Positions 1 through 64,000 are shown, counted from the first letter of the stretch. The stretch: 64,000 nucleotides of DNA from Eledone cirrhosa (GCA_964016885.1 OZ024741.1:27404001-27468000); one strand, 5' to 3'. A program made the numbers and translations. Notes: generated from the sequence alone by a model not told the origin.

Positions 1-3000
1 CTAACTACAGAACACATACTGACTACAGAACACATACTAACTACAGAACACATACTAACTACAGAACACTTACTAACTACAGAACACTTACTAACTACAG
101 AACACTTACTAACTACTGAACACATACTAACTACAGAACACTTACTAACTACAGAACACACACACATACTAACTACCGAATACTTACTAACTACAGAACA
201 CTTACTAACTACTGAACAGATACTAACTACAGAACACTTACTAACTACAGAACACACACACATACTAACTACAGAACACATACTAACTACAGAACACTTA
301 CTAACTACAGAACACATACTAACTACAGAACACTTACTAACTACAGAACACATACTAACTACAGAACACTTACTAACTACAGAACACACACACATACTAA
401 CTACAGAACACATACTAACTACAGATCACTTACTAACTACAGAACACATACTAACTACAGAACACATACTAACTACAGAACACATACTAACTACAGAACA
501 CTTACTAACTACAGAACACACACACATACTAACTACAGAACACATACTAACTACAGAACACATACTAACTACAGAACACATACTAACTACAGAACACACA
601 CACATACTAACTACAGAGCACATACTAACTACAGAAAACTTACTAACTACAGAACACATACTAACTACAGAACACATACTAACTACAGAACACTTACTAA
701 CTACAGAACACTTACTAACTACTGAACACATACTAACTACAGAACACATACTAACTACTGAAAATATACTATCTACTGAACACATACTAACTACAGAACA
801 CATATTAACTACTAACACATACTAACTACAGAACACATACATATACTAACTACTGAACACATACTAACTACAGAACACATACTAACTACTGAACAGATAC
901 TAACTACAGAACACATACATACTAACTACTGAACACATACTAACTACAGAACACATACAAACTACAGAACACTTACTAACTACAGAACACATACTAACTA
1001 CAGAGCACATACTAACTACAGAACACTTACTAACTACTGAACAGATACTAACTACAGAACACTTACTAACTACAGAACAGTTACTAACTACTGAACACAT
1101 ACTAACTACAGAACACTTATTAACTACAGAAGACACACACATACTAACTACAGAACACATACTAACTACAGAACACTTACTAACTACAGAACACTTACTA
1201 ACTACAGAACACATACTAACTACAGAACACATACTAACTACAGAACACATACTAACTACTGAACACATACTAACTACAGAACACATACTAACTACTGAAC
1301 ACATACTAACTACTGAACACATACTAATTACAGAACACATACTAAGTACAGAACACATGCAAACTACTGAACAGATACTAACTACAGAACACATACTGAC
1401 TACTGAACAGATACTAACTACAGAACACATACTAACTACAGAACACATACTAGCTACTGAACACATATTAACTACAGAACACATACTAACTACTGAACAC
1501 ATACTAACTACAGAACACATACATACTAACTACTGAACATATACTAACTACAGAACACATACTAACTACAGAACACATACTAACTGCAGAACACATACTA
1601 ACTACAGAACACACACACATACTAACTACAGAACACTTACTAACTACAGAACACACACACATACTAACTACAGAACACACACACATACTAACTACAGAAC
1701 ACTTACTATCTACAGAACACACACACATACTAACTACAGAACACATACTAACTACTGAACACATACTAACTACTGAACACATACTAACTACTGAACACAT
1801 AGTAACTACAGGACACATACTAACTACTGAACAGATACTAACTACAGAACACATACTAACTACAGAACACATACTAACTACTGAACAGATACTAACTCAG
1901 AACATATACTAACTACAGAACACTTACTACCTACAGAACACACACACATACTAACTACAGAACATATACACATACTAACTACAGAACACTTACTAACTAC
2001 AGAACATACACACATACTAACTACAGAACACATACTAACTACTGAACACAAACTAACTACAGAACACATAGTAACTACAGAACACATGCTAACTACTGAA
2101 CAGATGCTAACTACAGAACACTTACTAACTACAGAACACACACACACATGCTAACTACAGAACACATACATACTAACTACTGAACACATACTAACTACAG
2201 AACACATACTAACTGCAGAACACATACTAACTGCAGAACACATACTAACTACAGAACACATACTAACTACTGAACACAAACTAACTACAGAACACATACT
2301 AACTACAGAACACATGCTAACTACTGAACAGATGCTAACTACAGAACACATACTAACTACAGAACGCTTACTAACTACAGAACACACACACACATGCTAA
2401 CTACAGAATGCTTACTAACTACAGAACACACACACACATGCTAACTACAGAACACATACATACTAACTACTGAACACATACTAACTACAGAACACATACT
2501 AACTGCAGAACACATACTAACTGCAGAATACATACTAACTACAGAACACTTACTAACTACAGAACACACACACATACTAACTACAGAACACATACTAACT
2601 ACTGAACACATACTAACTACAGAACACATACTAACTACAGAACCCATACTAACTACAGAACATATTCTAACTACAGAACCCATACAAACTACAGAACACA
2701 TACTAACTACAGAACACATACTAACTACTGAGCAGATACTAACTACAGAACACATACTAACTACAGAACACGCACACATACTATCTACAGAACACATTCT
2801 AACTACAGAACACATACTAACTACTGAACACATACTAACTACAGAACACATACTACAGAACACATACTAACTACAGAACACATACTAACTACTGAACACA
2901 TACTAACTACAGAACACACACTAACTACAGAACACATACTAACTACTGAACACATACACATACTAACTACAGAACACATATTACAGAAGACATACTAACT

Positions 3001-6000
3001 ACTGAACACATACTACCTACAGAACACTTACTACACAACACACACACATACTAACTACAGAATACTCAATAACTACAGAACACATACTAACTACAGAACA
3101 CACACGCATACAAACTACAGAACACATACTAACTACAGAACACACACACATACTAACTACAGAAAACATACTAACTACTGAACATATACTATCTACTGAA
3201 CACATACTAACTACAGAACTTATATTAACTACTAACACATACTAACTACAGAACACATACACATACTAACTACTGAACACATACTAACTACAGAACACAT
3301 ACTAACTACTGAACAGATACTAACTACAGAACACATACATACTAACTACTGAACACATACTAACTACAGAACACATACAAACTACAGAACACTTACTAAC
3401 TACAGAACACATACTAACTACAGAGCACATACTAACTACAGAACACTTACTAACTATTGAACAGATACTAACTACAGAACACTTACTAACTACAGAACAC
3501 TTACTAACTACTGAACACATACTAACTACAGAACACTTACTAACTACAGAAGACACACACATACTAACTACAGAACACATACTAACTACAGAACACTTAC
3601 TAACTACAGAACACTTACTAACTACAGAACACATACTAACTACAGAACACATACTAACTACAGAACACATACTAACTACAGAACACATACTAACTACAGA
3701 ACACATACTGACTACAGAACACATACTAACTACAGAACACATACTAACTACAGAACACTTACTAACTACAGAACACTTACTAACTACAGAACACTTACTA
3801 ACTACTGAACACATACTAACTACAGAACACTTACTAACTACAGAACACACACACATACTAACTACCGAATACTTACTAACTACAGAACACTTACTAACTA
3901 CTGAACAGATACTAACTACAGAACACTTACTAACTACAGAACACACACACATACTAACTACAGAACACATACTAACTACAGAACACTTACTAACTACAGA
4001 ACACATACTAACTACAGAACACTTACTAACTACAGAACACATACTAACTACAGAACACTTACTAACTACAGAACACACACACATACTAACTACAGAACAC
4101 ATACTAACTACAGATCACTTACTAACTACAGAACACATACTAACTACAGAACACATACTAACTACAGAACACATACTAACTACAGAACACTTACTAACTA
4201 CAGAACACACACACATACTAACTACAGAACACATACTAACTACAGAACACATACTAACTACAGAACACATACTAACTACAGAACACACACACATACTAAC
4301 TACAGAGCACATACTAACTACAGAAAACTTACTAACTACAGAACACATACTAACTACAGAACACATACTAACTACAGAACACTTACTAACTACAGAACAC
4401 TTACTAACTACTGAACACATACTAACTACAGAACACTTACTAACTACAGAAGACACACACATACTAACTACAGAACACATACTAACTACAGAACACTTAC
4501 TAACTACAGAACACTTACTAACTACAGAACACATACTAACTACAGAACACATACTAACTACAGAACACATACTAACTACAGAACACATACTAACTACAGA
4601 ACACATAATAACTACAGAACACTTACTAACTACTGAACACATACTAACTACAGAACACATACTAACTACAGAACACATACTAACTACAGAACACATACTA
4701 ACTACAGAACACTTACTAACTACAGAACACTTACTAACTACAGAACACTTACTAACTACTGAACACATACTAACTACAGAACACTTACTAACTACAGAAC
4801 ACACACACATACTAACTACCGAACACTTACTAACTACAGAACACACACACATTCTAACTACAGAGCACATACTGTCTACAGAACACATACTAACTACAGA
4901 ACACTTACTAACTACTGAACACATACTAACTACAGAACACTTACTAACTACAGAACACACACACACACTAACTACAGAACACTTACTAACTACAGAACAC
5001 TTACTAACTACTGAACAGATACTAACTACAGAACACTTACTAACTACAGAACACACACACATACTAACTACAGAACACATACTAACTACAGAACACTTAC
5101 TAACTACAGAACACATACTAACTACAGAACACTTACTAACTACAGAACACATACTAACTACAGAACACTTACTAACTACAGAACACACACACATACTAAC
5201 TACAGAACACATACTAACTACAGATCACTTACTAACTACAGAACACATACTAACTACAGAACACATACTAACTACAGAACACATACTAACTACAGAACAC
5301 TTACTAACTACAGAACCCACACACATACTAACTACAGAACACATACTAACTACAGAACACACACACATACTAACTACAGAGCACATACTAACTACAGAAA
5401 ACTTACTAACTACAGAACACATACTAACTACAGAACACTTACTAACTACAGAACACATACTAACTACAGAGCACATGCTAACTACAGAACACATACTAAC
5501 TACAGAACACTTACTAACTACAGAACACTTACTAACTACAGAACACTTACTAACTACAGAACACTTACTAACTACAGAACACTTACTAACTACAGAACAC
5601 ATACTAACTACAGAACGCATACTAACTACAGAACGCATACTAAATACAGAACACTTACTAACTACAGAACACATACTAACTACAGAACACTTACTAACTA
5701 CAGAACACATACTAACTACAGAACGCATACTAACTACAGAACACTGACTAACTACAGAACACATACTAACTACAGAACACTTACTAACTACAGAACACAT
5801 ACTAACTACAGAACACTTACTAAATACAGAACACTTACTAACTACAGAACACTTACTAACTACAGAACACTTACTAACTACAGAACACATACTAACTACA
5901 GAACGCATACTAACTACAGAACGCATACTAACTACAGAACACTTACTAACTACAGAACGCATACTAACTACAGAACACTTACTAACTACAGAACACATAC

Positions 6001-9000
6001 TAACTACAGAGCACATACAAACTACAGAACACATACTAACTACAGAACACTTACTAACTACAGAACACATACTAACTACAGAATACTTACTAACTACAGA
6101 ACACATACTAACTACAGGACACATACTAACTACAAAACACACACACATACTAACTACAGAACACATAATAACTGCAGAACACACACACATACTAACTACA
6201 GAACACTTACTAACTACAGAAAACACAGACATACTAACTACAGAACACATTCTAACTACAGAACACATACTAACTACAGAACACATACTAACTACTGAAC
6301 ACATACTAATTACAGAACTCATACTAACTACAGAACACATACTATCTACTGAACACTTACATACTAACTAGAGAACACATACATACTAACTACTGGACAC
6401 ATACCAACTACTGAACACATACTAACTACAAAACACATACACATACTAACTACTGAACACATACTAACTACAGAACACATACTAACTATAGAACACATAC
6501 TAACTACTGAACACATACTAACTACTGAACACATACTAATTACAGAACACATACTAAGTACAGAACACATGCTAACTACTGAACAGATACTAACTACAGA
6601 ACACATACTGACTACTGAACAGATACTAACTACAGAACACATACTAGCTACAGAACACATACTAACTACTGAACACATATTAACTACTGAACACATATTA
6701 ACTACAGAACACATACTAACTACTGAACACATACTAACTACAGAACACATACATACTAACTACTGAACATATACTAACTACAGAACACATACTAACTACA
6801 GAACACATACTAACTGCAGAACACATACTAACTACAGAACACTTACTAACTACAGAACACACACACATACTAACTACCGAACACTTACTAACTACAGAAC
6901 ACACACACATTCTAACTACAGAGCACATACTGACTACAGAACACATACTAACTACAGAACGCTTACTAACTACAGAACACTTACTAACTACTGAACACAT
7001 ACTAACTACAGAACACTTACTAACTACAGAACACACACACATACTAACTACAGAACACTTACTAACTACAGAACACTTACTAACTACTGAACAGATACTA
7101 ACTACAGAACACTTACTAACTACAGAACACACACACATACTAACTACAGAACACATACTAACTACAGAACACTTACTAACTACAGAACACATACTAACTA
7201 CAGAACACTTACTAACTACAGAACACATACTAACTACAGAACACTTACTAACTACAGAACACACACACATACTAACTACAGAAACATACTAACTACAGAT
7301 CACTTACTAACTACAGAACACATACTAACTACAGAACACATACTAACTACAGAACACATACTAACTACAGAACACTTACTAACTACAGAACACACACACA
7401 TACTAACTACAGAACACATACTAACTACAGAACACATACTAACTACAGAACACACACACATACTAACTACAGAGCACATACTAACTACAGAAAACTTACT
7501 AACTACAGAACACATACTAACTACAGAACACTTACTAACTACAGAACACATACTAACTACAGAGCACATGCTAACTACAGAACACATACTAACCACAGAA
7601 CACTTACTAACTACAGAACACTTACTAACTACAGAACACTTACTAACTACAGAACACTTACTTACCTCAGAACACTTACTAACTACAGAACACATACTAA
7701 CTACAGAACGCATACTAACTACAGAACGCATACTAAATACAGAACACTTACTAACTACAGAACACATACTAAATACAGAACACTTACTAACTACAGAACA
7801 CTTACTAACTACAGAACACTTACTAACTACAGAACACATACTAACTACAGAACGCATACTAACTACAGAACGCATACTAACTACAGAACACTTACTAACT
7901 ACAGAACGCATACTAACTACAGAACACTTACTAACTACAGAACACTTACTAACTACAGAACACTTACTAACTACAGAAGACTTACTAACTACAGAACACA
8001 TACTAACTACAGAACACATACTAACTACAGAACACTTACTAACTACAGAACACATACTAACTACAGAGCACATACAAACTACAGAACACATACTAACTAC
8101 AGAACACTTACTAACTACAGAACACATACTAACTACAGAACACATACTAACTACAGAACACATACTAACTACAGAACACATAATAACTACAGAACACTTA
8201 CTAACTACTGAACACATACTAACTACAGAACACATACTAACTACAGAACACATACTAACTACAGAACACATACTAACTACAGAACACTTACTAACTACAG
8301 AACACTTACTAACTACAGAACACTTACTAACTACTGAACACATACTAACTACAGAACACTTACTAACTACAGAACACACACACATACTAACTACCGAACA
8401 CTTACTAACTACAGAACACACACACATTCTAACTACAGAGCACATACTGTCTACAGAACACATACTAACTACAGAACACTTACTAACTACTGAACACATA
8501 CTAACTACAGAACACTTACTAACTACAGAACACACACACACACTAACTACAGAACACTTACTAACTACAGAACACTTACTAACTACTGAACAGATACTAA
8601 CTACAGAACACTTACTAACTACAGAACACACACACATACTAACTACAGAACACATACTAACTACAGAACACTTACTAACTACAGAACACATACTAACTAC
8701 AGAACACTTACTAACTACAGAACACATACTAACTACAGAACACTTACTAACTACAGAACACACACACATACTAACTACAGAACACATACTAACTACAGAT
8801 CACTTACTAACTACAGAACACATACTAACTACAGAACACATACTAACTACAGAACACATACTAACTACAGAACACTTACTAACTACAGAACACACACACA
8901 TACTAACTACAGAACACATACTAACTACAGAACACATACTAACTACAGAACACATACTAACTACAGAACACACACACATACTAACTACAGAGCACATACT

Positions 9001-12000
9001 AACTACAGAAAACTTACTAACTACAGAACACATACTAACTACAGAACACTTACTAACTACAGAACACATACTAACTACAGAGCACATGCTAACTACAGAA
9101 CACATACTAACTACAGAACACTTACTAACTACAGAACACTTACTAACTACAGAACACTTACTAACTACAGAACACTTACTAACTACAGAACACTTACTAA
9201 CTACAGAACACATACTAACTACAGAACGCATACTAACTACAGAACGCATACTAAATACAGAACACTTACTAACTACAGAACACATACTAATTACAGAACA
9301 CTTACTAACTACAGAACACATACTAACTACAGAACGCATACTAACTACAGAACACTGACTAACTACAGAACACATACTAACTACAGAACACTTACTAACT
9401 ACAGAACACATACTAACTACAGAACACTTACTAAATACAGAACACTTACTAACTACAGAACACTTACTAACTACAGAACACTTACTAACTACAGAACACA
9501 TACTAACTACAGAACGCATACTAACTACAGAACGCATACTAACTACAGAACACTTACTAACTACAGAACGCATACTAACTACAGAACACTTACTAACTAC
9601 AGAACACATACTAACTACAGAGCACATACAAACTACAGAACACATACTAACTACAGAACACTTACTAACTACAGAACACATACTAACTACAGAATACTTA
9701 CTAACTACAGAACACATACTAACTACAGGACACATACTAACTACAAAACACACACACATACTAACTACAGAACACATAATAACTGCAGAACACACACACA
9801 TACTAACTACAGAACACTTACTAACTACAGAAAACACAGACATACTAACTACAGAACACATTCTAACTACAGAACACATACTAACTACAGAACACATACT
9901 AACTACTGAACACATACTAATTACAGAACACATACTAACTACAGAACACATACTATCTACTGAACACTTACATACTAACTAGAGAACACATACATACTAA
10001 CTACTGGACACATACCAACTACTGAACACATACTAACTACAAAACACATACACATACTAACTACTGAACACATACTAACTACAGAACACATACTAACTAT
10101 AGAACACATACTAACTACTGAACACATACTAACTACTGAACACATACTAATTACAGAACACATACTAAGTACAGAACACATGCTAACTACTGAACAGATA
10201 CTAACTACAGAACACATACTGACTACTGAACAGATACTAACTACAGAACACATACTAGCTACAGAACACATACTAACTACTGAACACATATTAACTACTG
10301 AACACATATTAACTACAGAACACATACTAACTACTGAACACATACTAACTACAGAACACATACATACTAACTACTGAACATATACTAACTACAGAACACA
10401 TACTAACTACAGAACACATACTAACTGCAGAACACATACTAACTACAGAACACTTACTAACTACAGAACACACACACATACTAACTACCGAACACTTACT
10501 AACTACAGAACACACACACATTCTAACTACAGAGCACATACTGACTACAGAACACATACTAACTACAGAACGCTTACTAACTACAGAACACTTACTAACT
10601 ACTGAACACATACTAACTACAGAACACTTACTAACTACAGAACACACACACATACTAACTACAGAACACTTACTAACTACAGAACACTTACTAACTACTG
10701 AACAGATACTAACTACAGAACACTTACTAACTACAGAACACACACACATACTAACTACAGAACACATACTAACTACAGAACACTTACTAACTACAGAACA
10801 CATACTAACTACAGAACACTTACTAACTACAGAACACACACACATACTAACTACAGAACACATACTAACTACAGAACACTTACTAACTACAGAACACATA
10901 CTAACTACAGAACACATACTAACTACAGAACACATACTAACTACAGAACACTTACTAACTACAGAACACACACACATACTAACTACAGAACACATACTAA
11001 CTACAGAACACATACTAACTACAGAACACATACTAACTACAGAACACATACTAACTACAGAACACACACACATACTAACTACAGAGCACATACTAACTAC
11101 AGAAAACTTACTAACTACAGAACACATACTAACTACAGAACACTTACTAACTACAGAACACATACTAACTACAGAGCACATGCTAACTACAGAACACATA
11201 CTAACTACAGAACACTTACTAACTACAGAACACTTACTAACTACAGAACACTTACTAACTACAGAACACTTACTTACCTCAGAACACTTACTAACTACAG
11301 AACACATACTAACTACAGAACGCATACTAACTACAGAACGCATACTAAATACAGAACACTTACTAACTACAGAACACATACTAAATACAGAACACTTACT
11401 AACTACAGAACACTTACTAACTACAGAACACTTACTAACTACAGAACACATACTAACTACAGAACGCATACTAACTACAGAACGCATACTAACTACAGAA
11501 CACTTACTAACTACAGAACGCATACTAACTACAGAACACTTACTAACTACAGAACACTTACTAACTACAGAAGACTTACTAACTACAGAACACATACTAA
11601 CTACAGAACACATACTAACTACAGAACACTTACTAACTACAGAACACATACTAACTACAGAGCACATACAAACTACAGAACACATACTAACTACAGAACA
11701 CTTACTAACTACAGAACACATACTAACTACAGAATACTTACTAACTACAGAACACATACTAACTACAGGACACATACTAACTACAGAACACACACACATA
11801 CTAACTACAGAACACATAATAACTGCAGAACACACACACATACTAACTACAGAACACTTACTAACTACAGAAAACACAGACATACTAACTACAGAACACA
11901 TTCTAACTACAGAACACATACTAACTACAGAACACATACTAACTACTGAACACATACTAATTACAGAACACATACTAACTACAGAACACATACTACCTAC

Positions 12001-15000
12001 TGAACACTTACATACTAACTAGAGAACACATACATACTAACTACTGGACACATACCAACTACTGAACACATACTAACTACAAAACACATACACATACTAA
12101 CTACTGAACACATACTAACTACAGAACACATACTAACTATAGAACACATACTAACTACTGAACACATACTAACTACTGAACACATACTAATTACAGAACA
12201 CATACTAAGTACAGAACACATGCTAACTACTGAACAGATACTAACTACAGAACACATACTGACTACTGAACAGATACTAACTACAGAACACATACTAGCT
12301 ACAGAACACATACTAACTACTGAACACATATTAACTACTGAACACATATTAACTACAGAACACATACTAACTACTGAACACATACTAACTACAGAACACA
12401 TACATACTAACTACTGAACATATACTAACTACAGAACACATACTAACTACAGAACACATACTAACTGCAGAACACATACTAACTACAGAACACTTACTAA
12501 CTACAGAACACACACACATACTAACTACAGAACACTTACTATCTACAGAACACACACACATACTAACTACAGAACACATACTAACTACTGAACAGATACT
12601 AACTACAGAACACATACTAACTACAGAACACATACTAACTACTGAACAGATACTAACTCAGAACATATACTAACTACAGAACACTTACTACCTACAGAAC
12701 ACACACACATACTAACTACAGAACAAATACTAACTACAGAACATATACACATACTAACTACAGAACACTTACTAACTACAGAACACACACACATACTAAC
12801 TACAGAACACATACTAACTACTGAACACAAACTAACTACAGAACACATACTAACTACAGAACACTTACTAACTACAGAACACACACACACATGCTAACTA
12901 CAGAACAGATGCTAACTACAGAACACATACTAACTACTGAACAGATACTAACTACAGAACACATACTAACTACAGAACACTTACTAACTACAGAACACAC
13001 ACACACATGCTAACTACAGAACACATACATACTAACTACTGAACACATACTAACTACAGAACACATACTAACTGCAGAACACATACTAACTACAGAACAC
13101 TTACTAACTACAGAACACACACACATACTAACTACAGAACACATACTAACTACTGAACACATACTAACTACAGAACACATACTAACTACAGAACGCATAC
13201 TAACTACAGAACATATTCTAACTACAGAACCCATACAAACTACAGAACACATACTAACTACTGAACACATACTAACTACAGAACACATACTAACTACTGA
13301 ACAGATACTAACTACAGAACACATACTAACTACAGAACAGATACTAACTACAGAACACATACTAACTACAGAACACATACTAACTACAGAACACATACTA
13401 ACTACAGAATACTCAATAACTACAGAACACATACTAACTACAGAACACACACGCATACTAACTACAGAACACATACTAACTACAGAACACATACTAACTA
13501 CAGAACACATACTAACTACAGAACACATACTAACTACAGAACACATACTAACTACAGAACACACACACATACTAACTACAGAACACATACAAACTACAGA
13601 ACATTTACTAACTACTGAACACATACTAACTAGAGAACACTCACACATACTAACTACAGAGCACATACTAACTACAGAACACTTACTAACTACAGAAGAC
13701 ACACACATACTAACTACAGAACACATACTAACTACAGAACACATACTAACTACAGAACACTTACTAACTACAGAACACATACTAACTACAGAACACATAC
13801 TAACTACAGAATACATACTAACTACAGAACACATACTAACTACAGAACACTTACTAACTACGGAACACATACTAACTACAGAACACATACTAACTACAGA
13901 ACACATACTAACTACAGAACACATACTATCTACAGAACACTTACTAACTACAGAACACATACTAACTACAGAACACATACTAACTACAGAACACATACTA
14001 ACTACAGAACACTTACTAACTACAGAACACTTACTAACTACAGAACACTTACTAACTACTGAACACATACTAACTACAGAACACTTACTAACTACAGAAC
14101 ACACACACATACTAACTACAGAACACTTACTAACTACAGAACACTTACTAACTACTGAACACATACTAACTACAGAACACTTACTAACTACAGAACACAC
14201 ACACATACTAACTACAGAACACATACTAACTACAGAACACTTACTAACTACAGAACACTTACTAACTACAGAACACTTACTAACTACTGAACACATACTA
14301 ACTACAGAACACTTACTAACTACAGAACACACACACATACTAACTACAGAACACTTACTAACTACAGAACACTTACTAACTACAGAACACACACACATAC
14401 TATCTACAGAACACATACTAACTACAGAACACTTACTAACTACAGAACACATACTAACTACAGAACACTTACTAACTACAGAACATACACACATACTAAC
14501 TACAGAACACATACTAACTACAGAACACATACTAACTACATAACACACACACATACTATCTACAGAACGCATACTAGCTACATAACACTTACTAACTACA
14601 GAACACTTACTAACTACAGAACACTTACTAACTACAGAACACATACTAACTACAGAACGCATACTAACTACAGAACGCATACTAACTACAGAACACTTAC
14701 TAACTACAGAACACATACTAACTACAGAACACTTACTAACTACAGAACACATACTAACTACAGAACACTTACTAACTACAGAACACTTACTAACTACAGA
14801 ACACTTACTAACTACAGAACACATACTAACTACAGAACGCATACTAACTACAGAATGCATACTAACTACAGAACACTTACTAACTACAGAACACATACTA
14901 ACTACAGAACACTTACTAACTACAGAACACTTACTAACTACAGAACACATACTAACTACAGAACACTTACTAACTACAGAACACTTACTAACTACAGAAC

Positions 15001-15260
15001 ACTTACTAACTACAGAACACTTACTAACTCCAGAACACTTACTAACTACAGAACACTTACTAACTACAGAACACATACTAACTACAGAACACATACTAAC
15101 TACAGAATACTTACTAACTACAGAACACATACTAACTACAGAACACATACTAACTACAGAACACATACTAACTACAGAATACTTACTAACTACAGAACAC
15201 ATACTAACTACAGGACACATACTAACTACAGAACACACGCACATACTAACTACAGCACAC
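1..15260 (+). repeat. 18-bp minisatellite array, consensus CTAACTACAGAACACATA (common variant ...CACTTA; 24-bp units with extra CACACA), with kb-scale higher-order duplications; runs off the left edge
   Basis: Continuous tandem units from base 1 to ~15260. Roughly 800 units estimated from length. Diagnostic variant blocks recur, e.g. identical 128-aa minus-strand ORFs at 6364, 9975 and 12015. Confidence 0.98.
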
Positions 15261-15355
15261 ATACACACTCATACACACTCTCACTCACTCCCTCTCTCTC
15301 TCACACACACACATGTACACACACATACATACACGCACATACTCACATACTCATA

Positions 15356-15407
<52 letters not shown>

Positions 15408-15440
15408 CACACACACACCCATCGACACACATGTATATAC
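15261..15440. repeat. (CA)n/(CT)n compound microsatellite bordering the minisatellite
   Basis: Directly visible dinucleotide tracts. Confidence 0.9.
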
Positions 15441-15697
15441 ACAAGAATGGTGAAGGAACTTAAGACATTTTTATTAGTCTTACAATGAAACTAGAAATAT
15501 GGTAACTGGAAGAATTTTGTTTAAGCAACATTATAGTATATACTAATATATGAGCATAAAATTGGTTAATCTACCTTAACACATAGTTTCACATCACTCT
15601 TGTAGAGAAACTCTCAGGAGAGCTGGACAACAGGTCTTCTGAGAAGAACACCCACCCCTCTCAAGCTAGTTTTACAGCCCTTAACTGCTGAGAGACA

Positions 15698-15926
15698 TTA
15701 ACCCTTTAATATTTAAACTGGCCATATCTAGTCGGAATTCTCTCACCTCTTTCTTTTCCAGTCAGTCATAACTGGCTACGTATACTTTTGTTAAGGTATT
15801 GTTCTCAAAATAAATAATATCAAAATCTTGTAGATTCAATGTTATGTGAGATAATTATGTGAGAAAAAGTGTTTACCGTGAAAATACAATAGTATATATA
15901 GAGAAATGTAAATGCTCAAGGGTTAA
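15698..15926. mobile_element. piggyBac-like MITE (TTAA-CCC...GGG-TTAA)
   Basis: TTAA at 15698 and 15923 flank CCCTTT...AAGGG termini. A diverged second copy lies at 46845-47066. Confidence 0.7.
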
Positions 15927-16119
15927 AAAGTACATAATAAGTATCATATTAGTCTTGTGATTCTTGGATGTTTTTCTCAAGGAGATTTCCTACAATTTAT
16001 GTACTTTTTAATGTCTCTGAAAATAGGTGAGTGATGTGGAATTATGTGTTAAGGTAAATTAATTGATTTTATGCTTAGATTTTTGTATATGGATTTATAC
16101 CTATATAGTCTAAAGTCTG

Positions 16120-16385
16120 TCTCAAGCCAGGAGCCTCATCAAGCTGGTGCTTATCCAGTTTTGTGACATGAAATGACTGAGAGTACAAGACTCCCCTCTG
16201 GACAGGACACCAGTCCATTGCAGGGTTAAACCCCCAGCTATTACTGGTACTCATTTTCAGCTGAGTATACTGGAGCCATGTGAAATGAAGTGTTTTGCTC
16301 AAGAACACAGCACACAACCCAGCCCAGTAATCAAACCCACCACATTATGACCGTACGTCCAACACCCTTACCATTAGGCCATTGT
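16120..16385 (-). mobile_element. SINE copy (tRNA-like head plus CORE-like TTGAGCAAAACACTT domain)
   Basis: Reverse complement shares head and core with the copies at 18708, 32927, 38050 and 52320. Confidence 0.65.
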
Positions 16386-17180
16386 AATGCTACTTAAATG
16401 AAATTCTTTCTTCTATCATAGACTAATACGTAAGACTAATAAAAATGTCTTAAATTTTTTCATCATTGTTGTAAATTTATTATTTAAATATTCTGTATAT
16501 TTTCACTCATACAACACACTAGATTTGTTCAGCCAAAATTATAATTCCTGATTCCATACAGAATCATATGGATGAATAAATTCCTTCTATTAACTGATTG
16601 TTGAACCATATTGAGATTGAAACTTGCTTGGAATAACTTACACCAACTTGATTTTTCAACAATTTACACTTGTTTTATATATATATATATATTAAAATAA
16701 CAGATTAAAGTTTAAACAAAGAATCACTGCTTTCAACCTTAACAGGATCTTCTGAAACTAAAAAGATCAATCTGTGAACGCAGAAGTAAATATTTCAAAA
16801 AATGTCCCTTTGGATTTTAGTCTTCACATTTATTATTATTACTGGTGATATTCCTTTAAAGTTTTATTGTTGCAAAATCCTATATATATTTCAATGGCCT
16901 GCTTACGTAAGATCCTGGCCACATCATCAGGTTCAGATTGCATAATTAATTACTCAATAAAGGAGTTACAGCATACACAAACAGAGAAAGTATAGAAAAA
17001 ATATTTGATTTGGTGATGGCCTGTGACCTATGTATTATTGTTGTTGTAGACCATCTCCGAATATATATATATATAGCTTTGGAGATAGTACCCCCAGCAT
17101 GGCTACAGTTCAATGACCGAAACCTGTAAAATAAAATAACAGGACTTATGTTTTTGTTTTGCCTCTCTTATATTTCACAG

Positions 17181-17305
17181 GTGCTGAGATGACAGAGCTT
17201 TCCGAAAATTTGCATTATGATCGCGAGGTAATTCGCGTGTGGTTCTGCAACAAGAGACAAGCACTGAAGAATACCATAAAAAAACTGAAACAAGAAAATG
17301 CTTGA
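17181..17305 (+). CDS. POU6: Terminal coding exon of a class VI POU homeodomain transcription factor (POU6F2/pdm3-like): (G)AEMTELSENLHYDREVIRVWFCNKRQALKNTIKKLKQENA*
   Basis: Pyrimidine-rich acceptor ...ctctcttatatttcacAG ends at 17180 (phase 1). The translation has the POU homeodomain helix 3 RVWFCN and the class VI signature YDREV-RVWFCNKRQALKNT. Stop TGA at 17303-17305 is followed by TAG. No intact upstream exon was seen in the window. Confidence 0.95.
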
Positions 17306-17496
17306 TAGAAGATAAAAACAGTGTTGTGGTGAGACTAGCGAGGAACAATTTCTGTTGTTTTTTTTTTTCACTTTTTTTTTATGACTGAACGCTTGTTTTG
17401 AGACCAGAATGGCAAAACTTAATAATAAGCACCTACCAACCAACCATCCACCCACCCAACCAGCCAACCAAAATGATAATAATAATGATATATAAG

Positions 17497-18308
17497 TACC
17501 ACCACCACCACCACCACTACTACCACTACCGCCACCACTGCCACCACCACCACCACCACCACTACAACTACTACCACTACTGTTGCCATCACAACCAGAA
17601 CCATCAGTAAACACTATCACCATGACATTCTTTGATTGAAGGTCTGAATATGGCTAACCTAGGGCTAAACAACAAACAACAACCATCATCATCATCATCA
17701 TCATCATCATCGTCACTCAGCAGTGAAGCCATCAATCATCATGACGTACAGTTATAATTTGTAATTTAACTGTACTGAAGTATGTATGGCAACAATAACA
17801 ACAACAACAGCAACAACAACAATAAACAGCAACAACAGCAACTCTATAAGGGCTGCAACAGTGGAATTAAAGTCAGCAGCATCAGTAGTTACTGGTAATG
17901 TTGACAATGATGATAACAATAATTTTTTTAAGGGCCAAAACACCTGTTTGAGGGGAAACAGGGGGCGTTTCTTCTCTAAAGACCTTCTGCTGTCCAGCTC
18001 ACCTGAGAGTTTTTTACCACCCATTGAGGACAATACAATTAGCAACAGAGGGTGGGGACAGGGGGATTTCCATGTAGGAGATGTGTAAAGAGAGAAAGAA
18101 AGCAGGTGACATATAACATCAGAATTACCCCCAGCCGGGAGAAATACCACCCAGGAGTAATTAAGGAATAACCTGCAGATCAATAATGATCCCCAATCAT
18201 CAATAATGGTGATGATGGTGGTTCTGATGATGGTGGTTCTGATGATGGTGGTGGTGATGGTTCTGGTGGTGGTGGTGGTGGTGGTGGTGGTGATGGTGGT
18301 GATGGTGG

Positions 18309-18339
<31 letters not shown>

Positions 18340-18350
18340 GGCGGTGATGA
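17497..18350. repeat. Trinucleotide microsatellites (CAC)n, (CAT)n, (AAC)n, (GGT)n downstream of the POU6 stop (probable 3' UTR region)
   Basis: Visible tracts at ~17497-17580, 17684-17711, 17790-17840 and 18205-18350. UTR extent is unknown; an AATAAA lies at 17821. Confidence 0.8.
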
Positions 18351-18707
18351 TGAAGAAAGAGAGAAAGAAGGACAACCATGCCATTGATAAATGAAGGGTC
18401 AGAATTTTCACCCGCTCGCAGATAAAGAAAAAAAGAAGCGAAATGAAAAAGAAAAAATAACTAAAACAAAAACCACTCCAAAATACCTCCCCCTCCCCCC
18501 AAACAAAAAACAAACAAAGAAACAGCAAACAGACATGCTATATCATTTGTGTGTGTCTATGTATGTGTATATTTGTGTGTGTATGTATGTGTATGTTTGT
18601 GTGTGTGTATGTTAGCATGTATATGTATATATATGTTAGTGTGTATGTATATGTATGTTTGTGTGAATATGTTTGCATTTATGTATGTGTGTATGAATGT
18701 GAATGCA

Positions 18708-19000
18708 AGTGGCTTAGTGGTTAGGGTGTTCAGCTGATGGTCGCAAGGTCATGAGTTCAATTTCTAGCACCGTGTCCTTGAGCAAGACACTTTATTTCAC
18801 ATTGCTCCAGTTTACTCAGCTAATAAAAATGGAGTTCTACCTGTAATTCAAGGGGCCAGACATGTCACACATTGTGTTTTGCTGAATCTCCCTGAGAACT
18901 ATGTCAAAGGTAAACATGCCTGTGGAATGCTCAGCCACTTATGCATTAATTATGTGAGCAGGCTGTTCCATTGTTCAAACAACTGCAACACTCATCATAT
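18708..19000 (+). mobile_element. CORE-like tRNA-derived SINE
   Basis: A/B-box-like head (GTGGCTTAGTGGTTAG...GAGTTCAATT) and CCTTGAGCAAGACACTT core. Full-length similarity to 38050-38330. Confidence 0.75.
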
Positions 19001-19188
19001 ATGTGTATGTGTGTTAGAATGTGTGTATGTTTATATGTGTATGTTTATATGTGTGTGTGTGTTAGCATGTGTGTGTTTATATGTTTGTATCATGTAATTT
19101 ACTTTGTATAAGAATATGTAAGGGAAGTAATTATGACTTAATGGAATTTCTTTTGGATTTGGAGGTCGGGGGAGGAGGGTGGGTGATA

Positions 19189-19430
19189 GCAACAGCAGCA
19201 GCAATGATAGCAACAAACATTAGCAGTGATAACAGCAACATTAGCAACAGCAGCAGCAATGATAGCAACAAACATTAGCAGTGATAACAGCAACATTAGC
19301 AACAGCAGCAGCAATGATAGCAACAAACATTAGCAGTGATAACAGCAACATTAGCAACAGCAGCAGCAATGATAGCAACAAACATTAGCAGTGATAACAG
19401 CAACATTAGCAACAGCAGCAGCAACAACAG
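19189..19430 (+). repeat. 55-bp tandem repeat, 4 near-perfect copies
   Basis: GCAATGATAGCAACAAACATTAGCAGTGATAACAGCAACATTA... starts at 19201, 19256, 19311 and 19366. Confidence 0.92.
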
Positions 19431-19890
19431 CAACAACAGCAGCAGCCATAACAGCAGCAACATGAAGAAGCAATAATTAAGTAGGTAGTTGGTGAACAAT
19501 TGACAAAGAGAGGGGTTGATGGTTGAAGGTTTCAAATTTAAGGGGACAAGTGGGATAGGGTGGAGTTAGGGAGGGGTATATTGAGGAGGAGGGTAGAGAA
19601 AGGGGGAGGAGAAGAATGGCTGCTTATATCTGTATAATAATTGTTTCCTCACACTCTCCAACCCCAGTGACACCCTTTCCAGTCATAATCATCATCATCA
19701 TCACCATCAACACCACTTCGACTATCAGTATCATCATTTTTCATGACTACCATTTACATAACCCCCCCCCCCCACACACACATTAATCATCCTTCTCTTT
19801 CTCTCTTTCTGTCTCTCTCTCATCCTCTCTTTCTATCTCGTGAGTGGTAGGGGTATGTGGGTTGAGCAGAAGACTATATAGTAGCCATAG

Positions 19891-19921
<31 letters not shown>

Positions 19922-19955
19922 ACATACATACATATATATATACATACATATATAT

Positions 19956-20023
<68 letters not shown>

Positions 20024-20054
20024 TACATGAATCAAAGTTCTGTTCAAATCATTT

Positions 20055-20106
20055 ATTCGCTTACAATTGTTTCTTCCAAACCGAGGTTTGGAGTCTTCGG
20101 AGCAAT
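20055..20106 (-). ncRNA. Minimal type I hammerhead-like motif with a core substitution (CCGAAGA)
   Basis: Minus strand reads AUUGCU-CCGAAGA-CUCCAAAC(CUCG)GUUUGGAA-GAA-ACAAUUGU-A-AGCGAAU. Stems I and II pair, stem III is palindromic, and the triplet is GUA. Adjacent to (TA)n. Confidence 0.6.
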
Positions 20107-20483
20107 TTTTCAATGATTGTTTACATACTTGACCTCCTTTTCAACACAAGAGACACACAGAAACATATGTATATATTGATGCACAGTGGGTTGACATCCA
20201 TTATAATAATATAGCATGGCAGTTTACATTCAAAGATTAAAGTCATATTAAAAGAAAATTACAACAAAATTAAAGTTATAATACAACATTGGCAGTTTAC
20301 GACGATGATGCAGGAAGATAGTTAGAAATAGTTAGTTACACGTGGGGCATGCACGTGTGTCCTATTTATATAAATTACTGTCTTTCACTGTTTAGGGTTT
20401 AAAATATATATAACTATAAAAGGTTTTAGTATATACATAACCATAAATAGTATCCTTAATACTATATATATATATATATATAT

Positions 20484-20640
20484 TACAAAGAGTTGGGACC
20501 CGACAGCTGAGCTCTGGCTGTTTCAACAGCTAGTTCCGGACTAGCTGTTGAAACAGCAAAAGCTCAGCCATTAGGTCCCAACTCTTTATAATGTATACAT
20601 ACTCTACCCCAAGTATTGAGTGCTCTGTTGAGTAATAGTC
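20484..20640. mobile_element. Fold-back element, family C (3' half of a hammerhead in each arm, plus a one-sided tail); Penelope-like
   Basis: Imperfect palindrome 20484-20590. The left arm on the minus strand reads GAAACAGC..GAGCTC.GCTGTC-GGGTC. The tail matches 30500-30555 in reverse. Confidence 0.6.
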
Positions 20641-21504
20641 TAACTAGTTTCAAACTTGTTCTATATATATAGAGAGAGAGGGAGAGGGGGATGGACCTCC
20701 GTCAGTTTTTCCGATGTGTGTTCCAGTTGTTCTGAGTTCAAATCCAACTTCCTATAGTCCTGTAGTCCACCAGAGAAATCAGTGAGGTTTCTACCAGGAG
20801 TTGTGATGACCAACAGTTAGTATCAGCAATGGGAAAGACCAATGGAAACTGTTCATCATCACAGTTTCATTTGATTTTTCAATGTTTTCTATTGCTGAAC
20901 CATGGTTAGGAATGGTCACATAATCATCAGATTTGTGAAAAATTGGAGGTTGGTGTTTTTTATTTTTTTACATTCATTTAGCTGGTGGTGTGGTTTTGTA
21001 CTGTTGTTCTGAATGTATGGGGTAGGGTGGGAGCCAGTGGCATTTATTTATTTATATTTATTGAAATTGTTTTAACTCTCCATAGTTCCTTCTTGATCCT
21101 AGAAGTGGCTGGCTACTCAGTGTTTGATAGACTCTTAGCTGGACTTAGTCATGTAAAAATCAAGAGACTGAGTGTGTGCGTGTGCGTGTGTTTGTGTACA
21201 GAATAATTTCAGATTTTATTCCACTCCACCTCCCTTCTCTCATTCCACCGCTCAAACTCACAATAATAACAACAATAATGGTAATTGAAAGAAACAAGAG
21301 CAAGGAAGTGGTACTCTAGCTTAATGAATTCCTCAAATATTGCCATCACAGTTCTACAATATCTCGGTACTTTCTAGTCTCCCCTCTCTTTCTTTTACTT
21401 CCCCCCCCCCCTTTTTGTGTATATATGAAATATCTTGATTGTATCAAATACATAGTGCATTGCCGTATAAGAATGGCAAAGATTAGGTTTTACTGGTAAG
21501 ATTA

Positions 21505-21690
21505 TAATTGTTTCTACTTTTGGCACAAGGCCAGCAATTATCCCAGTGTATTACTGGTACTTTATTTTATCGACCCTGTAAGGATGAAAGGCAAAGTTAA
21601 CCCCGGCGGAATTTGAACTCAGATCATAAAGGGCGGTAACTCTATGCTTCAAAGCATGGCGTCCGACCCTCTACCGATACTGCCAATCCA
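21505..21690 (-). mobile_element. SINE group B copy
   Basis: Reverse complement of the GCCTTTCATCCTTACGGGGTCGATAAAATAAAGTACCAG family, found more than a dozen times in the window. Confidence 0.8.
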
Positions 21691-21913
21691 AGGCCAGAAC
21701 ATGTCTAGAGTTGTCTGTCACTGGCTAAATAACTTTTTAATGCTCCCTGCATGAACTTCAATTTCAGAATTGTACTTGTCTGACAAGTGACTTTATCTGA
21801 GACCATGTGATAAAACTAAAGCAATTACATCTGGAAATAAATGATAAGCATAAAGTTTGACTCTTGATAAACAAAGTTTGACTCTTCCATAATGTAATTG
21901 TTAAGTTTTATAT

Positions 21914-22878
21914 TTAACTGTTTCATTACCACATTTCTAATGAAATTCACTGCCTACGTGTTTCAATTAATTTTGAAAATAAACAAAAATTTGGAGGAAT
22001 TTAATAAAAGTATTTCATTTGTAAATATTTAATATAAGTATTTCATTTAGAGCATTAGTTAACAAAAATTTCAAAAATGAAATTATGAATACAAGTGGCC
22101 AAAATGGGATTCCTCCGAAGGGTCTTTGGAGTAATGTTACTTGATAGAGTATGTAGCTTGAATATCAGAGAGTCACTCCAGGTAGAGCCACTACTTCTCT
22201 TTAGAATGTCTGAGGAAAGAATCGCTGGACAGATTTTATGAGCAAAACCAACCGGCAGGAGACCCAGGGTTAGACGTTGAGCAATATGGTTGGATAACAT
22301 CCATGAGCTTGGCTGATCTCACTTGGGGATCGAGCCAGATCAGTTAGAAATGGTTGCTTGTGACAGGACTCACTGGAATGAGTGTTTTAGGACTCTTCTC
22401 CCACAAGTCTCTCAGGAATAAGTGGGTAAAGAAGAAGATTTTAATATATGGATTAACATATTAAAATGTTTAGTTTTGTATCAACAAATCTAGGGTGTTT
22501 TGAGTTAGGTTGGTATCAAAAGGGTTAATGATCCTTGCATGAAATATGTTAATACTAACTTCAGTATTTATCTTCAAGTACCTTAGTATAAAGCCTTTCT
22601 GTAGGGCAGAGTAAACTTAAACCCCTTTGATACCAAGTCACCTGAAACAGGCACTGATTCTGTAATACAAAACAGTTTGTTTTAATTTTTGATTTATCTA
22701 AAAACGTTCCATCGTAATTTTATGTTAGAGCCATTGTTAAATTAAGTTCCAAGCCCCATCTTTATAATAAGAAAGTTAGATATATTACTAAATTACTACA
22801 AATTCTTGATTATTTTCAAAATTAATTCAAAATCATAGGCAGTGTCTTTTATTAGAAATATGTCAATGAAAGGGTTAA
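21914..22878. mobile_element. Inverted pair of piggyBac-like MITE copies (21914-22528 reverse, 22617-22878 forward)
   Basis: TTAA(A)CCC...AGGGTTAA termini. 21914-21990 is a diverged reverse complement of 22800-22878. The first copy is interrupted by a LINE fragment. Confidence 0.6.
22085..22438 (+). mobile_element. 3' fragment of an RTE-clade (Expander/Rex3-like) LINE
   Basis: Translates to MGFLRRVFGVMLLDRVCSLNIRESLQVEPLLL...KPTGRRPR, typical of the C-terminus of RTE/Expander ORFs. Ends in a GAAGAAGA tail. Confidence 0.75.
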
Positions 22879-23139
22879 ATCTTTTACTGAAGTAGCCAAC
22901 ATGTCTTTAGAGACATATGACGCCACAACTTTAGTGACTGACCAGGAGCTGAATAAATCCTCTACATTGTTGGCCATCACATCTGTTTATATAGTCAGAT
23001 GTGAGATGTTGTGATGTTCATACATTCTTCCAAAGACTGAACACCTTAACTTCTTATCATCTCACCTGTAACTTTGGAGATTTGTGTATATATAAGAAGG
23101 TAATCTTAAATATATCCTTGCTGCAGGGAAGTGGTGGGG

Positions 23140-23945
23140 TGGGTGCACATTGCTGGTCAACATACTTTGTAGCGTGGTGCAGTAAGTGCATAATGTATAG
23201 TGGTGCAGTTGGTCACATGGTAAAGTAAGGCAGACAATGTACCTGTCAGAGCAGTGCAGTGGGTGCATAATGTATAGTACTGCAACTAGTGTAGATTGTA
23301 GTGTGTTGCAGTTGGTGCACACTGCAAGGTAGTGCAGTTGGTGGATATTGTGCAATGGTGAATATTGTATGGTGCACATTGTAAAGTGGTAGATATTGTA
23401 GATTGATACAGCTTGAATACATTGTACAATGGTGCAGCTTGTGCACCTTGTAGACTGATATATATTGTAGAGGGTGCAAATTATGCATATTGTAGTGTTG
23501 CACATTGCATGTTGATACAACTGAGGTACATTGTAAATTGGTGCAGCTTGTATATATTGTGTATAGTGCATGTTGTGCAGTTGGTGCATATTGTAGAGTG
23601 GTACAACTGATGCACATTGTATAGAGATGCAGCTAGTGCATTTTGTATAGTGGTGCAAATGGTGTGCATTGTGAATAGTGAAATTGGTGCACATAGTGTG
23701 GTGAAACCAGTATTGCAGGCACTGCACATTGTAGAGATGTACAACTGGTGCACATTGTATAGTATTGCAGCTATTGCACATTGGAAAGATGCACAACTGG
23801 TGCACTTGTATATTATTGCAGCTACTGCAAATTGTAGAGATGTACAACTGGTGCATATTTTATAGTATTGCAACTACTGCACATTGTAAAGTGTTGCAGC
23901 TGCTGCACACTGTAAAGATGGACAGCTGGTGCACATTGTAGAGGA
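23140..23945. repeat. Degenerate minisatellite built on GTGCACATTGTA/GTGCAG motifs
   Basis: Recurring TGGTGCACATTGTAGAGATG-like units. Overlapping low-complexity ORFs occur in several frames. Confidence 0.75.
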
Positions 23946-24905
23946 TTTACTAAATTGGTAGAGAGGATATTTTTCTAGTGATAGGTGTCATTAAAACATG
24001 TACCAGTAATACGATACAATACTGTCAGATTTCACTTATGTCTTAGGCAAAAAAATATTATTGCGATGGTGATGGTGGAGATGATGGTGGTGGTGGTGGT
24101 GGTGATCATAGTGATGGCAATGTTAAGGATAATAGTGATGATGATGATAATTATTAACCCTATTGTGTTCAGAATTTCAATCAATTAATGTTATCTTAGC
24201 AATTGTTATATATCCGTCCATGTTAACCTTTGGAAATGTAAAAAGAAAAAAAGCTTATATATATATATATATATATATACACACTTGTATATGTATATAT
24301 ATATATATACATGAATGTGAATGTGAGTGTATGTGCACACACACACATGTGTATATATATATATACACGTGTATGTGCACACACACATGTGTATACATAC
24401 ACAGAGACACACTCACAAACAAATATATATATATAAGACCATTATTGCTGCAACCAGTCTATTTACCATCAATAACTACCCTAAATATACATACAGTTAT
24501 ACCACACATATATACACTATATACACTATACAGAACAAACACAAGCAATCTTCGAATGCCCTATACGTAAACAATACACTCGGAAAACAAAGCCAACAAT
24601 AAACAAAGCATCTAGTGGACAAGCTTATCATGAACTAAATGTCTATATTAGAGCTAAAACACACACACACACACATATATATATATTTATATATATATGA
24701 TGCCACTAAAAACCTCCCAGTACATGTTGTAAAGTGGTTGGTATTAGGAAGGGCATTCAGACATTGAAAACCAAACCTAAAACAGAACATATGGGCAAAG
24801 TATGGTCTCACCTGAAATGTTTAGACTCATAACATAACAGCCCATCTAATCCTTGAAAAATAGACGTTAAACCATCAAGACGGTGATCACAAACACATCC
24901 ATTCA

Positions 24906-24955
<50 letters not shown>

Positions 24956-25369
24956 TATATATATATATATATACTGTAAACTTAGCTACAATGATAATAG
25001 AGAGAACTCGATAAATAGTGAGTTGAAGTTATATATTGTTACAGTATAATAGGTGTGTTTATACTGTTACTATGTGATCTATATATTACAAATCACTGGC
25101 TCATTCATATTGTTTTGTTTCTATCAAATAACAAAATAATATTTGAATTATGTAATTTTTAAACCTTCATGGCCCAGTAACGTAGTGAAAACTTAAGGAG
25201 CGTAAGTAATACAACTATTGTACTGTATGACATATTTAAGGTTTAGTAAACTAGTCATAGCTGGAACTATAGAAGTAAGCATGGGTATTTTGGAAACCCC
25301 ATGTGAGGGTCAACTACTGTTTTTTCATGTATGTAGGTTCAATATATAAACATATATGTATGTATGATT

Positions 25370-25436
<67 letters not shown>

Positions 25437-26854
25437 GTATAAATAGACATAGAAAATATATATCCCATTATCTTAATAGTTTCATGTTTATCAATAATCA
25501 TCAGTTTGTATGAGTATCTATCTCTCTTTATATATTTATATATACATATGTGTGTATGATTGTGTATATATGCATGCATATATATTTCCCTTTTTTAACC
25601 TTTAGCAAATGTATCCTGTGGAGAAAGAGGGAAAAGAATATAATTCTAATTGTGATGATGATGATGATAATTTTATGTACTGACATATAAAGTGAGGAGA
25701 GGACAAGAGACAGACTGACAAACAGACAAGCAGACTGTAATGTCATGTGACTATACAACTGAAATTATTGACTTTCAAAGAGACATAATCTTTAGGTCTC
25801 TCCACATGACACACTAACACACACACAGGCACACACATGCATATATATATATATATATATATATACATACACAGTCTGGTTTTATATTCTTGAATGTTCT
25901 GGTGATAACACCGCTTTGGTCGAGACTAACCATGGGTTTTCACATGGAAAGTTTCTCTCCAAGTCTTGAACCTGAGGAAGGTGTTTGGTGGAAGACCAGC
26001 AGTCAACTATACATACTACTCTCTCCAGGCCACAGATGTTGTCCAAGGAAAAGACAAATGCAGATACAACTTGACACCAACATCATCTCAACTCATTTTT
26101 TTCCAACTGAGTGGACTGGTGCAATATGCTGCCCTCTCCGTGTGTCAAACTCAAAACCTTACAATCAAGAGCTGGACACTTTAACTACTAAGTCATATAC
26201 CTTCATATTCTGGTGATATACTCATTGAAAGTGAATGAGACAGCAATTCAATCAGTGCATAGCAGTTTTGATTCTGTGGGACTCACTGGAAGTAATGTCT
26301 CTGAACTAAAGTTTGACCAAGACAACTTTCAGGGATAGGGACTCCTAAATAGATGAAGGAACTCACTTATCTTAAAACTCAATTAAGCAGAGAAAGTTTT
26401 TTTTTTTTTCAATGGAATGCATAAAATATTTATGGGTCCTGAATCAATGTATCGCTTCCTCACCCCTCCTTATAAGCCCTAACTGGAAGTAGGTAGTAAC
26501 TGGCAAATTTTGAAGCTAGTGTGTCAATTAATACTGCATCAGTTTGGTATGTAGTTGTGTATTTACGTGGTTCAAGTAAGAGTGAAGATGTTTTTGTCTT
26601 TCAATGGGATTGGTTATCATTCTGCTATATTTTTTTATTATGCTTCTCTGTGATTTGATATGTGAAGAATCTCTGTGGTTTTGTGGTTTAGTAAGATTGG
26701 CAGAGTTGTTAGAGCATCGTTGGACAATTGCAGGATTTTGTTACAGTTCTTGACTTTCTGAGTTAAAATTTTGTCAACATCAACTTTACCTTTCATCTTT
26801 CTGAGATTGGTAAAATAAAGTCCTGGTTAAGTACTGATGTTGAAATGTAGCAAC

Positions 26855-26938
<84 letters not shown>

Positions 26939-27504
26939 CCTCCCTCTCCACAAAGTGAGGGATGCAATTTTGTTTTTTATTTATATCAAGACTTACAGAC
27001 AAGATGAAATGAGCAAGATTAAATTAATATAAGAAGATAATGTGTGTGAAGGTGTGTGTGTGTGTGTTTGTACTGATATTGGTGATTTAAAATATTTAAA
27101 CTGAAGTGTAGGTATCAAATTCATCAACATCAACTTAATGAAAAGTTATTTTCTTGTTCAGTTTTATTCACTCTATGCACCCAAAGCCCAATGTTTCCAT
27201 CATCTTTTAAATAATTTCAATATTTTAAGCTATAAATAAAAAGAGAGCTGGAATATTGATATGTAGATCTGATGTACCTTAATTCTGTGTCAGTGATGAT
27301 AGCAATGTTGTATGTATGTGTGCGTGTATATATATATGTGTGTGTGTGCGGTATATATATATATGTGTGTGTGTGGTATATTATGATTATATATGATTGT
27401 AGTAGTGCTGTGATGAACTCTGATATTTTTCTTCAAGACATACTGCATAAAGATATGACACATCTTAATTCTACAGTGATTGCACTGTTGTGTGTATATA
27501 TGTA

Positions 27505-27540
<36 letters not shown>

Positions 27541-28375
27541 CTTATAGGTTATGCAAGCATGGAAAACTGGACATAAAATGATGATATATATATATATAGA
27601 GAGAGAGAGCTAACATATTTTTATTCTATAGAGATACCACTGTTCTAGAGAGAGAGATTTGGCATTGCAATAATAACTCACTATTCTATATATTGATGTG
27701 GTGTGTCTTCATTTTAAAGTAATACAGTACTATTAAATATAGATGATATGTATTATATTTATAAAGTGGTATTTCTTAATATAATGTGATATGTCTAGAA
27801 GTTGTAATTATATTATTATTCTATGTAGATCTGTGATGGATATTGTAGAGTAATGGTAAAGTCTCAGTATAGTGAATGCTGAATCTATGAATGTTTTCAC
27901 TCCAGGTTGTAGTGATTTCACTTCATTTAGGTGGTTAACTTTCCTGTAACAGACTTTAACTTTATAAATCTTATTTACCCCTGTCCATTTATAATTCAAA
28001 GGCCTTGCAAAATGATTTTAAATTAAAAGCTATTCCCTACACACACACACACATACACACACACCCTCTCTCTCGCTCTCTCTCCTACTCCCTCTCTTAC
28101 TTTCTCTGTCTTATTATATAAGAACCTTTCATTAAGTTATATTACAAATACTATCTCAATAATGAAATAATTAATAATTGTTTCTACTTTTGGCACAAGG
28201 CCAGCAATATTTTATCGACCCCGTAAGGATGAAAGGCAAAGTTAACCTCGGCAGGATTTGAACTCAGAATGAAATAATTAATAATATTAGTTAATCCTTC
28301 CAAATTCTTCAATACAGTGTACATCATTAGAAATATGGTTATGAAAATGTTAAAAATACAAAGAAAACACACACA

Positions 28376-29025
28376 CTGGCAGTATCAGTAGAGCGTCGGA
28401 CACCCTGCTTCACAGCATAGAGTTATGGCCCCTTACGTTCTGGGTTAAAATCCTGCTGAGGTTAACTTTGTCATCCTTACAGGGTTAATAAAATAAAGTA
28501 CTAGTAACACACTGGGGTTGATTTAATTGACTTTCCCCTCAAATTGCTGGCGTTGTGCCTATAGTATAAACAATTATTATTATTATTATGGCGGTGGGTT
28601 GGCACTATTGGTGGAGGGACGGACGCCATGCTTTGCAGTGTAGAGTTATGGCCCTTTACGTTCAGAGTTCAAATCTCGCCAGGGTTAACTTTGCCTTTCA
28701 TCCTTATGGGCTCGATAAAATAAAGCACCAGTAATGTACTGGGGTCGATTTAATCGACTTTCCCCTCCCCCAAATTACTGGCCTTGTGCCTATACTAAAA
28801 ATCATTATTATGGCGGTAGAAACAATTATTATGGCGGTGGGTTGGCACTATCGATGGAGGGACGGACCCATGCTTTGCAGCGTAGAGTTATGGCCCTTTA
28901 CAGTCTGAGTTCAAATTCTGCCAAGGTTAACTTTGCCTTTCATCCTTATGGGGTCGATAAAATAAAGCACCAGTAATGCACTGGGGTAATTGCTGGCCTT
29001 GTACCAAAAGTAGAAACAATTATTA
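28376..29025 (+). mobile_element. Three head-to-tail SINE group B copies
   Basis: Heads at ~28376, 28590 and 28833, each ending in ...GTAGAAACAATTATTAT-type tails. An inverted partial copy lies at 28180-28270. Confidence 0.85.
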
Positions 29026-29234
29026 TGCATTGTTTTATCATTCACATTCCGTATATCCTCATAGATAAGTCGTAGATTTATATTTTATTTTTATCAGAGG
29101 AATTATACATGAAAAGCTACAAGAAAGGTCACATGTAAAGCTACATGTGACTTACTTACCAACCCTTACTCTAGGCTCGAAATTGTCAATAATGAAGCCT
29201 AAATATTAGTAACACAAATGGGTTATGATGTATC

Positions 29235-29495
29235 AATCACTGTGACTATATATGAATATATATACAATCCCTGTGACTATATATGAATATATATACAATC
29301 CTTGTGACTATATATGAATATATATACAATCCCTGTGACTATATATGAGTATATATATATAATAACGACGTATCAATCACTATAACTATATATGAATATA
29401 TATACAATCACTGTGACTATATACGAGTATTTATATACAATCACTCTGGCTGAATATGAGTGTATATATATAAAGTCACTGTGACTATATATGGG
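29235..29495 (+). repeat. 31-bp minisatellite AATCCCTGTGACTATATATGAATATATATAC
   Basis: About 8 copies, decaying towards the right. Confidence 0.85.
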
Positions 29496-30298
29496 TATAT
29501 AAGTATGATAACTTTTATTATCATCTGAAAGAAAGATTGAAAAAAGAAAATACAATTTTAATTCACTGTATTATTTATTTAGCGTTTTCTATTTAATGAG
29601 GGAGGAAAGAGCAGTGTCCATGACCCTTTTTAGGGACTGACATTTTATTTATTGTCTTCATCTTTTCATTTTTTATATATAACAAATAAATAACTAAATC
29701 AAATACTGCTGTTCTGAATGAAAGTCATTCAGAATATTTCTCCTCCATCTTGCAAGATGGCGTCAACATATGACTCAGCATTTCAACAGCATCTCACACT
29801 ATTTATTTTTCTTCAACACATAGTAATAAATATAAAAGCATGGACAACAAATATATATATTTGTTGTCAATGCATATGTGTATGTGTGTGTGTGTATATA
29901 TATATATATATTTATATACATATATATTTATCATTGATTAATAAAAGTGGGATCGTTTTAGATTGTAAATCATTCTTATGTTTTTTCCATATATTTTTTT
30001 TCCCCATATAGTCACCATTGTGAAAACTTTTGAGAAACACTTGGCCTATAAAATTTCTAAGAATAAATGACGGTTTTTTTCAATATATATATAACCATCT
30101 TTTTTATTAGACACTTGGCATAGAGTACTCAAAACATGTAATGTAGTAAAGTTTATTTATTTGGAAAAAATGATAATGAGTCAATTTGTCATCAGTCAGA
30201 GTTTCTTAAAACTTTGACCTTTCAGGCAGCAGAAAGATAAATAATTACATGCAGTAAGGAACTCTGAGTAGTCAGTGGTTGAGGGAGTCATCAGCTTT

Positions 30299-30371
<73 letters not shown>

Positions 30372-30495
30372 TTTATTATTAGCACAGATTGTTTAAGCAA
30401 ACAATTTCTGCTTTTATCCTAAACTTTTAATGTGCTAATAATATTAGCTCTACAGTTATATATATATATATATATATATATAACGAAGGAAGTGT

Positions 30496-31068
<573 letters not shown>

Positions 31069-31133
31069 ACAGCATTTTTCTGTTTCAACAGCTATTCTTG
31101 CATTGAGAGTTTTTCTCATTCTTCTAGGAATAT

Positions 31134-31233
<100 letters not shown>

Positions 31234-32926
31234 GTTATGGTTACTGAAATAAAGGAAGTAGGTGGGTGTATTTTGACTGGGAATCAATTAGATTCCTTTT
31301 ACTGTTCATATTTTGTTGTTTTTCTTGTTTGTTTTTTGTTCCTTTGTGTATCAGTAGCAAGAAGTTGGTCAGAGAGGGACTGGTCAGACCCATTGCCCTT
31401 CCCTTTCTGACTTTTTCAGGTTCTCAGAGACTGGTGTGAGGAAGTAGGGAAATTATCCTAAAAAAAAAAACCACCCACATTAAATGCTTCTAACAGCGTG
31501 GAGTTTACTAAAGGCATCCAAAGGCCAGGCAGTGGTGTTAAACCGGGTAACAGATTAAGTTTATCACTAAAAGGGGCCATGGTGAGATTTGAACCCAGAA
31601 CCCAAAGAGCCAGAACAAATACTGTAAGGTATCTTGTCCAACACTGTTACAACTATAGATAATAATAATAATAATAATTTCTTTATTATTGGCCACAAGG
31701 AGGACAATACAAAGACAGGGATAGTGGGGGGGGGGGGGGGGGGGGTATATAAATTTGTGTAAAAACAATAAACAATACAATATCAACAACAGAATTCTCC
31801 AATAGGGGGGATTCCACCCAGGGGTGACGTTAGGAACCCCACAACTCCTAACCCACCTTCATCTCCAAGGGCATCCTAGGAAGGGGCCCCTCTCTCCTTT
31901 AATCTTTCCAGCCTACAAGTATATAGTCAGAGTAAGTCCATTCACACAGGCCATCCTTGCAACAATCTCTTACCTTTTCACAAATATAGGGGGGGGGGGC
32001 ACTTCCCTCTCTATCATCATAATAGTAATTGTTTCTAATTTAGGCACAAGTCTAGCAATTTGATTTTGTGAATTACATTGACCCCACTACATAATTGGTA
32101 CTATATTTTATCAGTTTCAGTAGAGTTTGAATTCAGAATATAAAGATTCTGAACAAATATTGCAAGGCCTCTCATGTGACATTGTAACAACTATGATGAT
32201 AATGATGATGATGATGATGGTGATGATAGTAGTGATGGTGCTAGCCATAGTGGTAATAATGGTAGAAATAAGTGAAGTTTACCATGGTTAGTGTGTGATA
32301 ATGTGTCACTCCCTTCCTCTTCCTCTTCCTCATCATCATCATCATCATCATCATCATTAACATTAATAATAATAGGAATTAAACAAAAAGCTACAGAGAA
32401 TGTTTAAACTCTGATTTGTTTTCTTTCTTGAAATTAGCCAGTAAACATCTAATTAAGTGTAAATTTCATTTGTATATATTGTAAATGATAGTGAGGGGGG
32501 GGGCAGACAGAGAGGAGGGAGAGAGACACAGAAAATTTGAAAAAAAAACTCTGAAACATCAAAGATGGTTCTGTTGATTGTGTTTTTTTAATTATCAGTT
32601 ACTTTGTTCTATTAAAGGAAAAGTATACAATTAGCTATAACGATGGCTTTATCTGGGAAAATGGATGTTTTAGTAGAGATGGCCGAGCCAGTAATAGAAT
32701 GATGGACAAACAACCAAGAGATTGGTGGTTCATCTCATATCATTGGCACTGTGTCCTTCATTATGTTTTTGTTTTCAAATGGCCACCACCCAGCTGTATA
32801 GAAACAACACACACACACACTTGACATTTAAGAAATCATTAACAAATAGTTAAAGTTTGTCTTACTCCTGAATTGGTATGATCATTATTTTATTTGCTCT
32901 TTAGAGACTGAATATATATATATATT

Positions 32927-33258
32927 AGTGGTTAGAGCATTGGCCTTGCAATCGAAAGGTTGTGAGTTCAATTCTCAGACCGGGTGATGTGTTGTTTCCT
33001 TGAGCAAGACACTTTATTTCACATTGCTCCAGTTTACTCAGCTGTAGAAATGAGATGATAGGGACTGGGGTCCATATCATTCCACTGTAAAGTGGTCGTG
33101 GAGGTGCCACGGCAAAAAAGCACCCAGCACTCACTATAAATGAGGTTGGTGTTAGGAAGGGCATCCAGCTGTAGAAATCAAGCCAGAATCAGTTCCCGTC
33201 CCACCCTTGCAAGCAGGGAAAAAGTGGACGTAAAATGAAATGATGATGATGATGATGA
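32927..33258 (+). mobile_element. CORE-like SINE with RTE-type 3' tail ending in (ATG)n
   Basis: tRNA-like head and core. The 3' end GGAAGGGCATCCAGC...GGACGTAAAATGA(TGA)n is shared with the RTE 3' UTR at 52833-52985. A highly similar inverted copy lies at 52320-52632. Confidence 0.85.
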
Positions 33259-33264
33259 TATATA

Positions 33265-33373
33265 TATTAAAATAACAGATTAAAGTTTAAGCAAAGAATC
33301 ACTGCTTTCAGCCTTAACGGGATCTTCTGAAAGCAGCGATTCTTTGCTTAAACTTTAATCTGTTATTTTAATA
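33265..33373. repeat. Short fold-back element next to (TA)n; single-arm copy at 16690-16757
   Basis: Arms TATTAAAATAACAGATTAAAGTTTAAGCAAAGAATC.CTGCTTTCAG and its reverse complement. Confidence 0.8.
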
Positions 33374-33638
33374 AATATTTGCTCTAGGGTTCTTATATAT
33401 TTGATATATATTATCCTTATCGAGCCCTCTTTGGATTTTAGCCTTCACATTTATTATTATTATTACTGGCAGTATCGGTAGAGGGTCGGACGCCATGCTT
33501 TCCAGCATAGTTACGTCCCTTTACGGTCTGAGTTCAAATCCCGTCAAGGTTAACTTTGCCTTTCATCCTTACGGGGTCGATAAAATAAAGTTCCAGTAAT
33601 GTACTGGGTGGCCTTGTGCCCAAAGTAGAAACAATTAT

Positions 33639-33674
<36 letters not shown>

Positions 33675-33765
33675 GTGTTAAACGATATTCAATGATTATG
33701 TCAAAGAATGAGTTTTACAGTAGATTGAAAGCACTCTACGGAAAAATAATTTTCCGGAGTTATTA

Positions 33766-34092
33766 ATATTAAAATATAAATATTAATAAAATAGATGTTC
33801 TTTTGATCAATTACATTTTATTATACATATTTCAGATGTACAACAGTACGTCCTCATCAGACAAAATATAATGATACAAAATATAATGATGCATGACATA
33901 CCCTGATATGTTAAATGGTTAAGATTTGTTAAGACTACCTTGATTAAATCTTAACCATTTAACATATCAGGGTATGTCATGTATCATTATATTTTGTCTG
34001 ATGAGGACGTACTGTTGTACATCCGAAATATGTATAATAAAATGTAATTGATCAAAAGAACATCTATTTTATTAATATTTATATTTTAATAT
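33766..34092. mobile_element. Fold-back element, family A, with a hammerhead ribozyme in each arm (Penelope-like)
   Basis: ~150-bp near-perfect arms around an 18-nt spacer (33928-33945), close to (TA)n on both sides. Confidence 0.85.
33986..34048 (+). ncRNA. Type I hammerhead ribozyme (mirror copy 33810-33872 on the minus strand)
   Basis: AUUAUAUUUUGU-CUGAUGA-GGACGUAC(UGUU)GUACAUCC-GAA-AUAUGUAU-A-AUAAAAUGUAAU. It has a 12-bp stem I, an intact core and a self-complementary stem III. Predicted cleavage after 34036. Confidence 0.82.
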
Positions 34093-34106
34093 ATATATAT
34101 ATATAG

Positions 34107-34170
<64 letters not shown>

Positions 34171-35104
34171 GTCTCTTCTTTATAAAACCAGAAAAAAAAC
34201 ACTTCATTCCCAAGTATAAGCAGAAGCAGCATTGTGAAATTGTTGTGTGTTTCATTAGGCGGCAGTGCCAAGTTCAATTATTCCTACTGAGGATGATCTG
34301 GGGAAACCTTTATTTCAAGATTTTAGGATAGCATTAAATATTTAGGTGTAGGTAGGAATATTAAGGAATATTCTAACCTACTTGTTGAATTACTTAGATT
34401 TTTCCATGCTAAACCAGATATGAAAACCCAGTCTGTTCCAACTTCTTGGTATTTTAAGTTTAATCTATCATCATTCAAGAAAATCACTTTTATCAGGACC
34501 CAATGTTCTAACTATGGTATACATCTAAATATCTGTTAAACCATTACATGGCAGCAGGGTGTATTATTGTCTATGCAGGACATAAACAAAGACACCTCTT
34601 GCTTTTTATAACTGGTCTCATGTTTTGCAGGAACTGGCAAACACACACACACACACACATATACATACATACTGTGAAATTATAAAACCAGAAGAACATA
34701 TATATCACACACATATATACATACATACCACACACATATATACATACATACCACACACACATATATACATAGATTTCATGTCCAGTGTTATTACAGTGAA
34801 AAAGAATATTAGCAAGGATTAGCAATGCAGGTCCCATGATAGGTTTCATACATCATACAGACCTTTTACAGCTAGAAGCCCTTCCTGATACCAACACTTT
34901 TAGTCGTTTGTTACAACACACAGGGATACAGTTTACCGATTCCTATTATTTATTTATTTATGTTTATATTCCTTTTATTTATACATTGATCTACAACCTA
35001 TTATTCCTGTGACTCAAGGGCTTAAGTGCATTTTTCAAATTAGTGTAAACTGTCGCACTTGGTGCAGAATTGATGGTCGTTTTTGTTTTTATTTCTCCTT
35101 TTTT

Positions 35105-35167
<63 letters not shown>

Positions 35168-37918
35168 CTTTAATCATACATTTTGGTGTTATATTTGTAA
35201 GGTTTCTAGCAACAGTTAATTGTATTTATTATATGTGTTTATATTTTCATTTTGAAAGAATTGTGAACAATTTGTAATGTTATATATACAATTGTTTAAA
35301 GGGTGCTCTTAAGAACAAAATCTCTGACCCTTGTGTTACTTCATAACTAGGATAATATATACACCACTATCCATATATTGAGTTCTGTTCTTCCTATTTT
35401 CACAGCTAAACTTATCCTCCTCATAGTTTTATATATATTTAGTTAAATTGTTTTTTCACTTGGATGGAGTCAAACTGAAACAGTAATACTTAGTAACATA
35501 TACCATGCACATATATATGCACACGCACATATATAAATACATACGCACATATATACATACACAATGGTGGTGCCCCGGCATGGCTTCAGCCTGTCGGCTG
35601 GTACACGTAATAGACTAATACACACACATTTATACATACACATACATATATATATACATGCACATATACACACATGCATTTGTGTTCCAGGTTCATCCCA
35701 CTGTGTATGATGTATGGCATTTGTGTCTTGAACTGTAGCCTCAATTGACTATTGGTATCTGGAGACTGTGCTGAAGCCTATTATATATATATATATATAT
35801 ATATCATTTCATTTTACGTCCGCTTTTTCCCTGCTTGCAAGGGTGGGACGGTAACTGATTTGGCTTGATTTCTACAGCTGGATGCCCTTCTTAACACCAA
35901 CCTCATATATATATGAAATTTTATAAGAATCTAACTTCTATAATTTTCAGCGGAAGCAGGGGAGTACGTGGCTCTGATGAACACCAACCAACATGACACA
36001 GACTGTCAGCTTCTCTCCCTTCTTTCACCGAAAAGAAGTGACATAGTCACTACTTTAAAACCGATAGCGTATGGTCATCTAAATGTTTTTAATTAAACAT
36101 ATGGTATATTGCCAAATATACTATACATACATTCATGTATACATATAAGTAAAATAAGTTAATCATTTCTCATTTTCACCAATGAGAATTCCAGTTCTTT
36201 GATGATTCAACACCAGCTATGTCTACCCTTAATGACATGTTAAGCAGAAATAATGTCACACTGTGTTTTTGTGGTAAAGCTGCTCCTTTGAATTATAAGT
36301 ACAATTCAACAGACAGGCTTCCACACAGTTTCTGTCTACCTACTTTCACTCACACATTACATAACTCAGGAAAGAATACAACCTACAACCTTACTTCATG
36401 CATGCTGTCAGTATTCTCAGACAACAGTTATGTCTGCCTGTAATATTGTCATCAAATCTAAACGAGACTGTTTGTCCAGTTGAATCTGATCTTTCATACA
36501 GATCTCTTCTAACAGTGACTATACCCAACTCCTACACTTTCCTATCCTTCCATATACTAACAAAGCTTATCTCCTCCATTCATCATATTCTATCCCTGTG
36601 TTGTGTTTGGTTCCCATGGAATTCTTTCTCAGAGATTCTCTTCATACTCTCTCTCTCTCTCTCAGAACCTGTCCTGTTGTATTTCATTCTGTCTTTCTCT
36701 TATGACTGACCAATGACAATCTTGAGATTATAGAAGATACTCCTAGCTTGACCAATCTTGAGACTACAAATATAGAAGATACTCCTAGCTTGACCAATCA
36801 GTGTGAGCTAAACCCTCTCCCCTTTTGCTTATGACAGACTTAGATTGTGTTGCTCCATCAGGTTCAAAGCCCACCAGGGCCCTAAGCCCCCTGGGTCACA
36901 ACTTTTATCCAGCAAACCTAGATTTATTTGTATATAGGAACTGTGGTATATCTAGAAACAGAAGCTGTTAATGGTTATTGGAAGTTCAAAATCTTGTCTA
37001 AGTTGAAGTCTTAAACAATTGGTTAGGGTTTTGATGGGGGTGGGTGGGGTGGGTAATTTATAGATATTGAGTGCTATGTTATGTTGGTTGCTTTTAAAAG
37101 TCATGTAGAGAGAGATTGTGTATGAGAGAGAGAATGAGTGAGGTTTGTCATTATTTGATGGAAAATTAGTTGGGCTCCAAACCACCATTAAAACAAAACC
37201 CCCAAAAAAAGGAAGAAAAAAGTTTCATTTATTTATTTATTTATTTATCATTTCATATGTAAAGTAAATCACATTTTAATTTTTAAAAATTAAAAAAAAA
37301 TGAAAGAAAAATGAAAAACTGCAAAATTCTCAGCATCTTTTCCATAACAACAACAACCACAGCCACAACAACAATAATAATTCAATATTGAAACCTTTTT
37401 TTTTTCTTTCATTTCTCATCAAATATAAAACAAAAAAATTATATTTTTTAAAGTTTTTATCAAAATCATTTCATTGAATTTTTCATCATTTTTTCTTTTT
37501 TTTTTTTTTTTTTTTCATATTAAAACCATTTTTTTAATTAAAGGAAATATGTTAAAACATTTTACCGAAAAAAAAAAATTGTGTAAAAACAACAACAAAA
37601 AAATGAGTAAACAATGAGTTTCATTTTTTTAATTATTTATATTTATTTATTTATTATTTTTGGTAAATTACTCATTTTGAGAATTTGTCTATGTTGGACG
37701 AATCTGCTCGCATTTATTATGAAGTTTGTTTACTTCACAATTAATTTTGAATGATTTTAAATTACTTTTGTTTCATTCTGCACAAATAATAAACATTTAC
37801 TTAAGTTTCTCTGTGAAATTTTATCTATTTATTTTACACCAAAAGACTCACAAAATAACAAAGAAAAAAAAACATCCTTCCCCTCCCTCCATTTCTCAGA
37901 CTTTCTATTTCTCACCCC

Positions 37919-37952
<34 letters not shown>

Positions 37953-38049
37953 CTACCTGTCTATCTATATATATTTCTGTCTATCTACCTGTCTATCTGC
38001 CTGTCTATATGTCTATCTGCCTGTCTATCTATGTGTGTGTGTGTGTTTG

Positions 38050-38330
38050 GCTCACAGTCGTAAGGTTGTGAGTTTGATTCCCAGCAACACATTATATCCT
38101 TGAGCAAGACATTTTATTTCATGTTGTTCCAATTCCCTCAGCTGGCAAAAATAAGTTATCCTTATAATTCAGAGGTCCAGCCTTATCACATAGTGTGTCA
38201 TGCTGAATCTCCCTAAGAACTAGGTTAAAGTTACACATGTCTGTGGAATACTCAGCCACTTGCACGTTAATTCCACAAGCAGGCAGTTCCATTGTTCAAG
38301 CAACTGGTACACTAATCGTCGGAACCGACA
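38050..38330 (+). mobile_element. CORE-like SINE
   Basis: Similar along its length to 18708-19000. Confidence 0.75.
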
Positions 38331-39535
38331 GATGTCCAACACACATGCATACACACTATCTGTCTATCTCTCTGTCTGTCTAGCTCTCTGTCTATCTCTC
38401 TATCTATGTATCTCTCTGTCTATGTATCTCTCTGTCTCTGTATCTCTCTATCCACCTTTCTTATTTTAAAATGGAGAATTGTTGAAAAAGAATGAAGAAA
38501 ATAACAACAACAAAAACAGTAATAATAATAATAATAATAATAATAATGGTAATAATAATAAACATTTATTCCAGTTTTCTCTGTGGAATTCTCTTAACTA
38601 TTTATTCATGCAAAAACTCTCACAAAATTACACCACCACTCCACTGGAAAAAAATCAACAAAAGACAAAGACGAGGAAGAAATATCGCCATCACTATCAT
38701 TGTCACCATCATTTCTTTCATCTAAAATCTTGTCTTTCCAATTTCACCAAAAGAAAAAAAATTACAAAATAAATGAAGATTTAGTGAAAAAGATAAAGAA
38801 ACATGAAAAACGTCGGATAACATCGTAAAAAATGACAAAGGAAAAGAAAACATTTCTTCTTTTAAAAAAAATATTTGTTATCTCTGGCCTTAATCAAAAC
38901 AAAGTAAACAAAACCATACACATGACCCCTACTTCCACCAAAACAACCCCTACTTCCACCAAAACAACCCCTTCTTTGTTCTAAAAAAAAAAAAAAACTC
39001 TTCCCCAACAATAATTCTAACCTGTGTTGCTACTATTCTATCCATTGCTGTATTTAAATAATTATTTTTCTGTCATTCTTTAAATAATTGCAACAAAAGA
39101 TCTTGAAAAACAAACACAGAAAACACACAAAAATATATTATTATTATTATTATTATTATTTCACTTAATTTTAAATGAAAAGGACAAAAATGGAGGTAGA
39201 AGACAACCCAATCTCGCCCACCCTTTCACCCAAAAAAAGAAGACATTCAAGAATGTACAACAGCCCCCCCCCCCCCCCCAAAAAAAAACAGTGAAGAAGA
39301 AGAGAAAGAAGAACCCAATTGGTAAATGTGGGGTTATTTTGAAAGTGTCTTTATAATTTATATTTTGGTAATTTTTCAGTTTGTTGAATCCCAATGTAGG
39401 CACACACTCCCTCCAATTTTCTTTAACACACCACACACAGCCATTGAATAAATTGAGAAGCTTTACTGTATTCTGTATGTATGTATTCTGTATGTGTATA
39501 TATATATATATATATATCAAGTTTAATATAAAAAT

Positions 39536-39587
39536 GGCTTCTACAGGACTAGAACTGTTTCATTCAAAAGAAATCATCAGGAAAGCC
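39536..39587 (-). ncRNA. Type I hammerhead ribozyme, family B, within fold-back 39519-39610
   Basis: GGCUUUC-CUGAUGA-UUUC(UUUU)GAAU-GAA-ACAG(UUCUAGUC)CUGU-A-GAAGCC. Intact core and GUA triplet, but a weak stem II with U-U at its base. Confidence 0.65.
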
Positions 39588-40174
39588 CTGATGATTTCTA
39601 TATTAAACTTTATGCTTACATTCTATTAATGTATTGAGTATCTTACTAACTGTATTACCCCTGGTTGAACCCGGGACTCACACACACACATATATATGTG
39701 TGTGTGTGTGTGTAATAGGGATGTATATGACAGCTTATATTGTGAATTGGCAGTATCAGTAGAGGGTCGGACGCCATGCTTTGACGCATCGAGTTACGGC
39801 CCTTGCCATTCTGAGTTTGAATCTCGCCGAGGTTAACTTTTCCTTTCACCCTTACGGGGTCGATAAAATAAAGTACCAGTAATGTACTGGGATAATTGCT
39901 GGCCTTGTGCCAATAGTAGAAACAATTATATGATTATATACATAAAACATATGAGAGCCTTACTATCAAAGAAAAAATATTTTTTCGTTATGAATTATGC
40001 AAAAATTATTTTTCTCTCTTTTGCTCTGAACTTGTCAGATATCTCAGTAGTAGTTGAGATTGCCAGACAACTGTTTCAAGATTCATTAATCTCTCATCAG
40101 TAACATTCACTCAACCAGAGATGAAAATAGAACTGAGTTGATATAGATTTTGTGTGATTAACATTTATTGGAGA

Positions 40175-40260
40175 TGCTCATTTGCATAGAGCAAATAGAA
40201 AATATTGGCTGTAACTGCTCATTTGCATATACTGCGAATTTGGCTGGTTATAATTAATTA
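40175..40260. promoter_or_regulatory. Paired extended octamer (POU-binding) sites plus TAATTAATTA
   Basis: TGCTCATTTGCATA at 40175-40188 and 40216-40229 with unrelated flanks. Homeodomain-type TAATTAATTA at 40251. Confidence 0.45.
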
Positions 40261-40455
40261 CTGCCAACTTAGTATATGTGTGTCTCTTATCATACAGTAT
40301 TAAGATTTTTCAACATATCTCTTTCTGTCTATATATCTATCTATCAATATATCTATCTAACTACCTATCTATCTACCTACCTAGCTATCTATCTATCTAG
40401 CTAGCTATCTACCTCTTACATATCTATTTATCATCTCTTTTATACATCTATTTCT

Positions 40456-40502
<47 letters not shown>

Positions 40503-40684
40503 GCTACCGCTACTGCTGCTGTTGTAAAGGCTTATATTAATTTCAAATAACAACACTACAGATATTTTAAAAACAGAAAGTGAAGGGAAGGGCAGGGACT
40601 CTTGGGTCAGTGAAGAATGGGGTATAGGGGAGGGGGATTATTGATATTTATTTATGATGTAGTGGTGGGTTTCTTGATCATTCT

Positions 40685-42515
40685 TACCACCACCACCACC
40701 AACATCATCATCACTATTATTACCACCCCTACCATTACCACCACCATCACTACCACCACCACCACCACCACCATCACTACCACCACCACCATCACTACCA
40801 TTACCACCACCACCACCACCATCACTACCATTACCACTACCATCACTACCATTACCACCACCATCATCACTATTATTACCTCCACTACCATTACCACCAC
40901 CACCACCACCATCACTACCATTACCACTACCACTACTACCACCATCACTACCATTACCACCATCATCACTATTATTACCACTACTACCATTACCACCACC
41001 ACTACCACCACCACCACCAACACCACCACCATCACTATCACCACCATTACCACCATCACTACTATTACCACCACCATCACTACTATAACCACCACCATTA
41101 CCACTACCACCACCACCATTACAACTACCACCACCACTACTACCACCACCATTACCACCAACACCACTACCATACCTACCATTATCATCACTACTACCAC
41201 CATCACTATTGTCATTATACACACACACACACTCACTGACACACACTCACAGGCACATACTCACAAGCACACACTTTCACAAACACACACACACACTCAC
41301 AGACACACTCACAGACTCATACGCTGACAGACACACACACTCACTAACACACACACTCACTGACACACACTCACTGACACACACACTCACTCACACACAC
41401 ACTCTCACAGACACACTCTCTAACATACACTCTCACAGATACACACTCACAGGCACACACACTCACTGACACACACACACTCACTGACACACACACTCAC
41501 TGACACACACACTCACTGACACACACACACTCACTGACACACACACTCTCACAGACACACACACTCACTGACACACACACACACACACTCACTGACACAC
41601 ACTCTCACACACACACACTCACTGACACTCTCACAGACACACACTCACTGACACACACACTCACTAACACACACACTCACTGACACACACACACTCACTG
41701 ACACACACACTCACTGAGACACACACACACACACACACACTGACACACACACTCACTGACATACACACTCACTGACACACACACACACACACACTGACAC
41801 ACACACACTCACTGACATACACACTCACTGACACACACACACTCACTGACACACACACACACACTGACACACACACACACACCGACACACACACACTCAC
41901 CGACACACACACACTCACTGACACACACACACTCACTGACACACACACACACTGACACACACACACACACTGACAGACACACACTCACTGACACACACAC
42001 ACACACACACTGACACACACACACACACACACACTGACACACACACACACTGACACACACACACACACACACACTCACTGACACACACACACTCACTGAC
42101 ACACACACACACACACACACTGACACACACACACACTGACACACACACACACTGACACACACTCACTGACACACACACACACACTGACACACACACACAC
42201 ACAGACAGACAAAATGTTAAGAGAGATTACTTTATAGACCAAACTATAAACTTCTTGGTTCTCCTCTTGTGTGGTGTTGTCATCATCATCATTGTCATCA
42301 TCATCATCGTCATCATTGTCATCACCATCATCACCATCATCATCATCATCACCATCATCACCATCATCATCATCATCATCATCATCATTGTCATCATCAT
42401 CATTGTCATCATCATCATCATCATCATCATCACCATTGTCACCATCATTGTCATCACCATCATTGTCATCATCATCATCACCATCATTGTCATCAACCAT
42501 CATCATCATCACCAT
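40685..42515. repeat. Compound low-complexity block: (ACC/ATC)n, then CACACACTCACTGA-type repeat, then (CAT)n
   Basis: Directly visible. Accounts for the poly-T/V/G/H/D ORFs in the track. Confidence 0.92.
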
Positions 42516-42519
42516 TATC

Positions 42520-42830
42520 ATAGGGGTCGATAAAATAAAGTACCAGTAATACACTGGAGTCGATTTAATCGACTTTCCCCTTCCCCAAAAATTGCTGGCC
42601 TTGTGCCTATAGTAGAAACCATTATTATTATTATTAACAGTGGATTGGCAGTATCAGTAGAGTGTCGGACACCATGCTTTGCAGCATACAGTTACGTCCC
42701 TTTATGTTCTGAGTTCAAATCCCGCCGAGATTAGCTTTGCCTTTTATCTTTACAGGGTCGATAAAGTACCAGTAATGCAATCTGGTCGATTTAATCAACT
42801 TTCTCCTTCCCTTCAAATTTCTGGCCTTGT
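42520..42830 (+). mobile_element. Tandem SINE group B copies (5'-truncated plus near-complete)
   Basis: GGGGTCGATAAAATAAAGTACCAG body and TTATTA tail. Confidence 0.8.
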
Positions 42831-44223
42831 TAACCTACTCTCAGGTCCCAAATAATAAGAGGAGGGGAATAAGCAGGGGGGGGGGGGGTTAGAAAATCAG
42901 TGATTTTTTTAGGTTCTCCGTTGATTTTTTAAAAACCAGAATTAGTAATTTAGTTTACATATTGAGACCCCAACCCATCCTATTTATTTTATAACATATG
43001 GGATTTCAAGTAATGCACTTTTTTTGTCATACATAATGTTTTTTAATGTATAAAGAAAGTTAATTGTTGCAGGAATGCTGCCACTTAAAATAGAATTTTG
43101 CCAGAGATAGATTAGTAAAATTTAATAAGTGGGAGTGGGGGGAATCTGAAAAATTAATAAGTCATGGAGGGATGATTATTTGAGAACCAAAAGTAAATGA
43201 GGACTGAGTTAAATAAGATTGTTAAAACATGCCCAGATGGAGAAATACCTTAAATATTAAGTCTCATTTTTTTTATTACTTCACTTTTCTTCTAGAAATT
43301 TCTCCATGTTTCACTTTGAAAAAAATAATGACAAAACTAAAAAAAAAAAATGAGAGAGAAATAAAGAAATTGTGAAAGTTATTTTTGAAAAATTGGTAAA
43401 AAAAAAAAAAAAAGCCCAGAAAAATTATATTTAACCTTCAGTGCCCTCTAGGCGCCTTATGTCACCAATAGAGTGATCCGCCCTTAATACATAATACAGT
43501 GTCAAGGGAAGCAATTCATAAAAAAATCAGTGTGCTAAAGATTAAGATAGGAGAATCAGATATGTTATTTTCTTGTACTAAAATATGCAGAATTCAGCAC
43601 CAAAACAGAAATATCACATGGAGTTAATTGGTAGGACTGCATTGGTATTTTACCTGCTGAGAGAGGATGAAGTATGTATCTTGAAACAGAGAGTGAGGAT
43701 TACAATTCTTATATACAGGGTATATATATATATATATATATTAAATTTAATCCCAAATCTCACTTTAGAGACAGTTAAGTGTGGAGTTATAAATTAATAT
43801 ATCATGCAAGCGTGGAACACGGACGCTAAACCTGATGATGATGATGATGATGATGATATATAAAATGTATATTCTATATCCTGTATAACACTGGATCTTG
43901 TATCTTGCATACAACAAAGAAAAGGTGGATTTTATTATCCTCGAGACAAATCAAAAATGAAATTGTTTACACAGAATATAAAGATATATATATATATATA
44001 TATATATAACCAGATGGTTGTTTAGTTGTTGATTGTCAAAGCTCTTTCATCACACATTCTGTGACCTCCTCAGTGACTACGTTTGTAGTTATTTTGTGTC
44101 TTTGCTTTGTTCTGTCCTACACCATCTTGTTATATATATGTACTCACACAACCCCTCCTCTGCATATATACTCACACACACATACATACACATACACACA
44201 CACATATATATATATATATATAC

Positions 44224-44255
<32 letters not shown>

Positions 44256-44803
44256 CTGAAAATTACAGCAACAACAAAAATTAAAAATTAAAATTTACAA
44301 AAAAAAAAGAGAAACAAAAAAAAATTTAAAGCTATTCAAAAAAAGGATTAAGTTTTATCTGTGTCTCTAATGGCAACGGGGGAGAGTGACTACAAGAAGC
44401 AACGGCCGACCAAGCTGGAGCCTGGTGGGTGGAAGGGTGGGTATGTGTTTGTGCATGTGCTTTGTAGAAAAGATGAATGTACAATAAATAAATATGCAGG
44501 CAATGAAGGTATTTCTTTCTACACAAGAGAGACAAGGTGGTGTAAGAAATATCTTTTTGACTGTTATCTATGCAGTCTATGTGAGAAAACTTTAAAAATA
44601 CAAAAAAATGAAAAAAATATGACCCCTTTTATCGTACAAGTTCTGACGTATCTACCTGCAGATATACATGGGACTGTAAAAGACACATGCAGGTTTTCAA
44701 CATATTGATCTATAAGCAATAACAAGAGAAAAAATAATGATATTGAAAAAAAACATTGAACAGAAAAAAAAAACATTTTAAATATTTTTTAAAAATGGAA
44801 TTG

Positions 44804-44855
<52 letters not shown>

Positions 44856-45022
44856 CATTCCAATGCTGTAAATTATAAGACACAAAAAAAAACAACAAAA
44901 AAAAACATTAATCTCCTTCGCTCTGTATTTTTCTTTGTGTGTTGTTTAGTATTTTTTTTTTACCTGTTTCTCCTATGCTGTATGGTTAGTATGTATGTGT
45001 ATATACATATATATATATATAG

Positions 45023-45085
<63 letters not shown>

Positions 45086-45548
45086 TATATAGACATATAT
45101 ATATATAGACACATATATAGACATATATATATATAGACACATATATATATATATATATATATCATCAACCCCTCCATCCATCACTCTGTGTCCTTGAACT
45201 TGATATTTATACTTTGACCATGACCTTGTCATGGCTGTCTATATATTTTCTGTGTAATTGATGCATCTTTGCAGAACTAAGGCAATAAAACTTCGGAGAA
45301 AACTATAATGGTAATGGACAATATATACATATATAGACATAGACACATACACATGCATGCACAAACACACATACATACACACACATATACACATATATAT
45401 ATATCTATATATTTGTGTGTGTCTGTGTGTATATATATATAAAGCTATATATATGGTTATCGGAACTTTGCTTTTTACATTCCTTTGATCCATTCATTCA
45501 GAAACAAAAATAGAAAAGCCTCAGAAGAGTAAAAATTATATATATGTA

Positions 45549-45593
<45 letters not shown>

Positions 45594-45699
45594 ATATTAT
45601 GTATTTATATATTTATATATATAAATACATAATATATATATATATATTAAAATCTACTATGGTATTGAGTCCTCATTCTTGCATCTGTCAACATCACTT

Positions 45700-45735
<36 letters not shown>

Positions 45736-46259
45736 TACACGCACACACACATACATATATATATACTACATTCTAGGTGAATTTGTCTAAAACACATTTG
45801 ATCTAACACAATTCATCTAAATTTATATATTTTATATTTTCACTAACAACTAATAAATTTAGTCATTTAAAGCAACAAAAGTATTATTATTGTTGTTGTT
45901 TTCTAAAGATTAAAAGTAACAAACTTACACAAGTAATAATTGGTTAAACTTCATTTAGGCTTAATTTCAATCAATATTTGTGCATCCATCCCACACCTCC
46001 CAGGACATGTTGCAGGTCCATCACCAGTTTTTGTGGCATGAAATGTCAAACAGGCCCCTCTACCTAAGGCCTGAATGCATCCCTTGTTAACCGACACAAA
46101 GGACGATGTAGGTTAATTGAATTTTTTTCAGTAGCCATAGTACATCAGTCAGTGTTAAATGTTTGTCTTGGTAAGTTATTAGTTTGTCTCTGCAGTTGTA
46201 ATATTGAACGATTTGTTTTAGGCTGAAAATTCAGTAGGCCATGATGGTTCCCCAATTTA

Positions 46260-47400
46260 TTGATTGAGAGAAAGGTCACACAACTGTGATTGATAATGGT
46301 TTTATATTTTATAAGAACAGTCTAAATGGTGATAATATCTATTGGCAGTATAACAAATATACAACAAAGTACTGTACTCACATAATGATTGTTAATAATG
46401 AAATTGTGAAGTCTACAACTGAACACAATCACATTTTAGAAGTTGTAACTACAAAGACATTGGTAAAGATATATTACCATGTAAAATCTATAAAAGATAC
46501 ACCTCATTTGATAATATCTAGTGCAGTGGAAATTTGAAGCCAAGATGTTGCCGAAACACTTCCAGAGATGTGAAGCATTAAAAGAAAAATACACTCTATC
46601 CAAGAACAAAGTTTTGTTAGATCAGCCTTAACATCAAATTCTGTTGAACTAATTCTCCCTCATGAATTTACTATAATGTTCAAAGGTGATCAATTTTTTA
46701 TGTATGATTCTGGGCCAGTTGAAAAGTGTATAGTAATATTTACAAGATGTAATTTGCAATGTTTGTCACAAAGCAATCATTGGTATGCTGACAAAACATT
46801 CAAAACTGTTGCTTTATTATTTTATTAGCTGTATACTGCATGGATTAACTCTATAGCATTTAAACCAGCTGTATCCAGCCAGAATTCTCTCACCTCTTTC
46901 TGTTCAAACCAGCTGTAACCGGCCACTCATACTGGTATTGTTCTCAAAATAAATAATATTAAAATCTCATAGATTCGATATCATGTGAGATAAGTATGAA
47001 AATATCATGAAAATACCATGAAAATATCATAGTAAATATAGAGTAATGTAAATGCTAAAGGGTTAAAAGAAAAAGCTTCACAGCTGCTTGTCTTTTCTTT
47101 AATTCCCAACGAATTGATAGAAACATATGTAATATTTTTACAAGAGATAAAGATATTAGAGCCAACATATGTGACATTGTCAATAACAATTGATTTTGTG
47201 ACATGTTTTGTTCAAAGTATGAAAGAATTTCCCAAGGCAAAATAAGGGATACTTTTTCTATCTTACACAATATATTTTCAGAAAAATTCAAAACTCATCC
47301 AAATTTTGCTTTGAGTCTACATAGATTACCAGCCTAAAATTTAGATAAATTGTGTTACTGTATTATAAAAACTGTGTTAAATGAATTATGCTTTAGACAA
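46260..47400 (+). pseudogene. Decayed Mutator-like (FLYWCH + MULE) transposase
   Basis: GFIFYK...IYW...C...HNH (FLYWCH-like). Then MYDSGP..CIVIFT and HWYADKTFKT..LFY*LYT (DGTF motif region). After the MITE insertion, GYFFYLTQYIFRK (GCxFH motif region). Stops and frameshifts are present. Confidence 0.75.
46845..47066. mobile_element. piggyBac-like MITE inserted in the MULE relic
   Basis: TTAA at both ends. Internal sequence matches 15702-15922. Confidence 0.72.
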
Positions 47401-47419
47401 GTTCACTGGATAACATATT

Positions 47420-47544
<125 letters not shown>

Positions 47545-47584
47545 CATACATATACATACATACATACATACATACATACATACA

Positions 47585-47620
<36 letters not shown>

Positions 47621-47668
47621 TACACACATATATATATACATACATACATACATACATACATACATACA

Positions 47669-47701
<33 letters not shown>

Positions 47702-47988
47702 TATATATGTGTGTGTATATATATATATATATGTATATACATATTGTTTTTTAAACCAATCTCATGACAAAATTGGGAGCTGTTAATACCATGAAAGCAA
47801 AGGTAAATATTTATACCATATGGAATCAGTGAAATGGTAACACTATAAGTTTCATATGGGCTTCGGTGAGCATAGTGACTTCTCATGAATAATATAGACA
47901 TATATTTCTATGTGTGGTGTGTGTAGCTATATATATATTTATATACACACACATATATATATACACACATATATATATTTATAAACAC

Positions 47989-48242
47989 ATCACTATAGCA
48001 TCATAAATTTATCTCATTATATATATTTCATACTAATTTCTAGTGTGCTTTCATCAGATAAAATACAATATTTGATGCATAAGATAGTGGCATGCCCATT
48101 TTAAGTTGACCGCATGAGATCTATTTTATGGGTATGTCACTATCTTATACATCAAATATTGTATTTTATCTGATGAAAGCATACTATAAATTAGTATCCC
48201 TGAAATATATATAATGAAATAAATTTATGATGCTATAGTGAT
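47989..48242. mobile_element. Fold-back element, family A (diverged), with a hammerhead motif at 48162-48221 (+)
   Basis: ~110-bp arms. The right arm reads UAUUUUAU-CUGAUGA-AAGCAUACUA(UAAAU)UAGUAUCCCU-GAA-AUAUAUAU-A-AUGAAAUA. Shares GGGTATGTCA and the tail with 33766-34092. Confidence 0.75.
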
Positions 48243-48451
48243 ATATTTTCAATTTATTACTATTATTATTATAATACTCCAGATAAAGTCTCTCTGTTGA
48301 GTGCTTCATATCTGTTATGAACATAATTCTGTTGAATACTTATCAACAAAGCCTATAACTCATTGTTTATATATATATATATATATATACATATATAAAA
48401 ATATATCACATAAGAAACAGAGAATCAGTGGTGCGACAAATCAAAATTTAT

Positions 48452-48550
48452 AAGACATATTACAATTGTTTCTCTGGCGACCAGCTCGAGGCACGATCGA
48501 TGCAATAATCGAACCTGACTCTGAAATCGCAAGATCCTCAGATACGTCTC
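48452..48550 (-). ncRNA. Type I hammerhead ribozyme with an extended stem II (family D)
   Basis: GAGACGUAU-CUGAGGA-UCUUGCGA-[46 nt]-UCGCCAGA-GAA-ACAAUUGU-A-AUAUGUCUU. It has a 9-bp stem I, a palindromic stem III and a GUA triplet. Relatives lie at 51425-51512 and 58220-58295. Confidence 0.75.
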
Positions 48551-48574
48551 AATCTTTTGAAGCAGAGTTTCCAA

Positions 48575-48625
<51 letters not shown>

Positions 48626-48936
48626 CACACACAATAACAACCCCATTATCATCATTAATGATAATGATAATAATACTTTATTGTTGATGTTTCTAATGAA
48701 GTCACACAACCTGCTGAAGTATTACGTCTCACTGAACCAAAATAACTGCTGGACTACACTTCGGTAAAGGGATTCCTGTGTTGTTCCACATGATTAAGGT
48801 AACAACTAAATTTCCTTTCATTACATTTTGACTGTCTTTAAAAATTTTAGTTATCACAGAAACATGTCTAATAGCCAGTCCTTTGAGTTGCTTAGTCTAG
48901 CAGCATGTAAACTGATATATATATCAACTCTTGGCA

Positions 48937-48993
<57 letters not shown>

Positions 48994-49091
48994 CTTTTAG
49001 CACTATATGTATATATATATATAGTGCCAAGAGTTTCCAAAGAATTAATCAAGGTAAAAAAGCGCTCTATGTAAAGTACAGAGCCATATAT

Positions 49092-49234
<143 letters not shown>

Positions 49235-49429
49235 GTTAAAAAAGAAGACAAAAGAAGAGAAAAACTTCACAATGTATTATTAGTTTCACGCTTGTGGGAA
49301 TATATTTTTTTATATATACACACTGTTCGTATATTGGTAGATACCAGACCACATGTATTGTTCTTCAAATACTAAGTCTAAATGCAACATATTTCCACAA
49401 ATACCTATATCTACACACATATATATATA

Positions 49430-49460
<31 letters not shown>

Positions 49461-52034
49461 GACAGGTGAAACATATGGGGTTTGTTACTACACAGAATAA
49501 GAAACCATCTCCATGTGATACCTCCCATCTGCTCAAAGAAAGCTAAATGAGCAACAATAACAATACTAATAATAATTAAAATATGTTGAGGAAAAAATAT
49601 TAAAAAAAGCAGAAAAAATTCCCAAATTTGCAGATAATTGTTTTTTACTCTGCCCCACCCCCACAAACTCGTGTTCTGATGGTGTCATTAGTGTAATTAA
49701 AAAGTGGACATTTGTAATTAAAATCTTTTAAAATGTGAAAAAATAACATTAAGTTGTCTGTCAGTATAGAGCTTGCCAACATGTAGCTAAAGACATTTCT
49801 TTGTGGATAATAATAACAATAATAATAATAATAATAATAATGTGTGTGTGTCCCCTTTTTTTAATTGTTATATCTGCATGATCCAGATACATTCTTCAAC
49901 AAAACCTAACAAAAAAAAAATAAATAAATAAATAAAACACACTCCAGACCCCTAAAATGAAAACAAAAGAAAAATAATTGGCAGAATAAAAATATTGGAA
50001 CAACACCAACTACAACAACAACACCAACTACAACAACAATAACACCAACTACAACAACACCAAGTACAACAACAACAACAACTACAACAACAACACCAAC
50101 TACAACAACAACAACAACAACAACACCAACTACAACAACAACAATATTACAAACCAAGCAACCAATCATTCCTTTATTTTACAAAATGAGTAGGAGAGGG
50201 GGAGGGGGCGAATAAACAAAAAAAAGCTGAATAATAATAATAACAATAATAATAATAATGAGGATTTATTGGCCACTAGGGACTACTTATGGTGGACAAT
50301 ACAAAAAGACAGGGAGAGTGAGGGTTAATAATAATAATAATAATAATAACAACAACAATAATATTGATGATGACAAAATCAGCAGCAGTTCACATAGCCA
50401 AGGTTTGGTTATATCAGTAATAGAACAGATTGAAAATAAAACTAATAATAACAATAACAACAACAGCAACAACAATGATAGTAATAATAATGATAATGAT
50501 TTCATTTATTAGCCACAAGGGCTGACATGTAGGGGACAATACAAGACAGGGACAGTAGGGTATAATAATGATAATAATAACAATAACAGTAATAATAAGC
50601 TGTACATTAAACAAATAGGGATTGCAATATGAATGGAACACTTACAAAATAACAGCTTGGAACAGCTCGAATACTCTGGAGGGTACTGGAAACTTGAAAA
50701 ATAATGGGTGTTAAGTGAATTCACAGGTAATGAATAGCTAACACTGTAATACATCTCCAGGGTGAGAAGCTGACCAAAGAAAGAGTAATAATAATAATAA
50801 TAATAATGCTTTCTTTATTAACCACAAGGGTTGACACAAAGTATAACATTAAGGACAACACAGGGCAATACAGGACGGTACAAATGGTGCAATAGAACAA
50901 ACACCACCAAAATCCACACTGCACATACCCAAGGTGCACAGAGCTGCACTTGGTAATGCAGTGATAACACGCAAAATAATAATAAGAATAAGAATGATAA
51001 TAATAATAATCATAATAATAATAATAGAGGAAACAAAAATATAGAATTAGTATTTCTTGCAAGCAATAGTAGGAGGAACAAAACACAAGAATTCTTATAA
51101 AACCAGAAAAGAAAAGCTAAAATCTTTATTTCAGGACCCTTCTTCTCTTTCATCTTCTCCATCCCTTACAAAAAGAAAAAAAAAAAAAACAGAAACAACA
51201 CAAAATAAAAAAGAAACAAAAAAACGATGAATAATAAAAATTAAAAAAAAATATTTTTATTCTTTTGTTGTTGTTGTTTTATTTTTTAATTTCCCCAACA
51301 GGGGGAGCAGGACATGGTCCCTTTTCTCCCTCTTTTGCTATTTTTCTGATTACTCTTTCTTCATATCTATATATAGTTAATAATAATGGATGAGGTGTCA
51401 AATTTTCATTAAGTTTATTCAGGTGTGGCACACGTTTCGTGATTGATCAGCTCAAGGTTCAATCTCTATCGATTGGACCCGACTCTGGAATCAAATGCTC
51501 ATCAGATTTCTGTTTCCTTAATATCAGAATTCCGTTTTACAATATATCATTGTGAGGAAGGGCAATTTTACTTAGATAGGAAAGAGGGAGGGATGATACA
51601 GTAGAAGTTGTGTTAGACAGATATGGAGACTTATACATATGTCAGGCAGTATTATAGAGACAAACACAGAGTTTAATTTTTAAATGTACCAAATTATAGT
51701 TCCAAACTGAACTCAAGTAAACGTATTTAAGACTATTCAACAGATGTACAGCTTTTAAACTATATATATATAAGGGGAAAAAACTGGGTTTCTACGACTG
51801 GATGCCCTTCCTAATGCCTCAAATTTCATCTATAATTTCAACAATTGTTTCTATGGAGATAAATGTAATGCCGGTACACAAAATCAATCAGTTAATCAGT
51901 CAAATAATTAAAAAATCCCCATTTCACCAGGAAAAAATAAATAGATACATTGAGTTACTTAACACATCCAGAAGAATGCACCTTATCAAAATAATAGTGG
52001 ATTATTCCGCTTTAATTATATATATATATAAATA

Positions 52035-52274
52035 TAATCTGAGTTTTTCGAATATTAATAATAACATTCGATTGGTTTGCAATTATGCAAACAAGCCTCA
52101 ATTTTATAGCCATGTCAGTAGAATGAACACTTCATTCTTGCTCTTGTGTTCGCATCCCAACACAAGAGCAAGAATGAAGTGTTCATTCTACTGACATGGC
52201 TATAAAATTGAGGCTTGTTTGCATAATTGCAAACCAATCGAATGTTATTATTAATATTCGAAAAACTCAGATTA
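52035..52274. repeat. Perfect 116-bp inverted repeat with an 8-nt loop
   Basis: 52035-52150 is the exact reverse complement of 52159-52274 by manual comparison. Confidence 0.95.
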
Positions 52275-52319
52275 CATTTATTGTATTCATGTAGAGTGAA
52301 ATTTTCTTTTTATATATAT

Positions 52320-52632
52320 ATCATCATTTTACGTCCGCTTTACCCTGCTTGCAAGGGTGGGACGGGAACTGATTCTGGCTTGATTTCTACAGCTAGATGC
52401 CCTTCCTAACACCAACCTCATTTCCAGTGATTGCTGGGTGCTTTTTTGCCATGGCACCTCCACCACCACTTTGCAGTGGAATGATAGGGACCCCAGTCTC
52501 AATCATCTCATTTCTACAGCTGAGTAAACTGGAGCAATGTGAAATAAAGTGTCTTGCTCAAGGAAACAACACATCGCCCGGTCTGAGAATTGAACTCACA
52601 ACCTTTCGATTGCAAGGCCAATGCTCTAACCA
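52320..52632 (-). mobile_element. CORE-like SINE with RTE-type tail
   Basis: Highly similar reverse complement of 32927-33258. Confidence 0.85.
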
Positions 52633-52759
52633 GATAATGTGAGCAACAGACACTGAAAAATCAGAGCAAAACAGAAATATCCCTCTATCATTAGCTATCC
52701 ACTGGAAATCATCACAATTTCAGTGCATTATATGGATAGTATCATTCATTCCAGTGCAC

Positions 52760-52832
<73 letters not shown>

Positions 52833-52943
52833 TCATCATCATTATCATCATCATCGTTTAACGTACATCTTCCATGCTTGCATGGGTTTGGATGGGAGTT
52901 TTTCCACTTGAGGCAAGATTGGTTGTCCTGCTCGTATAGGACT

Positions 52944-53358
52944 GTCTGGCGGGTTTTCTACGGCTGGATGCTCTTCCTAACACCAACCACGTTTACAGTG
53001 TGGACTGGGAGGTTTTTACTGTGTTACTTACACGGCCACATTACAGCGTGGACTGTGTGTTTTTTGTCGTGACACCTACACGTCTGGCAGGTTTTCTACG
53101 GCTGGGTGCCCTTCCCAGCACCAACCGCGTTTACAGTGTGGACTGGGAGGTTTTTACGGTGTTACCTACACGGCAACATTACAGCGTGGACTGTGTGTTT
53201 TTTGTCGTGACACCTACACGTCTGGCGGGTTTTCTACGGCTGGGTGCCCTTCCCAACACCAACCACGTTTACAGTGTGGACTGGAAGGTTTTTACCGTGT
53301 TACCTACACGGCCACATTACAGCGTGGACTGTGTGTTTTTTTGTCGTGACACCTACAC
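52944..53358 (-). repeat. Three tandem 138-bp units in the RTE 3' UTR
   Basis: GTCTGGCRGGTTTTCTACGGCTGG starts at 52944, 53082 and 53220. Confidence 0.9.
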
Positions 53359-53486
53359 GACATCATTTGTTTCGGACTGGATGTTGTGGTACCAACATAA
53401 CTTCACATTTAAGGGTGTGGTGGGGGTAGTGGGACGGGGCTGTATTTTGTTAGAGGTGCCTACTGACTGTAGGTTTCGCTTTGTAC

Positions 53487-55342
53487 TTAGGCAAGGCGGG
53501 TCTTCTGTATAACTGTGTAGCGCCAAAGATCTCGGTCCAATGACATTGTCTTGGAGAGGTGTAAGTGTGTGAGGTCGGAATTTATCAAGTCGTCCCAAGT
53601 TTTTCTGGGTCTGCCTACTCCGTGGCTACCGTCTATTTTTATCGCCCTGCACTTTTTTATACAGCTGTCGTCTTTCATGTGCATCACGTGACCGTACCAA
53701 CGTAGTCTTCTCTCGAGTAAACAACATCTGATCCCTCTTATTCCTAATTTCTCCCTTAGTTTATGCTTTGCCGTTCACGTATATTTCTATTACACATCCA
53801 GCGGAGCATGCAAGCTTTGTTTCTCTCCAGTCTGCGTATATCCTCTGCACACAATGCCCAGGTCTCACTGCTATGTAACATAGCTGTTCGTAAGCAGGCA
53901 TCATACAACCTGCCTTTCATTTTTAGAGAGAACCCTTTAGCGGCCAATAGTGGTATAAGCTCTCTGAACTTTTTCCATCCAGTTCTGACTCTAGCTACTG
54001 TACTTTCAGAGCACCCTCCCCCACTGCTGATTTTGTCACCCAGGTAACGGAAGGTGTCCACTATTTCTATAGAACCATCTGTGCAATGGAATGAGCTAGT
54101 ATTCTGTAGGCACTTGCTGCTACTTATTGCACCAGAGCACCGGCCACATATAAAATCTATATTCTTAGTTAGCTTACCTGTGATCCCACTACATCTTTTA
54201 TGCACCCATACTTTGCATTTGGGACATAAAATGGAGTTTCTGCCTACTCCTTTCCTACACACTGAGCATAGCCATTTCCCAGATGGGACCGGTGCCCTAT
54301 TTTCCTTCCTACAAACTAGAACTTTAGTCTTAGACAAGTTAACTTTAAGGCCTTTTGATTCTAGGCCATGCTTCCATGTTTGGAAATTCTTCTCTAGTTC
54401 AGCCATTGATTCAGCTATGAGCGTTAGATCATCTGCATATAGGAGTTCCCATGGGCAGCCGGTCTTGAACTCCTCTGTTATAGCCTGAAGGGCAATAATA
54501 AATAGTAGGGGCCTAAGGACGGAGCCCTGATGAACACCAACTTTTACGCTAAACTCTTCACTATATTCGTTGTTAATTCTAACCTTGCTGACTGTTTCTT
54601 TATACATGGCTTTTATAGCCCTCACAAGCCATTCATCAACACCTAGTTTTCTAAGGGCCCACCAGATAATCGAGCGGGGTACTCTGTCAAAGGTTTTCTC
54701 CAAGTTAACAAAAGCTAAGTATATGGGTTTACTTTTAGCTAGGTACTTCTGTAGTTGTACAATGAAAAGAGCGTCTGTTGTACTTTTACCTGACACAAAC
54801 TCGAACTGCATTTCGTCTAGATCAATTCGCTCTCTGATTAGTTGCGCTATTACTTTTTCTGTGACCTTCATGACCTGGTCAATTAATTTAATGCCTCTAT
54901 AGTTTCCCCTATCTAGGTCATCGCCTTTACCCTTGTAGCAGTTAATGATGATGCTGCTGCGCCAGTCCTTCGGAACGACCCCATTCTGTATGACTTCGTT
55001 TACTATCCGGGTGACCATGGTGTGTCCCACCGTTCCAGATGCTTTCAGCATTTCAGCAACTATTTCCGAAGGCCCAGCCGCCTTGCCCGTCTTCATGTCT
55101 TTGATCGCCTTACTTATTATACTACCTTCAACTTGCACTGCTGGTCCCTCTATTGGGTTGATGTGGGGGAGACTGTCTTTCTCCCAATTATTCTCCTCAT
55201 TTAGTAGCCTTTCGTAGTGACACTTCCAAGCTACCTTCTTATCAGTGTCAGTGATGGCAAGTACACCATCCTCATTAAGGACACATTTCTCCCCGACAAT
55301 ATCACTATTTTCCTTGACACATTGCCTAGCAATCCTGAACAC
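53487..55342 (-). pseudogene. RTE ORF, reverse transcriptase with an embedded C4HC3 finger and C-terminal region
   Basis: Motifs NYRGIKL, FDRV, GVHQGS, LLYADD and FRYLG. Frameshift near 53760, continuing as RRLRWYGHV...GRPRKTW. Confidence 0.93.
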
Positions 55343-56485
55343 CTCACGTTTTTAGTCCTCGCGTTGTAGAACATGCTTGAACTTCTTTCCTCTGTTTCCC
55401 TTCTTGAGAAGTACACTTGTCTCCTAGCTTCCCTCCTGGCCACTTGATAGTCTTCTCTACTTCCCCCATCCCGCCATGCTTTCCAAGCCTGCTTTTTGGC
55501 CTTGATTGACCCCTCCACCTTACTGTTCCACCACCAAGTTACTCTCCTCCTGCCTATAGGTCTGCTCCAGCCACAGGTTTCATCTGTCGCCTTCAGCAGG
55601 TTAGCTTTCAGGAATCCCCACTGTTCCTCTATATTGTACGACTCTAATTGTTCTTCCTTATTATCAAAAGCCTCAAGTAATATGCTTTGAAATTTATTAC
55701 TGGCTGTGGGGTCTTTTAACTTCCATATTTTTCTCCTGAGTATAGTCCTCTTCTGTTGTAGAATACGTCTCGTCCTGACTATGAGGTCGCTAATTATGAG
55801 TCTATGTTGAGAGGTGCATTCTTCATGGGGGAGGGATTTAGTATTTACAACAGACACTCTGTCACGTCTCCTGGTAAGGATATAATCTACCTGGCTTGTG
55901 TGTTCCCCCGATCTATAGGTGATCAAGTGATTGTCTCGTTTTTTGAAGTTAGTGTTACAGATAGTTAGCTTATTTGCGTCACAGAATTCCAGGATTCTGG
56001 AGCCATCCTCATTTCTAGTACCAAACCCATAGCCTCCATGGATTCCGTCATAGCCGTCACAATGTTGTCCAACGTGATCATTTAGGTCGCCAGCGATAAC
56101 TATGTAGCCACTGTCGGTTATTTGGGAGGTAGTGAGCATCAGTGTCTCATAGAATCTGTCTTTTATAACGCCGGGCAGTCCGGATCGTGGTGCGTACGCA
56201 GATATTACTGTCACCGTAGTTCTATTGAGGACAAGTCTTATTTTAATTATTCTGTCGTTCACTCTATTTACGTCTATTATCTTATCTGCCCACTTTTCTG
56301 CTACCATGATTCCTACTCCACCCAGCCCATTGTCATTTCCCACCCAGAAAAGCTTATAGCATCGTTCTTTACCCACAATGAATGTAGCAGACCCACCTCT
56401 CCACCTGGTCTCCTGAATACAACAAACATCGACCTCCTTACGTTCAAGCATTTCTACAACCTCGTTAGGGCGACCCTTTAAGGTG

Positions 56486-56487
<2 letters not shown>
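55231..56487 (-). pseudogene. RTE ORF, apurinic-like endonuclease domain
   Basis: Motifs CIQETRW, ISAYAP, AGDLN, SQVDYIL and TWWWN. Frameshift near 55380. Confidence 0.92.
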
Positions 56488-56524
<37 letters not shown>

Positions 56525-56525
<1 letters not shown>

Positions 56526-56712
56526 TATCCTGGGTTCAATTGGGGGTAACCACAGTAAGTAAAGTACTCAATACATAGCAGAGTATAAATATTTAATATA
56601 GAAATGGCTGCTACAGGACTAGAACTGTTTCATTTGGGAGAAATCATGGCTTCCTGATGATTTCTCCCGAATAAAACAGTTCTAGTCCTGTAGAAGTCTT
56701 TCTATATTAAAT
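56525..56712. mobile_element. Fold-back element, family B, with tail; hammerhead core mutated (GAAA>AAAA)
   Basis: Palindrome 56591-56712. Tail 56525-56590 matches 39612-39676 in reverse. A further partial copy lies at 61541-61586. Confidence 0.7.
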
Positions 56713-57046
56713 AAATATATATATATATAATTATGATTATCATTTTACATCCATTTTCCAGGCTGGCATGTGTTGTGGTAAACATCGGTTTTAACTGGCG
56801 TTAGGAAGGGCATCCAGCCATAGAAATCTAGTCAGAAACAGTCCTATATGAGCAAGACATGGTCACTTAATCCAAATTGCCTCTAATAGGACAACCCATA
56901 TATACCCATGCTAGTGGGGAAATGGACGTTAAACCATGATGATGATGGTACTGCCCTCCTAGACAAGTGAAGAGCTCATGTCACACTCAAACATTCCAAT
57001 CTTAACATGGTTTCTACAGTTCAATTTGCTTCTGAACACCAGCCAG

Positions 57047-57590
57047 TGGATTGGCATTATTGGTAGAGGGTCAGACGCCATGCTTTGACGTATAGAGTTA
57101 CGGCCCTTGCCATTCTGAGTTCAAATCCCGCCAAGGTTAACTTTGCCTTTCATCCTTACGGGGTCGATAAAATAAAGTACCAGTAATGCACTGGGTAATT
57201 GCTGGCCTTGTGCCTAACATAGAAACAATTATATCATAACACCAACACTAGAGAGGTTGTCATGCCCTCAACAACACTACAGAGAGTCCTCTCGACACTG
57301 CATTGTCTCCATTCAATCACCAACCACCTTACAGAGTGTAATAGGTACATTTTATTGTAGCACCAGCACTGGAGAGTTTGCCTTGTCCTAGATAAGACCA
57401 GATAGTTATCTGGCAGTATCGGTAGAGGGTCGGACGCCATGCTTTGATGCATAGAGTTACGGCCCTTGCCATTCTGAGTTCAAATCCCGCCGAGGTTAAC
57501 TTTGCCTTTCATCCTTACGGGGTCGATAAAATAAAGTACCAGTAATCTACTGGGTAATTGCTGGCTTTGTGCCAATAGTAGAAACAGTTA
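57047..57590 (+). mobile_element. Two SINE group B copies (57047-57232, 57411-57590)
   Basis: Family body and tail. Each is followed by a similar CAACCAC..TACAGA...CACCAGCACTGG segment. Confidence 0.82.
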
Positions 57591-58399
57591 TCTCTATAAT
57601 ATATTGTCTTTATTTGATTGCCAACCACTTTACAGAATGTGCCGGGTGTATTTTATTGTGACACCAGCACTGGCAAGGTTGCCTTGTCTCCTGTAAAAAT
57701 AACACCATGCAGCTGGAACTCTTTAGGTTACTCATCATTACTGGGTATCATCTTGGTAAATATATCCTCAATATAACAATGACTGCATCACAAAGAAAAG
57801 CCTTTCTCTTCAGAGCCTGAAAATACTTCACCAGTGACCACAATAAAACATTTCTTCCACATCTGGAATGGTGCTGTTTGCTGTTGCTACAGAAACACAG
57901 ACATTCTAGATCACCCTTACCCTACTAGCTAAATTTTTCTTGCAGCCATCAACTATATATTGATCAATAGAAACATCTACGTTGTTCATCTCTTTCTAGG
58001 ACAACACAGAAACAGGAGAGAAAACACAATATCTTCCTTCTGGTGAAACCTTTACAATATATATACACACACAAAAGAAGCAGGTTAGAGGAAATATTCA
58101 CTATAATCCCATTTGCTTACATTACTCCCTCAATAAGGTATGGTACATATATATATTTATATTAAAATAGATAATATATTAGGGAACAAAAAATCATTGT
58201 TGCATCATATACATATTTAATTACATATTACATATGTTTCACTGCCGATCAGCTCGAGGAACGATCGATTCATTATTACGAGATCAACCGAAACAAATGA
58301 AAGTGTTTGTTTGTTATTACTTCGTATTTAAAAACTAAACAATAATTGAAGACATCCCTGCAATATGACTGTATCATGCAATAAAATATAAAATATATA

Positions 58400-58717
58400 C
58401 AGTCTACCCCTGCATTCGCGGTAATGGTTATCCGCGGAATTTTCATGAGAACTTAACTAATAATTGTTCGTGGAAACCGCCACATGTTCACAGAATTGTA
58501 AATATCTTCTGCGCATTTTTATGCATTTTTTCTTGGCAATATATATCGTTTCACGCTTTTTAACGCTAAATAGCAATATACTGTATTTGCAACCTATATT
58601 TTACATTATATTTTGATGTTTATAGGTATTTTTATGGACCACGTCCAATGTTTGCGGTTTTTTACTCTTCGTGGGTATTCTAAGAATGTAATCCCCGCGA
58701 ATACCGGGGGACAACTG
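58400..58717. mobile_element. Tigger/pogo-like MITE
   Basis: TA-CAGTCTACCCCTGCATTCGCGG ... CCGCGAATACCGGGGGACAACTG-TA: degenerate TIRs with a TA target duplication. Confidence 0.65.
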
Positions 58718-58803
58718 TATTTAAAATATGTTTCCTTCGTTTGTTTTGTGTCATATTATAAACTTGCGTAAAATAACCCTCAAAAACCTGTGCATTATAT
58801 ATA

Positions 58804-59746
58804 ATGAAAAATGCGCAAGCTCAAAAGTGCCACAGAATGTTATAATAAACCTTCAAAAGTGTGGGACTAGAGTTGTTGCTAAAAAATATTGTAATCATTA
58901 TATATCGTACATTCTGTGGCATCCTTTATAAAAATAGCTTAAACCAACGAAGCCTTTATTTTTACGCTATTTCACTTAGTTAATTCTTAGAGTGTAACAT
59001 ATAAAAATATGATTTACAACTATAAAATAAATTAATTAATATAATAACAGAGCTGCGGAGCTGAAATTTAGGAAATAATGGAGTATCGGATCCTGAGTTG
59101 AAGCCAGTCAATTTTTGGCCGACTCCACAGCCCTGTATAATACATTTCATATTAAAGTTATTAATAAACCTATTTTACACTTCATGCAAATTACCACGAG
59201 ATATTGATATTAGATATAAGATACAGCGCAATATCTACAGCTGTAAAAGTACGAAAGCGAAGTAATAATAAGTGGCTTAAGGTAATTCCAATATGAAAGT
59301 TTGTAGTGATAAAAATTTGATAATGCAATACGATTGTTAATATTATAGTTCTATGAAAATGTAACAATAGATAACTAAATTATTTTACTATTAGTATATT
59401 TAAGAAATTATCATTATAGATTTGATCGTTCATATAAGCATCATATTAAGTTTCAACACAATTATTTTGTTACTATGAGTATATGATAATAATATTACGT
59501 AATTATTTATAGCTGTTATTACATTAAACATAGATGTATTTATTTTTATATGTTACACTCTAAGAATTAACTAAGTGAAATAGCGTAAAAATAAAGGCTT
59601 CGTTGGTTTAAGCTATTTTTATAAAGGATGCCACAGAATGTACGATATATAATGATTACAATATTTTTTAGCAACAACTCTAGTCCCACACTTTTGAAGG
59701 TTTATTATAACATTCTGTGGCACTTTTGAGCTTGCGCATTTTTCAT
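58804..59746. repeat. 206-bp apparently perfect inverted repeats separated by a 531-bp spacer
   Basis: 58804-59009 is the reverse complement of 59541-59746. No clear target-site duplication. Confidence 0.9.
59048..59135. mobile_element. 88-bp hAT-like MITE
   Basis: CAGAGCTGCGGAG...CTCCACAGCCCTG termini with 8-bp flanks TATAATAA and TATAATAC. Confidence 0.65.
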
Positions 59747-60868
59747 GTCTAGTTTAATATTTTTTTAAGGCAACGCTTGTAATAACTCTAGTTAAACAGG
59801 ATATATATTAATAATAAATTATCGTTGTAATGTAATTAGATTATGTAATTGTTATTATAAATTATCTTATAAATATTAGTGTAAGATGTATAAAAATATT
59901 TTCAGACTTTTAATATAAACAACTACAAAAAACAATCAATATTAAATCAATATATTATACATAATAGAAAACATAAAATATACAATACAAAAACAAAATA
60001 TTTACATACAATTGCAATTATCAGTGTATATACATTTTCTTTATATTCCCTGAGCAAATTAATAAGATTTGTTTTTATTGTACATAATTTGATGACTTGT
60101 TGGAGTGTATTAAAAGATAGCAACAATTTGTGATTAAATTGTTATCTTAAGCAACTCACTTTTTAATAGTTGTTGGCTGAGCGAAATTGTAAAAGCCTAT
60201 GAGCAAATATAAAAAAAAATACACAAACAACATTTCCTTGTGTTATTACAACATTAGATAAAATAATTGAGCAATGTCGTTATATTTTGCTCTTATTGCA
60301 CATTAATAGTGTTTCTATTTTTCGGCACAAATCCATTACGGCAGTCCATTACTGGTACTTTATTTTATCGAATTAGTAAGTATGAAAGTCGAAGTTAACC
60401 TCGGCAGGATTTGAACTTAGAATGCAAAGGACCATAACAATACTGCAAAGCATGGTGTCTGACGCTCTACCAATACTTGTGTTGAGCTGGTCATTAATTT
60501 ATGGTGGTCGTGCGTGGAGTAGAGCAATCGCTAGTTGAAATATTATGAACAAAACATTTTTATTTGCCGAAGAACATATTTTCAATACTGTTTGTGAATG
60601 TGACGAAGGAAATACATTCTGATATGGAACAGTGTACAAAGTGTGTCTGTGAATAACATAATGTTACCTCATGTTGTTGTCAAGACATAATGGATTTCGT
60701 ATATCCAGTTAGAAGATGAAACCTAGCCATCTCGGATTAGTTATATTTCATGCCATGTGTAAAACGTGTTTGAGGATAGCAAAATATGCGCGTTAATTAT
60801 AATAATTAGTTAATAATATTACAAAATATACCTAATTAAACTCTTTGCTTGAAATTTTATCATTCTTC

Positions 60869-60916
<48 letters not shown>

Positions 60917-62363
60917 GGAGAGAGATTTATCTAGTCCTTCGCTCAAGATTAATCTATAAGTTTAGATGTTTGCCTTCGTTTAAGTAAATATTACAGTAAG
61001 ATTTTTAATATAAACAACTACAAAAAACAATTAATATTAAAACGAAAAAATTATCAATGATAAAAGAAGCGGATGCAACTTTTTTTTTTATAAAGTTATA
61101 TTCCTGTTTCTTTAAAGAACATTTCATTTTTGTTCTATTGTAGGCGAAATAATGCAATGGTTTAATAGGGAAGATATAACTTACGAATTATGTCTCTAAC
61201 CGTGTAACGCTTTTTAAGTAGATAACTACAATTGAAAATACTAAAGAAATGGAACCAACAATTCAATTTGAAAGTCGTCTAGTGACAGTGTATTACTGGT
61301 ACTTTATTTTATCGACCCCGTAACGATGAAAGGCAAAAATGCAAATGCTTAAAATTTAAATTGCCTTAATTCTATCGTCTGCTGTTTCATTAAAGGGAGA
61401 TTATCGTCTGTATTTAATTCTATCGTCTACTGTTCCACTAAACAGATATACCTCCACTATCGTCTCTATTTATACATTTTAACTTATAACTTATACACAT
61501 TTGATTTGAAATATTTTATCTAGTCCCCCCTCTCAATATTATGATGATTTCTTTCGAATGAAACAGTTCTAGTCCTGTAGAAACCATTTATATATATAAT
61601 TGAACTGAGTTAAAAATTCACAATATTTATAATTAAATAAGCTCATATATATATGTGTGTATTTATCTGTTTATTGTATTATATATAATGTGTGTATATA
61701 CAGGATGTCCCCCAAAAATATATACACACTTCAACAGTATTCTAATAACTATTGCCTGTACAGGTAATCAAAGTGTCAATCGAATGTTAGTTTCGTGTTT
61801 TAACAGTACAAATTTACAATACACACATAAAACCAGTGTATATACATACATGAGTGTGTATACACATACATGAATGTGTATATACAATATATATGTATAT
61901 ATATATAGACACATATATTCACGGTGCAACGGTACATTAAAATATAGATGCGGGAGAGGGGGGGTGTATATATAGGGGCGCTGGGGATAAAGGAGTGTAA
62001 AGCGTGTGTAATTGATATATTGAAGGAGAGGAGCGTGCAGCGATAGAGTAACAAATATATAGAGAGGGGGAGAGATGGTATTGAAGGGGAGGAGTGCAAA
62101 GCGAAAGAGTAAGAGATATATATAGAGACGGAACAGATAGAGAGAAACAGGCGTAAGTAACAGTGGAAGAGATATAGAGAGAGGTACTCTGATTGGTTGA
62201 AAATTAGCCAATGACATACGATCACCACCACCACGGCTATCCCCGAAACATTTTTTAAGAAGCTACGCATATATGTTAGAACACGAAAAGTGAACATTCT
62301 GTTGTTTCACACTTTTCGTGTTCTAACAGATATATAATGCACAGGTTTTATATATATATATAA

Positions 62364-62532
62364 GGGCGGTGGATTGGCAGTATCGGTAGAGGGTCGGACG
62401 CCATGCTTTCCACCATAGTTACGTCCCTTTACGATCTGAGTTCAAATCCCGCCGAGGTTGACTTTGCCTTTCATCCTTACGGGGTCGATAAAATAAAAGT
62501 ACCAGTAATGGCCTTGTGCCTAAAGTAGAAAC

Positions 62533-62538
<6 letters not shown>
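62364..62538 (+). mobile_element. SINE group B copy in (TA)n
   Basis: Complete head GGCGGTGGATTGGCAGTATCGGTAGAG, B-box-like GAGTTCAAATCCC, body and tail. Confidence 0.82.
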
Positions 62539-62577
<39 letters not shown>

Positions 62578-62955
62578 AAAAATGGAGTGCTGCGTGGTTG
62601 TATATGGGTTACATATTAATAAAATGAGTCCTTCATCAGTGATCTTCCAACCTTCATTGGTATTTCATCGCTTTAAAAATCATATGCCGAGCAATAACTA
62701 AATAAAGTGCGAGCAATAACTAAATAAAGTTATTGGGCCAAGTAAAATAGCGTGAAGCGAGCGAGACATGTAAACAAACAAAGATGGTATTGCAATGGAA
62801 AGATAGGAAGAGACAAGTACATGATATCTATAAGCTTAAGCTTGGTGAAATCATGGACGAGAGATACAGACCATCCGACATGGGTGAAATGTGAGCGAGA
62901 AAAGGATTTCACACAGGTTAAATGGGAGGAAGTGAGAGAGAGGGAGAAGCAGAGA

Positions 62956-63030
<75 letters not shown>

Positions 63031-63349
63031 GTGTGTATCTATTAATGTGTGTGAGTGTGTGTGTGTTTCAGATATGTTCTTTTGAATAGGCTTCGTAGGC
63101 GGTAAACCCAACCCTAAAGGGATGCAACTCCAGCCGGGATCATGCGAGAAGGACTGTTGAAACATTTTCTTTTCGTTGTAGCCAAAAATTTTGGCTGCTT
63201 GGGATTCAATTTTCATTTGTTATAACGAGATGCTTTTATTGTTGTTTTAATAAGCTTGTGGCGAGGATTGAAAAAAAATTCATTATAATGGTATTCGTTA
63301 TAACGGAATTTTACTTGTATATATGTATATGTGTACATATATATATATA

Positions 63350-63546
63350 ATGGTTTCTGATTTTGGAGGAGGGAAAAAGTCAATTAAATCGACCTCAGTG
63401 CGAGACTGGTGCTTTGTTATCGACCACGTAAGGATGAAAGGAAAAGCTAACCTCAGAAGGATGTGAACTCAGAACGTAAAGGGCCATAACTCTAAGTGAC
63501 AAAGCATGTTGTCCGACGCTCTACCGATACTGCCAATATACCGCCG
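63350..63546 (-). mobile_element. SINE group B copy
   Basis: Reverse complement of the family consensus. Confidence 0.75.
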
Positions 63547-64000
63547 AAAATTAACAAAGAGAAGACAACGAAGGAAATCAAGGTAAAACGAAAACAATTA
63601 TAAAAGCTGCGTCATTCTATCACTTCAGAGTCAAAATACAACAAAAATATGAGGATACGATATGGGAGAACACTCTCTGGAGTATATAACCCCAGCGGAC
63701 AGAATGGAAAAAGTGTTGCTCCGGAAAATAGTGAGGGCGACGCGTTGAAATAGCCATTCCAACTGGCAGGACTCACTCCAGCGGGTAGTCAACTCAACTA
63801 TATTCAGAGTTGTTTCCCTTAGAAAACTATGCTGCAAGGGAGGAAACTGCTCTGCTTAAGTTTGATATATATATGTAAATGTATACTTTTTTACCAGTTC
63901 CAGCTATCCGACTAAGGCCATGCTGAGACACCGCCCTTATAATATATTTTAAATTTCTGTTAAAAACTCTAAATGATCTTAAATGAGTTAAGTTATTTTA

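Follow-up and report, generated by a model that had tools for sequence, protein, structure and literature searches.

A 59-kb TACTAAC-bearing minisatellite in the last POU6 intron of an octopus, probably grown by neutral tandem duplication

Introduction

Tandem copies of UACUAAC are known from Gomafu (also MIAT or RNCR2), a neural transcript in which they bind SF1 better than mammalian branch points do and delay splicing in vitro (PMC3116199), and for which competition for SF1, and also for QKI, has been proposed (PMC3116199, PMC4255692). Gomafu is described as a stable nuclear non-coding exonic RNA whose few motifs (6–7 in mouse and 3 in chicken; PMC3116199) are conserved from chicken to human. 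It engages a small part of SF1, tandem UACUAAC is insufficient for nuclear retention (PMC3116199, PMC4255692), and the knockout is mild (PMC4890022). Other transcribed repeats offer precedents. DM2 involves a very long sense-strand intronic repeat, the CCUG repeats of CNBP intron 1, whose unit is bound by MBNL1, binding being a by-product of expansion. The Drosophila Y-loop genes kl-3 and kl-5 consist mostly of simple repeats, which fill giant introns and are transcribed with them (PMC6508621), and nascent RNA of the chicken repeat LL2R, rich in a single type of splice signal, could concentrate splicing factors at its locus (bioRxiv 10.64898/2026.03.19.712899).

The locus described here shares with Gomafu multiple UACUAAC on the transcribed strand, but these lie in an intron of the coding gene POU6 rather than in a non-coding exonic RNA, number about 2,600 and form a true minisatellite; conservation of the motif above its surroundings is not seen within the array, and across species a weak hint speaks against it. 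Being intronic and lacking such conservation, the array falls outside the Gomafu class. A preliminary description of this DNA proposed a sponge for RNA-binding proteins, a mechanism already described for Gomafu/MIAT. Compared with DM2, the unit is an unstructured 18-bp STAR-type site and the expansion is apparently tolerated in the reference assembly; compared with kl-3 and kl-5, the array measures tens of kilobases instead of megabases and belongs to a neural transcription factor gene. LL2R, as described, is non-coding, donor-site-rich and found in oocytes, whereas the POU6 array is intronic and branch-point-rich. The array also resembles single-locus VNTRs with higher-order repeats, having a unit of 10–60 bp, interspersed variants and block duplications. 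Its length of 59 kb is unusual by vertebrate minisatellite standards and within the range of other arrays in its own genome. No report of it was found in a search of mostly open-access papers, and the passages of PMC13282606 consulted hold nothing on minisatellites.

Results

The window analyzed, 64,000 nt at G000:C2:27404001-27468000, contains only the 3′ part of the repeat (Table 1). With neighboring stretches joined to it, the 18-bp minisatellite extends over 59,143 bp (G000:C2:27360115-27419257), starting 43.9 kb upstream of the window. The array of more than 15 kb and roughly 800 units announced in the preliminary description is therefore real and, at 59.1 kb, larger than claimed. Within the window TRF reported a single array at 1–15237 (period 18, 820 copies) and alignment gave 814 units, against about 3,120 in the whole array (3,121 in the alignment, not counting end tokens). 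The units run head to tail at a length within the 10–60 bp of a minisatellite and include variant units. Nested duplications with periods of 2.0–4.7 kb are superimposed on them, the longest exact repeat being 2,489 bp; repeated 150-mers cover 77% of the array, least toward both ends, and variant frequencies shift along it, T at column 6 rising from 3% to about 30%. At its 3′ end the array runs into a CA/CATA microsatellite.

Table 1. Features at the 3′ end of the last POU6 intron, in window coordinates
Feature	Position	Strand	Basis
18-bp minisatellite, 3′ quarter; 814 units, one TACTAAC per unit, higher-order duplications of 2–4.7 kb	1..15257	+	TRF, alignment
(CA)n / CATA / CT microsatellite adjoining the array; candidate seed of the unit	15256..15431	+	
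Last POU6 intron, non-array 3′ portion, with dispersed repeats	15432..17140	+	
Native acceptor: CAG preceded by a U-rich pyrimidine tract, with GACTTAT (about -34) as a weak yTnAy branch candidate	17141..17180	+	
POU6 terminal exon, coding part: homeodomain helices 2–3, ending ...KQENA stop	17181..17305	+	

TACTAAC occurs 2,591 times in the whole array, always on the sense strand and never on the other, and bipartite QKI-type sites (core plus half-site) number 2,479, again all sense. In the window, 694 copies fall within 1–15260 and 3 in the remaining 48.7 kb, while the reverse complement is absent from 1–15260, which bears out the claimed location on the POU6 sense strand. Inspection of the unit likewise upheld the geometry given earlier: ACTAAC is followed by the next TAAC half-site at 14 nt, the branch A is separated by 6 nt from the CAG of the same unit and by 24 nt from that of the following one, and no pyrimidine run of 8 or more was found on the array's sense strand. 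Both the motif and its spacing agree with published SF1 and QKI sites (PMC3116199, PMC11483029). By exact matching, which diverged copies would escape, the unit is confined to the POU6 locus, with 1,934/1,934 genome matches of a 17-mer and 236/236 matches of a two-unit pattern being local. A dispersed satellite family with strand bias was accordingly ruled out.

The host gene is POU6. The exon downstream of the array matches POU6F1 3d1n (E 3.8e-09) and residues 671–714 of O. vulgaris POU6, as expected of the terminal exon named in the preliminary description, and the two exons that a POU profile matched just upstream of the array are both POU6. Class 6 is favored by an E value of 5.9e-31 for 3d1n versus 1.9e-06 for the next class; a POU-specific domain and a POU homeodomain nearest to POU6 are both present, and identity to O. 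vulgaris POU6 is 100% over 73 aa. Mapping by tblastn with O. vulgaris POU6 and one relative placed nine exons, all on the + strand, over about 143 kb; the first 33 residues were not found by this mapping. The last intron (C2:27357999-27421180; 63,182 bp, GT..AG, phase 1) splits the homeodomain. It wholly encloses the array, which begins about 2.1 kb past the donor and ends 1.9 kb before the acceptor, so both the intronic position and the distance of about 1.9 kb to the terminal exon stand. The native acceptor, whose AG ends at window position 17180, combines a normal pyrimidine tract with a weak branch candidate.

Sequencing runs offered a view of splicing and of relatives. Four of the eight runs (X1, X3, X4 and X5) were compared; X2 and three RAD-seq runs were left out. 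In X4, taken as RNA from an exon-only contig, a 921-nt contig covers the upstream exon together with three letters ahead of it and two behind it. These flanking letters are those common to the neighboring exons, and 271 further letters, not displayed, mismatch the intron. Two shared letters are what splicing to the terminal exon predicts, whereas they would be lacking after a splice into the array; this one contig thus fits correct joining of the upstream and terminal exons across the array. X4 also contains array-like contigs at low depth, contigs giving neither strand nor level. Summed depth at the array start was 7,204 and 6,833 in the organism A runs versus 23.5 in the related organism B, although depth is not copy number and an array diverged to under 85% would be missed in organism B. 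Exon depth in organism B was 18.4, and its dispersed-repeat bins match organism A; parts of the unique 5′ intron had no cover in organism B or in X4. The low array-start depth in organism B gives a weak hint that the expansion is young.

We then asked whether TACTAAC is preserved within the array, using the 2,302 clean units that remained of 3,503 alignment tokens once units carrying indels or adjoining partial tokens had been removed. Raw deletion counts, an alignment artefact of 6-nt duplications, were kept out. Mean variation was 2.84% in motif columns and 6.22% in the others, or 2.92% once the two common variants were removed (Mann–Whitney U test, p=0.36 for all columns and p=0.62 without those variants), and the TAC.G tail columns next to the motif varied less (1.65%). 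With columns 1, 6 and 17 left out, mean copies per variant event were alike for variants hitting the motif and for others (2.72 vs 2.84, 1.94 vs 1.95 and 1.67 vs 1.58), as were singleton variants (Fisher p 0.21–0.50): variants that hit the motif are amplified as often as others. Among single variants, branch-breaking ones account for 189 copies and tolerated ones for 232, with 10 types each. Some observations lean the other way. Spacer columns 3–6 vary more than the motif, the two dominant substitutions and the common 4–6 nt insertions all lie outside it, and de-duplicated counts including columns 6 and 17 tend toward motif conservation (p=0.09). The earlier statement that the commonest variants spare TACTAAC is true, but the chance of this is 0.36 (11/18 x 10/17, for two dominant substitutions with 11 of 18 positions outside the motif). 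Variation among units tests this poorly, because selection on the total number of sites would hardly act on single units. Selection for the motif is not supported: its positions are no more conserved than the others, an outcome the preliminary description had itself named as counting against its proposal, and the idea that the array exists to serve as a sponge for RNA-binding proteins or a splicing timer finds no support here. Taken as a whole, that interpretation is partly supported, by the intronic sense-strand position, the fit of motif and spacing, the presence of a STAR-dimer gene and the Gomafu precedent.

The genomic context makes the word itself less striking. A shuffled unit carries TACTAAC on a given strand in 0.6% of cases and ACTAAY in 5.9%. 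Genome-wide, triple TACTAAC has 45,281 matches (2,225 of them in the POU6 array), about tenfold more than the triple reversed word (4,442), and triple TACCAAC, a sibling that is not a branch-point word, has 134,241. The reversed word makes a poor control, since (TAC/TAA/CAC)n repeats share the register of TACTAAC but not that of its reverse; against the better control, which is the single sibling word TACCAAC, TACTAAC arrays are not over-represented. TACTAAC is surprising per unit and unsurprising per genome. At least nine unrelated TACTAAC arrays, on both assembly strands, were seen among the matches listed for the first 52 Mb of C1, one of them 29 kb long with 641 motifs, and rough extrapolation from C1 suggests some hundreds across the genome. 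POU6 itself holds further arrays: unrelated ones of 15.3, 7.2, 10.8 and 4.5 kb in two other introns, with 0–2 ACTAAY each, and in another intron a second array of 1.4 kb with 65 sense ACTAAY. Tandem repeats occupy 47% of the 205 kb surrounding the array and on average 38% of ten arbitrary 10-kb stretches at round coordinates, three of which contain arrays of 5.7 kb or more. Giant arrays are genomic background in this genome.

Discussion

We favor, with a probability of roughly three in four, a single-locus 59-kb minisatellite that likely grew by neutral tandem duplication and in which TACTAAC is likely a chance word of an A/C/T-rich unit; a young expansion is the best reading. The 18-bp unit would have been born from CA/CATA/TAC microsatellite sequence and amplified by slippage and unequal exchange, after which bigger blocks would have duplicated, the native acceptor 1.9 kb downstream presumably still winning over the array. 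Folding of the sense RNA is weak, one 300-nt piece reaching -3.9 kcal/mol, and the genome has one STAR-dimer match, which we take to be a QKI/How-like gene. Together with the biochemistry of Gomafu and the reported expression of POU6 in the developing squid CNS (PMC4407788), these features make local binding likely: by analogy with Gomafu, and with the binding of CCUG by MBNL1 in DM2, nascent intron RNA would probably be bound by SF1 and Quaking/How where it is transcribed, as a by-product. The unstructured intron would also add transcription time, and neither binding nor delay would maintain the array. If the array is neutral, the spliceosome passes about 2,600 perfect branch points, most with a CAG at usable distance, and joins the right exons; the locus is then a natural test of branch-point power without a pyrimidine tract, and of the STAR-protein decoy load that a cell tolerates. 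The array is ordinary in kind for this genome, yet a usable natural test of branch-point decoys.

Two alternatives would give the array a use. It could be a sponge or condensate seed maintained or lengthened by selection, nascent or excised intron RNA gathering SF1 and Quaking/How in POU6-expressing neurons and altering the splicing of other genes. Every transcript would offer the full set of TACTAAC and bipartite sites, all sense and in nearly unstructured RNA, the UACUAAC sites being several hundred times Gomafu's number; a STAR-dimer gene exists in the genome, POU6 is expressed in the squid nervous system during development (PMC4407788), and the few motifs of Gomafu are reported to bind SF1 and delay splicing in vitro (PMC3116199). 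However, motif-specific conservation was not found, there is a weak hint that organism B lacks a high-copy array, and about 43,000 further triple matches could compete if transcribed. Excised introns, moreover, are usually degraded fast. Gomafu, in contrast, is a stable nuclear exonic RNA, and even so engages a small SF1 fraction (PMC3116199). We consider such a function unlikely, and equally so its boldest form, in which POU6 transcription in octopus neurons would lead to a Quaking/SF1 condensate at the locus and a cell-wide shift of ACUAA-dependent exons, making the array a recent minisatellite-born regulatory RNA with hundreds of smaller TACTAAC arrays in the genome as a possible dispersed layer. 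A functional array would amount to an intron-borne counterpart of Gomafu in an invertebrate, born of a repeat expansion. Sequence would be irrelevant if length alone were used developmentally, with arrays totalling about 100 kb of the roughly 143-kb gene delaying completion of the homeodomain-coding mRNA. The arrays are about 70% of the mapped POU6 span, and the largest occupies the intron that splits the homeodomain; at transcription rates of 1–4 kb/min its 59 kb would add roughly 15–60 min, and kl-3 and kl-5 of Drosophila provide a precedent (PMC6508621). Such arrays are nevertheless genomic background, and no sign of intron-length conservation was seen in relatives, which leaves a developmental delay quite improbable.

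The remaining alternatives concern the gene product and the assembly. Some transcripts might splice to an array CAG and encode POU6 without its recognition helix but with an (EHILTT)n tail. Most of the array's 2,328 CAGs follow a perfect branch point at a distance of 24 nt, the phase of the intron leads into an open frame at these CAGs (median 98 codons), and a stop-free stretch of 1,567 codons beats 100/100 shuffles at each of three block sizes. Two of the three unit frames are, however, open by chance, the block that contains the long frame has recently duplicated itself (1,685/4,642 60-mers distinct), 179 units shift the frame, and synonymous bias is absent (p=0.57). With no pyrimidine tract, no donor consensus, a lone AATAAA and the single contig seen fitting the normal junction, we regard use of these acceptors as highly improbable. 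A repetitive coding exon was also considered and rejected on frame, synonymous bias and splice-site sequence. That the array exists but was inflated or collapsed in length during assembly is very unlikely. Its exact inner repeats of up to 2,489 bp and the 77% lying in repeated 150-mers would invite such an error, and no array-spanning piece occurs among the contigs of the runs compared; against this, the array has no N gap, comprises 10,474 distinct 31-mers with smooth variant gradients, and consists of words whose depth exceeds that of the flank by factors ranging from several hundred to more than a thousand. A 723-nt contig present in both X1 and X3, which represent one sample, possibly that used for the assembly, also extends out of the flank over 30 letters of the array, one letter below the bridging threshold.

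Under the preferred neutral growth, the orientation of the array may have an explanation apart from its motif. On the sense strand GT occurs 73 times in 59 kb, AATAAA once and GTRAG not at all, and the array may be tolerated because this strand lacks both a donor consensus and a pyrimidine tract. The antisense strand, in contrast, carries 2,345 GTATGT and 513 GTAAGT; since inversion would expose thousands of donor-like sites, avoidance of harm, and not selection for a branch motif, may account for the sense orientation.

The long stop-free frame in the main array, the 18-bp TACTAAC minisatellite on the sense strand of the last POU6 intron, exceeds every shuffle in length, but the block that holds it is recently self-duplicated. 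Were an array CAG used as acceptor, the POU6 donor and this EHILTT frame would be in the same frame. At the array start (L009:6114-6190, in a stretch outside the window), sequencing depth in the related organism B (run X5) is approximately single-copy, a depth that is not itself a copy number, and the common variant at L009:6150 is absent from this run. The organism B array start is possibly an unexpanded ancestral unit.

Most units carry a donor-like hexamer on the minus strand of the main array (window 1-15257; whole array C2:27360115-27419257). Across the whole array, the antisense strand contains 2,345 GTATGT and 513 GTAAGT, the former being converted to the latter by the common variant at column 6 of the aligned unit.

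Beyond the main array, the triple TACTAAC pattern, with a spacer >18 nt required, returned 21,332 forward and 8,785 reverse matches in the genome, which suggests one or more far larger TACTAAC arrays at other places. A single STAR_dimer (QUA1) exon was found genome-wide, a candidate Quaking/How orthologue.

Arrays make up ~70% of the mapped POU6 gene, and the 1.4-kb intronic array bears 65 ACTAAY on the sense strand. The array of 55-bp units may be located in intron 1 of POU6 or upstream of the gene.

Features mapped in the genome (C, sequences of genome G000; L, stretches outside the window)
Feature	Location	Strand or context
Stop-free frame, 1,567 codons, EHILTT repeat	L008:2159-6859 (C2:27366159-27370859)	within main array
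STAR_dimer (QUA1) exon	L060:1501-1611 (C9:33.30 Mb)	minus strand
Unrelated arrays, 7.2 + 15.3 kb	C2:27282793-27305213 (among L013-L017, L010-L011)	POU6 introns
Unrelated array, 1.4 kb	C2:27310694-27312113 (among L013-L017, L010-L011)	POU6 intron
Unrelated array, 10.8 kb	C2:27317685-27328520 (among L013-L017, L010-L011)	POU6 intron
Unrelated array, 4.5 kb	C2:27341312-27345771 (among L013-L017, L010-L011)	POU6 intron
Array, 55-bp unit, 26.7 kb, contains 200-N gap	C2:27230019-27256712 (L019-L022)	upstream of first mapped POU6 exon
29-kb array, 641 TACTAAC	L061-L064 (C1:1.52-1.56 Mb)	motif on minus strand
Tandem array, 50-bp spacing	G000:C28:92330401-92341791	match to window 17092-17135
Compound low-complexity block	window 40684-42521	
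138-bp GC-richer unit, 3 tandem copies, 94% alike	window 52944-53359	

Within the window, the piece matching the C28 tandem array is 43 bp of intron near the POU6 acceptor. The compound block runs from an ACC/ACT repeat (~500 bp) through a ACACACAC-TCACTG repeat (~1 kb) to (TCA)n, and the 138-bp unit copies open a GC-richer stretch at 53-58 kb.
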